Notes under the pieces: model-generated
Seen by the model: the letters and a program-made list of their open reading frames with translations, nothing else
Databases searched by the model: none
Told to the model about the DNA's origin: nothing
NCBI GenBank assembly: GCA_965240325.2
Contig: OZ251223.1
Coordinates: 3,038,001 to 3,102,000 of the forward strand
Direction of reading: 5' to 3'
DNA length: 64,000 bases
DNA from: Rebecca billardiae RCC1528
Lineage: Eukaryota; Protista; Haptophyta
Position numbers and translations under genes: made by a program
Part shown: positions 1 through 64,000 of the stretch, one piece after another
How positions within the stretch are numbered: the stretch's first letter is position 1
Layout: the number at the start of each line of letters is the position of its first letter

Positions 1-1024
1 TCGCGCCCGCCGCGCCCGCCGCCGCGCCCGTCACGCCGTCCGAGTAGAAGCGCACGCGCGTGGGAGGCGCGGAGTGACCCGAGCGCGCGCGCAGCAGCCG
101 CGCGCCGCCCGACGGCTGGTCGAAGAGCCACATGCGCAGCGCGTTGTCCGCGCCGGAGGTGAGCAGGACGGGCTCGCCGTGCAGGAAGTGCGCGGCGCGC
201 ACGTCCGAGTCGTGCGCGAACTCGATCTGCGCCGCGAGCTTGCGCTCGTCCAGCTGCCACAGCGCGACGTGGCCGGTGTCGCTCGCAGACGCCAGGATGG
301 GCACGCCGTCCGTGCGGAAGGCGAGGGCGCACGCCGCGCCCGAGTGCATCTCGAACGAGGCGAGGGTCGCGTCCTCGCGCAGGTGGTGCAGCAGCACGCG
401 CCCCGACTCCAGACCCACCGCCACCACGTCCACCGCCGTCGCCTGCGCGAGCGCGCGCACGGCCGAGCCCCAGCCGACAAATCGGTACACGCGCCGCCCC
501 GAGCGCACGTTCCACAGCTCGAGCGCGCCCGAGCGGCCGCCGACGAGCAGCTTGTTGAGGTAGGTCGCCGGGTGCAGGATCGCCGTCGGGGCCATGTCGG
601 GCGACAGGGACACGCTCGCGGCAGGCGCGTCGAAGTCGGCGGCGGTGCCGACCACGTGCCACGCATTCAGCTGCCGCCCCGCGCACACCGACACGAGCAG
701 CTCACCGAGGCGGGTGAGGAGGCGCACCGGGTGCGCGTGCCCGCGCAGCACGCCAAGCTCGTCGACACGGTGCACGACGTGCACGTCCGCGCCGACCGCG
801 GCGAACGTGTAGTCGCCGTGCACCTCGAGCGCCGTGATGCGCCCTGGCAGCTGTGGGCCGACAAAGCGCACGCGCAGGTTGGCGCAATTATACACCTGGA
901 AGGCGCGCCCGACGCTCGTGGTGACGAAGGTCTCTGTTCCACGCCGCTGCACCACCGCGGGGGTGCTGTCGCTCACGAACCCCGCCGCGCGGTACGGCGT
1001 CAGAAGCGCGCCGCTCGCGGCCAT
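1..1024 (-). CDS. UTP21: U3 snoRNA-associated WD40 protein UTP21/WDR36, 5' part (runs off the window edge)
   Basis: Translated manually from the ATG at 1024 (not in the ORF track because it is open to the edge): MAASGALLTPYRAAGFVSDSTP..RRGTETFVTTSVGRAFQVYN..LHPATYLNKLLVG..LWNVRSG..FLHGEPVLLTSGADNALRMWLFD..RLLRARSGHSAPP. These are hallmark UTP21 motifs. Confidence 0.93.
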   Translation of the reverse strand, partial: MAASGALLTPYRAAGFVSDSTPAVVQRRGTETFVTTSVGRAFQVYNCANLRVRFVGPQLPGRITALEVHGDYTFAAVGADVHVVHRVDELGVLRGHAHPVRLLTRLGELLVSVCAGRQLNAWHVVGTAADFDAPAASVSLSPDMAPTAILHPATYLNKLLVGGRSGALELWNVRSGRRVYRFVGWGSAVRALAQATAVDVVAVGLESGRVLLHHLREDATLASFEMHSGAACALAFRTDGVPILASASDTGHVALWQLDERKLAAQIEFAHDSDVRAAHFLHGEPVLLTSGADNALRMWLFDQPSGGARLLRARSGHSAPPTRVRFYSDGVTGAAAGAAGA

Positions 1025-1207
1025 GGCTTCACGCGGACCGTCCGCGATACGTGGGCGGTGGGAGGAGATCCGGTACAGTACAGGTGAGTCCGGGTCGCTG
1101 CTACCTGTATTATACCGAGTACCTCGGCCGACGAGCTGGAGTGCTTTCGCCTCGGCAAGGGCTGCCGAGCGACAAGGGCCCCACCACCGTCGTCAGGCGT
1201 CGGCGAC

Positions 1208-1675
1208 ATGCTCGCTCGGGCGCTGCTCGGCGCCCGCGCCGGCCCCGTGCGGCCACTGGTGCACGCGGCACGTGCCGCGTCGTCGACGCCACCCGCCTCC
1301 CTTCGCGAGGCGAAGAAGTACGAGCCGCCCCCGCTCGTCGACCTTTCAATCGAGGCTGATCCCAAGCTGACCGAGAAGGACATTCACGCGAACCCAAACA
1401 AGCTGCTTCCCGAGAGGCAGGAGTTGATCTGGGACGATGGCACCGCCCGTACAGAGTGGTACATCGACCGTGAGTGCTGGACCGTCACCAACGGCCAGGC
1501 CGCCAGCCGGCTTCTGGGCGCCATCTTCCTCGGCCTGGGCGGATTTGCCTACTTCATGAAGTACAACTACACGAATATTGGCTATGGCGCGGCGTGGGTG
1601 CCGCGTGAGATGCCGTTCGACAATGCTGCCATTGCTTACGGCCGGGCGTCGGCGAGTGACGACGACGACGAGTGA
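1208..1675 (+). CDS. NDUFB8: Mitochondrial complex I accessory subunit NDUFB8 (ASHI)-like
   Basis: Arg/Ala-rich presequence (MLARALLGARAGPVRPL). ELIWDDGT..E..ID, one TM helix, then PREMPFDN, matching the plant/algal NDUFB8 pattern (ELxWDNG..E..ID ... PxxYPYDN). Confidence 0.75.
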   Translation: MLARALLGARAGPVRPLVHAARAASSTPPASLREAKKYEPPPLVDLSIEADPKLTEKDIHANPNKLLPERQELIWDDGTARTEWYIDRECWTVTNGQAASRLLGAIFLGLGGFAYFMKYNYTNIGYGAAWVPREMPFDNAAIAYGRASASDDDDE

Positions 1676-2069
1676 GCAGCTTGGCCACCGCGGAGCCACG
1701 GCGTGACCGGTGATCTGGCGGACCGGCAGCGGCACGGTCCTGCCTCTGGGACGTCTGCGGCAACCGCTCTGCTGGGATCTCCCCGCTGCGCGACTGATGG
1801 TCGTATCCGCCTGCACAGTGCACCGTCATTCACAACTATCCAGCAGCGACAATGCCACTCGCACAGCGTCGCCCAGGACACTGTCAGCGGTCAGCAGTCC
1901 GCAGCACGTGCGCTGGCCGGCTGGCCAGCTGCCTGCCCTCTCCAATATTAGGCACAAAAGTAATGTTTTAACAAATAAAAGGGAGTTCGCGCAGCGTCCG
2001 GGCGCCGGACCCACCCTCCGACCTCCGCCCGCCGCGTTGACGCACGGGTGGGCGCACGGCGTGTTCGCC

Positions 2070-4624
2070 ATGCCACCACCCACGGCTCGCGGTGGCGAGG
2101 AGTCCCCGTCCGCCAGCCCGCCCGAGGTCGACCTTAGCGGGGTCTTGTTCAAACGCTCCTTCCTGCGCAACGAGTGGCAGCGCCGCTTCTTTGTCCTGCA
2201 GTCGGACGCGGATGGTTTCCGCATCGCGTACTGGCACGAGCAGCCGAAGGCGATGGATACCTCGTCGAGCCCGCCGCGCAAGCAGTTTACTCTACGCACA
2301 TCCGACTCGCCGGACCTTGCGCACCGCTGGGCGGTGATGTCCTCCTCACTGAGGCCCGCAGCGTTTGCGCTGCAGATGCCCAGGCAAACCATGCTGCTGT
2401 GCGCCGAGTCGGAGCTGGAGCGCACGCGCTGGGTGGACGGCCTGGGCAAGCTCATCAAGCAGGCCAGAACGTCGGCGGGGCGAGCGAACGGCACGCCCCC
2501 CAACCCCGCCACTCGCGCACTCCGGTACACGCCCACCACCGACACGCGATCCGACTCGCCGCCGAGCGATCGAGGCGAGGCGGACGCGGGCCACCGGCCG
2601 AGCCGGAGGTCGTGGCCCAACCTCCCGGAGCGCTGGTCTGCACCCGCGGAGCACGGCGTCGGGCGAGGCGTCTCGCCCGCGACGAGCGGGCGGCAGGCAT
2701 GCGGCTCGGCCGAGATGCGCCAGCAGGGCGCGAGTAAGCGCACCACGTCACGGCTGTGGGAGGTGAGCGCGCGCCCCTGCCACCGGCCGTGACGAGCGCG
2801 CATTTGCGCGCCGCGGGCTGGCCCGTTGCGCACCAGCGCGCTCACGAGCGCTGGCCCCGCTGGCACTGTACGCCCGCGCGCGCCCGCAGGAGCCCACGCG
2901 CGTGGCCGTCCCGCTCTCCGAGGTGGACGCGGAGGAGGACGAGGAGCCGCTCTCTGCGCAGACGCTCGAGTGCGCGCCGCAGCCGCGGCTGTACACGCAC
3001 CTGATCCGCAAGCTGCGGCCGGGGCAGGACCTGAGCAAGGTGCTCATCCCGTCGTGCTTCCTCGAGCGGCGCTCGCTCCTCGAGAAGTTCGCCGACGCGT
3101 GGCTGCACGTCGACCTGCTGCTCGAGGCGACGGCGCTGCTCGACCCGCTCGAGCGCTTCTTGCAGGTGCTGCGCTGGTACTGCTCGGGCTGGCAGAACCA
3201 CTACCCGCCCGGGCTGATCAAGAAGCCGTACAACCCGATCATCGGGGAGACCTTCTCGTGCTTCTGGAGCGTGCCCGGCGCCGGCGTGACGGAGTATTTC
3301 GCCGAGCAGGTGAGCCACCGCCCGCCCGTCTCTGCGATCTTTGTGAAGAACGCCACGTGCGGCGTCAAGTGCGGCGGCCAGGTGTTCACGCGCTCGCAGT
3401 TCCGCGGCAACTCGGCGCTGTCGATGATGGAGGGCTTCTTCTCCGTCGAGCTCGAGCACGCCGACGAGTCGTTCCACATGACGCTACCCACGTTCTCGGC
3501 GTGCGGGCTGCTGTACGGCTCGATGCGCATGGAGATTGTCGGCTCGACCGTGCTCACGTGCCCGCAGTCGGGCTTCTCGGCGAGCGTCGAGTGGCTGTCC
3601 AAGCCGTCGATGCGCGGCGAGGAGCACGCCAACCAGCTGCACGCGAGCGTGAGCGACGCGGACGGCCGCGGCGTGTGCGAGGTGAAGGGGCGGTGGGACG
3701 GGCAGCTGCACATCACCGACCGCGCGTCGGGCGAGAGCAGCCTCTTCCTCGACCTCGAGGGGCTGCACTGCTGGCCCAAGCGCGTGCTGCCCGTCGAGCA
3801 GCAGGGCCCGTTCGAGTCGCGCCGGCTGTGGCGGCACGTCACGCGGCTCGTCAACCAGCAGGCGGTCGACTGGGAGGGCGTGGACGTGGAGAAGGCGCGG
3901 CTGGAGGACTCGCAGCGGGAGCTGGCCATCCACAAGTTCCCCGGGCAGGGCGTGAACTGGGTGACCAAGAAGTTCCACCTCAAGGAGTGCGTGCACCCGA
4001 TCACGGGCAAGACGCAGCCGCTCTGGGTCTTTGACGACTCGCACGTGCAGGTGGGCGCGCGCCGTGCTGCGCCCGCGCGAGCGAGCTCGCGCCGGCCGTG
4101 TGCGCGCGCGCCCGGGGCCCCGCGTCGCGCCTCCACGCGCAGAGCGTGACGCGCGCGCGCGCGCACGCACGCGGCGCGTGCAGGCGCCCGCCGACCACCT
4201 GACGCTGCTGTACATGGCGCGCCGCTTCGCGTGGGACGGGATGGGCGAGTTCTATGGCTGGCGCGACACGGGCGCTGATCTCGTCTCGTCGCGCGCCTCG
4301 CTCGCGCGCCTCACGGGCGGTGATGACGTGCTCGACGAGCGCGACGAGCTCGACGACGCGCAGGGCGCCCTCACGCCGCGCCAGAGGTCTCACGGCTTCC
4401 CCTCGGCGCCGCCGCTGCGCGATGAGGCGTGCAGGTCGGGGGCGGCGGGCAGCTGCTCGTTCGGGTCGCTCGCCATCTTTGTGTGCGGCGTGCTGCTGGG
4501 GCTGCTGCTGCGCGGAGACACCGTCGTGCAAATACAGCTGGCGCCGAGGAGGGCAGAGACGTCGGGGCACGGCCCGGCCGCGATCAGCGGCTTGGCGACG
4601 TGGTTGAACTCTCCGCCGACATGA
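2070..4624 (+). CDS. Oxysterol-binding protein-related protein (PH + ORD + C-terminal TM; ORP5/8-like layout)
   Basis: Exons 2070-2762, 2890-4050 and 4184-4624, joined in frame by GT-AG introns. PH domain (SGVLFKR..WQRRFFVL..CAESELERTRWV), ORD motifs DLSKVLIP..LE, KKPYNPIIGETF and EQVSHRPP, and a terminal hydrophobic helix LAIFVCGVLLGLLL. Confidence 0.9.
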
Positions 4625-4762
4625 GGGCCGGCGCAGCCCGTACAGTCACTACTCAGTGCCGCACCAGCCAGCACTGACCTCGTCACTACCTGTCACACTC
4701 GTCACGGACACCCTGGTCCGACCGTACTGTACTCTCCCGGCGGTGATGACGACAGAGTCAGA

Positions 4763-5154
4763 CTCTCTCTCTCTCTCTCTCTCTCTCTCGAGTTGGTAGT
4801 CCCCTCTGCTCGGTGAGGTTGCTGCTGTCAGCGCCTCCGCCCTGCAGCGCCATACCGCAGCCGCGTCGTCGCTCGTCCGGCATCACATTCTCGTCCAGCA
4901 GCTCACGTGCTGCCGCGTCAGCTCCGCGGCGGCGGTTCACTGTTCACGGGCGCCCTCTCGACCACGGGCAGCTGCGCCTCCGCACTGCCCGCGCCTGCGT
5001 CGTTCGTTGGTAAAATCCCGACCTATATGTAACATGGTCGTTTCCCGCAATCATGATCATCGTGGACTGTCTCAAGACGCAGTTCACGCCACGACCATCC
5101 AGCTCTCGGTCGTGCTCGACGCTTCGAGCGAGCAGGGCATGGCGGAGTGGTTAG

Positions 5155-5199
<45 letters not shown>
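4763..5199. repeat. About 365-bp non-coding segment bracketed by (CT)n on the left and (CA)n(GA)n on the right
   Basis: Microsatellites at 4763-4789 and about 5155-5199. Contains the 13-mer gattttaccaacg (minus strand), also present in the 6852/8801 inverted repeat arms. Confidence 0.6.
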
Positions 5200-5203
<4 letters not shown>

Positions 5204-5562
5204 GGCGTACACCTCCTGTGTGCCGAGCTCACAAGAGTGGTCGGAGGAGAGTGTAGCGTGCGGTGTCGTGGGCCCCCTGCCCGAGCTCGGCGCCTTGTGT
5301 CGGGACGCCCCCGTACCTTGGGCCGAGCCGCACTGATCGAATAAACAAGAATCGCCGAGCAAGTCCTGCAGGCGGTGCCCGGTGCCGACCGGATTGGCTG
5401 CCGAAAAGGGGTCCGACCAGGACTGCGCGCGCTGGGCGGGCTGGTTGATGATGCCAAGCGAGCCGGATCTTGGTGTCGCTCTTAGACACTCAGTTATTGT
5501 GCCAATCACGCCACATAGCCATTAGTATATCAGTAGAATATATGATGCGCTGACATCATCGC

Positions 5563-6428
<866 letters not shown>

Positions 6429-6630
6429 AGTCGGATATTGAGCAGTAGTATAGTGATCCGATGACGACCGTGAGCACGGCTTATTGGTCTTGAGGAGTTG
6501 AGCTGCCAGGTGTCCGTATAAACAGTTGACAGTCCACTTATCTGTTATCAGAGTACTCTGTACTGATGATACTGACGATTCACTCATCAAGATTGTCATG
6601 AGTGACTGAATACTAAGTCCACTGACTGAT

Positions 6631-6720
6631 CAGACACAGCGTCATTGCGTCAGCTGCCGTCGTCGTCAGTGGCACGACGTCCACAGACACAGCGTCATTG
6701 CGTCAGCTGCCGTCGTCAGT
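6631..6720. repeat. Short direct duplication (about 38-bp unit cagacacagcgtcattgcgtcagctgccgtcgtc..agt, two copies)
   Basis: The unit is visible at about 6631 and about 6684. Confidence 0.85.
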
Positions 6721-6851
6721 ACTCAGAAAGCAGCCGTTGACAAGTGACAACCGGACGGTGACAGCCGGACAGCCACCAAAAATTGCGTCCGTGGTCGTCC
6801 TCACGTCCTGCGTGTAGCCTGTCCGGCCCCCCTCCGCTGGCTACGGGGGGC

Positions 6852-8801
6852 CTGCCGAAAGTCTGCTCTAGCGGGACCCCCGCGCACTGGGGCTGCACTG
6901 GGCGCGAGCTCGGCGGGGACGTGGCGAGCGGGTCGGTGCGCGCCGCGGGCTGGGTGCGCGATTTTACCAACGTATCGGTCGATCTGACCCTTCCCGTCGC
7001 GCCGCTCTTGCCCTCGCGGCCTCTCTTCCCCCCAACACGGGTGCGCGCAGCCGCTCGAACAGCCTGGCTGCAGGTCTTTCACAGACGGCGGGCCGCGTGC
7101 AACCTGCGCGGGTGAAGAGGGGTGGCTTGTTGCGTGGTTGCGTGGCTGACGCTCATATGTGGCCTTGCGAGCCTTTGTGTGCGAGGTTACTTGCCCACAT
7201 CCGCTCTCGCGTGTCATGCGCGCGTGTAACGTACACCATCGGATCTCCGCTGCGCTTGCGCTTGTCCATCTGCTGCCAGCTGGGCCAGCGTGGGGCCACT
7301 GCAGGCACTAAGACGGTGACGCCATATCGTTGACATGTTATGTCGCATGCTTGTGGCCTTCGTCTTTGCCATCTGCGTGCTTGATATTGAAGGCAGTGCT
7401 TCTGGCAGGTGCATTCCTGAAGTTGCCCGTCGAGTCACCCTCGGCTCCCGCGTCACTGTGTTACACAGACTCACAGCTCCGGTGCGAGAGGGGAATCATC
7501 AAGCATCGTCGCCCGCATGCTTGTGGCGTACAAGCACGCTCCGAGCGGGCAGGCTGCCGTCCCGTTCTCCGACGCAACGCGCCACAAGGTCATGTCGCTA
7601 GCGTGGCCGGGTTTAAAATTAAATCCACTGCGATGAATAAAATATTAATAAAAGAAACGAATATTGAGCAACCCCGCCCGCCGGCCAGGCCGACTACCTC
7701 CCCCACGGCTAGGGTGAGCGCCATCCCCGACCGCACCGGCGGCTGGCGAGAGCATCCACGCAGACTACTCTCACTAGCTTACTGCATCAACTCGGACCGT
7801 CACTCGTCAGCCGGGACCGACGGCGGCAACGGCGTGACGACCGACGACTGCAAGTCACAGCGGCATCTCAGTGATCAGCATCGGCGACGACTCCCTCATC
7901 CGCGGCTAACGCGCTCACATCCTCCGCCTCCAATCAGTACTTCGACAGACGAATCAGGAGAGCTGCGTCCTCATGCCTGGTGTGTCTTTAAATCCTAGAA
8001 TTGTCAGAGTACAGTAGCGCTGTAGTGCAGCAGCGGCAGCAGGAGAGTGCGCACACCGCGCCGGCGACGTGGACAAGCCGACGCTTGATCTAGTACGTTG
8101 CTGACTTCATCTGCCATCCGATGATCAGCCGTGCGGTGCCCCATCACCCAAGCTATCCTGGGCACTGGCCTCTCAGCCTGGCGCGATGCCCGTCGTCACA
8201 GGTTGACACGAATGGCGAGTCAGATGCCCATGTCGTTTTGGCTGCTGGACTCCGCTTCACAGTGCACACCTCCAGTGGACGGGAGGAACGTAACGCAGCG
8301 CGCGCACTTGCACTCGCCTGGATGCGAGCCCGTCAGAATGTCGACGATCTCGCGCGCGACGTGGATAGCCAGTGGCAGTGGCCTCGGCTGCTGCAAGGCG
8401 GGTCGCATACGGCATAGTGTTCGTTGCACGCGCGCATGACACGCGAGAGCAGATGTGGGCTAGTAACCTCGCACACAAAGGCTCGCAAGGCCACACACGG
8501 GCGTCAGCCGCGTAACCACGCAACAAGCCACCCCTCTTCACCCGCGCAGGTTGCACGCGGCCTGCCGTCTGTGAACGACCTGCAGCCAGGCTGTTCAAGC
8601 GTCTGCGCGCACCCGTGTTGGGGGGAAGAGAGGCCGCGAGGGCAAGAGCGGCGCGACGGGGAGGGTCAGGTCGACCGATACGTTGGTAAAATCGCGCACC
8701 CAGCCCACGGCGCGCGCCGACCCGCTCGCCACGTCCCCGCCGAGCTCGCGCCCGGAACGACCCCAGTGCGCGGGGGTCCCGCTAGAGCAGACTTTCGGCA
8801 G
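6852..8801. mobile_element. Long inverted repeat (arms about 6852-7236 and 8417-8801) around a decayed interior; probable non-autonomous DNA transposon or two inverted element ends
   Basis: The left arm begins ctgccgaaagtctgctctagcgggacc and the right arm ends ggtcccgctagagcagactttcggcag. The arms are near-identical reverse complements (ORFs 6801-7217(-) and 8424-(+) translate almost identically). Confidence 0.7.
7640..7993 (+). repeat. Dispersed repeat, copy A (homolog on the minus strand at about 11527-11995)
   Basis: tacttcgacagacgaatcaggagagctgcg..tgtgtctttaa matches the reverse complement of 11527-11585; homology continues with many small indels. Confidence 0.7.
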
Positions 8802-8919
8802 CCTCTACACAGCAGTGTAGAGTCGGACAGCCTATCCTGCGTGCGGTTGTCGGAAAGTGATCAACGAGCCCGCCGCGATAACGTCAGGCCGTCATCGTCG
8901 TCGGTAAGGCACGTCGACG

Positions 8920-11060
8920 ATGCCATCGCGCCGCGTGCTAGTGCTCGCCCTGGCGGGGATCGGCGCCCTACTGTGCGGCGTTCTGTTCTTTCAGCGCGAC
9001 ACGGCGACCTCATCCTCGCTGCGGAGCGACGCATCGCCCGCGCCGATCGCCGCGGCGTACATGGGTGGCGGCTGGCGCGCCATGTTTGCGTGCGCGGGCT
9101 TGACTCGCGCACTCCAGCGCGCCGGGCTGTTCGGTCCGGAGCACGTCGACCAGCTGCAGGTGCTCTCCGGCAACTCGGGCGGCGCGTGGTTCCTAACCCA
9201 GCTCACGTACTCGGAGGCCTTTTACGAGAACGTAACGGGTACTGACCACACCATCCAGAAGTTGGTGCTGGATTGGATGGACAAGCAGCGCCCGCAGCTG
9301 CAGCCCCCGTCGGCAGAGGTCGTGGCGAATTTCACCACGTGGTTCGGCCCCGGCACCTTGGGAACGCTTCTGTTCGTGAACGTCTTCACCATGCTCGACG
9401 TCTTCCGCGCGCACCCCGCTCTGACATATCTCTTCTGCGCAACGATCACTGACAACACTGCGAACTGCGAGTTCCTGATCAGCGCGCTCGTGGGCGGGCT
9501 CTCGCTTGGCGCGGAGACGGAGGGAAGCTGGTGCGCGCGTCAGCCGTTCGCGCGCCCGCGCATGCAGCGCGCCCGAGAGTGCGCCATGTCGGCTGGCCCT
9601 GGCGAGCACGACTGTAGTGCACACGCGTGGATGAGAGGAAACACACCGCCGCGCCGAACACCCGCCCCGTCCCCCACCTCCTCTGCGTTTGGACCTGCAG
9701 GCACCTCGTGATCGAGCGCATGCTCAACACGGCAGACCCCACGCTCAAGGAGAAGACCGCGACGACGCGAGACCGGCACGCCAAGCTGCTCGGCCCCGAG
9801 CTGCGCGTGATGATCTCCAACATGACGTCGAGCTATGCCAACTACGGCGGGAACCTGGCGCCGACCCTCAGCTGGCGCCTCAACGAGGAGGGCCAGCCCT
9901 CGTCGATGGCGGCGGTGCCGGTCGTGTGGAGGATCCCCGGCACGGCGGACACGCCAAGCGGCTTCGCCTCGGAGCCAATCTCGATGCGCGAGGCCACCAT
10001 GTCCGCCACCAACTCCAGGCAGTCTGGCGGCTTCACGACTGCGCCGCTGCCGCCCGCCTGGCTCGGCGCGGACGCCCCGCCTGTGAGCGCGGTGGCCGCG
10101 CTCTCGTCGGCTGCGGCCGCGTTCCTCGGCTCCGCCAACTGGACGTTGAGCGAGTTTGGCCTGCTGGACTCGAGCGTCGAGAAGGCCGAGGGCGACGGCA
10201 CCACTGTCGACCTCGACGGTACCGGGCTCGACGACGCGGACAAGGACGCAGCCGCTGCGGCGGCGGAGATGTGCGTCGCGCTGCTCCAGGACGCGTCCAA
10301 CGGCCCCGGCGGCGAGGTCTCCACGAAGTGCCAGGAGGTGCTCGACGAGCAGTGCAAGCCGCTCATCCACTGGAAAGAGCTCCCTCAGTATGAGCTGCTC
10401 AGCAAGCTCGTCCTGTGCCCCCTCGGCATCGTCGCCTTCTGCGCCGCCGAAGACGCCGCCACCGCCGTCTTGACCAAGTTCCAGGACATGGCCCCTTGCG
10501 TGCAGCAGCCGAGGGCCGACCCGCTCAAGTTCGACGACCGACGGTGCGAGTTTCCGCAGGTGCGGATGGCGGACGGCGGCTTCACGGACAACTCGGCCGT
10601 CGCGACCGCGGTCGCTGGCATGCAGGAGCAGGCGGGCGGCGAGGTGCGCCCGCTGCGCGTGATTGCCGTCGCCAACGAGGCCTGCTCACCGCCCGATTGC
10701 ATCAAGGAGTCCATGCAGATGCTCTTCCGCGGCTCCAAGGATACCAACCCGGTCCAGCCGGCGCCGCAGCCCCTCGTATTCGACTACGAGTGGGCCGACG
10801 TTGCCTTCGAGCTCGCGCCCGGCACCAAATACGTGAACGTGGCGCAGGTCTCGACGGTGACACTCGAGAACCAGTGGTACGGCGTGCGGGCGGGCTTCCC
10901 AATCGAGGCGCTCCTTCTCTCCGTTGACTCGCCCGTGTCGACGATGGTGGGGATCTCGACGGACCCGGCGGTGATCGCTCTGATGGCGGTTGCGTCGGAG
11001 GAGGCGAGCTCGCCCGGCGTGGTCGGGTACATCCAGGCATGGCTCCGGAGCACTGCGTGA
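8920..11060 (+). CDS. Patatin/cPLA2/lysophospholipase-like acyl hydrolase with N-terminal signal anchor
   Basis: Exons 8920-9530 and 9701-11060 (intron 9531-9700, GT-AG, phase 2). Oxyanion motif GGGWRA, nucleophile motif GNSGG and catalytic Asp motif DGGFTDN. Confidence 0.8.
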
Positions 11061-11526
11061 GGTCGATCGGAGCCACTCAACTCCTACGCGCAGCAACGGA
11101 CGTGGACGTCTCCTTGGCGGGCTGGCGTCGGGCGCGGGCAGCCTGGACTCTGGACCGGTTACGCGGCTCCTCCACCGCACCCGCACACCGGCTACGTGGC
11201 GACGCTCGGCACCCAGCCGTAGAAGTATCTGTCCATCGTCGCTCCCCTCCCTCCGCGAGCGCGGACCAAGCCCGGTCGTCCTGACGACCTGACCAGCCGA
11301 CGCGGCGCCGGCTCGGCGGCCTGGGCAAACGTGTACGTTCGCACTCTCGCCGGTCCAGCGTCGCCAACGAGTGCGGCAGTACCATAGCAGGAGATTTAGT
11401 CTCAGCTTGCCAAAGCCGCCCAATAATCAGAGAGAGAGAGAGAGACCGGCACGCGTTTCGTCATGCAGTGCATGCCGGGCCACTCGCCAACTATTATAAG
11501 CTAATTGACTATAATTATCTATGATT

Positions 11527-11995
11527 TATTAAAGACACAGGCACGAGGGCGCAGCTCTCCTGATTATTCGTCTGTCGAAGTAAGCGCTACTGAATGGCGT
11601 CCGCGGAGGATGTCGGAGTCGCGCGTTGGCCGCGGGTGAGGGAGTCCGGTTGTCGCAGATGCTGATCACACGGTCACGGAGGTAGTAGGCGCCCAGGGAT
11701 GCCGCTGTATTTGCAGTCGTCGCCGGCCTTGGTCATCATGTAGTTGCCCGCGTCGTCGTCCGAGGCTGTTCTTTCTGTGTTCAAGTTGATGATGCCGTAG
11801 TGCAGGCAGGTAGTGGATGTACGGTCGCCCGGGCCGGTGTGCGCGGCCTTGGTCTTGCCGAGTTGTGAGGGAGTAGTCGCCCTTGCCGTTGAGGGAGTCG
11901 TTGTCCTTGCCGTTGAGGAAGTCGTCGCCCTACTGGTCAGCGTGCCACGGCATTACATAAGCGCATTTATTATGGCGGGCCGTATTTATTAATAC
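11527..11995 (-). repeat. Dispersed repeat, copy B, including about 24-bp internal tandem units
   Basis: Reverse-complement homology to 7640-7993; ccttgccgttgagg units repeated at about 11881 and 11905. Confidence 0.65.
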
Positions 11996-12090
11996 TGTAG
12001 CAGCATAATCCTGAATCCACGACCGCCATATAACGGCACTCGGCAGGCCGTCAGCGCCTGTCGCTAGCTAGACAGCCTACTAGCTAGTAG

Positions 12091-13032
12091 TTAGGAGCTG
12101 GTCCGTCCCCAGAACATGTGCTGTACTTCCGGCGTGTTGACGACCCCTGGCGCAGATGCGAAGCACAGCACCGCCACCAGGCGGTCGCAGGAGCCATCCA
12201 CCCGCGTCACGCGATGCAGGGAGCGCTGCCCATTGAAGATCTGCAGTGTGCCCGCTCTGAAGCACGCCACTTGCACCGGTGGCGATTGCACCTCTCGCGG
12301 CTCAGATGAGGCACGCTCGCCAGCGCCAGCGCTCGGCGTGTATTCGGTGGTCGTGCGGATGACATGCGCCACACGCGGCGCTGCGAGCTCGCGGTCGGAG
12401 CCTCGAAGCGGCGATGTGAACTCAAAGTCGCCGCCAGCCTCTGCAGGTTGCAAGCAGAGGGTGGTGGTGAACTCTGCTTGGTCAAAGTGCCATGCATGGT
12501 ACATGCCCGGGCGGAAGACGTTGACGCTGCAGCAGCCGAGAGGATCAGCAAGCCTGTGAATCGGCCTACCCGTGACGGCCCCGATGAACGCAAGCAGACC
12601 CTCCCACTCGTAGAGCCGCCGGAGCGCCGAGTCATCACCCAGCTCGTCGTACGCCGTGGAGGCGACACGCGTCCTCATCGGGAGGTTGCGGACGTGCGAT
12701 GGAGTTCGGTCGGTAGTCTCGGGTAGCTGGTATGCGTTGTGTTCAGCGTCCGTCGTGTACGCTGACGGCGCCGCGCGCCGCGCATCTGCCGCCGCGCTCT
12801 TAAGGGCCGCAGGGTGCAAGAAGCCCTCAAAGCTCACGATGCCGTCGCGCTCCAGCTGTTTGCGGGCGTTGCTGAGCAGCCTTCTCGCTACAGGGGTCGA
12901 CAGGTCGTGAACAGGGTACCTGTGCAGATTGACGCCGCAGGACCACGCCCGCTCACACGCGCTCTCGTCTCCCGACACTGTGAGGGGCAGCAGGAAGAGG
13001 ACGAGTCTGATGGTGAAGACGGCCGCCGCCAT
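12091..13032 (-). CDS. Fe(II)/2-oxoglutarate oxygenase, BesD/HalD-like family, HxD (hydroxylase-type), with signal peptide
   Basis: MAAAVFTIRLVLFLLPLTVSG signal. LERDG..F..FL, HNAY, WHFD..FTTTL.LQ..EAGG.FEF, GTLQIFNG..SLHRVT.V.G...RLVAV give the H-x-D...H triad plus the 2OG-binding Arg. Confidence 0.8.
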   Translation of the reverse strand: MAAAVFTIRLVLFLLPLTVSGDESACERAWSCGVNLHRYPVHDLSTPVARRLLSNARKQLERDGIVSFEGFLHPAALKSAAADARRAAPSAYTTDAEHNAYQLPETTDRTPSHVRNLPMRTRVASTAYDELGDDSALRRLYEWEGLLAFIGAVTGRPIHRLADPLGCCSVNVFRPGMYHAWHFDQAEFTTTLCLQPAEAGGDFEFTSPLRGSDRELAAPRVAHVIRTTTEYTPSAGAGERASSEPREVQSPPVQVACFRAGTLQIFNGQRSLHRVTRVDGSCDRLVAVLCFASAPGVVNTPEVQHMFWGRTSS

Positions 13033-13141
13033 GATTTGTGGCCGGACGGACCGACTCACGACAGGCGGTCGACAGCCGACAAACCGGGCGTCGTCAGCTG
13101 CGCGCTCGCCGGTGGCCGACAACGGGTGGCAGCGCGGCGCC

Positions 13142-13981
13142 ATGCCCCGCGAGGGAGACCGGTACGTGCTCGCGGACGCGCAGAAGCGCGACTTCTTCGA
13201 GAATGGCCTCGCGACGCTCGACGGCTTTCTCACCGAGCCAGAGGTTGCTGAGATTGAGGGCGTGTACGCTCGATTCATGTCGCGCGAGATCCACGTACCA
13301 GGCAAAGACTTTTGCGACATGAGCAAGCCGTTCGAGACGCCGTTCGAGGAGTACTCGATCATCAACTGCATGCTCCCCACCAAGTACTACCCGCCCCTTG
13401 AAGGGAACGTGTACGAGCGCCTGGCGGCCACGGTCGCGGCGCAGCTCTTCCCGGACACACCGATGGCAAAGGACTACGACCAGCTGCTGAACAAGCGGCC
13501 GGGGAAGACGGACGCCGTGTTTGGTTGGCACCAAGATATGGCCTATTGGCCCAACACGCAGATGACCCCCAACACCACAACCGTCACCTTCTCGCTGGCG
13601 ATCGACTCGACGTCTGAGGCGAACGGGTGCCTGCGGTACGTGCCTGGCTCGGGCCGGGCCAAGACGCTCCGCCCGCACCGCCCGCTCGGCACGAGCCGCG
13701 ATGACGCGCACGCCGTGCAGGCGGAGGTGCGCGAGGGAGAAGACGAGATCCGGCTCGCACCCGCGCCGCGCGGCACCGTCACCATCCATGACGAGTGGGT
13801 GGTGCACGGTTCAGGGGGTAACACCTCGAGCGGCGAGCGGCGGACGTACGTCGTCGCGTTCCGCGCGGCGGAGACTGTCAAGCTGGAGCGCGCGGCGGGC
13901 TTCACGCACTCGCACAACGATGAAGTCAACTGGGACTCCTTCCACCCGCACGAGGCAGCGGCCGAGACAGCCAGCAAGTGA
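13142..13981 (+). CDS. Phytanoyl-CoA dioxygenase (PhyH)-family Fe(II)/2OG oxygenase
   Basis: FFENG, WHQD, NGCLRYVPGS and HGSGGN....RR motifs. Confidence 0.9.
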   Translation: MPREGDRYVLADAQKRDFFENGLATLDGFLTEPEVAEIEGVYARFMSREIHVPGKDFCDMSKPFETPFEEYSIINCMLPTKYYPPLEGNVYERLAATVAAQLFPDTPMAKDYDQLLNKRPGKTDAVFGWHQDMAYWPNTQMTPNTTTVTFSLAIDSTSEANGCLRYVPGSGRAKTLRPHRPLGTSRDDAHAVQAEVREGEDEIRLAPAPRGTVTIHDEWVVHGSGGNTSSGERRTYVVAFRAAETVKLERAAGFTHSHNDEVNWDSFHPHEAAAETASK

Positions 13982-14415
13982 CTCGCCGATGGCAACACGC
14001 TTGACTCATGAACTTGGCTTGCTCGCGGGCGTCATGGCTCACAGTGCCGCATGCGCTCACAGTACTGTAGTCACACTCACAGCGCTGTGCCTGTGAAAGT
14101 GTGATGACATCATTTCATCAGCAGCAGCATGTTGATGTCAAATAACCTGTGTCATCGCAACGGTCAGGCGGTTATTACTGCTACGCCGCCACTTCAACTT
14201 GACAGTAGTGACGACGCGATTCACATCACTGACAGTGACACTGTTTAATTATTGCTTAGTTGCGTGCGTCCGGTCGTAGTGAAGACAATTGCGTGCGTCG
14301 TCGTATAGTAAAGACCATCGTGCGCAGTCTTACTCTTTTTCAAAAAGAATCTGGCGTCGTGAGACAGCGCCGCCGTGAGTGGCGGTCCACGAAACCGCGA
14401 TCACTCATCAGTATA

Positions 14416-15242
14416 TGTGGCGTTATAACGGAGTTATAACCGAGTGTGTCGGGAGGCTGGAAAGGCGACGCGCAGCTGGTGGACAAGGGCCGCCATCGTC
14501 TTCTAGGTCCTGCAGGTAGTTGTAGCCGATTTCCGGAGCTCATCGGCCACGGAGCTATCCTTTATCGTCATCATGGCGGCCGCTGGTCCTTTCATATCGG
14601 CCAACCACACTGGCTCCTCTATAAGTACCCGCTCCGCTCCACTATCCGGCGCTCGAGATCATATCCAAGATCATCTTAAGTCGGCATGGCAACGTATTAC
14701 CAAAGTTCATCAAGCAGCCCACCTATCAGAGCTCGCTCGATCATCGGTTACACGACCTTTCCGCTTTCGGGCCAAGCTGCTCATCTCTAGGCCACCCCTG
14801 CTTGCCTGCGCATCGCCATCAGCAAAGCCCGAGGTCTCATCTCCTCTGCGTTCCTTGCTTGTGCTCGTTGCGAAACCCGCCATCCGCCCCTGCAGCCTCC
14901 GTTGTGGTTGACGACCTTGTCGTCAGGCCTGTGAGTGCTGAGCTTGCCTGAGCCAGGGACCTTGCTGCCACGCTGGCGCAGTCTGCGCGCAGCTTTGGCA
15001 CCGTCGGCTCAGTCGCTCTTCCCGTTCAGCCAGGGACAAATCCCCACCATGCGCAAGTATATATATATATATATATACATCACCATTTCTGCATGGTGTG
15101 TATCATCGGCATTTGCTGCATGCTCACATATGTGCTGCAATATTACCTGCCCTCGCATGCACATCACGGCATTCACGCAGATTGTGGGTGATGTTCGTCC
15201 ATACTCAATGGCGTCGCGTCGCTTTCTATGCAGGAGGACACA
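14416..15242. mobile_element. Dispersed TG...CA element (solo-LTR-like), copy 2, flanked by TA repeats
   Basis: gtata|TGTGGCGTTATAAC...GCAGGAGGACACA|tatatatag; colinear with 5650-6306. Confidence 0.72.
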
Positions 15243-15391
15243 TATATATATAGCAGTAGTCATTATTAATTCACCGCCCGTCGTAATTAAACCGTGCGTG
15301 TGGTGATGCCGAAAAGGCGCATCAGTGGTTAGCACGACCAGCATCGATCGTCAGTTATTCTTTGTCTGAAAATTTGACACCATGTCGGACG

Positions 15392-17029
15392 TCATCGGCA
15401 CTCGGGGGCGTCTCCTCGCCCCAGCACGGTTTGGCAACGCGCCTTTCGCGCGTCTTTGCTCTGCCGAGAGAGGTGAGCGCGCTCGCGTAAGAGCATGGCT
15501 GGTGTGAAGGGTGGCGTCGCCGACCAACCCGTCGTTGCATGGCGTGCGAGCTCCTGGAGCATCACGTCGATCGCGTCCGGCGAGGATTCGCAGTGCGCGT
15601 GGTTTGAGTACTCCGAGTACTGCAGCCTGCGCGCCCAGAGGCCAATCGCTTGCTGGCGCGCTCGGATCACTTCGCGCGGGATCTCGCGCAGCTGCTGCAG
15701 CAGCGTCGCCTCGCCTAGCGCCGCCTTGGTCTCGTTCACGCGCAGCACAAGCTGGTCCCACGGCACCACGCCGGCGAACGGGAGCGGCGCCCACTCCGCG
15801 AAGAGCACGGGCACGCAGCCGAGCTGCAGCGCGTCGAAGATGGACTTGCGCAGCGGCGTGTCGCCAAACGGCTGCGCGCACAGCTCGGCGTCAGCCATCA
15901 CGGCGTACGCGCCCGTCAGTGCGTCCTCGCCCGCCTTGGAGATCGTCTCCTTCTTCGTGCGCGTCCTGGAGTCGGCGAAGAGCGCGGGCAGCGGCGCGAT
16001 GTCCGACGCGCTCGCGTTGCGCGCCGCCGCCATCTCGTTGCACAGCAGGTAGCGCTGGCACGAGCCCACGCCGTTGGAGGTCCACTTGCGCGCGAGCAAG
16101 AGGCAGCCGGGGCCGCGCACCGTGCACGCGTCGTCGCACCGATTGTAAGTGCCCCGCAGCCCGTCGCACGAGCCGGAGAAGGCGAGCAGCCATCGGCGCG
16201 CGGAGCCGGCCGCCGCCTCCTCGGCCCCGCGCCGCGGCCATCGGCTCGGCGGGTACATGGCGAAGGAGGACGGGTACGGCACCGTCAGGTCCGCGAGCGG
16301 CGGCTCCGTGGCCCGCTGCACACGCGCGCACTGCCAGAGGTCGTTGCACACGCTCGTGGACACGACGCGCACGCCGAGCGCGCGCGCGCGCTCGAGGAGC
16401 TCGTACGGGCGCTCCGCGCCGAGCGGGTTGACGAGGAAGAACGTGCGCCGGCGCTCGCGCTCGGCCGCGCCGAGCGAGCGGTTGTGCGCGGCCAGCAGCT
16501 CCTCGAGCGCCTCGCCGCCCGTCCGGCCGCCAAACTCGGGGAAGCCGCGCGTCTGCGCGCGCACGAGCGCGAGCGGCACGAAGACGAGCTCGGGCGTGTA
16601 CGCGCGCTGGCGCCTGCGGCCCAGTCGATCGAGCGCCAGCCGCTCGTCACCGTACCGCTCGGAGAGCCACGAGGGCGCGCCCGTCAGCACGTCGAGCAGC
16701 TCGGCGCGCCGCTCGGCCGAGCGCTGCGCGCTCTCGTACTCACTTAGCCGCAGGCCGAGCCAGTAGGGCAGCGCGCCGAGGCACGCGTAGTGGAACGCCA
16801 GCGGGCGGCCCTCGGCATCCGCGAAGACGCGCCGGCTCCGCACGAAGCTGCCCCACTGCGGCTGGCTGCGGAGGTGCAGGCGGCGCCGGACAACGCAGCA
16901 CTGGCCCGGCGGCTGGCCGTACATCTTGCACTCATCGACGCGCGCGAACTCGGGCGGCAGGCGGAGTACGCGCACGCGCGGGCAGCGTGAGGAGCTGCTG
17001 CTCAGCCAGCACGCGAGCACGAGCAGCAT
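15392..17029 (-). CDS. Exostosin-family (GT47) glycosyltransferase
   Basis: N-terminal hydrophobic MLLVLACW. Motifs VPYP, LLAFSG, CAQPFGDTPLRKSIFDALQLGCVPV and LPF...PW. Confidence 0.85.
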   Translation of the reverse strand: MLLVLACWLSSSSSRCPRVRVLRLPPEFARVDECKMYGQPPGQCCVVRRRLHLRSQPQWGSFVRSRRVFADAEGRPLAFHYACLGALPYWLGLRLSEYESAQRSAERRAELLDVLTGAPSWLSERYGDERLALDRLGRRRQRAYTPELVFVPLALVRAQTRGFPEFGGRTGGEALEELLAAHNRSLGAAERERRRTFFLVNPLGAERPYELLERARALGVRVVSTSVCNDLWQCARVQRATEPPLADLTVPYPSSFAMYPPSRWPRRGAEEAAAGSARRWLLAFSGSCDGLRGTYNRCDDACTVRGPGCLLLARKWTSNGVGSCQRYLLCNEMAAARNASASDIAPLPALFADSRTRTKKETISKAGEDALTGAYAVMADAELCAQPFGDTPLRKSIFDALQLGCVPVLFAEWAPLPFAGVVPWDQLVLRVNETKAALGEATLLQQLREIPREVIRARQQAIGLWARRLQYSEYSNHAHCESSPDAIDVMLQELARHATTGWSATPPFTPAMLLRERAHLSRQSKDARKARCQTVLGRGDAPECR

Positions 17030-17228
17030 CCGCCATTGTGCATCCACTCGCCGCGCGGCCAGTGGCCGACTGCCATCGTGCATCCGAGCCTCTCGCCGAG
17101 AAAGGCACCAGGACCCGTCCGGTGCGCGCAGCTTTCGCTTTCAGCATAGTCGAGTCGACCACCCACGAGCTTCCGCGAGCGGCTGAGCGCTCTCGCGATC
17201 GCCGCACCGAGCCCCGGGGCGCGCGGGC

Positions 17229-20200
17229 ATGTACTTCCTCCCGAAGACACCGCGCCCCGCGCGCGTGACGGCCAGCCCTCGAGCCGCGGCCTTCTCCGCG
17301 GTAGCGGGCGCGACCTCCAACCAGGAGACGGCGCATACTGTCGCGTCCGTGAACGCCACCGCCTTCGCCCCGGTGCAGAGCCAAGGCGCGCCGCCGGCCG
17401 TGCCCGCGATCACGCCGGACCCGTCAGGCGGCTCCGAGGCGGACGAGGCTCTTCACGGTAGGAGCACAGCGCCCTCGCTCCACCCGACCACTCGCAGCGT
17501 GCGCGCCCGCTCGCTCCCCTCACCCACCTCCGCCGCTGTCGCGCGCGCGCGATGTGGCGTGCGCAGCCGCTTACGCAGAGTTTGTGCGCTCGGGCGCCGC
17601 GGCCGCGGCCGCCTGCGTCGAGCCACTGCTCGCGCGCGATCGCGAGGCGGGGCTCTCGACCATGGCGAACGCCGCGTGCTCGCTCTCCGAGGCGCTCCTG
17701 CGCCAGGCCTCCCTCCCGTCCATCGGCACGGGCGGCGCGGACGCGGGCGGCGCGGAGGGCGCTGGCTGGGCGTCCGCTGGGATGGGCGCGCCATCCTCGA
17801 CGCCGCTGCTGGTCTCCATGCTGCTCGACGAGAAGGCGAAGCGGCACCGCACCCTCGAGATGATGCTCCGCGCCGCGCTGCCCCCGGAGGCGCACCGGCT
17901 GCCCCTCGACCCCGCACCGGCCGGCGGCGGCGCCGGTGGCGGCGAGGAGGGCGCACCCGCGGCGCGCGCGCACACGCTCGCGAGCGTGCTGTCAGCCAAC
18001 AGCGCGAGGCTGGCGTGTGCGCGCGTGCTGCGCGCCGAGCACAACGCCCTCGCCAGCGCCGCGCCGCCGCCGCCGCCCGCGGGCGCGCCGCGCTCCGCCG
18101 CGGGCCCGGACGCCGGCGCCGCCCTCGCCCTCGACGAGCTTGAGAGCGCGATGGCGCGGTGCGCCGGCGGCGGGCAGCGCGCGGCCGCGGGCGCGGGCGC
18201 AGGCTTCTACAGGCGCGTGGACACGGTGGAGGCCGTGCTGCCCGAGCTCGCCACCGCCGTCGCCGCCGTCGCCGCGCGCGGCGCGAGCGACGGCTCGGAG
18301 CGCGCCGCCGCCATCGCGCGCGCGCTCGACCGGCTGCTGCACGTCGCGTGTGCGCTCGTGACCGAGGCCGAGCGCTCGGCGGCCGGCTCGGGCGCGGGCG
18401 GCGCGGCCGACGCGGCCGGCGCGGCCCGCGGCGAGGGCGGGCTCACCGAGCGAGTGGCGGCGGGCGCGCCGTGCGCGGCGTGGCTCGGCACCCCCGCCGT
18501 GCGCGCCGCCCTGCTCGCGTGCGCGCGCCTCTCCGTCGCGTGGGCCCACTCCGACGACGCGCTGAGCGCGGCGCGCGCCGACGCTGCGCCGCTTGCTCTG
18601 CTTTCGAGCGCGCACGCGCTCGCGTGCGCGCTGCTGCGCGGGCACGTGGGCGAGGCGGCGGCGGCGTGGCTCGACGCGAGTGGGCGCTCGGCCCAGCTCG
18701 CCTCGGCTGCGCCCTCCGCCGCCGGAGGCCCGAGCGCGGACGACGCCCGCGCCGCCGCCTCGCCAGCCGTGCGCCGCGCGCTCGACGCGCTCGCGGCCGC
18801 GCGGCGCGAGGCGGCGACAGCCTTCCTCAAGCCGCAGCTCGATGCCGCCGCGGCCGCGACGGCCGCCGGCGCGACGACGTCGGTGCTGAGCCGCTCGGCC
18901 GTCGCGCGCGCCGCCGCCGAGCTCGCGTGCGACCTCGGCGCCGAGTTCCACGACTTCGAGCTGCTCGCCGAGCTATGCAGCCGCCCCGAACTCGGGCTGA
19001 GCGCCCCGGAGGAGCGGCTGGCGGCCTTTCTCGAGAGGTTCCACCCCACGCGCGGCCGGGGCGCGCTGTGGGCGTGGGAGCGCGTGGGGCGCGGCGGCGC
19101 GGCGGCGCGCGACGGCGCGGACGACGCGTCCGACGCGTCCGCCGCGCTCGGCACCGGCTTCCCCCGCGCGCTGATGCAGCACTACATGGCGTGCGGCGCG
19201 GCCGGGCTGCCGCGGCTGATGGGCCTGGGTGACGCGTACGACGACGACGTCGCGCACTTCCTGGCGGCGCACCCGCAGCTGCTGTGGCTGCACCACATCA
19301 AGCGCGGCGCGCGCGCGGCCGAGCGCGCGCGCGCCGGCGCGCGCTCGCCCACCGGCCCCGCCGACGCCGCCGCGCCGCTCTTCTCGCCGGCGACGCCGTT
19401 TGCCGCGCCCGCGCCCGGCGCGCGCGCCGCGCGCGCCGAGTGCGCGCCGGGCGCGCTCGCCCTCGGCGAGTTCGGGGCGGCCGCCGAGACGCTGTACCAG
19501 TGCGCGGCTGCGGAGGGCGGGCGCCTCTCGATCAAGTCGCTCTTCCTGCACCTGGGCAAGCTCGCGCACCTCGCGAGCTCGGCGGACGACCCGGAAGACA
19601 CCGCCGACGCCGACGCCGACGGCTCGCTGCCGCTCGGGCGGCGCGCGCCGTCCAATGGCGCGGCGCCGCGGCCGGAGCCGGCGCCCGTCACGGTGGCGCT
19701 GCCGCCGCCCGCCGAGCCGAACGCGGCGGGGGCGTGCGCGCCGCCCGCGCGCACGCCGTGGCCGCTGCAGCGCGCCGACGACGAGATCTACGCCGTGCAC
19801 GCGCAGCGCGTCCTCGACGGCGTGGGCATGGATGCCGACGTGCCGTGTCTGCCCGCGGCAAGTATGGTCGCCGCGCTGCTGGGCGGTGCGGGCGCCGAGG
19901 CGCGCGCGCGCGGCGGCGGCGAGGAGGGCGGCGGCGGCGGTCGCGCGTTCACGCAGAGCGACCTCTTCCTCGCGCTCGACCTGTGGGAGCGCTCGCGCTG
20001 GGACGAGGAGGACGCGGCCGCGCGCGATGCCGCCGTGCGCGTCGGCCCTGGCGGGCTGCGCGCGCCGCCGCCCGCAGCCGCGGAGTCTGAGCTCGAGCTC
20101 GTGCGCACGCGCCGCGCGAAGCTGCTCAGCGAGATCTGGTGCGCGCCCGGCTGCCGCTGCACGGCGCTGCACTGCGCGCCGCGCCGCCCCCACGCGCCGC

Positions 20201-20755
20201 GCGCTGCCCCGCCGCCGCTCAGCACGCCCCGCGCCCCGCCCCCGCCGTGCGCGCAGGGCCGAGGCCATCCGGGCAGACATGGACTCGGCGTGGCGCCCGC
20301 TGTGCGACCCGGCCACTCGCTGGGGCGGCGACGAGCAGCTGTCGAGCGTCGCGCAGTCGACGCTCGTCTTCCACGCCGTCGTCTACCAGCGCGCCCACGG
20401 CCGCATGCACGTGCGTGCGTACGCCCTCCCTCGCGCCGCGCCGTCGGAGGGTCGGGGCTGAGGGCGCGCCTCCCTCCCTGCCTCCCTCGCGTGGGCCGGG
20501 GCGCCCGCTCACCCATGCGTGCGCGCGCCGGCGCGCGTGCCGCGGCGCCCGCAGACGCTCGCCGCCATCGAGGCCGCGGTGTCTCAGCACCTCCAGCTTC
20601 TCCCGCCCGCTGCCGAGGCGGAGGTCGTGCGCGCCGCCCTCGCCGAGCGCGTGCAGCAGGTGGTAGCCCTCGCCCTCGAGCATCGGCCGGAAGAGCAAGA
20701 GCCGCGCGCTGCCGCCAGCGCCGAGCAAATGCCCGCCATGATGCTCACCACGTGA
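17229..20755 (+). CDS. NUP133: Nucleoporin Nup133-like (alpha-solenoid part)
   Basis: Inferred exons 17229-17457, 17567-20138, 20257-20410 and 20555-20755. Motifs LDEK..RH..L, FYRRV, FHDFELLAELC, FLAAHPQLLWLH, AAETL..K..LHLGKLAHLA and IWAEAIRAD..W. Confidence 0.75.
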
Positions 20756-21041
20756 TGGGCTTCGTGCTGCTGGCTGCCGCGGCGGCGCGCTGATGAGAAC
20801 CATGCGGAAACTCGCCGTCCGCCTCACGACGCACGCTTGTAGGCGGCGGCGGCGATTGGTGACGACGACGACTCAGAGTCAGATATGCGCTCGTCATATG
20901 AATCGCCAATCGGACGACTAGTGCTGCTCAGATCGTCTGCTAGGACGAGCTTGACGACGAGGGTAAGAGTTCATCAGATTATTATAACCGACGTACAGAT
21001 CGATTTATAAGACGATGAGACGACTGACGACTCGCGACGAT

Positions 21042-21071
21042 TCTCTCTCTCGATCTCTCTCTCGATCTCTC

Positions 21072-21128
<57 letters not shown>
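21042..21128. repeat. (CT)n microsatellite in the convergent spacer
   Basis: Direct observation. Confidence 0.95.
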
Positions 21129-21131
<3 letters not shown>

Positions 21132-21665
21132 GTATTATTGCTCATGCTCGGCTATAGTGCTACGACTTGCAGTACGTGACGACTCTATGAGTCTAGCTCT
21201 GAGGCTGTCGTCACACTCATCGGATCTGAGTCATCGCGGCATAATCGTCAGCAGCAATCTCATAGTATGCACACTCATCACATGTACATACAATAAGCTT
21301 CACTACTACAAGAGTGCTATACAGTCACTGACATGCGCAGTCATGCGCCAGAGTGACAGGCGGCATATCATCAGTCGTAGTCATCCGTGATGCGCTGATG
21401 ATGACGATGCGGTGACGACTGACGACGAGCAGTACATAATAATCGCATCAGCCGAGTCGCGCGGGGCGTTTTGCCTGCGGCTGCCTGACGACTCTGGTAA
21501 TGGTTGATGCCATCATCGGTCTCACTCTCACTCAGGTCTGAATCTGAGACTGATGATGATGATCAGCATATATCGCGCGCGTCATCGTGCGCGAATATAC
21601 GCAATAATAATTCATCGTCGCGTCAGTGACGACGTGAGCCGTCATCATCATCTTCGGAGTCGTCA

Positions 21666-23362
21666 TCACCGCTGTTGCTGTTGGCGCTGCTGCGGCGGCG
21701 GCATCATGTTGGGCATCATCATGGCAGCGTGCGGCGGGGGCATCCCGCCACCGCCGTGGTGCTGAAAGTGCGGCGGCGGCGGCGGCGGCACGGGGAGCCC
21801 GTATGGCGGCATGGGACCGTGCTGATGCATCATGTGAGGCGGCATGGCTCCGTGCTGCGGCGGCGATGGGTAGGGCGGCGGCCGCATGCGGGCGCCACCG
21901 AATGGATGATGGTGCACCGGGTTGCCCGGCGCGATGCCGCCGCTCACCACCTGCGGGCCCATGCCGCATCGGTCGGGCTGCACGGTGACGGGCATGCTGC
22001 TCATGTGCATCGGGTGGGGCGGGGGCGGCCCGCCCGGCATGTAGCATGGCGGCGCCATGAAGCCGCTGGGCGGCCCGTGCGGCGAGCCGTTGCTGCCGCC
22101 CCTCATCATCTGGTGCGAGGACGAGTAGGGCGGCATGAACGGCGGCGGCGGCATGTTGGACGGAGGTGGAGGCGGCATGTGCGGCGGCATCGGGCCGCCC
22201 ATGCGCAGGTGGCCGTGCGGCCCAGCGAGCGGGCCGCGTGGCGCGCCCGGCGCCGAGTGCATCAGCCCGGGCGTCTGCGCCTGCGCCTGCGCCGGCGTCG
22301 GCCGCGGGCGCGAGGGCGCGGATGTCGGGGCGCCGCCGCCAGACAGGCGGCTGGGCGGGCGCTGCGCGTAGCCAGCCGGCGGCCCCGGGGCCGCGCTCGG
22401 TGGCGCCTGGGGCTGCGCAGCCGCCGCCGAGCCCGCCGCCGCCGAGCCCGAGCCCGCCGCCGCCGAGCCCGAGCCCGCCTCGGCACGCGTGGCCAGCTTC
22501 ATGGCCGCGCGCGCCTGCACGGTGCGCAGCTGGATGAGCCGCGCGATGCGGATGTGTGACACGCGCGGCTTGCGCGGCAGCGGCGGGCCGAGCTGCGTCC
22601 ACTGCCCGTGCTTCCACGCCATCAGCTCGCCGAACTGCAGGTTGCGCTGCTGCCCGCTCGGGCCGGCGTCAGCGCCGCACAGCGTCGGCCACAGCGAGTC
22701 GGTGCCATGCTGCGGCTGTGGCACGCGTGGCAGCGGCGCGCTTGGCGCGACGACACGCGCGCGCTTCTCCGCAGGCGCGTCGGGTCCAGCTGTGGGCGGG
22801 GCGCGTGACCCGGCGCGCGCGCCGTCGAGTGCGGCATGGCCGGCGGCGTCCGCGCTCGAAGCCGCGACCCCGAAGTGACGCTCTCGCCGTGCGCGCAGCT
22901 CGCGCTGCAGGAAGCCGGCGAGCGGGTCCGCCCTGCGCCGGCTCAGCGCCACCAGCCCCATCAGTGCCTTCTCGTCGCGCGCCGGCCACTGGTACAGGCG
23001 GGTCTTGTTCCTGCTCACGCCGGCTACGATCAGCACGCGGTTGCGCTGCGTGCGCTTCTTCTTGCCCTCGGGGTCGAGCGTGCGCTCGACGACCTCCCGC
23101 ATGTCGGCGGGCGGCCCCGGCTCGGGCTCGGGCTCCGGAGGCAGCACCGTCGGCACGATGAAGCTCGGCAGCGCGGGCGGCACGCTGTGCTGCACGAGTG
23201 TGGCGGCACCAAGCACGGGCGCGGCCGCGAGCGCGGCAGAGCCGGGCCCGGCGGGCTCGGCGCGCGCGTCTGGCCGCATGCCAGGGGGCTGCCCCGGCGC
23301 GGGCGCGGGGCGCGTCTGCTCGAGCGGCGGGTTCGAGGACGGATGCGATTGCTGGGCTGCCA

Positions 23363-23409
<47 letters not shown>

Positions 23410-26400
23410 GGAGGCGCGCGCGAGGCACCGCGCCAGCCAGACATGGAGGACGTGCTCGGTGTGAGCTTCTGCGGCCTGGTGAGCGTCCGCAGGAAGGCGC
23501 GGAAGCGGAAGCGCCGGGTCGGGGGGTTGCCGCCGGTGAGAGCGCGCAGAGCGGCGCGCGAGCACCGAGTGGTGGGCGTCAGGCATCGCATGCCGCGCGG
23601 GTCGCGCGCGCGTGCGAGTACATGTCGACTGCCAGCACATTACGGTGCGGCGCGGCGCGGCGCGGCGCGGCGCGGTGCGGCGCGGCGGCACGCACCACCA
23701 CGGCGGCAGCGAGACGGTGCCCTGCCCGATCGCCACCATGCTGTAGTTCACCGTGAGCATCGATCCCGGCAGGATGGCGTGCTTGGCGAACACGCCGATG
23801 CGCGGCACGCCGTCGACGACCCACGGCTGCATCTCGCAGTTGGGCTTGACCGAGTGCGAGATCATCCGAGCGAGCGAGCCGGCGCGAGAGATGTCGAGCG
23901 CGACCGGCGCGCGCTCGCCGAGCGTGAGGAAGCAGAGCTCCGGCGGCCACGGGATGTTCGAGGCGCGCAGCATGCAGGCGAAGTCGAGCGAGTCGGCGAA
24001 CATCTCGCCGCACGCCTCAATCACCAGCGCCGCCGCGGGGATGAAGCCCACGGCGATCAGGTGGTCGCCGCTCTGCTGCACCGACTGCCACTCGTGCCGG
24101 CGCAGCCGCTGGTTGCTGCACGCCGCGCCGCGGTGGCACACGGCCGGCGAGCACTCGGCGTGGCGCGCGTACCGCTGCTCGCACGTCTCGTTGCCGGGCA
24201 CGCCCGCGCCGCCCGCGCCTTTCACGGGGAGCAGGTCGACGTGGCACAGGCTGCGATTCTCCTGCGCGTGTCGCGGAGCCAGTGGGCCGGCGACGGCACG
24301 GGGAGGGGCGAGTGAGCAGAGCGGAGCGCGCGCCGCGCGCACGGCGCTCGGGTGGCGCGCGCACCTGCAGCAGGTGGTAGGAGGCCACCTTGCGCCGGAG
24401 CGCAGCTTCGCCCTTCGCCGCCCCGTCAGTCGCGCGGCCGAGGCAGGTGGAGCCGCCAGCCGAGGCGCAGCGCGACGAGCGAGCGTCGAAGGCGAGGCCG
24501 TGCAACTGCCCAAACGGGCGAGAGCGGCCCATGGCGAACAGATCGGCCCCGTCGGCGCCGTTGCTCGCGGACGGGCCCTGGGTCGACGGGATCACCGCGC
24601 CAAGGTGCTCGCTCAGCGCCGCGGCGCCGCCCTCGTCTCCGCCGCAGGCGATCACGAGCATCGAGATGAGCGAGTCGCCGCCGCCGCCGCCGCACTGGTG
24701 CAGCGCGGCGTACAGGCAGCAGAGCGCCTCGGCGAGACGCGGCAGCAGCGGCCTCGGCATGGCGCTCGTGGCTCGGCTCGCTGCAAGGCTCACGACGCGC
24801 TGCATCTGCGGCGAGAGCGCCTCGGCGATCAGGCTGTTCAGCTGCTGGTGCACGGCCGCGAGGGCGAGCACCTCGAACGCCATCGCGGCGACCAGGTCGT
24901 TGACCGAGCTGTCGCACAGCAACATGTCGCAGCCGAGGCGGAGCAGCTCCATCAGCAGCACGGGGCCCTCGTGGATGTACGCGCTCATGATGCGCGAGGA
25001 CGTCTGGCACTTGAGGATCGCGGCGAGGACGCGCAGCAGCGGGGCGCAGCCCATGTACAGCCGGGCGAGCGACGTGCAGCTCGAGGCCGCCTCGAGCCGC
25101 GTGCGCATGAAGGCGAGGAACGCGGGCATGCACTCGCGCTCCGCGGCCATGCCGATGGCCTGCGCGAGCAGCTTGGCATCGCCCGCCTCATTCGGCAGCG
25201 TGCCGATCGCGGCGTCCCAGAACGGGACGAGGTGCTCGCCCATCGAGAGCGCGTCCTCGGTGAGCGGTAGCTGGAGAATGGACAAGCTCTCCGCGACGAC
25301 CTCCGCGTAGTGCGGGATCTCGCGGTACTGCTGGCAAAGCGATCGCGCCGAGACGAGGTCGATCATGTCGCGCGGCAGCAGGAGCGCGCCGACCAGCTGC
25401 AGGACCTGCACGTCGGCGCCCGACTCCTCGCGCGAGAGCGCGCACAGGCAGCGCAGGATGTGCGCGACCAGGTCCGACGGATGGAATATGAACATCCGGA
25501 GGTGCTCGAGCTGCGGGAAGAGCGATCTGTTGCACAGCGTCAGCAGGTTCTGCACGAGGCTCAGAAAGGCCGCCCGCTTTGTCAGCAGCACGCCGTTCGG
25601 ACGCTCGAGCGCGCCCACGATGGTGCGCAGCAGGGGCTGCACTTCGTAGACGCCCAGTGGCGGCAGCGCGACAAGCGCCGCAATCGTGATGCCGCGCGAG
25701 CGGACGGGGAGCGCGCTGTGGAAGGTGTTGGCCGGCGCGGACGTGACGTCGACCAGCGCGATGCGCTTCGCAAGCTGCTGCACGTCGCAGTGCAGGATGT
25801 GCAACGCGTGCATCACCTCGTCGCTTCTCAGCGTGAGCGGGCGCGCCGTAAGATCGCGCTCGGGCAGCGGCACCGGCACGTCCGGCTCCGCTAGCGCTAC
25901 GATGGGCCGCCCGGCCACGGCCGGGCTCACAGCGGTCGGGCGTGCCGCCGTCGCCTCGCCAGCGTCGGAAGTGCCAGCGCGCGCAGCACGCGCAGGCGCA
26001 GGTGGGCACGAAGCCCGTGCGTGGGGCTCGGCAGGTGCGCCGGCAGCCCGATCGCGCGCCTCCGCGTGCGCGGCGGCCTTGTCGTGTCGCGCCTCCGTGG
26101 CAGAGCCAGCCCTCGCCCGCGCGTGCGCGTCTGGCGCAGGGGCGGCCGCAGCCGCATCAGCTTCGAGGTCGGGCCCGATCCCGGGCGGCTGCACGAGCCG
26201 GAGCGAGTCGGCGCTCTCGTACGCAACTGACGGGAGACTCGAGTTGGGATAGTTTATGATCAGGCGCGAGTGCCCTGCGCACGCGCGCGCGAGGCCCGCG
26301 CACGCGGGCGAGGCGGTAAGCAAAGCGTGGATGACAGGCTGGTGATTGGCACTCTCGCGCTGATCGTGCGCACGATGCGAGGGCGTGGACCGAAGGCGCT

Positions 26401-27380
26401 TGGCGCGCGCGTACCGCCGATGGGGTGGTGGGTGCGCACGCCAAAGCAGAATCTCGAGAGGTCCATGTCCTGCCCGCCGAGCGAGTACTTTGTCAGCATG
26501 GTCGACGCGACCTGCGTGCGCCATCAGCCAGCGCGCGCACACGCACCCGTGTGAGCGCGTGCACAGAGCGCGGAGCCCATCGGCCCGCGCAGCGCGCGCC
26601 GGGCGCGCGCCAGATGAAGGCGACCCTCGCGCGACGCGGCTCACCTCCTGCCACTTGGGTTGGCCGTGGACCATGATCGAGATGGTGTATGTGTAGCGCA
26701 TGTCGTGTCCGGAGTGTGCCGCCGACGGCTCTGATGGCGTGTCCGGGGGCTGCCATTCCAGGCGTACGCCGCGCGTACTTGTTGACGTGATCTGGGCAGT
26801 TTTCGAGCGTCACGCGTCCGGGGCAAGGCAAGGGCGCGGCGCGATCAGAAAAGGAGGCACCAGCAGGGGCGGTCGGCGCGCGTCGCTCGGTCAGCGCGGC
26901 GCGCACCTTCAGCTCGCGTGGGTCGAGCGGCAGCGATGGCCTCAGCCTGTTCGAGGCGTGCGCGGCGGGGGCATGCCTGTCGGGCGAGCTGCGCACGCAG
27001 CGCAGCGGCGGGGGGGCAGGCGACAAAGGAGGATGGCGCGAGGTGAGCGCACGTTCACCGCTGAGCATGGATTCGATCACATGCTTTGAGACAAACGCAG
27101 GTGGCAGCCCCTTGGCTGGTGCGACGTACCTCGGACGGATCGGCGGCCGGCTCGCGGGGGAGACCGAGGAAAGAACCGCGTCCGGATGCGCGTGTGAGGG
27201 CGAGGTGCCCGCGGCGGTACCCGCAGCTGGCTGCGAGGTCCATTCCGCAGCTGCGCCGCTGGCCGACGCCGGCATCGCCGGGCGGGCCTGCGAGTGCATC
27301 ACTGCTGGGGCCTCGCGAGTCTGTGCGGAGACCGAGAAGGCGGGTTTCGGCAGCGAACCGGTCGCCTCAATCACCGCCAT
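21666..27380 (-). CDS. Multi-exon protein: FN3-like domain + long helical region + AWS/SET domain + Gln/Pro/Met-rich tail
   Basis: Inferred introns 26906-26792, 26644-26512, one near 26440-26275 (boundaries ambiguous), 24364-24262 and about 23695-23476. FN3-like PLDPRELKITSTSTRGVRLEWQPP..YTYTI..WQEV. AWS-like ECSPAVC..G.ACSNQR and SET GSLARMISHSVKPN..WVVDG.PRIGVFA..I..G..LTVNY. Confidence 0.7.
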
Positions 27381-28803
27381 GTGCGCGCCTGCTCGGGCGG
27401 GTCAGCACCGGAGGGTGGGTGCGCGGAAGGGATGTCGCGCGGACGCCATTTCAGTGAGGCCGGTGCCGCACGCGAGGATCGCGGCACTGCGAGAGTGCTC
27501 GGCATGGCGCACGAGCGAGGTCACGGATGCGCGCAGGTCGCGCGACCTCGGCGCGCCAGGCCGCGCATCCCCGTCGGCATCGCGCGGCCGATGTCGCGCG
27601 GGCGTGCGCACCGGGGCCTCGCGCTGCGGGGCGGGGGGCTCCTCCTTCTTATGACAGGCAACAAGGGCTCGTGTCGGGCGCGGCGGACGCGAGTGCCGCC
27701 ACAAAGGTCACTTGGTGCGCGCTGATTGGCTGCCAGACTCTATTCCGCACAGTCTCGTCAGTTTCAAGTGACCCCTGCCGGTAATCATAATGGAGTCTAA
27801 TCAAAACTGCCTAGTCGAGCTATTCTGGACACGAAGAGTGCTGTAATGTTGATATCGAATGCCTGCCAACCCACACATATGCCGATTCGCCTCCATGAAC
27901 GATTGGAAATACAATCATTCGTGATATGAGGGAATCTCTGCACCCTTCAGCCTCGATGACTGATGACCTTGCCCCGCGCATTGGCCACCGTCAAACAACA
28001 TGGACGCGCGTCGTGTTGCGCCTTGCGCCAGGTTGTGACGGCGCCCTGAGCTGCGGCGTTCCGTGTTCATGCCAGCCACGGGAGTCGCACCGAGGCCTGC
28101 GGCCGTGGCGTATAGGTCTTGAGAAAAGCTGCCGCGGTGGCGGCACACAATCTCGAAGAAGGCCGCCGCGCCGCCAAGTCAAAGTGCCGCGGCGATTGAA
28201 GCTCACGGCGGAGCGGCGTCGAGGGACAAAGACAGCGTAGTGGGGGATCCCGACGTGGCTGATGCCACTCGAACGGGGAGAGTGGCGGGGGGGGACACAC
28301 GCCACTATTGGGCCCAACGGCCGCACAGTCCGAGTCCCGGTTGAAGCGTGACTGGAAAGTGGTCCGGAAGGCTTGAGCCGAGTCGTCTTAACGAGGTCGC
28401 TCGCATGCCGCCGGCTGCATGATGACCGATTCTGGATGATTACGAGCTGCGCCGCCCTGCGCGACTGGCGAGCCAGGCATGCACTGAACCCCTCCCGCGC
28501 TCCGCAAGACCCAGAGTGGTTCCCCGGCTGTCCAGGCGGCGCTGCGACGTCATACGATGATGATGACGAGGGGATGCCACATGCGGACATGCCTCCAACC
28601 GGCTAGCAAGGGAGCCAGGCAGCGGAGAAACCCCCGCCACAAAAGCGGTATCGTACGAAAGCCAGGCCCCGAAAGCGTAGCGTTTCGCGAACCACTAATC
28701 TTCATATGACGAGGTCTGGATGTGACGAAACAGGTCCGGCTCGGCCTCTGGCAAGACGACGGCGCGGTCCCTGCGCGTCGCGGGACTCGCCCTGATCCGG
28801 TCC

Positions 28804-29412
28804 ATGGTTTGGCCTGGAGCTGTCCGCAAGAAGCCGAGCGTGGCAGAACGGCTCTTCAAATGGGCACCCGTCGCCTTCCTGATACCAGGGTCGTATGTCA
28901 TCGCCCAGCGTTGTGCGCTCTCGCGCGTGATGCAGGGCGTGGTGTTCCTTGTCGGGTGGTGGGTTGAGGCCCGGGCATTGGCGTGGTACGAGCGCGTGAA
29001 AGCAGAGGCACAGGCGCGCGAGTGGGATCGCAAGTACTGCATACCTCCGCGCGACTTTACCATGGAGCAAGTCGCGCGCCATGATGGCAGCGACGTCGAC
29101 TTGCCCATACTGGTCGTGATTCGCGGCAAGGTGTTCAACGTGAGCCGCGGAGCCGAGTACTACGGGAAGGATGGGCCGTACAACATCTTCGCGGGCCGAG
29201 ACGCGACGTGGCTTCTCGCAAAGGGCGAGTTGCAGCTAGGATCGCCCGCAGAAATGGCCGCCCCGCTCACCGCGCTCGAGGAGCAGGAGGTCGATGGCTG
29301 GTTCCAGCATTTCACATACAAGTACGACCTGCTCGGTGACGTCGTGCTGCTGGCTGATCACGACTCGGACATCGCACCACCGCTTGGCTGCAATCCAAAC
29401 ACGACACGATAA
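28804..29412 (+). CDS. Membrane-associated progesterone receptor (MAPR)-type cytochrome b5 heme/steroid-binding protein
   Basis: FT.EQ...HDGSD..PILV.IRGKVFNVSRG..YYG..GPY..FAGRDAT..LAK..W...F..KY..G, with an N-terminal hydrophobic segment. Confidence 0.9.
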   Translation: MVWPGAVRKKPSVAERLFKWAPVAFLIPGSYVIAQRCALSRVMQGVVFLVGWWVEARALAWYERVKAEAQAREWDRKYCIPPRDFTMEQVARHDGSDVDLPILVVIRGKVFNVSRGAEYYGKDGPYNIFAGRDATWLLAKGELQLGSPAEMAAPLTALEEQEVDGWFQHFTYKYDLLGDVVLLADHDSDIAPPLGCNPNTTR

Positions 29413-29704
29413 CAGCGAGCAGGACGGGGTTACTGTGGGCGTACGCGAAAACGGCGATATCAGGCTGGCCCTACCACATGTCCTGTTTACAAAAGGGCGT
29501 CGACTCAGGCCTGTGGCTGTGGCCGAGTGTTCGGGTCGGCCCGTCGGGCCACAAGAGCTAGCTGCTACATTATGATGCCACCGGGCTGCGAACGCCAGGC
29601 CCGCTCGCAAAGATATGACCGACAATAACCGGTAGACTAGTCGTGGGCGCAGCAAGCTGGTCCCGCGCATTCGATTTCGCGCAGTGGCCGCGCAGCTGAC
29701 GCAT

Positions 29705-29760
29705 TCTCGCCTGCCTGTCATTGTCAAGCTGTGTGCGTCTCTTATTCTTAGTAAACTGTA
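29705..29760 (-). repeat. Transposon-end-like sequence TACAGTTTACTAAGAATAAGAGACGCACACAGCT (copy 1)
   Basis: Reverse complement of 40625-40672 and 41071-41119, with a 9-nt insertion. Confidence 0.75.
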
Positions 29761-32181
29761 CCGGTACTCCGCTCATATTGACACAGTCACAGCTGACCGC
29801 CGATTCACTGTCGACCGTAGATCCCTGACTTGGATGAGTTGGATTCGCGGGCCTCGCGGCCCCCGGGCCCGGCCCGAGCACCCTGGGATCCGGCCGCCCG
29901 CTGGCCGGGGGCTGCTCAGCACGGGCGCCCGATTATCACATGTAATCATGCGCGGCCGAGCAAGTGGGACGGTCCGTGCCCCGTGGCGCCGGACCTCGAC
30001 GGCTTCGTCACTGACAACTGCTGATGTCGTACGCGTCACTAGCCGTGACGATTAATTACCGTCTCGGAAGTGACGAGCGCGGTCAGCTAGGTCCGCTGCT
30101 CTCAGCTAGCTTCCGGTCTACCGGTCGCCGAGCGAGTTAGACAATATCCGACGAACAAAGCGTCGTGCGCCTGTGCTGCGTCTCACTGCTCTCCGACTGC
30201 TGACGAGACGACCGTGTGCTCTCACTGCTGCTGGCTGGCGCGGCGGTAGTTGTCACTGCCGGCTAGAGCGCTGGTCGGCGTCCGGCTGCACTCTACCGCT
30301 GCGCAGGCCGCAGCAACCCAGTGACCAGATGCCCACGCTGGACCCTATTAACACTACCGGAGTACTGACTACTATAGCCAGCCTGAGCGGTTCCGTGATT
30401 TTGCTCCGACCAACTGCCGACCGATTCCGAGATCTACTGCGTGCACGCAGAGTATTTGCATCAGAAGCCTTACTGTAGCCTGGCATCAGCCACCAGCCAG
30501 GCTACGAGATGCAGTCGTCGCAGTAAGCTACCGCCTCTACTACGAGGTGATTGACGCGGGGAACGGAACGGCCGGAACGGGCGCCATCTGAGTGCCGGCG
30601 GCGTCAGTAGTGCGGCCCGTCCGGCTCACCGCCGATCAGGCCGCCGGCGTCCCGTAGTCAATATCAATATGGCCGTCATGAGGCCTCAGCGTGGGCCGCA
30701 CGGGCCCGCGCGGGCGTCGCGTAGCCGAGGCCTCATAATGCCTCAACTTCAAGGCCCGTAGGCTCAAGCTCGGGCGGCTCTGTGAGTCTGTCTGTCGACC
30801 GCCTGCTGCCAGTGCCGGACCCACTCACGAATAGGACAGTCGAATCCCCGCGTTGCAGGACACTCAGTCAGACTGGCTCATTTACTCTATGAAGGTAGCC
30901 GGCGTGCCATCACTGTCACGGGCAGCGCCGACCGGGCGACCGAGGCGACCGCCGACCGGACTCGGGACTGCGCGGGCTGCCGCCGGGCCCGTCGCCGCCC
31001 GACGACCCGCCGGACCGGGTCCGGGTCCGGTCGTAGTGTCCGCCGGTACCGAGGCGACTCGCAAACCGAGTCCGAGTACTGTCAGTCCGGGGCACCGATC
31101 GTCTGCCTGCTGCCTGGGCTCTGACGAATCATAATATGGCTGATGAGTGCCATCCGCTATCAAATCGTGATACGAACTATTCAGTATTGCGCGTGCTGAG
31201 ATGGGCACTCATCACTCAGTGGCCGGGCCTGATGCCGTGATAGCTTATGCGGAATGGTGACACTGAGCAGTCGTGGGACAATCCTCAGCGACATACTGGT
31301 CCGTATTACTCTAGTATCACAGCCTGACATTACAATCGATGATTCTGAGTGATCTGACTGATCACTAGTCCGCGTCAGTGCAAGGTGGTCGGTACCCGGT
31401 GCAGACGGCACTGCCTCTGCGGTCACCGAGTCTGCCGTCTGCGACGCCGGCGGCGGCGTCGGAGTACGTCTGCTCACTATATTCCCGTATTACGGTGGCA
31501 CTGCGGTAAAGTCCGGCCTGTCGTGATGGCTTCAAGCTGTCACTCAATGTCGTACCGGCCAACGGTATAAGTGGCGCTGGCGTAACATCAGCCGTCTCAA
31601 GTGTCATGCAGCACTAGCTACCAGTCGCGGGACCGGGCGGCCCGGCGCTCCGCGCCGCTCCGCCGCGCCGCTCCGCGCTCGGCCGCACTGCCGACAGCGA
31701 CAGCCCTGGGAGCGGCGCGGCTAGCTCGGCTAGCGGCCGAGGCCTCCGGTCGAGCAGGCGTGCTAGCTGAGAATCTCAGTGAGAATCTGAATCACCGGAT
31801 CACTCGTCGGGCCGCCACTCAACGGTGACTACTGGGCCACTCAGTCACTCGTCCCGGACTCGGTCGTTATATTGACGGCGGGCCGCTGACCGGAACCAGG
31901 TCGCGAACATTCATACAAATAATATATCGACTCGCTACGGCTGGTCGTCAGCACCCGCCGCTACCGGACGCTATACAGTACTCGATCCGGACCGGGCTCC
32001 GGCTTCCGCTTCGGTTGACCGCCCTAACTCCGGTCACTGGAGCGTTACTCATCTTGACATGGAGATCGGCGGGATCGCCGCCTCTGATGCATCTACGATC
32101 GCTCCTAGACCACCCCAGGCGGTCCCTTGGACGATATGACGCGGCCAGATGGATCATCAGCCAAACCTCCAATATATACAT

Positions 32182-32336
32182 ATAGGTTCAGACTCTATTT
32201 TCTATAACTAGCCGTACCCGCAGTCCGGGTGCTATTTGCGCATATGTACACATGTGTCCGGGTCGCTACCGGACGGTGCTGAAACCTGGGTAAGGGGCCA
32301 CGGGTAATTACATCGTAAAACAGAGTCTGAACCTAT
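32182..32336. repeat. Small inverted repeat (about 20 bp arms, MITE-like)
   Basis: ataggttcagactctatttt at 32182 and aaaacagagtctgaacctat ending about 32336. Confidence 0.6.
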
Positions 32337-32855
32337 CGGGAGGTGGTCTGCTGATGCCCCGTCACTCGTCAGCATTTCTATCTCGTTGAAGTCCTCATCA
32401 ATTGGGGCGGTAGGATTATTGGAAGGGTCGTCAAGGGACCGTCGGCTGCATCCGGTCAGTAAAGCTCCGCCCGGCTAATAATGATTGACTCATCACTATG
32501 ATAATGATGGAGTTGCGAGGCCGCGGGCAGACTCTTCGCCCTTCGAATCTGCGGCTCACGCCCGTCGCCCGCCAGCTCGGAGCTCCGTCGCCTGGAGAAT
32601 CCGTAAAGGGCCGCAAGACGTAACGGTCGTAACGCGGAGCCTTAGGGGGGTCAACCGGAGCTAGAGCCACCGTATGATCATCAGCTTTATACTACTTTAG
32701 GCGCTTTAGCCGCCCGGACTCTCGGACTCTGATGCTGGGACTCACAGGAGCCGGGGCCCGAGGCCGAGCGGGCAAGCCGGTCGCTCCGCCGGGGTTTGAT
32801 CCCCATCCCACTGGACGCATAGTTCGGCGGCGACCACTTGGATCCGGGTCCAAAC

Positions 32856-33731
32856 TCACTTTGCCTTCTGCTTCTCGCGCTCGGCTGTGGACGGACGCTT
32901 CCCTTTCTGAGACCCGGCAGTGCTCGGGCGCTCAGGAGGCGGAGGTCGAGGTGAGCAGGCCTCCTCGTCGTAGGAGAGCTCCAAGCTGCTGACCAGTGCC
33001 TGCTCCGCGGCAAGAACGTCCGCCGCGTTACGCTCATGGAAGGACAGCGTCTTCGGTCGCTCGCGAATCTTGCCCACGTCGCCTCGCCTGCTTGGCGCGT
33101 ACCGCTTGATGCCAAGACGCACGTTAGGGGTGACGCCCTCCTGCTTGAAGTAGCCATTTGCGTAGACCACGTGCTCACACTGGTCGCTGCCAACGCCCGC
33201 GGGGATCAACTCGCCGTCACGGAGCACGGCTTGAAGCGGGTGCCTCCCGCGCCGGCCCATCCTGTTCTCTAGAAAGAAGGATGTCGAGCGCTCGGTCGCC
33301 GCGGGCTGCCCGTCTTCGCGACGGACGTGCCGCTTGCGGTTAAGAACGTCCTCGATCACGTACTCGCCGCGAGCGACGCCGTCGACTTCGCGCAGGTGGC
33401 GGCGTTCGGCCCGCTTGTAGTCGACGGCTGGTGGTGGCGCGATATACTTTCGGCCACCGCCCACTGAGCCGCCGACCCCCCAGTCCGGCCCGGAGAAAGC
33501 CGGCTGGACACGAGTCTGGGCCAAGGTGGCTGCGGGCGCGGGCGCGGGCTCCTTTGATTGCACGTGGCTGCCACGCTCGGGCACGCGGCGCACTGAAGAG
33601 CGCCAGTCGTTTGCGGGCTGCGCGAGGAAGGCTCCAAAGCCTTGCGACAGGCCGATATCGTTGCGCTGTGGCTCCGACGCGCGGGCGCGCCCCTGCAGAG
33701 CCCACCCCCCCTCCACCCGCAGCGCGGCCAT
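32856..33731 (-). CDS. Hypothetical basic protein (291 aa), no recognisable domain
   Basis: ATG-initiated ORF with ordinary amino-acid composition (unlike the Ala/Arg-rich shadow ORFs), head-to-head with USO1 like other gene pairs here. Confidence 0.55.
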   Translation of the reverse strand: MAALRVEGGWALQGRARASEPQRNDIGLSQGFGAFLAQPANDWRSSVRRVPERGSHVQSKEPAPAPAATLAQTRVQPAFSGPDWGVGGSVGGGRKYIAPPPAVDYKRAERRHLREVDGVARGEYVIEDVLNRKRHVRREDGQPAATERSTSFFLENRMGRRGRHPLQAVLRDGELIPAGVGSDQCEHVVYANGYFKQEGVTPNVRLGIKRYAPSRRGDVGKIRERPKTLSFHERNAADVLAAEQALVSSLELSYDEEACSPRPPPPERPSTAGSQKGKRPSTAEREKQKAK

Positions 33732-33968
33732 CTTACCTGCTTGGAGTGCGCAGAAACGGCGCGAACCGCAGGATCCGGACTGAATCCGGGCAAAGGTCCT
33801 TTGATCCGGGCGAAGTCGCCTCGCTCACTTGCGCTGCCGACCCACGGCGGCGTGCGCGCTTTGAGCGAGCAAGCGGAGCAGTGGCCGCCGCGTCGGCACA
33901 CTTGCTCCATCTCGGGTGCTGCCCCTGGCGACGCGATCTCGTAGCGGGCGCCCGCGATGTGGGCGCGG

Positions 33969-36900
33969 ATGATGCCGGATCCGTCGCCACAGCAGAAGGC
34001 GGCGCGCCTGCTGGAGCGCCTGGCTCCCGACGCGGGGAGCGCCGATGGACGCGAGGCGCTCGAATCGCTCAAGGAGCTCGCAGGCTCGGAGTGCATCCGC
34101 GTCTCTGGCGGCGAGCACGGGGCGATCGCAACGGTACTGGCGCTCTTGGGGCAGGGCGATACGCAGCTATCGCGCGACGCGCTCGACGTCCTGGTCAACC
34201 TGCTCGACCCGAAGGTGCCGTCTTCCGACCGCGACGCCGCTCGTGAAAAGTCTGCGCATAACGTGGACGCCTTCCTCGAGATCGCGGCGCCGGTGTCCCA
34301 GGTTCTGGGCGTGCTGGAAGAGGAGGACATGTACGTGCGCTACAATGCCACGCAGCTGATGCTCTGCGTGCTCGGCGCCGACCGCGGCCGCGTGCAGGGC
34401 TACCTGCTCGCCGATCCGATGGGCGTCGCAGCAGCAACGGAGCTGCTCTCGGATCGACGCGAGGTGGTGCGGAACGACGCGCTGCTGCTCCTCGCGGAGC
34501 TGACGCGCGAGAGCTCCGAGATCCAGCGCATCGTCGCGTTCCAGGGTGCCTTCGAGCGCCTGCTCGACATCATCGCCGAGGAGTCTGACGCCGGCGGCTC
34601 TGTGATCGTCGACGACGCGCTGTCGCTGCTCAGCACGCTGCTGCGCGCCAACTCGTCCAACCAGCGCCTCTTCGTCGAGACGGGGTGCGTCGAGCGTCTC
34701 GAGCCGCTCCTTGCGCTCGCAGCTGGTGGCCGACTCGCCTCGGCTCAAACTGTCAGCTCGCAGGTGCGCGCCGTGCCGCGCTGCCTCACGTGGCCGCCTC
34801 GTCGCGCGTGCGCTCGCCGTTTGTGCGTGTGTCTCGCCCTTTGTGCGTGTGTGTGCTCTCTCACCGTGTGGCCACTCCCCGCACGCGCGTGCGCGTGCTC
34901 TCCGCGCCGCGCAGGTGTGCGCATGTGACGTCGTGCGCGCGCTTGTCGACGAGCCGCCGAGCTCGGTGGCCATGCGCGCGAAGGGCGGCAGCTCGGCCGC
35001 CGACAGCCTCGACGCTGCAATGGCGCAGGCAGACATGGCGACCGTGCAAGACTGCCGCACGCGCGTGGGCGCGTGCGGCATGCTCGCACGCCTCGTGCAC
35101 CTCGCGACGTCGCCGTCGACATCGACGGAGCCGGTGCTGCGCCAGTCAGCCATGCTCGCCCTCGCCTCCGCGATCGCCGAGCACGAGGCCAACCAGCGGC
35201 TCCTGCTGGAGATGCGTGTGCTCGTCTCCGCCGATCGGACCGAGTCGGCGCCGCTTCGCTTCCTCGCACTCGCACTGCGGGGAGCGACGCGCGCGGCCGT
35301 CGAGCCGCCGCTGGCGGTGCTCCGGGGCCTCCTGGGCAGAAGCCCGCATGCGCAGCTCACGCTCGCCGCGACGCTCGCCCCCATGCCCACGGGTGTCTCG
35401 GCCGACGGCGGCGGCGCGCCGCAGCTCGAGCCGAGCTTTGCGCGCACGCTCGCGCGTGCGCTGCTCAGCACCGGCGGTGGCGACGGAGGCGGCCCGACGC
35501 CGCCGAGCGCGTCGCAGGCGCAGCTGGCCGCCGAGGTGCTGTGCGCGCTGGTACGCGACAACGACGACGCCAAGCAGCTCCTCATGCGCACGCCCGTCGA
35601 CGCCAGCCTCGAGGACGCAGGTGCAGCCGCCAACGGCCGCACGACGTCGTCAGCCGACGGCCTGCTGGCGCGCATGTGCGGCGCGCTGCTGAGTCTCGGG
35701 ACAGCCGTGGACGCGGCGGACTCGGAGCACGCCGACACGCAGCGCCTGACGGCGCAGCGCCACGCCCTGCTGCGCGCATGCTCCGAGCTCGTACGCGACT
35801 GCCCGGCGGCGGCGAGCGCGCTCTGCGCCGACGCTGCTGTTGTGAGCATGCTCGTCAGCGCGTGCTCGCAGCCAGCGGCGGCAGGCGCCGAGGCAGAGGC
35901 GCACGCGCACACGCAGGGGCAGGCGGTACGCGCTCGCGCGTGCGCGCGTGCGCTCCACCCCCGGCGCGCCCGTCGAGCGGGCGCACGCCTCTGGCGCCGC
36001 CTCCTCGCCGAGCGCTGACGCATCTGTGCCCGCGCCTCGCGCGTTCGCGCGCACAGGCGCTGGTGCTTGGCCATTGCCTTCTCGCCGTGTCCAGCACGGC
36101 GCAGGACGACGCGGCCGTCGTGGCGGCGCGCGCGGCTCTGGTCGAGGCCCTGGTCGCGCACACGGGTGCGCAGGATGCGCTCAGAGCCGCGCTCGACCGC
36201 GTCCGCGCCTCGCGTCAGTTTGTGGGCGCGCGCGATGCCGCGTACGCACTCGCCCGCGGCCTGCTGCGGCCCGGGGAGGCGGCCGAAGGCGACGGCGCGG
36301 TGGTGCCCCCGCTCGGCCCGCTCCCGTTGTACGCGCCCTCGAGCGTGCGCCAGTACGAGGAGACGTGCGCCGACGTGCAGCAGGCCATGCTCACGCTGTA
36401 CGCCGAGCCTCCCGCCCCGCTCGACGCACCGATCCCCTTCACGAGCGGCGCGGCCGAGCTGCCCGCGCAGCGCTCGCCCGCGGCGGCGAGCTCGCCCAAG
36501 GCCGGGGGTGCGCTCTCGCCCAAGGCCGCAGCCATGGCCGACGCTGTGTTCGAAGCGCACCAACCCGCCGCCTCTGCCCAGCCGGTGCTGGTCGAGCCGC
36601 CGCCCGTCTTCGTGCCGCCGCGCGCCTCCGAGGACGACGAGGACGAGGACGAGGACGAGGAGTGCTCTGACGAGGACGAGCGAGCCGGGCCAGCGGGCGC
36701 CGGGCTGGGCGGCCTCGCGTGCAGCACGCTCGCCGCGCACAGCGAGGCGTCCTCCGCGGCGACGCTCGACTCGTACAAGCAGCTCATCCGCGAGCAGGAC
36801 AACGAGCTGCGCGCCGCGCAGGTGGACGTGTCCGCGCTGCGCGTCACCGTGGACACGGCGAACGCGAGGTACCTCGAGGCGGCGGGCTCGGCCAAGCGCG

Positions 36901-38615
36901 CGTCGGTTGGCGTGGCCGCCCTCCGCGCCGCGCTCGCGGACGCGGACGCAGAGGCGAGCGCTATGGCCGAGCGGGCGAGCGCTCTCGCGGCCGCAGCCGC
37001 GTCGAGCGCGGACGCGCACACGCTCGATGCTGCCGCCGAGGAGGTGGCGGCCGCGGCCAGCGCAGCCGCAGCCGCTGACGCGGCCGCGAAGAGCCTGGGT
37101 GCCGAGGCAGCGCAGCTCCGCACCGAGCTCGAGAGCGCACGCGGCCGGATCGCCCGGCTGGAGGCGGACGCGGCAGCCGCCGCGCTCGCGGCACCTCCCG
37201 CGGCGGGCGCGGTGGCGAACGGCAGCGCGGGCTGCGGCGCGCACGAGGAGCTGCAGCCTGCGTCTGTGCTCTTTGCGGACACGCCGGCCACGCCCTCGCT
37301 GCCGCTCGGCGCGCACGCTGATCTCGGGGCGGCGGTCGAGCGCGCGGCGGCGGAGGCGCGCGCATCCGCGCAGGCCGAGCTCCGCGAGCAGCATGCCGCG
37401 GAGCTGGCCGAGGCGGAGCGCGCTGCCGTCGAGGCTCGTGCCGTGGCCGTCGAGCGCGCCGCGGCGGAGGCGCGCGCCGCGGCGCAGGCCGAGCTCCGCG
37501 AGCAGGGTGCTGCGGAGGTCGCCGCCGCCGAGCGTGCCGCCGCGGAGGCCCGCGACGCCGCCGTTGCGTCGGCGGCCCAGGCCGCAGCGGCAGAGGCCCG
37601 CGCGGCCGTGGAGGCGGAGCTCAATGAGCGGCATGCTGCGGAGCTCGCTGCGGCGGAGCGCGCCGCTGCCGAGGCTCGCGACGCAGCCATCGCGTCAGCA
37701 GTCGAGCGCGCGTCTGCGGAGGCGCGCGCGGCCGCAGAGGCGGAGCTGGGCGCTGCGCACTCCGCCCAGCTCGCAGCCGCCGAGCGCTCGCGGTTGGAAG
37801 CAAGCGACACGGCGCTCTCGGCCGCCGCCGAGCGCGCGGCCGCCGAAGCACGCGCGGCCGCCGAGGTGGAGCTCGGCGCCCAGCACGCAGCGGCGCTCAG
37901 CGAGGCTGAGCGTGCCGCCTCGCAAGCGCGCGACGAGGCGGTAGCTGCGGCCGCGCAGAGGGCGGAAGCGGAGACGCGAGCCGCCGTGCACGCCGAGCTA
38001 TCTGAGCGGCATGCCGCGGAGCTCGCCGCCGCCGAGCGCGCCGCAGCCGAGGCGGGAGACGCGGCGCGCACCGAGCAGCAGCAGCTCTCGGCGCAGCTCA
38101 CCCAGCTGCGCGCCGAGCGCGATGCTCTCGCGGCATCCAACGCGGGCGGCGCCTCTGCCGCGGACGAGCGCGTGCGCGCGCTCGAGGAGCAGATGCGGCT
38201 ACATGAAGAGCACGCAGCCACGCAGCACGCCGAGATCACGCGGCTCGCGGAGGCTGAGGAGCGCGCGCGCACCGAGCTCGAGCGCGCTGTGGCCGAGGCC
38301 GAGCGCGCGCGCGTGCAGTGCGACGTGGCAGAAACCGCGCTGCGGGGCAAGTCGGACGCCCTGCGTGAGCTCGAGGAGGAGCACGAGGAGCTGCTGTGCT
38401 GCCTCGCCGAGCAGGACATGCAGTGCACTGCGTTGCAGGAGCGCCTCACTGCCCACGGTGTGCCGCTTCCGTTCCCACTCACCCCTGGTGGGAGCGCAGG
38501 CACGCCTCTACTTCAGGCAAGCCACGATGTGTCGCAGTCCTCACCGATGCCGAGCGCGGGGTGCGTGTCCGTGTCAACGCCATCGTCGGCGGCTATGGTA
38601 CCAGGCTTGCGGTGA
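33969..38615 (+). CDS. USO1: General vesicle tethering factor p115/USO1 (ARM head + long coiled coil)
   Basis: Introns 34764-34914 and 35926-36056. Motifs DMYVRY..QL, DPMGV...ELLSDRREVVRNDALLLL.ELT....IQRIVAFQGAFERLLDII and C-terminal EHEELL.CLAEQD. The start could be 33957. Confidence 0.92.
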
Positions 38616-38810
38616 GCGTCGGAGGGTGCCAGGCACTAAAGAGCTAGCGCCCTACTTTAGAGTCGTCGTCGTCGTCGCGTCGCGATGTAGTCGTGACACT
38701 AATTCTCGCGTAGTAAGCTATGTTAAAATTTTTATAATAGAGTCTAGAGATCGAGAGACTATAGAGCACTAATCATTCTCGCGTGAGTCGTAAGCTATAT
38801 ATATATATGT

Positions 38811-38811
<1 letters not shown>

Positions 38812-38858
<47 letters not shown>
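38812..38858. repeat. (AG)n microsatellite preceded by (TA)n
   Basis: Direct observation. Confidence 0.95.
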
Positions 38859-38859
<1 letters not shown>

Positions 38860-39099
38860 GAGAATACTAGAGAGAGAGCAGGTCAGTTCGATCATCGGCA
38901 TACAGATTACAGTGACTGTAGTAGTCGTGAATAGTCGTAGTATTCTCGGAGATTTAAGATACATCAAAACAACCGATGACGACGAGTGTCTAGCAGCGAC
39001 ACTGACATCCAGCTCGCTTTGGATCACCGCCAACCTTGAGCTGTCGGCGGGCTCGGCGGCGGGCGCCGCATGTCGCACAGCAGTCCTGCTGATCATTGA

Positions 39100-40206
39100 T
39101 CATGACGATGAATGATGATGATGATCGTCATGATGAGGAGCATCCACCGCTCCGCCGAGCTCGCAGTGCTCGTGATTGAGCAGCACGAGTCCGACAGCCG
39201 TTGCGCCGATGATGAAGCTGGCAAGCCCAGCGATGCGCGGCCCGATCTGCTCCACGCCAAGCAGCCGGGGAACGCACTCTGACAGCGCGGTGTAGAGGTA
39301 CACACCCGCGCCAACGGCGAGGACAATGCCGATCGCCATGGGCGAGGGCTGAGCCCGGAGCGCGAGAATCGCGCCGACAAAGACGGTGAGCCCCGAGATG
39401 AAGTTGAATGCCAGTGCGCGCTTGGGAGCCAGCCTGACGATGCTGGTGAGCACGAGGTAGTCGGACAGCTCCTGTGGCAGCTCGTGCGCCACTGTACTGA
39501 GCAGTACGACCCAGCCAAACGAGGCATTGCAAGCGCTGAAAGCCGCGCCGATGAATATGCCGTCCGTCACGTTGTGGAACGCATCCCCGACGAGAATTGC
39601 GATTGCAACGCGTACGCGCGCGCGGATATTTGAGCTCTGCGCATGCTCATCATCCAGCCCAGACTCCTTGTCCACGATTGCTGCGTCAGAGGTCGGCGCA
39701 TGCGCGCCGTGTGCATGCAGCCGGTGTGGCATGGCGAGTGAGACCAAGGTGTCCACGACCATGACAGAAAACACGCCAGAAAGAAGACCTGCCGCCCACA
39801 CCCACGAGTGTTCGTCCTCCGCCTGCTGCGTGTCGATCAGGTGCATTGCCTCCGCCAGCAGCAGGAGCACAGCAGCGCAGAGGAGTGTGCCTGCGGCAAA
39901 ACCACTCGTTACGGCAGAGAGCAGCGTGGAATGCGCGTGCTTGACCTGCGTGGGAATGGCAAGCATAAGGACGCCTACAAACGTGACAACACTCACCACC
40001 GCACACGAGGCCATCGCACCCGACCAGGCCTCTCTGCTTGGCGCATGAGCATGCGCGCCGTGTCCGCTGCCATGCTCGTGGTCATGGTCGTGGCCCAGGG
40101 CAAGCTGTGTTGTGTCTTCGTGCGACTCGTTGTGCGCTGTGGTAAGCGCTGCAAGAGATAATAGCGCCAGGCTGAAGCAGGCCGCCGCGAGATGCTGCAC
40201 ACGCAT
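39100..40206 (-). CDS. ZIP (SLC39) family zinc/metal transporter
   Basis: Signal peptide and His-rich N-terminus; GDAFHNVTDG (TM4) and HELPQE (TM5); His-rich C-terminus. Confidence 0.92.
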   Translation of the reverse strand: MRVQHLAAACFSLALLSLAALTTAHNESHEDTTQLALGHDHDHEHGSGHGAHAHAPSREAWSGAMASCAVVSVVTFVGVLMLAIPTQVKHAHSTLLSAVTSGFAAGTLLCAAVLLLLAEAMHLIDTQQAEDEHSWVWAAGLLSGVFSVMVVDTLVSLAMPHRLHAHGAHAPTSDAAIVDKESGLDDEHAQSSNIRARVRVAIAILVGDAFHNVTDGIFIGAAFSACNASFGWVVLLSTVAHELPQELSDYLVLTSIVRLAPKRALAFNFISGLTVFVGAILALRAQPSPMAIGIVLAVGAGVYLYTALSECVPRLLGVEQIGPRIAGLASFIIGATAVGLVLLNHEHCELGGAVDAPHHDDHHHHSSS

Positions 40207-40624
40207 GGGTGCTCGTCGAGTGTTCGAGTGGACGGCCAGGGGGCGGAAGGGGAACGCCGCCGACTTTTGATGGCCGAGGCTGGCGAGGCACGGTCCTGGT
40301 GAGCAGCAGAATGATGAGTGCTTCGGCCGTTAGCTTATCGGCCGGACGTGAGATCCCGGACTACTCATCAGGTCTCCTGATTCGTCGTCGTCGGCAGTGC
40401 CCGATCGTCGACAAAGTCGGCGTTGGCAGTGGCAGAGCATACTGTAGCCTGAACCACGATCGAATGGCCTGAGCGCGGCCTTGAGCTGCTGGAGCGCGAT
40501 CCACCTGCGCTGCGCTGCTCTGCCTGCTCGCATGGACCTGCTAGTGCTGTGCCCCGAGCGAGGGCGAGGCGGTGCTGAGGTCCGGATGTCAGTCACTAAT
40601 GTCAGACGGCAGTCTAGTAGCGAG

Positions 40625-40672
40625 TACAGTTTAACTAAGAATAAGAGACGCACACAGCTCAGGCAGGCGAGA
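40625..40672 (+). repeat. Transposon-end-like sequence (copy 2)
   Basis: tacagtttaactaagaataagagacgcacacagctcaggcaggcgaga. Confidence 0.75.
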
Positions 40673-41070
40673 TTACAGTTAACCATGATTTAATGAGAGG
40701 CGCGTTGCCGCACCTCATCGAGGCGGCTGATTGTGACAGCAAGAACGGCCGCCCCGCGCTCGGAGGCACGCGCGCTCGAGAGCGCGCTCTGACACCACAC
40801 GGGGAGGGTGCTGCACCTGGAATAACCTGCTGGATTTTATACGCGGAGCTTCTTTCCGCTGCTCACTTTGTCGTCTTGCATGATACCGTTTATTTATTGT
40901 TTATTTATAACGTGCGTAAGGCTCACCGGGTGGCAGGTTGCCGCGCCCGTCCTTCATCGCACAGGCTCGGTACATACAACTGGCCGCGAGCTTTATCAAT
41001 CATATTCTGCGGTCGCAAAGCTGTCTTCGACTCCATCCAACCTTGGGCAAGCTCGCTTGTTAACTTAAAT

Positions 41071-41119
41071 ATACAGTTTACTAAGAATAAGAGACGCACA
41101 CAGCTCAGGCAGGCGAGAT
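41071..41119 (+). repeat. Transposon-end-like sequence (copy 3)
   Basis: tacagtttactaagaataagagacgcacacagctcaggcaggcgaga. Confidence 0.75.
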
Positions 41120-41171
41120 TGACGCCCGAGTTCCGATGTTAGTCGGTCACAGCAGAGAATGCGTCCCAGTA

Positions 41172-41451
41172 CTAATGAGCACCATTTGCGAACGACTGCG
41201 ATTGGTGGGCAGCTGCGGTGCGACGCGCAGCGCTCTTCTCATCGTCGTCGGAGTCCATCGTCCCTGTGCCTCGCAGACGCTGCCTCTCCGTGTCGGCATG
41301 GCCAGCCTGCCGCCCGCTCATGCCCATGGCGGCCATGGTTGTGATGGTTGAGACTGGCTGCGCCCCGCTCTCAGCCTCTCCATCCACCTGCTCAGCGTCG
41401 CTGCCCTTCTCATGACCGGACGCCGCGACCGCGTCGAGCCGCCACCGTTGG

Positions 41452-41484
<33 letters not shown>

Positions 41485-42488
41485 GCTCGTGCCCAGGTGA
41501 GCACCAGCAGGCCTGTGCACACGAGCGCCGCGCCCGCTGCCACCTTCAGGGTGAACTGCTCGCCGAGCACGAGCGCGCCGAGCACCGCGGCGAACACGAG
41601 CTGCAATGGGTTAAATGCGGCAACGAAGACGGCGGATGAGTTCGCATTGCACCAGGCGAGACACGCGTAGTTGAAGGCCGAGGTGATGAGCACCACATAA
41701 CCGAGGGCGAACCACGCCTGGCGCGGCAGCACCCACCAGCTCGCAGGCAGCCGCGCGGCTGGCAGCGCGAGGACGAGAGCCGCTGCGGTGAACGCGTTGC
41801 TCCAGGCGGCGAGAGTGATCGGCGCCATGGGCGACGTGTCAAGCACGCGGCGCTGCAGCAGCGGGAAGACCGAGCCGCCGACGCAGAAGGCGAGCGCGTA
41901 CGCGTTGCCCACGACGAGATCATGCACACTTCTCGCGCCAGGGTCGGCGTCATGCTGTGCTCGGACGAGGGCAAGGCCGCCAAGCACGGCTACGCACAGC
42001 CCGCTTGCCTTGTACCGTCCAGCCGCCGATCCAAGCGCGAGTAGCTCGATGCCCGCGGCGTGGCCGAGGAGCATCGTCGACGCGGGCATCAGCGCGGCCA
42101 GCACCGAGGCATTGAGGACCGAGATGTGCTTGAGGGAGGCCAGCATGAAGGTTTGGCCGCAGCCGTGCGACACGCCGATCGCGCAGAGCACGCTGATATC
42201 GCGCGCGTGGGGCCACGCCGACGCGCCGCACAGGTGGGCCGCAACGAAGAGGATGGACGCGCCCAGCACATCGCGCTCCAACGCAAATACGAGAGGATGG
42301 ACGCGCGAATCGCGCATTGCAGCGCCGCACAGCACGGTGCTCACCGCGAAGCCAAGCTGCACGAGCGTAAGTACGGCGACGACGGCGGCGGTGCGTCCCT
42401 GCGAGCGCGCTTCCTCAGCGCGATCATCTCCGGCCGAGTGCGCTAGAATCGGCGCCTCGTCCTCTTGTCCATGCAAGCTGGCGGACAT
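41172..42488 (-). CDS. EamA/DMT-family (WAT1-like) transporter
   Basis: About 10 TM helices in two EamA repeats (P.VFA..RD, NAS.L..LMP, FNPLQ.VFA..LG...LGE), with a poly-Q tail. Confidence 0.85.
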
Positions 42489-42772
42489 CGTGTTCAGCTT
42501 GCATGGCGGCAAAAGTCCGCGGTACAGTTTCGCACGCTCTCCGCGAAGAGAGTCCTGGAAACTGGTGACTGGTAATACGGTACAGTTTACTATGTTTTAA
42601 CGTGCACACTTGGTTAAGGCGTGATTGACGCCATCCAGTAGTCCGTGCGGCTGCGGCTGCGCCTGGATCGCTCGCGTCCACGACGCCGCCCGGCCGCTCT
42701 CCGTCATCGCCGTCCATCACATCACACGCAGTAGAAGTTCGAGTCGTACCCGGGGCCCGGATCGTCATCGAC

Positions 42773-43747
42773 ATGGCCTCGATCCTCACCAAGTCGAAGC
42801 AGTCGCTTCAGGATGGCAAGTGCCTCGTCGCCCACTGGCACTCCTCCGGCTGCCCCATGCTGGCCGAGCGCGTGACAGCCACGAATGATTACGACGTTCT
42901 CATCGTGGACTGCCAGCATGGGCCGATCGACGTCGCGTGTGCTGCTGCGATTATGGCTTCAACGCGTGGAGCGAGTCCATGGGTGCGCCTTCGCGACTTC
43001 ACCCCGGCGCACATCGGCCACCTCATCGACGCTGGCGCGCTCGGCATCATCGCGCCCCTCATCGAGACTGTCGACGATGCTCGCGAGCTCGTTCGGGCGT
43101 CCATGTATCCGCCGCAGGGCACGCGCTCATTCGGCCCGTTCCGTGCGGAGCTCCTCGCGCCCGACTACTTCGCGCGCGCCAACGATTCCATCATGCGTTG
43201 GGCCATGATCGAGACCGCCTCCGCCTTTGAGGCCAGGGCGGAGATCGCAGCTGTCCCAGGCATTGACGGCCTGTTCATTGGCCCGAGCGACCTCGCCCTC
43301 GCCCTCGGCGTCTCGCCGCCTTCGGGCACGCCGACGGACGCGCGCGTGGTTGCAGGTGCGTGGCGCGCGTGGGCTTGCCGACCACCGCCCCCGTTATAGG
43401 CATGGCGATGGCTGCTCATGCGGTCCAAGTCATGAGCCCATGGCTCGAACTCCCAAGTCCCTTCGTCAGCTGAGCTGTGCCGCGGCCGCGCCCTCCCCGA
43501 CCCCCCTCCCCGGCCTTCCGTGTGCGGCGTGGGCGCGACCGTCACAGCGATTGAGAGCGTGCGTGCGGCTGCGCATGCGGCCGGAAAGTACGCAGGTATC
43601 TTCTGCGGCGATGGAGCCTATGCGGGCAAGATGGCTGCCCAGGGCTTCAATCTGGTGATTGCCGGCACCGACCTGGGTATCATGTCGAGTGGCGCGGCGC
43701 ACGAGCTGGCGGCCGCACGCGCACCGATGGTGCCATCGGCGACCTGA
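42773..43747 (+). CDS. HpcH/HpaI class II pyruvate aldolase family protein
   Basis: Intron 43356-43547. Motifs DCQHG, WVR, IDAGALGII.PLI, YPPQGTRSFG, MIET and GIDGLFIGPSDL. Confidence 0.9.
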
Positions 43748-44100
43748 CGCGCGTCTTAGACGACTGACGATGCACGTTGAGCTTTGGCGACTGCAGGCCT
43801 CGGTCTCTCGGATGTTCCGTGCGGCTCCGTCGATCGGCGGCGCCTGTTCAGCGGCGGCCGTGCCGCAGTGACGTGCGCTTGCGGCTTGGAGCCAGCCGTG
43901 TGTCAGCAGTGTCATAGACTTCGGACCGTCGGACCCGAGGACTCCGAGGCCCTGCCCCCGCGTCCCCGGGGCTGGTGCATAGTGGTGAGATCGCCACCTC
44001 AGTGACGGGCACCTGCCGGTGGCAGTGAAATAAGTCTTACAGTATAGCAATTTATTTATCATCGGATGACGAGTCAGTCGGTAATCACGACAATATCAGC

Positions 44101-46090
44101 ATGGCGTCGCGCGGCTTCTCCGCGGCGCTCGCTGGGGCCGATGTCACGCAGGACGGGTGGTTCAGACTCGTCTCGGCGGCGCGGGACGCCAGTGAAGATG
44201 CGACCCAGACGTGTGGTCGCCCTCGCTCGGCGTCACATCCCGCACCCGGACCGCCTGTGTCAGGCCTTGCGCGCGCGAGTGCGACCCGCCCGTCGCCGAG
44301 CCGGCGGCACACGGACGGAAGCGCGCCAAGCACGGGCAAAACCCACCACGCAAGGCACGCATTGCACGCGCATTCAAGCACGGTCTTTCTCGCACTCGGC
44401 CCCGAGGGCGAGGGCCCCGACGAGGAGCGGCCCCAATGGGGCAGCCACGTTGAGTACGTGCTTTCATTAGTGGGCTATGCGGTGGGCATTGGCAACCTGT
44501 GGCGCTTCCCCATGCTCGCGATGCAGCACGGTGGGGGCGCGTTCCTCGTGCCGTACTTCCTCTTTGTTGTCACTTTGGGCTGCCCGCTGCTCGTGCTCGA
44601 GCTGTGCGTGGGCCAGGTGTTCCAGATGTCGGCCAGCCGCCTGTGGGGAGGGCTTCATAGACGGCTTGCTGGCCTGGGCTGGGCATCCGCGCTCACGTCC
44701 TTCACTGTCGCCGTGTATTTCAACATGCTCATCGCGTGGACGCTCTTCTACCTCGTGCTTTCGTTTCGCGCCCCGCTCCCGTGGACCAGCGCCAACCCAG
44801 CCCCGTGCATGGCGACGGCGGCGCGGACAGCAGACCCAGCCGCCGCTTTCTGGGAGGCCTGTGTCACGCAGCAGCTGCCGCTCGCCGACCCTGACTGGGC
44901 CGCGCCGAACTGGCCGCTGGTGGGCAGCCTGGCCGCCGCGTGGCTTGTCGCGTGGGGTGCGCTACACAACGGCATCGAGTCGTCAGGCAAGGTGGTGCTC
45001 TTCACCGCCACCTTCCCGTACGCGGCTCTGCTCATCCTTTTCCTCCGCGCGGCCACGCTCGAGGGCGCCGCGGCAGGCCTCGCTTACTATGTGACGCCCT
45101 CCTTTTCCAAGCTAGGCGACGTCGAGGTACACGCGCGTTCGGCCGCCCGCGCGCGGTGGGTGCGTCCCGGGCTCCCGCTCTGCCGCTGATCCGTGCACGC
45201 GCGGCGCGCGGCTGCGCCCGGGCGTGCAGGTGTGGGTCGCTGCGGCCAACCAAGTCTTCTTCTCTTTTGGCGTTGGCACCGGCACCATTGTCGGCTACGC
45301 GTCGTACACGCCCAAGGGCTCGCCGTTCCTGCGCGACGGGCTGGCCGTCGGGCTGATCAACGCGGGGACCTCGTTGTTCGCGGGGCTCGTCGTCTTCGCC
45401 ATCCTTGGACACCTCGCACACGAGCAGGGCGTGGCGGTGAGCGAGCTTGAGCTCGGAGGCCCAGGCCTCGCCTTCATCGCCTACCCGACCGCGATTGCGC
45501 TGCTGCCTGCGGCGCGCGTGTATGCGGTGGTCTTCTTTCTCATGCTTCTCTCGCTCGCGCTGGACACGCAGATGGGTCTGCTCGAGGTGGGCGTGTCCGC
45601 ACTTGCCGAGCATGGGCTCTTCCTCTTCCGGAAGCGAATGCTCGCCGTGGGCATGGCAGTGGTGTGCGCTCTCGGCTTCATGCTCGGCGCGTGCTTTGCC
45701 ACGCGCGGCGGCGTCGACCTGCTCAGGCTCTTCGACAGCTACGCGTGTCTCGTGTCCCTCCTGACGATCTGCTTCCTCGAGCTCGTTGCCGTCGTCGGCG
45801 TGTATGGCACGCACAGCTTCACCGCGCGCGTGCGCTGCGAGACGGGCGTGGCAATCCCCCACTGGCTCACAGCCCTGTGGACGTTTGTCTCGATGCCGCT
45901 GTGCCTGTTGCTCGTCGTGCTCGCACTGCGCGGGGCTCTCGTCCGCACGAGCGAGTCGTGGCCCGAATGGGCGAGTACACTGGGCTGGCTGCTTGCACTG
46001 GCGCCCATACTTGTGATCGCGGGAGGGGGTGTGCTGGCGTCGAGCCGTGCACATGCCACTGATGGCCAGGTGCGCTCGCGCAAGTGCTGA
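44101..46090 (+). CDS. Na+:neurotransmitter/amino-acid symporter (SLC6/NSS)
   Basis: Intron 45127-45229. Motifs RPQW, GYAVGIGNLWRFP, GGGAFLVPY, SGKVV.FTATFPY, W..AA.QVFFS and GPGLAFIAYP. Confidence 0.93.
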
Positions 46091-46364
46091 TGTGGCATCG
46101 CAGGCAACTACGCAGCAGCCAGCAACTCCGGACGGCGCGGTGTACTGTCACTGAACTCTGACGAAGTGAGTTACTATAATAACAACTAAGTACTGCGGCT
46201 GCTGCTCATAATCGTACGTACTTATAGACGGCTCTAGCAGACAATGCTACGACTCACTAGCTGGGGCAGTCTCTGCTGCCACGGACAAGCCGCGCGCGAG
46301 CCGCGAGCCAGGCGGGCCGCGTGTCGACACGCTCACGGTGAGCGAGCGCCATCGTGGCAGATGT

Positions 46365-47888
46365 TCATCGCGATAGAGGCGGCAGCTGAGAGATGCGCTT
46401 GGGCAAGACGAGGTACTCGTTCCCCGCGAATGCGCTGGTGCCGTGGCCGAGCGCAGCCGCGTGCTTCCCGCACGAGTACACGCAGCCGTCCGCCGTCACG
46501 AACAGCGCGAGGGTGCCGGAGAGCGAGCAGTCCACCACGCGCTCGTCAGCGAGCCCCTCAACGTGCGCCGGGGGAACCTCGCGTACGCCCATGTACCCGA
46601 GGCCCAGCTGCCCGCACGAGTTGTCACCAAACGTGTGGACGCTACCGTCCGCGCCCACCACTGCGCTGCTGGCAAAGCTCGCGCAAGCTCGCACGGAGCG
46701 CACGTCCGCAAGCGCCTCGATGCACCTTGGCACGAGCTGGCGATGCGAGAGGGAGTCGCAGCCGAGGCAGCCGTTCAGGTTTGCCCCGAAGGAGTGCACG
46801 CGGCCCGCCGCGTCGACAACCAGGCTGTGCGAACTGCCCGCGCTCACGTGCACGGCACGCTCCTCTCCGGAGAGCGCCTCGACGCGCCGTGGCGTGTGCT
46901 GATCGTGCTTGTTGCCATGGCCAAGCTGGCCTTGCCCGCCGTAGCCGCACGAGTAGGTCGCGCCGTCTGTTGAGAGGAGGAGTGCGTGGGCAACCCCCAT
47001 GGACGCCGCGCCGACCCGTACGCCAGCCAGCGCCTCGATGCGCCGCGGCCGCCACAGCCCATCCGTGTGGCCGTGGCCGAGCTGACCGCAATCATTCCGG
47101 CCCCAGCTGTACACAGCGCCTGCAACGCCGACCGCACAGCTGAAGCCGCCACCGGCGGCGATGTGAACGACGAACTCGCCAGACAGCGTGCCGAGCGCGG
47201 CGAACGAGTCGCACGATGCGTTCTCATCGAGCTCTCGTGGCTCGCCTAGCCCGAGCTGGCCGCACCAGTTCTCGCCGCAGGCGTAAACCACGCCGGCATC
47301 GCTCAGCGCGAGCAGGTGCTCCCGGCCTGCGGCGACGGCGCACACGCGCACTGCCGAGAGCGAGGCGACGTGCGTCGGCACGAGCACGGGCATGACCTTC
47401 GGATGCCCAAGTGCATTGGGCAAGCTAAACGCCACGTTCCACCAGACTTCCTCCAGCATGTTCTCATCGGTCGCCTCCTGCTCGCCACACGTGTGCAGCC
47501 TGCCGTCCGCGTCGACGAAAGCGCTGAATTCGTGAGCGCACGCGACGGCGGCCCCATGCACTCGCGCTAGCTCGAGCACGCGCTCACGAGCAAAGAGCTC
47601 CTCCGTCCACGTGAGCACGCTCGGCGGTCGAACATTCGGCAGCGTGCGGTCGTGGTCACGCGCGCGCGCGCGCTCGCGCAGCGCTTGCTCGACTGGCGAG
47701 CGGCTGCCCGGCACGCCGCGGAAGAGGCGCGAGGTGGCGTTCGCGGCAGCGAGATCGCGCGCATGCGCAACGAGGGTGATGATTCGCTCGATCACCTCGG
47801 CCGGGAGGTCGCCAAGGGTCGGCGGTGTGAGAGCTTGCACATCTTCGACGTGGTGGGGAGGATTGGCGATACTCGTAGCGGCGGCCAT
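46365..47888 (-). CDS. F-box + RCC1-repeat protein
   Basis: F-box LGDLPAEVIERII..DLAAA..TSRLFR, followed by multiple RCC1 repeats (G.VY..G.N..GQLG.G). Confidence 0.85.
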   Translation of the reverse strand: MAAATSIANPPHHVEDVQALTPPTLGDLPAEVIERIITLVAHARDLAAANATSRLFRGVPGSRSPVEQALRERARARDHDRTLPNVRPPSVLTWTEELFARERVLELARVHGAAVACAHEFSAFVDADGRLHTCGEQEATDENMLEEVWWNVAFSLPNALGHPKVMPVLVPTHVASLSAVRVCAVAAGREHLLALSDAGVVYACGENWCGQLGLGEPRELDENASCDSFAALGTLSGEFVVHIAAGGGFSCAVGVAGAVYSWGRNDCGQLGHGHTDGLWRPRRIEALAGVRVGAASMGVAHALLLSTDGATYSCGYGGQGQLGHGNKHDQHTPRRVEALSGEERAVHVSAGSSHSLVVDAAGRVHSFGANLNGCLGCDSLSHRQLVPRCIEALADVRSVRACASFASSAVVGADGSVHTFGDNSCGQLGLGYMGVREVPPAHVEGLADERVVDCSLSGTLALFVTADGCVYSCGKHAAALGHGTSAFAGNEYLVLPKRISQLPPLSR

Positions 47889-48193
47889 CTTGCTCCCTTC
47901 TGGAGGGCGGAGAATCGAACACGGAACACTGTTCATGACCAATAAAGGAATCGTGACATTCGTGACTGCCACGACCGGAGCTCCGGGCGAGCTCCCTCAC
48001 TCCTCAGCTCGTCGGTCGGCGGTCGGTCCGGACGTAGCTGTGACACTGAGTGCCTGTGGCCGCTTTCAATAGCTAGGCGGATGGCAGATCACACGCCAGT
48101 CCGTGGCAGTAATATCTAGAGTCTAGTTCTGTACAAGTCAGCCAACATTGGATGGCGGGCCACCACTCACCAGCACGTGCCAGCGCGACCGCA

Positions 48194-49567
48194 TCACGCG
48201 GCTGCGAGCACGAACGCCGGCGACGCGGTCGCGGAGCGTGCCGCGCGGCGCGGCTGTGCCCTCTCACTGGCCTTGTACTCGCGCCATGAGGCGCGGCCGT
48301 GCTCAGCGCGCGCATGCATGGCCTCGGTGCGCAGCTGCACTTCCAGTGGCTCGCCCGAGCCGAGGCTCACGCCCAGGTGCACCGACTGGTACCCGTTGGG
48401 CTTGGGCGCCGCGACATAGTCCTTGTACCGGCGCGCGTCCTCCGCCCACAGCTCGCGCACCGCCTCGCACGCGCGCGAGAGCAGCTCGGCCTCGTCCGCG
48501 CCGGAGCGCAGGACGACGCGCGCGGCGAGCAGGTCACACACCGGCTTCGCGCGGAGCACCGCCTTCTCGAACACCGAGGCGCGCGACTTGAGCCGCGTCT
48601 CCACTCGGAACGAGCCCTCAGGCAGCGCGTGCGCCAGCGTCTGCTCCAGCTCGGTCGCCGCGCGCTCGAGCGCCGCGCCCGCCGTGCGCGAGTGGCGCGC
48701 GTGCCACCGGCTGACGGCGCCGTGGGACTGCGGCACGAGCGCGGCGCAGCTCGCGTCGGCGAGGGTGTCCACCACCTTGTCGAGGCCGAACGCGCGCGCC
48801 GCCGGGCTGATGGCGCTCGCAGCACGCGAGACGCGCCGGCTGAGCGCAAGCCGCGAGACACGCTCGAGCTTGGCCCACCGCGGCAGCTGCTCGCCGCCGA
48901 TGGCAGGGTAGAGCGCCGAGCGCACCGCGCGCGCGGGCTCGGCCGGAGTTGCCACCGGGATCGCATCCGCATCCGCCGCCATCACCCCCACCGCGTCCTC
49001 GCGCGCCGAGCGCGTCGCGCGCGGGGCCAGCCGGCGCCGGCGCAGCGCGCTCGCAGACAGGCAGAGCAGCGCGGTGCGTGCGAGCGCCGTCTGCGCCATG
49101 TGCGCCGGGCCAGCCTGGTGCGCGTGCGCGGGCGGCGGCGTGGCCGAGCCGAAGCGCGGTGTCGCCGCCCTGAAGGCCGCCGGGAGCTGCGCCGCCGGTG
49201 CCACGAGCGGGCGCGCCGGCTGGTGCTGGCGCCTGTGCATGGCGTGCACGCCGAGGGCATGCCCCGTCCAGCCGCGCGCCGAGACGGCAGCTGCGCTCAT
49301 CGCGGTGGCGCGCGTGGCTGCTGAGACCAGCACGAATGCGCGCGTCAGCACCCGCAAGCTGCGGCCGCTCTGCGAGCGCCGCGATCCGGCTCGTGCGCCG
49401 TGGCGCGCGCGCCGGCTATGTGCATGCGCGCAAGCCGCCACCGCGCGCGCGGCGTGCATGTTGCGGCCGAGCGCGTGGGGGGCAGCCGAGCTGGTGGTAG
49501 TCGGCATGTCGAGCTCGCTCACGTCGAGAGGGCGCGCCTCTGTCGCGAATGCTGCTGCGTCGAGCAT
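48194..49567 (-). CDS. RelA/SpoT homolog, (p)ppGpp synthetase domain only; start uncertain (49681, 49567 or downstream)
   Basis: RLKS..SVFEK, DLLAARV, KDYVAAPKPNGYQSVH and EVQLRT..MH..AE.G..SW..YK. No HD hydrolase motif. Long transit-peptide-like N-terminus. Confidence 0.85.
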   Translation of the reverse strand: MLDAAAFATEARPLDVSELDMPTTTSSAAPHALGRNMHAARAVAACAHAHSRRARHGARAGSRRSQSGRSLRVLTRAFVLVSAATRATAMSAAAVSARGWTGHALGVHAMHRRQHQPARPLVAPAAQLPAAFRAATPRFGSATPPPAHAHQAGPAHMAQTALARTALLCLSASALRRRRLAPRATRSAREDAVGVMAADADAIPVATPAEPARAVRSALYPAIGGEQLPRWAKLERVSRLALSRRVSRAASAISPAARAFGLDKVVDTLADASCAALVPQSHGAVSRWHARHSRTAGAALERAATELEQTLAHALPEGSFRVETRLKSRASVFEKAVLRAKPVCDLLAARVVLRSGADEAELLSRACEAVRELWAEDARRYKDYVAAPKPNGYQSVHLGVSLGSGEPLEVQLRTEAMHARAEHGRASWREYKASERAQPRRAARSATASPAFVLAAA

Positions 49568-50120
49568 CGAGCGCGCGCGTGAAGCTATGCCGGAAAGCCG
49601 GCGGACGTTCCGCGGTGCCTTTGCCCTGCACGTTTTGAGCCCAACTGCGGTACCGGTCCGCTTGCTTCCGTAACTCTTCATCTTTGCGTCATCCTGCTCG
49701 AGAGGGGCACAACGGGCAACCGACGTTGGTGAAGTCAGGCGAGCACCGTGACGGAACAGTGCCCCCCAAAGGCTTCGTCCAATGAGAGCCGCCGAATTCG
49801 AGCGCCTTCCGGTCTCCAAGTCGGAATTCTGAATAGGGCCCTGGCGAATTCCCGCGCGCGCGAAGAGCCCAACCGTCACACGACCAGAATTGGCGCGAAA
49901 AGCGGGGGTGTCCCACCAGTCTGCACACCCGGACCTACGCCCCGGACACCCCCCCCCCCCGCGCGCGCCAACGAGACGGACGAGCAGCGAGCCAAGCGGC
50001 GCGCGCAGGAGCGGGAGGCGGCCGCCGCGCGACACGCTCGTTGGGGGTTGGTCCGGTACGGTCCGGCTGCAGACTGTCCGCCGCACCGAAGCGGAAGCCG
50101 ACGCGGCTGACTCAATAAAG

Positions 50121-52328
50121 ATGGCGGTGGCCATCGGCTCCATGCTCAGAGCGGCGCTCCGGCGGGGACGATGCCGCGGGCTGGCGTCCCTCGCGGGCGA
50201 CGACTTGCTTCGGCAGCGCGTGCGCACCCCTGACGGCGTCGACCTCGCCGTCACCGTCGGCGGCGACGTGCGCGCGCCGCGCACGCTCGTGTGCATCCCT
50301 GGAGGGCTGGGCACTGCAGAGACCGACTTTGCGCCGCAGCTCGCAGGCGGCCTGGGCGTGGGCCTTCGCGTGGTGGCCTTCGACCCGCGTGGCTACGGTG
50401 GCTCGCAACCGCCTACGCGCACCTTCCCCGTGCCGCCCGCCGCCCCGCACTCGTTCTATGAGCAGGACGCGCGCGATGCGCTCGCGGTTGCGGACGCGGT
50501 GTGCGGCCCGTCGGGCCGCTTCTCCGTGCTCGGCTGGTCGGACGGCGCGAACGTGGCGTGCGTGCTCGCCGGAGGCGCGGCTCGCGCGCGCATCGACGGC
50601 CTCGTCGTGTGGGGCGGCAACGCGTACGTGAGCGCGGATGACGTGCAGCTGTGGGAGCGAATGCGTGACGTGCGCACCGCGTGGAGCGCGCGCATGCGCG
50701 AGACGCTCGGAGCGGTGTACGGCGGCGACGACGGGCTGCAGGCGCTGAACGACCGCTTCACCGACGCGATGGCCGCGCTGCACGCCGCTGGCGGCGACGT
50801 CTGCCTCGCCGCGCTGCACCGCATCGGCTGCCCAACGCTCGTCGTGCACGGCAGGCTCGACCCGCTCGTGCCACGGACGCATGCCGAGTACATTGCGGCG
50901 CAGGTGGCGCGCGCGCGGCTGGCGTTCGTGGACGAGGGGCGGCACAACGTGCACCTGCGCCACGCGCTGGCCTTCAACCACCTCGTGCGCCGCTTCCTCG
51001 TGCTCGAGGCCCCCGCCGCGCCACCCGCGGCGGCGGCGGCGGCGGATCCGGCCATGGCGGCCGCTGCGGCCGCCGCGCCCTCGGCGGACGTCGCGCCCGA
51101 GCACGGCGCCGCGGCCGTGTCCGCCGCGGAGGAGGAGGTGGACGTGGACGTGCACGAGCTGGCGTACGGCTTCATGCGCTCCAAGGCGCTCTTCGCCGCG
51201 CTGCACGCCGGCGTCTTCGACGCCGTCGCCGCCCTCGAGGCGCGCGCGGCCAGCGCCGACGGTACCGCCTCGGCGGCCGCGCGCGCGCCCACCTTTGCCC
51301 AGCTGGAGTCGGAGCTCGTGCGCGCAGGCGGGCGCGTGCGCGGCGAGCGGCTGCGCACGCTGCTCGGCGCGTGCGTGGCCACGCGCACGCTCGTCCTGCG
51401 CCACGCGTCGCCGCCCGCTGACGGCTCCGGCGCGCCGTACGAGCCTCGCTTCGGCCTCAGCCGCTCGGCGCGCGAGCAGCTGGTGCGCGGCGCTGCGCAC
51501 TACTGGGGCGACTACCTCCGGCTGCAGGTGGACGAGCACTTCTACGCGCGGCTGGGCAGCCTGCCGCGGCTGCTCGAGGAGGGCGGCAAGGACGACGCGT
51601 ACGAGGCGTGGTTCGAGCAGAGCCCCGAGGACGCCGAGCAGTACACGCGCGCGCAGCACAACGGCTCGCTCGCCACCGCGCGCGCGCTGCTTCGGCGCGT
51701 GCACGCGCTGCGTGACGCGCGCTCGCTGCTCGACGTCGGCGGCGGCTCGGGCGCGCTCGCCATCGAGCTCTGCCGCGCGCACGCAGACGCACGCGCGACC
51801 GTGCTCGACCTGCCCGCCGTGATCGACGCCGCCCAGCGCATCGTCGGCGAGGAGTCCGCCGATGTGCGCGCGCGCATCGCGCTCAGGCCCGGCTCGGCGA
51901 CGAGCCCGAGCTGGGCTGCGGCGGGCGTGGAGCTCGGCGGGCACGACGTGGTGTGCTGCTCCTACCTGTGCGGCTCGGTCGCGGCCGACGCGCTGCCCGC
52001 GCTCTTGGCGCGCGCGTTCGCCGCGTGCGCGCCCGGGGGCACCGTCGTCGTGCACGACTTCATGACGGCGAACGGTGGCGCGGCGAGCGGCCCGCGGCAC
52101 GCGCCGCTGTGGGCGCTCGCGCACGTGGCCGTCAACCCGCTCGGCGCCGCGCTCACGCCCGCGCGCGTCGTGGGCTGGCTGGACGCCGCCGGCTTCCGCG
52201 CGCCGTTCGTGCAGCCGATGATTGGTGACCTCACCACGCTCATCACGGCGCGAAAGCCAGCCGTTCGCCCGCCCGCAGTCGCCCAGCCTCGTCAACTCTC
52301 CGACGACGGCGCTGAGCGGAAGATATGA
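50121..52328 (+). CDS. DSYB: Fusion of a BPHL/valacyclovirase-like alpha/beta hydrolase and a DsyB/DSYB-like SAM-dependent methyltransferase
   Basis: Single stop-free ORF. Hydrolase: PGGLGTAETDFAPQL, DPRGYG.S.PP.R.FP, GWSDG, WGGNA, HG..DPLVP, GRHNVH. Methyltransferase: AYGFM.SKALFAALH.GVF, GDYLRLQVD, Y..WF, QHNGSLATA, LLDVGGGSG, SYL, HDF, GP....LW.L.H, PMI...T. Confidence 0.88.
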   Translation: MAVAIGSMLRAALRRGRCRGLASLAGDDLLRQRVRTPDGVDLAVTVGGDVRAPRTLVCIPGGLGTAETDFAPQLAGGLGVGLRVVAFDPRGYGGSQPPTRTFPVPPAAPHSFYEQDARDALAVADAVCGPSGRFSVLGWSDGANVACVLAGGAARARIDGLVVWGGNAYVSADDVQLWERMRDVRTAWSARMRETLGAVYGGDDGLQALNDRFTDAMAALHAAGGDVCLAALHRIGCPTLVVHGRLDPLVPRTHAEYIAAQVARARLAFVDEGRHNVHLRHALAFNHLVRRFLVLEAPAAPPAAAAAADPAMAAAAAAAPSADVAPEHGAAAVSAAEEEVDVDVHELAYGFMRSKALFAALHAGVFDAVAALEARAASADGTASAAARAPTFAQLESELVRAGGRVRGERLRTLLGACVATRTLVLRHASPPADGSGAPYEPRFGLSRSAREQLVRGAAHYWGDYLRLQVDEHFYARLGSLPRLLEEGGKDDAYEAWFEQSPEDAEQYTRAQHNGSLATARALLRRVHALRDARSLLDVGGGSGALAIELCRAHADARATVLDLPAVIDAAQRIVGEESADVRARIALRPGSATSPSWAAAGVELGGHDVVCCSYLCGSVAADALPALLARAFAACAPGGTVVVHDFMTANGGAASGPRHAPLWALAHVAVNPLGAALTPARVVGWLDAAGFRAPFVQPMIGDLTTLITARKPAVRPPAVAQPRQLSDDGAERKI

Positions 52329-52523
52329 CGACGATGACATCAGCCAATTCAGCGCCCATGACGACAAGTCGACATGCACCCCGCCTGACGATCAATACGC
52401 GCGGATTACTACTACGGAAAACATCAATAATCGTAGTCAGTAGCAGACGAGTACGACGTATAATCTCAGACGACGAGTGAGTGACGAACGAGGAGGTCAG
52501 ACGGAGGAGGAGCAGACTTCAGA

Positions 52524-55500
52524 CTACAAGTACGACGACTGATGAACTGCTGACGACAGCAAAATGTTCTCGATCGCCGTGCGCACCGCAGCTTCCGCTT
52601 CAGCGGCAGCAGCAGCAGCGCCCTCGACGGCTGCCTCTGCCTCGTCGCGTGCAGCCGTCGCGCGGTCGACCACCGCCTGTGCCGTAGCGAGCTCCGCCTC
52701 GGCCGCCCCCGCGACGCTCAATGGCGTGCCCGCAAGCCGGCGCTCGCGTGTCGCGACGGCCGTGCAGTCGTCGGCGACGCCTCGCGCGTCGGCGAGCGCG
52801 GCCGCGTCCGCCTCGGCCCGTCGCTGCGCGGTCTCGGCCGCGCTCGCCGCGTCGGTCGTACTGCGCTGCAGCTCCTCCTCCTGTGCCAGCAGGCGCGCGA
52901 GCTCCGCGCGCGCTGCGTCGGCTTTGGCCTGCGCGTCGCGTGCCTTCTCAGTCGCGCCGGCGAGCGCCGCGTCGCGGGACTGGCCGATCGGCAGCGTGTG
53001 CTGGTTCGAGCGGAGCTTGGCGAGCACGGCCAGCTCAATCTTGAGCGCGGCCTCGCACCGGTCGCGCGCGCGCCGCGCGGTGGCGATCTCGCCGCGCGTG
53101 CTGTGCCACTCCGCCTGTGCGCGCTTGGCGCGCTCGGCCGCCGCCTGCGCGCCCGTGCGCGCGCCCTTCACCGAGAGCTCGAGCGCACGCGCGGCCTCCG
53201 CCGTCTGCGCTTCTCGCGCGAGCGCGGCCCTCGCGCGCTGGAGCACGGCGCCGTAGCCGCGCTCGACCTCGGCGAGCTTGGCGGCGCGCGCGTCGCGCGC
53301 CTCCGCGGCCGTGGCGAGCTCGCGGCGCGCAGCGGACGCGCGCTCAGCCGCGCGCCGCGCGGCCGCACGCAGCGGCTCCGACCTCTTGCGCTCGGCCTCG
53401 GCCAGCGCGAGCGCGCGCACCCGCGCGAGCCGTGCGCGCTTCCTCGCGCGCGCGCGCCGCAGCCGCTCCAAGATGAGCTGGCGCGCTCGCTCCTCGTCCT
53501 CGCCGAGTGCCGCGGCGATCAGCGCGCGCTCGACGCGCACACGCGCTGCTTCGAGCGAGTCATCCGCGCGCGCCGCGCCGAGCAGCGCGCGCTCGACCGC
53601 CGCGCGTGCCGCCTCGTGCGCGTCCTCCCTCTGCGCGGCCGCGAGCAGCTGTGCCTCGATGCGCTCGCGCGCAGCCAGCGCAGCCAGCGCCGCGTCCGCC
53701 GCGCGCGCCGCAGCGATGAGCTCGCCCTCCGCGCGCGCGCGCGCTGCTTCGCGCGCGTCGTCCGCGCGCGCCGCGTCGAGCAGCGCGCCCTCGATGCGCG
53801 CGCGCGCGGCGTCGAGCTTGTCCTCGGCGGCAGCGGCCGCGAGCAGAGCCGACTCGAGCGCTCCGCGCGCGGCCTCGCGCGCGTCCTCGGCGCGAGCTGC
53901 GGCGAGCAGCTCGCCCTCGAGGCGGGTGCGCTCCGCCACTGCCGCCTCGGCTGCGGCGTCAGCAGCCAGCGTGGCCGCCTCCGCCTCCGCTGCCGCCACC
54001 GCCTCCGCTGCAGCGGCAGCAGCCTCCGCCTCCGCCGCCCTCGCCTCCGCCGCCTCCGCTGACGGCTCAGCCTGGGCCGCGGTCGGAGCCGCCGCCGCAG
54101 CATCCGCCGCCGCCGCCGCTGGCCCACCTGCCGCCGCTGCCGGTGCCTCCGAAGCCGGTGGCCCGAGTGCCGGCGCCTGCGCCGCGGCCGGCGCGTCCTC
54201 CCCCGCTGGCGCCGCACTTGCGGACGCCACCGGAGCCACCGCCCTGCCGAGCTCCGCCGCAGGGGCGAGGGCAGCCAAGCTGTCCGCACCGCGGGGCGCC
54301 GGTGCGGGCACGGCGCGTGTGGGGCTCAGCGGCGCAGGCGCGGCCGACGTGGGTGTGGCTGGAGCGCCAGCGAGCAGCGGAGCAGCTGCGGGCGCGAGCC
54401 CGAGCGTTTCGCCCTCCGCATCGCGCGGCGCGCCCACTCGCGCCGCGGGGGCCTCCCAGCCCGCTCCCTCGCGCTCCTGCGGTGGCGACACGAGGCCGGC
54501 GGGCGCCGCGGCCTCGGCTGCCGCGAGCTCGGCAGCGGCGAGGACGGCCGCGGCGGCGGGCGCGCTCACGCCGTCGGCCGCGGGCGCGCCGGCGATCACC
54601 AGCGACACCTCGCCGCTGGCCAGCCTGCGCCTGCCGGCTGCGCCCATCGCGCGCCCACCCGCCGCCAGCCCTCTCGCCGCACGTACCGCGCCGCCAGCCC
54701 TGCGCCAGCGCGCGCGCGCGTGCGCGGCCGGCCGGTGCGTTGGGAGCGCATGCGCGCTGCGCGCATGCCTGCCGCGCGCGACCCGCTGGATCGCGACGGC
54801 CGCGAGCCACGGGGCGCGATCGCCCGCACGGCGCAGCCGCGCGCGCTCGCGCGCGCCGCGCGCCTCGTGCCGCGCGAGCAGCCCGCGCGCCGCAGTCTGC
54901 AGGGCGCGCGCCGCCGCCGCGCGCCTCGCCGCCTCCGTGCTCGCGAGGTGGCGGCGGAAGGTGCGCTGCACCGCGAGCGCGGCGCGGCGGCGCTTGAGCT
55001 CGAGGCGGCGGGGCGTCACGGCGTCGAGCCTCGCCGTGGGCACAGCGGGCGGCGCGCGCAGCCGCTCGAGCCCGCCGCGCTTCGGCCCCTCGTCCATCAC
55101 CCACGCGCGCACCCGCCGCCCATCCGAGGCCGTCAGTGTGACCATGCGGACCGAGCGCGCGGCGTTGCTGAGCGCGCCCGCCGCGCACTCGAAGAGGCCG
55201 TCGTCCGGGCTGTCGAGCAGCGTCTCAAGCTCGCGCAGCGCACGCCGGTCCCGACGCAGCGCGACGATCCCATCCGCGCTGACGCACGTGACCTGCGACG
55301 CAGACCCCAGGGCACGCGGCGGGGCGGGGGCGCGGCACACGCGCTCACGTCAGCGCGCGTGCTCGCGCTGGGGGGCGACCCGGTCGAGGGCGCGGGCAGC
55401 GCGGGCGGTGCGCGCGCGCGCGCGCGCACGTTTCGAAGCGCTGCCACGACGTAGTACCGCGCCCGACCCGACGCGCCCCGGTCCGCCAGCGCGGCCAGAA

Positions 55501-55879
55501 GCGTCTGCAGCAGGCCGCTCGACAGCAGCTGCGCGCTCACGGGCACGCCGCCCACGAACGCGAGGTTGGCCACGACGGAGAGCGTGAGCGCGCAGATGTA
55601 GTGATCAGTGCGTAGCGACTCGAGTATCACGCCGCGCAGCGCGTGAGCTAGCCTGACCGCCTGGCACGCCTCGATCACAGCGTCCTTGTCAGCCGCCGAT
55701 GCGCCGCTGAGCGCCTCTGCAATCTGGAGCAGCGCGCGCTTGCGCTCCTCGCGCGCGGCGGGTGCGGACTGGAGGGCGGTCCCACACGAGAGGATGATCT
55801 GCGCTGGTGGTGTCCTCCGCGGCGCCGATGGCGGGCGCGGGCGCTGCAGCGGCGGCTGCACCCGCGCCACGTCCGTCAT
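52524..55879 (-). CDS. ARM-repeat + IQ-motif + coiled-coil protein
   Basis: Intron 55429-55293. ARM-like segments LSVVANLA, VVAALRNV and CAAGALSN; IQ motifs AALAVQRTFRRH, LQTAARGLLAR and AIQRVARGRHAR; about 21-aa helical repeats. Confidence 0.7.
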
Positions 55880-56187
55880 GCACGTTGCGTAAATCACCGC
55901 CGCTTCCCAAGTCCGGAGAAGGCGGAGCGCTCGTGCATCTGGATCCCCTGTCGCACAACCCCGCTTGGGAGCTCTGTAGCTCACGAGCGTCATCAATCTC
56001 AATGATGAATAAATCGACGAGCCGACTACAAGTTACGACCAAATACGACGAATACTATGTTTTAACGTGCACAGTAACGTCTGACGACAACCCGGCGGAA
56101 CCCGCAGTCGGTGGAGCAGGACCCACGGCAGAATTTCCGGCCGGAAGGCAGGGCAGCGGACGCATATCGCGCGCGAGCGCGATGGCA

Positions 56188-59100
56188 TCAGAAGAGCGCG
56201 GAGCTGCGCGACCCATGGCCGGCGCCGGGCGCGTGTAGCCCACGCAATCGTCGCCGGTGGCTCGGCGCTTCGTGCCCAAAGTCGATGAGGCCGGCGATGT
56301 GCCGCGGCACGTCGAGCGCGCGGCGCAGCTGGCTGCCGAGGTCTTGCATGCTCACCTCCTCGTGCACGCCCTCGCGCAGCGGCACGGCGAGCGCGCCAAA
56401 CACCGCGTCCGCCACGCGCGCCGCGCGCACTTCGGCGGGCGCCGACATGAGCACGTGCCGGAACTCCGCGGAGAGCGGCAGGTCAGGCTCGTCGAGCAGC
56501 GCGCTCACGATCGGCACGGCGTGCGAGTCCGGCGCGGCGTGAGCGGGCGGTTCTCTCGCGGCCTCGGCGTCGGCGCCCGTGCCGGCGGCTGCGCTCACGG
56601 CCGCAATCAGCGCCGGCACGAGCTCGGGCGATCGCGGCCACGTGACGAGCAGCCGCTGGGCGCGGCCGCCAAACGGCTTGCCGACCAGTGACGCTCTGGT
56701 GACGCGCCTGCCGATCACCGACGGGCGCCCGCCGTGCGCGCTGCCGACGACGTGCGCGGGCGCGCGCGGCAGCTGCAGCAGGTCCAGCTCGAGGTCGCGC
56801 GCGATGTGCGCGAGCGGAATGGGCGTGGCGACGGGCAGCGAGAGCGCGCGCTTGTCTGCAAGCACGTGGACACGCACGAGCGCTCGGCTCTCGAGCCCAC
56901 GCAGCTCCGGCCAGGCCGCGTCCGTGGCCGCGTCATCCTGCTGGCGCACACCACCAGTGGCGGCGGCGGCAGCCGTGCCGGCCGCGCCGCCGTGCCGCAC
57001 GGCGCGCCGTGCGTTCGCCCGCATGTGCGCGAGCGACTCCGCGGCCGCGGCGGTCGAGCTGTCGAGCGCGCTCAGCAGCGTGCGCAGCTGCGCGGCCGTG
57101 TCGAGCGCGCACCCGTACCCAAAGGTGTCGGCCTGCAGGAGCAGCAGCAGCGCGCTCGGCGCGGGCGCTGCGGACGCTGGCGCGCGCGCGCCGGCAGGCG
57201 TGCACTCGGCGAGGTGCGTGCTGGAGAGCGGCACGACAGCGCGCGCCGCAGCGGCCGAGCGCGCCGCCCCCTTATCCGCCCGCGCGGCCGAGCCGAGCGC
57301 GGCACCCGCCTCACGCGCGGTCGCGCGCAGCAGGAGGTGCTCGCTGAGGAGGCCGTGGACCAGACTGCGCAGCGCGTCGAGCCGCGCGGCGCTGGCCGAC
57401 ACCACGCGCGCTCCCTCGCCCATGCGGGCGGCCCCGGTGCCCAGCTGCAGCGTGTGCGCGCGTGCGCGCCCAGCCACGCCGTGCGCGCTCGGTGCCGCGA
57501 CGGGCCGCGCTGGCGGCGGGTCGAGGGAGCCCGCGGCTCGCAGCACCTCGGCGATCGCGACGAGCGTGGCGTCGAGGTACGCTCGCTCGCGGCGCCACGG
57601 GATCGGCTCGCCCGCCCACACGCGCCCGAGCGCGCTCGCGCCCTTGGCCTCCGAGCCTACCGGCGGGAGCGGCAGCGCGGCCTCGGATGTGCGCCGATGA
57701 TGGCCGAGCGCGCTCGGCCGGCGCGCGGGCCCTGCTGGCCGCGCTGGCTCGGGCGTGGGCTCTGGGAAGAGCTGCTCGGCGGCCGCAGCCACGAGCTCGT
57801 CGCCGCACGCGCGGCACGCGGCGCGCAGCTGCGCAACACTCACCGCGCCGTGCAGCGCGCTCGTCTCGTGCACCACCGCGATCGGCAGCGCCGCCTCGAG
57901 CGCCGCCCTGACCTCCCTCAGGCAGTTGCCGGAGGAGAAGAAGCCCTCGGAGAGAAACAGCACGACTGCGGCGGAGGCGCGCACGGTCGCCTCGAGCTGG
58001 CCGAGGTGGGTGAGCGAGTCGACGTCGAGGAAGACGCGCAGCCCGGGCAGGAGGCCTTCGAGCTCCTTCTTGAGCGCCTTCGCCTGGTCCTGCCCCGAGC
58101 GCCACACCTGCGCCCGCGCGCGCGCGTTGTGCCGAGGAGCACGGCACGGCAGGGCAGCGCGGGCGGTGGTGAGCGCACGCGCGCGCGGCGCGGGCGGCGG
58201 CGAGTCGCGGGGCGCGGCGACGCCCAGCGTGCGCTCCAGGCCGGCGCGCGCGTACGTGTGAGATGAAGCAGTGGTACTGCACGTGCTCATCCCGGCCACC
58301 GGTGTCCGCCCTGCCCGCGGCCGCCCTGCTCGGCTTCAGGCCGGACGCGCCGGCAGCGCCGACGCCGCCGGCTGAGCCGGCCTGCGCGTAGTAGTTTGCG
58401 GGCTGGAGCGGCGCCGCCACGACGCGCTCGCCCGACTCGGCTGCGCGCAGCACCACCTGCAACCGCTCGCGCTGGATCTCGTACGGCACGATTGCGATCG
58501 CTGCGAGCGCGACCACCGCGACCGCCGCCGTGAGGAAGGCCCCCAGCGACTTCTCGTACAGCAGCGTGCGCAGCGCGTCTGCGCTCAGGCTGCTCGCCGG
58601 CTGCTCGGGGGTGGGCGCGCGCAGGTCGTCGATCGCGGTGTCGTCCGCGGTGAGGTGCACGCACAGCGCGCCGACGAAGACGAAGAGCATCGCCACGTGC
58701 GACAGCAGCAGCACCGCGTTGTTGTCCGCCGAGTTGAGCGGCCGCACCCACGCGACCATGAGCGCGTGCACCGTCTGCAGGAAGAGTGCGCACAGCAGCT
58801 GCGTGAACGTCGCGTACTCGGCCGCGCCCTCGTGCGCGTGGCTGATGCCGGCGATCGGCAGCGACCAGGCGCGCACGATGACGATGCCGCCGACCAGCAT
58901 CGCCTGCCGCGCCGCCTCCACCGCCTCCCACCAGATCGTCTCGACTCGATACCCGACGCCCAGCAGCCGCACGGGGCTGAGCCCACCCAGCGGCCCGCGG
59001 CGCAGCAGCACAAACAGGAGCAGCGGCAGCGCGGCCGCGTACAGCAGCGAGCCCACCGCGGCGAAGGGGAGGTGGCGCGCGTGCTCGGCCGAGTCGAAGC

Positions 59101-62100
59101 GCACGCGGTAGTCCGTGCGCAGGTACAGCGGCGGCGGCCACGCCTCGGAGTCGACCGCCTCCGTGTTGAACGCGGCGAAGAGGCTGGCGGAGGCGGTGGG
59201 CAGCACGAGGTACGCGCACAGCAGCACCGGACGCCACACCGCCTCGCTGAGCGAGAGCCTCGGGTCGGCCGAGCCGGCGGCGTGGTCGACGGCCGAGCGC
59301 GCCGCGCCGCGCGCAGCCGATGGCAGCCAGCGCGCGCGCGCGCGCGCCCAGAGCACGTGCACCGCCCACGCGCCGCCCGCGAGCGCGAGCACGAGGAGCG
59401 GCGCGAGCGCGAGCGGGTAGAGCGCCTGGTGGTACCCCTGCCAGGGCAGGTAGCATGAGAGACCGTGCACGTACAGCTTGTCGAAGCTGAGCGCGCTCAG
59501 GCGCGAGAGGAGGCGGCGGAACGAGCGCGGCAGCCGCACCGAGTACACTGGCTGGATCAGCAGCAGCACCTGCGCGGAGGAGAGGAGCGAGCGGCCCGCC
59601 ACCTTGGCCGACGCGACCGTGCGCGCGCTCCACGCCTCGCGCACCAGCCGAGTTGCCGCCCAGCCTCCGCCGTGGGACGCGGCGTCACGGCCGTGCGCGC
59701 CGGACGCGCCCAGGCGGCCCCACACGCGCTCAGCCGCGCGAGTGTGCCACGCCACCGCCCACAGGATGCCGCAGAGCACCGGCATCGTCGCGATGAGCCA
59801 GCGCGAACGCGCGCTCTGCGTGCACGGCACGCACTGGCCGTCGCGAGCCTCGTACAGACCACCGAGGCAGCCCGCGCAGTACGGACCGGTCCGGCCGGGT
59901 GCGCACAGCCCGTCGGCGGCCGTGCTGCGATTCGAGCTCGCGCCGACGCACGCACTCGGGCCAAGCAGGCAGCGCCGCACGTCGGCGGTGTCTGCGCGCG
60001 CACGCCACCAGCCGGGGCGCACGACCATCGTCTCGACCGTCGTGCCGACGGGGCAGTCGGCCGAGCTGTTGCACGCGTAGCACCGCCGCGCGCCGCCTGC
60101 CTCGACCCGCTCGAACGTGCGGGCCGGGCACACGCACTCCGCAGCGGACGAGGCACCGAGCACAGCCGTCGTCATGTGCGCGTCGAGGAGCTCAGTCGAC
60201 GCGCAAGGCACGCACCGCTCCCGCCCTGCGGCCGGGCGGAAGCTGCCAGCCTCGCACGCGTGGCACACGTCGCCGATGCGCTCGGCGCCCGCGGGGCACG
60301 GCGCCCGGTACTTGAACACGCCGCGCAGCGTGGTCTCGTCCTCGGCTGCAAACGTCCGCTTCGGCGGCGCGTGGCCTGGCGACACGCCCGTCTTCAAGTG
60401 GCCGGGCCCCTGGCTGCCGGAGGGGCCGGCGTGGTCGTGTGCGATGGACGTGCCGATGGCGACGCGCACGTCGAGGGGCTCGCTGAGGTCGCCGCCGGGG
60501 GCGGCCGAGGCCGCCGGCGGCACGACGCACCAGATGAATTTCATGGACATCCTGCCCTGCTGCGTGCACGGCGCGGCACCGGCCCACACACGCAGCTCAT
60601 CGCACGGCGGCGCGCACGCGGTGCTGCCGAAGCCGAAGCCACTCACGATCAGCACATCCCCGCCAGCGGGCTCGAAATCGTCTGCGCGCGGCAGCAGCTC
60701 GAGCAGCTCGAGCTCGCGCGCCTTCGTCGGCGGCGACGGCGGTGACGTGACGATCGGCTTGAGCGCGGAGCACGGCACGTTCCACATCGCTTCCACGCCC
60801 TGGCGCACGCTCTCTAGCCTGACCACGCACATTGCTGTCAGGAGGTGCACTTCCATCACCTCGGCGGGCAACTGTTGATAGCCTGGTAGTTCCACGAAGA
60901 CGTAGGTGCCCAGGGGAAAGGGGTCGAAGAAGGGCCCAACGCGCCCCTCGGGCAGGCCCCGCAGCAGCTCGCCGCTGCCTGTCAGCTGCACGTCGTACGT
61001 GAGCGCGCTGTGGTTGCGCGAGGACACCCACGCCTCTGCGAGCCCGCCGTCGTCGAGCACGACGCGCACATGCTCGAGCAAGAGCTGCGGAGGCGGAGAC
61101 AACGGAGGTTCGAGACCGCCCGGCGGTGGTGCCGCCGGCGGCGGCGCCATCAGCTCCACGCCGTCGAAAAGCACCCACGCGGTGCTGTCATCGTAGTACG
61201 TGATCTTGTACCTGCCTCGCCCCGCCAAGACCTCAGAGACGGTGCCCTCAAACTTCACCTCGCGATTTTGATTGTACGGCCATTCGGCCATGACACGCGT
61301 GCCGACCGGGAAGGGCTCGTACTCTCGCCGCACACGCACCATCGGCAGCCCCAGCAGCACCTCGCCGCTGTCGAGCCGCACGTCATACTCGCGCGAGCCC
61401 CGATCGTGAGCGAGGACGTCTCCGCCGGACGACTGGCCGCTGTCGAGCTCGACCAGCACGCGAGTCCCGTCGTCGAAGAGCATGGGCGGCAATGGCGGCG
61501 GCGAGAGCGGCGGCGGCGGCGGCGGGGGGGGGGGCGGCGGCGCCGGCGTCTGCACATTGACCCAGCTGTCTGGCACGTCAGAAGAGACGGTGCCATCCTG
61601 CTCCCACTCGATCGTGTAGGTCCGCTCGCAGAGGTGCACGCCACGCACCCGCCCGGCCCACTTTGGGGTAGGGCTCCCCTGCGGTGGCCAGCCTGCCATG
61701 ACCGGCGTGCCGACGGGGAGGGCGTCAAAGTATGGGCACACGAGAGCCGTGCCGACCGGTACATGCTCATGCTCGCGCCGCACACGCACCATCGGCAGCC
61801 CCAGCAGCACCTCGCCGCTGTCGAGCCGCACGTCATACTCGCGCGAGCCCCGATCGTGAGCGAGGACGTCTCCGCCGGACGACTGGCCGCTGTCGAGCTC
61901 GACCAGCACGCGAGTCCCGTCGTCGAAGAGCATGGGCGGCAATGGCGGCGGCGAGAGCGGCGGCGGCGGCGGCGGCGGGGGGGGGGGCGGCGGCGGCGCC
62001 GGCGTCTGCACATTGACCCAGCTGTCTGGCACGTCAGAAGAGACGGTGCCATCCTGCTCCCACTCGATCGTGTAGGTCCGCTCGCAGAGGTGCACGCCAC

Positions 62101-62416
62101 GCACCCGCCCGGCCCACTTTGGGGTAGGACTCAACTGCGGTGGCCAGCCTGCCATGACCGGCGTGCCGACGGGGAGGGCGTCAAAGTATGGGCACACGAG
62201 CACCATCGGCACGTCTCGCACCACCGTGCCGTCACCCAGCCGCACCGAGTAGGTGAGCGCGTTGTCGTCGCGCGAGGACACCCAGCCCTCAGAGACCCCG
62301 CCATCGTCCTGTCGGACGAGCACGTGCTGTGATGAACCCGCCCAGGCTGAAGCCGGCGGAGGCGGTGACGTCGACACCGCCACAGCGAGCAGCAGCCCGG
62401 TGATCGTCGCCATCAT
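56188..62416 (-). CDS. Large multi-pass membrane receptor-like protein: signal peptide, Tudor-like repeats, IPT/TIG, Cys-rich (GCC2/GCC3-like), about 7-8 TM, cytosolic TIR domain
   Basis: Exons 62416-58256 and 58107-56188 (intron 58255-58108, in frame). The spliced TIR reads YHCFISH|VWRSGQDQA..LK..L....PGLRVFLDVDSL..LG.LE..V.AS..V.LFLS.GFF.S.NCLREV. Confidence 0.85.
61326..62200. repeat. Near-identical in-frame tandem duplication of about 420 bp (period 450-456 bp) within the receptor ectodomain
   Basis: 61326-61744 matches 61776-62200, differing mainly in the poly-Pro codon run and a few substitutions. Confidence 0.95.
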
Positions 62417-62483
62417 TGTGGGCTCACAATTGACGAACAGGCAGGGCTCGAGAGGGCCGAGGCCCGGGGAACTTACAGTCAGA

Positions 62484-62540
62484 CCGTCTGAATCGGCCCC
62501 CTCGCTCAGACCGGTCTGAGCGAGGGCCCGATTCAGACGG
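62484..62540. promoter_or_regulatory. 57-bp near-perfect palindrome about 70 bp upstream of the TIR receptor start
   Basis: ccgtctgaatcgg-cc-ccctcgctcagacc|ggtctgagcgaggg-c-ccgattcagacgg. The structure is seen directly; a regulatory role is inferred. Confidence 0.5.
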
Positions 62541-64000
62541 TTTTTGTTTCCGCCCCACTGGCGAGCGCGCTGCGGGACGCACCGCGCTGGGGGCGGTGCA
62601 CACTGCACTCACGGCGCGCCGCGATGTGTTCGGGCGGTGGATGGGGCTGAATCGGCCGAGAGTGACGGTGCGATCGGCCGCGATGCGTCTGCCATCACCC
62701 AGTGATCTCGTGCGGTGCCAGCTCGCCCTTCGCTTCGTCGCCACTCGCACTCGCACCAGTCGCGCGCGTTCATGGCTTGCCGTTCGCGCGCTGTGTTCTC
62801 GCGCAGTGTGTGCTTGGCAGCAGGGTGCTCGTGGCCGGTGGTTGCCGTCGCGGAGGATCGGAATGTGCGCAGCTACGCTACATCCCAGACGCCATGTGCC
62901 CGTCCTCGTCGAGCGTTGGAGAGACACGCGTGTCGCGCATGCGCTCGCGGAAGCAGGCTGCACAGCGGCGCGCGGGCCTGGCTGCGCGCGCATGACAAGG
63001 TGCACCACACAGCTGCCCCCGCCATGAGCACCAGCTGTGTACGCACCTCTTTTGTGTTGTCTGATCCGCCAGGCCGCCACGGCGCAGAGACTGCGTGCGT
63101 GAGACACCGACAGTCAGCGGCCACGGCGCACACAGGTCACTGGCACATGCCAATATGCCATGGCGTGCAGCAGCTGATGCAGCCGTTGCTGCAGCTTCGA
63201 TTGATGAAACAGCAGCAGCGCCGGTGGCAGTCACCCCAATCGCTGCCACTGGCACACCCGTACTCGCCAACAGCACTCGCAGCCCTTGCACCTCCGGCAG
63301 CTGTGGCACGATGCTCGGCTGAGCGGCGGCAATAGGCACTGTCGTCCGAGCAGCCGCGCGCGCGCTCCTTCGCGGGCGCGCTGTCGCGGGAGTGCTGCTC
63401 CAAGGACCAGCAGCTGGTGCAGATGTTGCGGCTGAGACAGCAACTGCTGTTGCTCGTGTTGGTAGCCTCAACGCAGCCGTACTAGCGTTATGAGGGGAGA
63501 TGACTTGTGGAATGGGAATTGCTGCAGCCACTTTTTATTCCGCCATTTATTTTTATTAAAAGCAGCTTGCAGTTGCAGCAGAGTCAGAGACTTAGCGTGT
63601 CAGAAGCTGTCCCGCAGGGCTCAACTCGTCACGTACAGCGTCGGCGCTCGGAGCCTCGGGAGTTTGCACCAACCGGGCGTGGTGGGCGTGTCCCGCGCGG
63701 CGCGCAGCGCAGCGCTGTACGTGGGCGAGACAGCCGCGTCCGCGTCTCGCACTTCGGCGGCGGTGCCGAGGGCGGAGGCCGCCCGCCGCGTGCCTGACGG
63801 CAGCGCCTCAAGCAGCGCAGTCCCATGCGCATGCAGACGGGTGCGACGGCAATGGCGGTGGGTTTCGCAACGTGCACAGCGTCAGAAGCTCGGCACCTGA
63901 TCCGCCCAGCTGCAGCAATAGCACCATCGGTCTGGCGCCTGGCGCTCAGTGGGCGGCGTGTCGGGCGGATGCAGATGCACTTGCCGTCTGAATCAGGACG

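Follow-up and report, generated by a model that had tools for sequence, protein, structure and literature searches.

A putative DSYB methyltransferase fused to a BPHL-type hydrolase in a GC-rich alga, and its relatives in diatoms

One of the major sulfur compounds of the sea, DMSP gives rise to dimethylsulfide; the transamination route that leads to DMSP becomes committed with the conversion of 4-methylthio-2-hydroxybutyrate (MTHB) to DMSHB. DSYB is used as a marker gene for predicting algal DMSP production in omics surveys of the ocean. In the bacterial DsyB from Nisaea, MTHB is bound by Y97, Q101, Y129, Y142, Q146 and H291, and SAM by S150, G173, D196, D223, A224 and S239 (PMC10989797). DSYB has been reported in chloroplasts and mitochondria, and a DSYB other than the one described here carries a mitochondrial transit peptide (PMC12614181). 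When cloned into E. coli, dsyB and DSYB genes yielded no activity. One open paper terms DSYB "single-domain", and a search of the open literature, which did not cover Curson et al. 2018, revealed no mention of a hydrolase domain of DSYB. Human BPHL (valacyclovir hydrolase) hydrolyses homocysteine thiolactone with kcat/Km of 7.7e4 M-1 s-1, and its residue D123 binds or neutralises the alpha-amino group of the substrate (PMC4198189). The D123N mutant of BPHL is represented in the PDB by entry 2ock.

The window (the whole analysed stretch of DNA, 64,000 nucleotides) comes from a genome whose GC content is about 76% at this place. Inspection of its open reading frames revealed a frame spanning 49890-52328, with the first ATG at 50121 (start: MAVAIGSMLRAALRRGRCRGLAS). 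The complete CDS (50121..52328, plus strand) comprises 735 codons and a stop, is uninterrupted and needs no intron, as the initial annotation had it, and full-length homologues with 40-50% identity align with the product end to end. The protein consists of an Arg-rich N-terminus, a BPHL-type alpha/beta hydrolase, an Ala/Pro-rich linker and a DsyB/DSYB-type methyltransferase, in this order; the Pfam matches are Abhydrolase_1/6 (aa 55-284), the O-methyltransferase dimerisation domain (aa 341-422) and Methyltransf_2 (aa 499-693). Judged from the sequence, the locus is one nuclear gene for a predicted two-domain enzyme, with domain identities far beyond chance (E-value 7e-53 for BPHL and 1e-48 for DsyB).

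The hydrolase part (aa 30-296; 50208..51008, plus strand) matches the Pfam families Abhydrolase_1/6, and the solved structure most similar to it is that of human BPHL (PDB 2ocg; E-value 7e-53 over aa 54-293, next match 7e-7). The Foldseek comparison with the same structure gave a target TM-score of 0.93 and an rmsd of 2.3 A. The three hydrolase motifs quoted in the initial annotation were located at 50532-50549 (GWSDGA), 50847-50870 (HGRLDPLV) and 50937-50954 (GRHNVH). In the alignment with BPHL, the predicted nucleophile Ser140 and the adjacent Asp141 of the GWSDGA motif (50538..50543, plus strand) correspond to Ser122 and Asp123, the catalytic acid Asp247 (50859..50861, plus strand) to Asp227, and the catalytic His275 (50943..50945, plus strand) to His255; the equivalents of all four residues are invariant in 27 out of 27 aligned fusion proteins. 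Stand-alone "valacyclovir hydrolase-like" proteins of animals and protists share 41-48% identity with the domain. The triad, the Asp beside the nucleophile and BPHL as the closest solved relative bear out the assignment of the N-terminal domain as a true BPHL-family hydrolase, and the conserved residues suggest that it is very probably catalytically competent.

The methyltransferase part belongs to the Pfam families PF08100 and PF00891. Its best solved match is the Nisaea DsyB (PDB 7wdq/7wdw; E-value 1e-48, next methyltransferase 6e-11), and 7wdq is also ranked first by Foldseek. The Pfam dimerisation match and the alignment with 7wdq delimit an N-terminal dimerisation and substrate-lid domain (aa 341-480; 51141..51560, plus strand), in which Tyr465 and Gln469 align with DsyB Y97 and Q101. 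It is followed by a SAM-binding and catalytic Rossmann domain (aa 481-712; 51561..52256, plus strand), defined by 7wdq/7wdw and Methyltransf_2, with the key residues Tyr494, Tyr508, Gln512, Ser516, Gly540, Asp563, Ser592, Ala593, Ser614 and His668. Altogether, 11 of the 12 residues that contact MTHB and SAM in DsyB are kept: all six MTHB-binding positions (Y465, Q469, Y494, Y508, Q512, H668) and five of the six SAM-binding ones (S516, G540, D563, A593, S614), while the equivalent of D223 is S592. Of the 26 other fusions, 25 likewise carry Ser at this position, as do 7 of 37 stand-alone DSYBs; in bacterial DsyBs the residue is D or N. The motifs GDYLRLQVD, AQHNGSLATA and LWALAH, which had been taken as characteristic of the family, are all present in the translation. 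The initial annotation had given QHNGS.ATA as the algal form, and rightly: eukaryotic DSYBs exhibit AQHNGS[LMV]AT[AG], in contrast to QHAGSL of the bacterial DsyBs. The best structural match, the 11 of 12 key residues and the placement in the DSYB clade (see below) bear out the proposed membership of the C-terminal part in the DsyB/DSYB family. Its identity as DSYB is thus shown by the sequence, and MTHB S-methyltransferase activity is very probable.

The N-terminal 26 residues (50121..50198, plus strand) are Arg-rich, contain no acidic residue and probably represent a mitochondrial presequence; in the structure prediction this stretch (aa 1-26) stays below pLDDT 50 and forms a helix at aa 2-14, and in homologues the corresponding position is taken by variable Arg/Ser-rich extensions. 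The Ala/Pro-rich linker (aa 297-340; 51009..51140, plus strand) is acidic at its ends and predicted to be disordered (pLDDT below 50 for aa 298-338). Linkers of the homologues comprise 10-48 residues and share 11% identity, with that of the window protein being the longest (48 residues). As linkers of such length and divergence cannot be aligned, the Met residue in this region, from which a DSYB-only isoform had been proposed to start, is not conserved among the homologues, and this proposal finds no support. The C-terminal tail (aa 713-735; 52257..52325, plus strand) is not conserved and is predicted with low confidence.

About 30 proteins with the architecture of the window protein were identified in diatoms (Fragilariopsis, Seminavis, Skeletonema, Nitzschia) and in other algae, and hence the fusion is not a new architecture. 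The maximum likelihood tree of the methyltransferase, which was limited to DsyB/DSYB-like sequences and had no non-DsyB outgroup, so that placements hold among these sequences, grouped 27 rows including the window protein into a fusion clade (support 100/99); the stand-alone eukaryotic DSYBs (22 sequences, 94/94) and the bacterial DsyBs (13 sequences, 100/100) form groups of their own. In the hydrolase tree, too, the fusions form a single clade (support 96), whose branching order matches that of the methyltransferase tree, and after midpoint rooting the fusion hydrolases are nested among stand-alone BPHL homologues. Phylogenies of the individual domains, proposed earlier as a check, thus place the protein inside the DSYB fusion clade on the one side and inside one BPHL-type fusion clade on the other. 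It is positioned at the base of the fusion clade, outside the diatoms, where it forms the longest branch (0.96), with biased composition and 41-50% identity to the other fusions. The two domains are conserved to a comparable degree among the fusions, with a mean pairwise identity of 54% for the hydrolase versus 57-64% for the methyltransferase. A metagenome scan for close relatives of the window protein found none.

The Fragilariopsis cylindrus member OEU17621 (P0175 in our set) is a 705-aa protein annotated as "alpha/beta-hydrolase", which exhibits the hydrolase-methyltransferase layout of the window protein and falls into the same fusion clade of the methyltransferase tree. OEU17621.1 corresponds to JGI protein 238045 of the DSYB literature, and Wang et al. 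2024 (Supplementary Table 10) include OEU17621 among the DSYBs ratified earlier. The statement of the initial annotation that characterised DSYBs are stand-alone is therefore wrong for at least one entry, since this ratified accession is itself a fusion. The ratified status attaches to the listed accession, and the construct that was tested may or may not include the hydrolase part. The fusion architecture is known from sequence entries and has apparently never been discussed.

A few sequences appeared to be stand-alone members of the fusion clade. P0033 was rejected as such, as a hydrolase ORF is located just upstream with an overlap of 14 nt, and so were L005 and L006, in both of which the two domains are present with a frame break at query aa 370-398; all three are split calls of fusions. 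This check covered P0033, L005 and L006, and did not extend to P0045, P0052, P0023, P0234, P0214, P0223 and P0190; the cluster of P0023 includes a two-domain member of 654 aa. The closest relative (P0010/L001, 80% identical) was considered as a DSYB-only isoform and rejected: its homology to the window begins only at GDYLRLQ, and the sequence upstream is unrelated and (AC)n-rich and probably stems from an intron or from chimeric assembly rather than from a 5' end, so that this relative is uninformative with respect to the fusion.

According to our preferred explanation, the fusion protein would probably be targeted to mitochondria, and its methyltransferase part would carry out the SAM-dependent S-methylation of MTHB to DMSHB, probably as a homodimer formed via the N-terminal dimerisation domain, as in DsyB. 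The hydrolase would cleave alpha-amino-acyl (thio)esters, most plausibly homocysteine thiolactone: each molecule of DMSHB made would release one S-adenosylhomocysteine and hence one homocysteine, and through the fusion the capacity to clear the thiolactone would rise and fall together with the methyltransferase. In its entirety the explanation is, in our view, fairly probable: an organelle-targeted DSYB was joined to an amino-(thio)ester hydrolase in a single event, and selection has since maintained the fusion in the DSYB subclade to which the diatom DSYBs, the ratified F. cylindrus accession among them, also belong. The specific role assigned to the hydrolase is put forward only tentatively. 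The conserved Asp141 suggests that substrates with a free alpha-amino group would be favoured over derivatives of MTHB or DMSHB. S-adenosylhomocysteine hydrolase is usually cytosolic, and therefore homocysteine need not arise in the compartment of the fusion protein; the link of the hydrolase to homocysteine is at present indirect.

It is quite unlikely, in our opinion, that the hydrolase acts directly in DMSP synthesis, on esterified, lactonised or thioester-bound MTHB, DMSHB or DMSP or in an unassigned algal step, which would make the protein a two-step enzyme like DsyGD. This bifunctional DMSP synthase provides a precedent, the algal enzymes for the remaining steps have not been identified, the fusion has been kept with an intact active site throughout a DSYB subclade, in some members with a linker of only 10 residues, and the two-domain model (pTM 0.75) would be compatible with a fixed mutual orientation of the domains, although this is only a hint. 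However, the accepted transamination route requires no hydrolytic step, the invariant equivalent of BPHL D123 points to amino-bearing substrates whereas MTOB, MTHB, DMSHB and DMSP have no alpha-amino group, and the 41-48% identity to ordinary stand-alone BPHLs suggests a conserved rather than a new function. Unlikely, too, is a fusion of two metabolically unrelated activities, brought together for co-expression or co-targeting of organellar enzymes, or with the hydrolase serving as a structural or regulatory element of the DSYB dimer. It would agree with the highly variable and predicted disordered linker, with the wide occurrence of stand-alone BPHL homologues and with the fact that most DSYBs work without one. 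Gene neighbourhoods of the fusion differ between the window and F. cylindrus, and thus genomic context adds no functional link. Nonetheless, every sufficiently complete member of the clade is fused, its four catalytic residues are invariant and no secondary fission was seen, which argues for selection on the combination, and a purely structural hydrolase would not need its triad.

The methyltransferase might also have drifted to another substrate, in which case the gene would be DSYB-like but not involved in DMSP synthesis. The long branch of the window protein, its limited identity to the other fusions and the replacement of DsyB D223 by Ser would fit such a drift, as would the published surveys that scored relatives as lacking DSYB, if the genome is that of a pavlovophyte. 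The complete set of MTHB contacts, the occurrence of the same D223S replacement in the ratified F. cylindrus accession and the position of the window protein within the DSYB clade and not outside it make this very unlikely. Finally, we find it hardly credible that the single ORF is an artefact of an assembly join or of read-through, with two separate proteins made. The transcript-like contig L001 of the closest relative has only the C-terminal half of the methyltransferase, but its homology ends at the (AC)n-rich stretch described above. Approximately 30 independent sequences from different assemblies exhibit the same architecture; among them are a genomic ORF of F. cylindrus that runs without interruption and short one-gene contigs that hold the entire fusion, and the apparent stand-alone members of the clade that were checked turned out to be split fusions. 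An assembly join, which had been named as a possible objection, is thereby countered.

The analysis thus shows an entire DSYB branch, to which the reference accession of the diatoms belongs, to be permanently fused to a BPHL-type hydrolase with intact catalytic residues, and the window extends fusion-type DSYB beyond the diatoms, to a GC-rich alga that branches basally in the clade. Because the fusions bear the annotation "alpha/beta-hydrolase" or "valacyclovir hydrolase", searches can overlook them or score them wrongly, and domain-aware searches for DSYB would be more reliable. We further speculate that fusion-type DSYBs could depend in vivo on the BPHL-like domain as a second functional activity, either for clearance of homocysteine or homoserine (thio)lactones resulting from heavy use of SAM or for an unrecognised amino-bearing intermediate; this stronger proposal is rather doubtful. 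If it is true, the DMSP synthases of a whole branch (those of the diatom type and that of the window alga) would be two-activity enzymes that have been treated as single-domain, and if in addition the genome is that of a pavlovophyte, DSYB would occur in a lineage for which DSYE alone has been reported. If the hydrolase is irrelevant to DMSP, the finding amounts to a tidy new member of the family.

Comparison with known systems places the protein as follows. Bacterial bifunctional proteins of the alpha/beta hydrolase and class I SAM-dependent methyltransferase (Methyltransf_20) type and BioC-BioH-like fusions also place a methyltransferase behind a hydrolase within a single chain, and in language-model features these clusters came closest to the window protein (score: 0.89). 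Membership in this group was rejected, as the Pfam search of the window protein gave no match to PF12147, its methyltransferase being PF00891, and the likeness is architectural only. In DsyGD from Gynuella sunshinyii, an S-methyltransferase of the DMSP pathway is likewise fused to a second catalytic domain, but that methyltransferase is unrelated (DsyG/DSYE type) and N-terminal, and its partner is a decarboxylase for the next step of the pathway, whereas the partner in the window protein is a hydrolase without an assigned pathway step. Human BPHL (2OCG) shares approximately 39-45% identity over the domain, the same Ser-Asp-His triad and the same Asp after the nucleophile, but it stands alone and comprises about 290 residues, while the hydrolase of the window is covalently joined to DSYB. 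Stand-alone eukaryotic DSYBs of the haptophyte and dinoflagellate type (e.g. KOO32714 from Chrysochromulina tobin) and the DsyB of Nisaea denitrificans (7WDQ/7WDW) have in common with the window protein the methyltransferase fold, the 11 conserved contact residues and the motifs GDY..Q, QH.GS and LW.L.H; they differ in the lack of the hydrolase domain, in size (327-430 residues) and in belonging to separate clades. The closest counterparts are the diatom fusions (OEU17621.1 of F. cylindrus and those of Seminavis robusta, Skeletonema marinoi and Nitzschia sp.), which exhibit the same order of parts (presequence, hydrolase, linker, dimerisation domain, Methyltransf_2), group with the window protein in the trees of both domains and share its invariant residues, including Ser at the position of D223; the window protein is 41-45% identical to them and stands apart by the longest and most Ala-rich linker and by its very GC-rich genome.

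The window encodes, in a single open frame on the forward strand (49890-52328, first ATG at 50121), a product of 735 residues; the G+C content of the region (~76%) is similar to that of the flanking DNA. Pfam places an Abhydrolase_1/Abhydrolase_6 domain at aa 55-284, an O-methyltransferase dimerisation domain at aa 341-422 and a Methyltransf_2 domain at aa 499-693, and the sequence indicates that one chain carries two complete catalytic domains. An AlphaFold2 model based on 27 homologues (mean pLDDT 77, pTM 0.75) has pLDDT values below 50 at aa 1-26 and aa 298-338; the N-terminus is Arg-rich and the linker is predicted to be disordered.

Among all PDB sequences, the best match to the N-terminal part (aa 1-310) is human valacyclovir hydrolase/BPHL (2ocg, E-value 7e-53, aa 54-293; second-best match: 7e-7), on which the model superimposes with a target TM-score of 0.93 and an rmsd of 2.3 Å. 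The hydrolase motifs GWSDGA (50532-50549, +), HGRLDPLV (50847-50870, +) and GRHNVH (50937-50954, +) are all present, and Ser140, Asp141, Asp247 and His275 align with BPHL Ser122, Asp123, Asp227 and His255.

The C-terminal part (aa 321-735) matches best the DsyB of Nisaea denitrificans (7wdq/7wdw, E-value 1e-48; next methyltransferase: 6e-11), and Foldseek likewise ranks 7wdq first. The structure paper (PMC10989797) lists Y97, Q101, Y129, Y142, Q146 and H291 of DsyB as contacts to MTHB, and S150, G173, D196, D223, A224 and S239 as contacts to SAM. Mapped through a bacterial DsyB that shares this numbering, the window protein keeps Y465, Q469, Y494, Y508, Q512, H668, S516, G540, D563, A593 and S614, the sole change being D223 to S592. 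Bacterial DsyBs have D or N at this position, while Ser is common to 25 of the 26 other fusions and occurs in 7 of 37 stand-alone eukaryotic DSYBs. The initial annotation, which had quoted the hydrolase motifs at these positions, was correct in identifying both the BPHL-type hydrolase and the DsyB/DSYB methyltransferase, and the algal motif it had given is borne out by the alignment (AQHNGS[LMV]AT[AG] in eukaryotic sequences versus QHAGSL in bacterial ones).

Its claim of a new architecture did not hold, as about 30 proteins share the layout. A full-length search retrieved 9 two-domain proteins (606-745 residues, 40-48% identity), and a search with the methyltransferase alone about 30, including species-labelled fusions from Seminavis robusta ("Valacyclovir hydrolase"), Skeletonema marinoi and Nitzschia sp. 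An exhaustive HMMER search with 50% clustering returned only 2 or 3 full-length representatives plus fragments spanning the junction, hence the family is narrow. Across 27 aligned fusions, the four hydrolase residues are invariant, as are the methyltransferase key residues (apart from the Ser at the D223 position). Pairs of fusions share on average 54% identity in the hydrolase, 57-64% in the methyltransferase and 11% in the linker, whose length ranges from 10 to 48 residues, the longest being that of the window protein. Database names follow the hydrolase half ('alpha/beta-hydrolase', 'Valacyclovir hydrolase', 'pimeloyl-ACP methyl ester carboxylesterase/UbiE'), e.g. for P0175 (OEU17621.1) and P0021 (Seminavis robusta); surveys of DMSP genes by name would overlook fusion-type DSYBs.

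In a careful IQ-TREE run on 62 methyltransferase domains, three groups emerged: 27 fusions, the window protein among them (support 100/99), 22 stand-alone eukaryotic DSYBs (94/94) and 13 bacterial DsyBs (100/100). A larger quick tree agrees and has the window protein and its closest relative, the fragmentary P0010, branching first within the fusion clade, followed by the algal P0001 and P0002/P0003 and then a diatom clade. The hydrolase tree likewise unites the fusions in a single clade (support 96) that lies among the stand-alone animal and protist homologues of BPHL, and its branching order is the same. Because each domain gives a single clade with the same order, the trees fit one fusion event followed by joint descent of both domains. 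Those stand-alone members of the fusion clade that we inspected are split gene calls of fusions.

Two environmental contigs (L005, 2896-5002; L006, 2006-3360) contain both domains, but in each the reading frame is interrupted at an identical point of the methyltransferase's N-domain (query aa 370-398), most likely by a short intron whose position is conserved. Gene callers of the prokaryotic type divide them into separate hydrolase and methyltransferase. The transcript-like contig of P0010 (L001, 1-614; 82% nucleotide identity) is uninformative on the fusion state, its homology to the window starting exactly at GDYLRLQ, after an (AC)n-rich stretch that suggests an unspliced intron or an assembly chimera.

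Head-to-head with the fusion, ~440 bp upstream of its ATG, lies a gene (48194-49681, -) with a RelA/SpoT synthetase-type domain (PF04607, E-value 1.5e-19, ~48269-48601). The pairing is not conserved, since the Fragilariopsis cylindrus locus has other neighbours (RRP14/SURF6 and DUF155). A long Ala/Glu/Arg-rich, coiled-coil-like ORF of 938 codons (52524-55340, -) is convergent with the fusion, ~200 bp downstream of its stop. The window further contains an ORF weakly matching Pfam HalD (Halogenase D; 12091-13383, -, E-value 2.6e-9), a seven-bladed RCC1-repeat protein (46365-47972, -) and a sodium:neurotransmitter symporter fragment (44101-45189, +; SNF, E-value 2.5e-65), probably a single exon belonging to a longer gene, as its match ends halfway through the profile.

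Human BPHL is mitochondrial, and the Arg-rich N-terminus of the fusion is probably a mitochondrial presequence. DSYBs have been reported from chloroplasts and mitochondria (PMC12614181). BPHL hydrolyses homocysteine thiolactone efficiently (kcat/Km 7.7e4 M-1 s-1); this substrate and valacyclovir both carry a free alpha-amino group, which D123 of the enzyme neutralises (PMC4198189). The hydrolase domain is likely to be active and, because Asp141 is present, would favour substrates with a free alpha-amino group adjoining the scissile (thio)ester. This argues against a direct role in the DMSP pathway, as MTOB, MTHB, DMSHB and DMSP all lack an alpha-amino group and hydrolysis is not required along the route. 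Each DMSHB made would yield one S-adenosylhomocysteine and hence one homocysteine, which is why homocysteine thiolactone is, tentatively, the most plausible link of the hydrolase to DSYB. The function of this half is an easily testable question.

The closest comparison with a characterised system is provided by F. cylindrus. Cluster look-up identified P0175 as OEU17621.1 ("alpha/beta-hydrolase [Fragilariopsis cylindrus CCMP1102]", 705 residues), which has the Pfam architecture of the window protein and is encoded on scaffold KV784357.1 in a single unbroken ORF. In Supplementary Table 10 of Wang et al. 2024 (PMC11306096), the F. cylindrus DSYB ratified earlier is entered under accession OEU17621, and a further paper reports cloning and functional characterisation of the F. 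cylindrus enzyme (JGI 238045; PMC12614181). The fusion architecture was therefore already in the reference set, and the subclade of the window gene holds an accession listed as a ratified MTHB methyltransferase; mainly for this reason we strongly infer that the window methyltransferase would make DMSHB from MTHB and SAM. No mention of the hydrolase part was found in the open literature on DSYB, Wang et al. 2024 write of "single-domain S-methyltransferase enzymes" (PMC11306096), and the BPHL-type domain of this subclade seems to have gone unremarked so far. Judged by its placement in the trees, the window gene is a basal, non-diatom new member of an existing DSYB subclade, and it would be notable if the host is a pavlovophyte haptophyte, since no DSYB was scored for Pavlova sp. 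CCMP459 or Exanthemachrysis (Supplementary Table 3 of Wang et al. 2024, PMC11306096).

Follow-up and report, generated by a model that had tools for sequence, protein, structure and literature searches.

The locus raises the question of whether an alga encodes, within one gene, an extracellular region, a multi-pass membrane core and a TIR domain that retains the catalytic Glu, and what such a protein may do. TIR domains are now regarded as ancient NAD+-processing immune modules, and to our knowledge their activation in unicellular algae is hardly understood. The window, a stretch of 64,000 nucleotides from the haptophyte Rebecca billardiae RCC1528 (contig OZ251223.1), was re-inspected, and the features listed by the first-pass annotation were found in place on the minus strand (Table 1). 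The organization of one gene with an ectodomain, a multi-pass core and a TIR domain toward the C-terminal side was borne out by the gene model, the nine predicted helices and the domain order of the family.

Table 1. Coordinates of the gene and its parts within the window.
Feature	Position	Strand	Details
Exon 1	58256..62416	-	1387 aa; runs from the signal peptide and ectodomain through the nine-helix block and the juxtamembrane linker to TIR strand A (YHCFISH); placed by open frame and motif positions
Predicted signal peptide	62336..62416	-	~27 aa; hydrophobic core ITGLLLAVAV followed by ASA; inferred by reading the sequence
Four pairs of Tudor/SH3-like small barrels (a lead only)	60737..62335	-	Poly-Pro linkers between them; Tudor_5 E 0.018; Atlas; repeat motifs
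Internal tandem duplication	61298..62200	.	456-bp unit, 2.0 copies, 96% identical; Tandem Repeats Finder score 1682
IPT/TIG-like domain	60437..60709	-	GGDVLIVSGFGFG ... IWCVVPP; homologous segments of L004 and L002 match TIG
Cys-rich ephrin-receptor-like region	59813..60319	-	17 Cys in 169 aa; PF07699
Nine-helix membrane block	58481..59812	-	AlphaFold2; conserved in paralogs and thousands of other predicted proteins
Intron	58108..58255	-	148 nt, GTACGC...GCGCAG (GT..AG); between TIR strand A and the WxxGQDQ segment
Exon 2	56188..58107	-	639 aa (56191-58107) plus stop (56188-56190); remainder of TIR and C-terminal tail
TIR domain, helix A to helix E	57523..58107	-	~50-aa insertion before strand E; TIR_2, paralog identity and solved-structure matches
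Glu at the catalytic position (E of NCLREV)	57913..57915	-	Exon-2 residue 65; aligned to Glu of HKEL in TIR-1
Tail middle	56659..57522	-	Ala-rich, mostly low complexity; conserved LLLLLQADTFGYG motif at ~57147; low-confidence model
Conserved C-terminal module, fold unassigned	56302..56658	-	LLVTWPRSP ... VPIVSALLDEPD ... LAVPLREGVHEEVS; paralog tails 27-38% identical

The gene was predicted to consist of two exons, which together encode ~2026 amino acids with zero stops and zero frameshifts in the 2026 codons. Exon 1 ended at a GT donor immediately 3' of a His codon, and in the predicted junction (...YHCFISH/VWRSGQDQ...) strand A was located at the donor and VWRSGQDQ followed the AG, so that the strand A motif (F-I/L-S-H/Y) was present directly ahead of the remaining domain. 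Since the intron shifts the frame, a complete TIR domain is obtained only after splicing, as had been proposed from the first reading. The splice FISH/VW was supported by paralog L003, which is intron-less and continuous across the equivalent junction (YHIFISHVWSTGQDQ), and by introns at the identical position in paralogs L001, L002, L004 and L005 (227, 191, 148 and 162 nt, respectively). Two insertions, one of 33 aa after the TIG-like domain and one of ~50 aa inside the TIR domain, were checked for hidden in-frame introns; no plausible splice pair was found in the former and no canonical donor-acceptor pair in the latter, and both were therefore read as loops.

The DNA is so G+C-rich that long open frames turn up in every frame, and the tail has an Ala-rich, low-complexity composition. 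These properties could fit a gene-model artefact in which separate membrane-protein and small-TIR genes were joined, or a pseudogene in decay that is kept open only by its 70-80% G+C. However, the membrane block and the TIR domain shared a single uninterrupted frame in five paralogs (L003, L005, L007, L008 and L009) and one ORF in the outside proteins P0174, P0003 and P0005, as well as an annotated Emiliania huxleyi gene. The conserved intron position and the intact codons also argued against an artefact, as did the tail, in which every segment conserved among the paralogs fell in one and the same frame. Such an artefact is very improbable and already largely refuted by these comparisons, and sequence analysis confirmed a real and intact gene with two predicted exons.

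The TIR_2 search (PF13676) that had been proposed as a check gave 24.1 bits for exon 2 alone (E 5.5e-05, profile positions 10-78), which was under the cut-off of 28 bits because strand A sits in exon 1, while L003, read straight through, gave 30.2 bits and the outside relative P0002 gave 29.1 bits. The TIR domains of the paralogs were 50-63% identical to that of the window. PADLOC returned no match for exon 2, and a search of solved structures with the exon-2 TIR as a single sequence returned chance matches only, so a family profile was needed. With the family profile, the best solved relatives were TIR domains of the C. elegans TIR-1/SARM1 type (E 6e-4 and 8e-4), and Roq1 and RPP1 were also matched; the similarity was weak (E ~1e-3), and the ranking sets aside one off-domain match in the non-TIR columns of the profile. 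In this alignment, the Glu of NCLREV coincided with the catalytic Glu of HKE(L) in TIR-1/SARM1, and conservation of this residue extended to 7 of 10 genomic paralogs and to each of the 11 outside relatives in the alignments. The Glu at the catalytic position is thus retained, in agreement with the original reading. In the other three paralogs it was replaced by Gln and the domain was otherwise kept, so that not every member needs to be catalytic.

For activity, this Glu is a prerequisite that does not suffice by itself, since some TIR domains that keep it, those of TLR2, IL-1R9 and IL-1R10, were inactive in assays, and many eukaryotic Glu-bearing TIR domains produce cADPR isomers (preprint 10.64898/2026.04.20.719644). 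The TIR domain of the window gene may be a scaffold rather than an enzyme, recruiting other TIR proteins on activation via TIR-TIR contacts as in the animal Toll-like receptors and their adaptors. At least 18 TIR_2-like loci were present in the genome, so that TIR partner proteins could exist, and the three Gln-bearing paralogs, as well as the conservation of the Glu in scaffold-type TLR TIR domains (10.64898/2026.04.20.719644), are compatible with such a role. Nevertheless, among solved structures the family profile lies nearest to NAD+-cleaving TIR domains and the Glu is kept across most paralogs and all aligned outside relatives, and a pure scaffold appears doubtful to us.

A second, degenerate TIR-like segment had also been suspected in the tail. 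The motifs on which this was based were present and conserved, but their identity as a TIR domain was unsupported and the candidate was rejected: the comparison of the tail with the TIR profile gave a probability of 0.5%, and the tail model (AlphaFold2, pLDDT 46) was too poor for a structure search. The placement of tail fragments on TIR columns by MAFFT was treated as an alignment artefact. With hhalign, the C-terminal module and the second domain of outside TIR proteins aligned at a probability of 70% (E 4e-5).

Structure prediction of the membrane block with AlphaFold2 produced nine long helices (pLDDT 79.5, pTM 0.80), so that the multi-pass nature of the core stood while its count of 7-8 hydrophobic helices was replaced by nine. 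The block was 25-47% identical to those of the paralogs, and an exhaustive profile search with it collected 4939 proteins at E<=0.001. Searching proteins by words from the membrane region gave nothing, since Ala-rich words had filled the list of 8000 candidates. Comparison of the block model with solved structures using Foldseek and VIA-align revealed no convincing fold; the best values were an E of 0.2 and, against designed helical bundles, a Z of 8.4, and for helical proteins such a score lies within the noise. The block is thus no recognisable GPCR, and it is not a canonical six-helix TRP channel either. Residues flanking the helices showed a charge bias, with 21 Lys/Arg predicted inside vs 12 outside and 10 Asp/Glu predicted inside vs 14 outside. 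The 21 Cys of the TIG-like and Cys-rich parts were counted toward an outside location, and five basic residues in loop 2 of the nine-helix model, on its predicted outside, ran against this topology. The signal peptide, the nine helices and the biased charges of the loops together predict a cytosolic TIR domain and an ectodomain outside, as the first-pass annotation had supposed.

The nine helices also bring to mind the fungal Pkd2/Flc proteins (PF06011), and the block may itself be the working part, a channel or transporter of this type for mechanosensing, adhesion, mating or self-recognition, with a TIR domain that modulates or reports its state and no immune sensing. The layout of S. pombe Pkd2 is likewise a signal peptide followed by an outside domain, nine predicted helices and a cytosolic tail (PMC6727746; 10.1101/2022.08.11.503631), and under membrane stretch this protein lets calcium through (PMC9727806). 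PF06011 was matched by 8 of 43 close relatives of the block and weakly by the block-TIR protein P0174, and the FG-GAP, MAM, TIG and lectin domains of the paralogs are found in adhesion proteins too. In contrast, the window block had no PF06011 match at E<=1 (cut-off 28.5 bits), a genome-wide search with PF06011 found nothing at this locus or at the paralogs, and membership of the window gene in PF06011 was rejected. The fungal proteins differ further in having an ML-like outside domain and no TIR domain. In addition, no pore or selectivity motif was identified in the block and no solved structure resembled its model. Altogether, a channel without immune function seems unlikely.

The modules of the ectodomain were supported to different degrees. 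The Cys-rich region of the window scored 22.7 bits with Ephrin_rec_like (PF07699; E 8.3e-05, exon-1 residues 718-761), against a cut-off of 23.1 bits that was exceeded in the paralogs. No Pfam match to IPT/TIG was obtained for the window's own segment, and what supports this domain is the corresponding segment of L004, which reached 26.4 bits against a cut-off of 20.9, and that of L002, with 18 bits. For the Tudor-like repeats, the evidence consisted of the weak Tudor_5 match in Pfam and of an Atlas feature that scored 0.83 and had Tudor/Agenet families for all of its best hits; the identity is tentative, a lead only. The 456-bp duplication is recent.

A paralog count and a comparison of ectodomains, which had been proposed as further checks, revealed ten loci of this TIR subtype in the genome, each with the TIR domain after the membrane block in the same order, and with differing ectodomains: LRR; C-type lectin and TIG; FG-GAP, RTX and TIG; or MAM and beta-helix. 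The order of TIG-like and Cys-rich regions, membrane block, TIR subtype and C-terminal module was shared by the window gene with the nine other loci and with E. huxleyi EMIHUDRAFT_221124 (XP_005756777.1), in which the block was matched with an hhalign probability of 98% (E 1e-13) and followed directly by the TIR domain (WHLFLSHVW; 47% identical). Outside relative P0002 (1589 aa) combined LRR, Ephrin_rec_like, the block and TIR_2 in one ORF. Two further paralogs, on contig 12 and contig 7, carried a nucleoside hydrolase instead of a TIR domain on the membrane block. Relatives were also observed in marine metagenomes and transcriptomes. On the basis of these sequence comparisons, the haptophyte family is a constant chassis (IPT/TIG-like, Cys-rich, nine-helix block, TIR_2-type and C-terminal module) with swapped outer domains, and the varied ectodomains of the paralogs are consistent with a receptor repertoire.

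The term Toll-like-receptor analogue, which the first-pass annotation had used, holds as an analogy of layout only. Toll-like receptors likewise have an ectodomain outside, a TIR domain inside and a family with varied ectodomains, and LRR ectodomains even occur here, confined to paralog L001 and two outside relatives, P0002 and P0005. Toll-like receptors pass the membrane with one helix and have an LRR horseshoe, whereas the window gene has nine helices, no LRR was matched in its exon 1 by Pfam profile search, and its TIR domain is of the TIR_2 type, nearest to SARM1/TIR-1 rather than to the TLR TIR domains. SARM1 itself is a soluble ARM-SAM-TIR octamer without membrane block or ectodomain. 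Dictyostelium TirC is also a membrane-tethered protist TIR protein with NADase activity, and loss of its predicted membrane anchor unleashes toxicity; it differs in that it has a single hydrophobic helix at the N terminus, lacks an ectodomain and gained its TIR domain recently from bacteria (PMC13142454).

The system had further been called uncharacterised, and this part of the claim needed correction, since membrane-bound Glu-bearing haptophyte TIR proteins are already known from a study of G. huxleyi published in 2025 (PMC12489294), and public databases already contain the E. huxleyi homolog that shares the block. In the G. huxleyi proteins, too, the Glu-bearing TIR domain is preceded by an extracellular region, by several membrane helices or by both; the study covered 15 genes, and Glu-bearing membrane TIR genes were expressed early in virus infection (PMC12489294). 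The account describes no further named domains, nine-helix block, interchangeable ectodomains, C-terminal module or hydrolase-bearing paralogs (PMC12489294). As one of ten such genes with interchangeable outer parts, the window gene is a good candidate for a receptor and not a new kind of system.

Taken together, the reading that we favor, with a probability of roughly 0.6, is that the gene encodes a nine-pass, type-I-oriented plasma-membrane protein of the chassis family, in which ligand-driven clustering of the TIR domains leads to Glu-dependent NAD+ chemistry. A ligand bound to the variable ectodomain, or a surface touching it, would shift the membrane block into another packing or another oligomeric state, the altered block would bring the cytosolic TIR domains together, and the gathered TIR domains would act on NAD+ via the conserved Glu, resulting in its depletion or in an ADP-ribose-derived signal. 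We infer the inside position of the TIR domain, activation by oligomerisation, the NAD+ chemistry and the sensing of microbes, viruses or other cells. A bolder version, which we regard as distinctly unlikely, combines several of these elements into a pattern-recognition repertoire of the haptophytes' own, in which swappable ectodomains would sit on a Pkd2/Flc-like nine-helix channel-type core that gates a TIR NADase, and sister proteins, with a XopQ-like nucleoside hydrolase on the same core, could process or quench the TIR-made nucleotide. If true, this would be a signalling system of receptor, channel and enzyme unlike the single-pass Toll-like receptors or the soluble NLR/TNL types.

For the biology of the haptophytes, the locus belongs to a compact and well-defined family, with ten loci in one genome that place very different outside domains on a single membrane-plus-TIR chassis. 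The variety of ectodomains, together with the recent internal duplication, matches what changing ligand pressure should produce in a receptor repertoire, and the paralogs with a hydrolase in place of the TIR domain on the same block hint at a linked nucleotide pathway. The family offers concrete constructs for asking whether bloom-forming haptophytes sense viruses, bacteria and grazers at their surface and reply with NAD+-derived signals.

The TIR domain of the window gene is split between two exons by a short intron, as the first-pass annotation had proposed, and the joined reading was borne out by the paralogs. The G+C content of the region is 68-78%, and long open frames therefore occurred in all six frames. 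The two exons were searched against the databases separately, each as its own query, and eleven paralog loci (L001-L011) were taken for comparison from the genome of 72 Mb in 41 contigs, in which the window occupies positions 3038001-3102000 of contig 3 and the paralogs of the membrane part and of the TIR part kept a constant order and orientation. In L003 (contig 10), the text at the splice point was unbroken (YHIFISHVWSTGQDQ), and introns of 227, 191, 148, and 162 nt were found at exactly the equivalent point in L001, L002, L004, and L005, respectively, with GT(A/G)CGC donors and CAG acceptors. A single open frame spanned the membrane block and the TIR in L003, L005, L007, L008, and L009. 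That the frame change separates two genes, or marks a pseudogene, is very unlikely because of the intron-less L003, the shared intron position, and the presence of block and TIR in one frame.

Positions of the window gene's features and of the paralog loci discussed in the text
Feature	Position	Strand	Description
Tandem duplication	61298-62200		456-bp unit, 96% identical, within Tudor-like repeat region
Exon 1	62416 (first ATG) to 58256	minus	1387 aa; ends ...YHCFISH, then GTACGC immediately
Intron	58108-58255	minus	148 nt, frame-changing
Exon 2	58107 to stop at 56188-56190	minus	639 aa; begins VWRSGQDQ... right after ...GCGCAG
Catalytic-position Glu codon	57913-57915	minus	placed by alignment to HKEL Glu
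C-terminal module	56302-56658	minus	27-38% identity to paralogs
L007	G000:C18:127500-137400
L008	C35:466500-476400
L009	C14:1409000-1418900
L010	G000:C12:1684000-1693900		Cys-rich region, block, inosine-uridine nucleoside hydrolase (PF01156, 31.4 bits)
L011	G000:C7:1386000-1395900		Cys-rich region, block, inosine-uridine nucleoside hydrolase (PF01156, 35.3 bits)

Exon 2 alone reached 24.1 bits against TIR_2, covering profile positions 10-78 but not strand A, which is encoded in exon 1; the uninterrupted reading of L003 scored 30.2 bits (cut-off 28). Among the solved structures, the family TIR profile matched best C. elegans TIR-1 (E 6e-4) and SARM1 (8e-4), followed by Roq1, RPP1, and ADR2, all of which are NAD+-cleaving TIRs; one unrelated protein in the list was matched via the non-TIR columns of the profile. 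In these alignments the E of the family LRE motif fell on the catalytic Glu of HKEL, which upheld the earlier claim that the TIR retains this position. The expected conservation among paralogs was found in part: the Glu was kept in the window gene, L001-L006, and 11/11 outside relatives aligned, whereas Gln replaced it in the three near-identical copies L007-L009. No canonical splice sites were found for a 50-aa insertion before strand E.

Hydropathy identified eight clear helices in the membrane block, in line with the 7-8 first counted, but the confident AlphaFold2 model built with 38 aligned relatives (pLDDT 79.5, pTM 0.80) contained nine long helices, the ninth being an amphipathic segment not picked up by hydropathy. 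If the predicted signal peptide is removed and the chain crosses the membrane nine times, its C-terminus would lie inside the cell. The charges flanking the helices agreed with this topology (Lys/Arg, 21 predicted inside and 12 outside; Asp/Glu, 10 inside and 14 outside), with loop 2 running counter to it. Searches of solved structures with the block model gave no resemblance: the strongest Foldseek hit had E 0.2, and VIA-align reached at most Z 8.4, against designed bundles. Against 1.84 billion representatives, the block profile matched 4939 proteins at E<=0.001 and 10 at E<=1e-30, and the best 43 matches carried Ephrin_rec_like (14/43), Pfam TRP, PF06011 (8/43), and TIR_2 (5/43). PF06011 is the fungal Pkd2/Flc family. 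The four relatives re-scanned individually for PF06011 scored 20-27 bits, all below the cut-off, and exon and whole-genome profile searches gave no match in the window gene or its paralogs; the block is therefore called Pkd2/Flc-like in layout only, with no family membership assigned. In the Pkd2/Flc layout, a signal peptide and an outside domain are combined with nine predicted helices and a tail in the cytosol (PMC6727746; 10.1101/2022.08.11.503631). Within a block loop of L002 (G000:C26, L002:5000-5220), an in-frame VCACVCAC... run of the GT/CA microsatellite type was observed. It is probably an in-frame intron that was not spliced out, and serves as a caution that introns can be concealed within open frames here.

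The exon 1 product begins with a hydrophobic N-terminus, the predicted signal peptide, followed by four pairs of small barrel-like units with poly-Pro linkers between them. The only Pfam match of these repeats was Tudor_5 (E 0.018), and the best protein atlas hits all belonged to Tudor/Agenet families (score 0.83), which offers a lead, not proof, that they may be Tudor-like. Through the tandem duplication, one such pair and its poly-Pro linker are present twice, a recent enlargement of the ectodomain. The next 290 residues shared 33-40% identity with paralogs; their first, IPT/TIG-like part aligned with segments that match Pfam TIG, at 26.4 bits in L004 and 18 bits in L002. Their second part is Cys-rich (17 Cys); it matched Ephrin_rec_like at 22.7 bits in the window gene, and the match exceeded the cut-off in paralogs. 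For the 33-aa insertion between the two parts, the search for in-frame splice pairs gave no plausible one, and the insertion was thus read as a loop.

Counting the paralogs and comparing their ectodomains, as first suggested, gave exactly ten loci of the TIR subtype in the genome, with the TIR downstream of the block in 10/10 and differing outer domains. Pfam recognised LRR in L001, C-type lectin and TIG in L002, FG-GAP, RTX repeats, and TIG in L004, MAM and beta-helix in L005, and no domain in the outer part of L003. L007-L009 are almost identical copies of one diverged member on three contigs. In L010 and L011, the nucleoside hydrolase occupies the place of the TIR behind the block. Outside this genome, protein P0002 carried LRR, Cys-rich region, block, and TIR in one ORF, P0005 had LRR_1 and Ephrin_rec_like besides a weak TIR_2 match, and P0003 and P0174 showed nothing beyond the block and a weak match to TIR_2, except that PF06011 was also weakly matched in P0174. 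The annotated Emiliania huxleyi protein EMIHUDRAFT_221124 contained the block (probability 98%) with a TIR directly after it, and it is on this homolog that a haptophyte-type source alga is suggested.

Ala-rich sequence, in which a LLLLLQADTFGYG motif is conserved, follows the TIR and precedes the C-terminal module. The C-terminal module matched a compact second domain behind the TIR of outside proteins, an MMETSP transcript among them (hhalign probability 70%, E 4e-5). A second, degenerate TIR, suspected here at first, found no support: comparison of the tail with the TIR profile gave a probability of 0.5%, and the AlphaFold2 model of the tail (pLDDT 46) was unusable. The predicted product of an adjoining long open frame on the minus strand (52524-55340) is rich in Ala, Glu, and Arg and coiled-coil-like, and IQ-like motifs occur close to its start.

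Known Glu-bearing TIRs become active once brought together, cleaving NAD+ or producing cADPR-type signals. Such activity was found in many eukaryotic TIRs, including a green-algal one (preprint 10.64898/2026.04.20.719644), and in Gephyrocapsa huxleyi, TIR genes that keep the conserved Glu and encode outside regions or multiple membrane helices were induced early in virus infection (PMC12489294). Because these membrane-TIR genes and Glu-bearing TIR activities have been published, the general kind is already described; our literature search found no description of the nine-helix block as a common core, of a set of interchangeable ectodomains, or of hydrolase-bearing sister genes. As predicted from sequence, the window gene is laid out like a surface receptor with cytosolic TIR output, in which the outside part is variable, the membrane core is constant, and the TIR on the inside bears a catalytic-type Glu.
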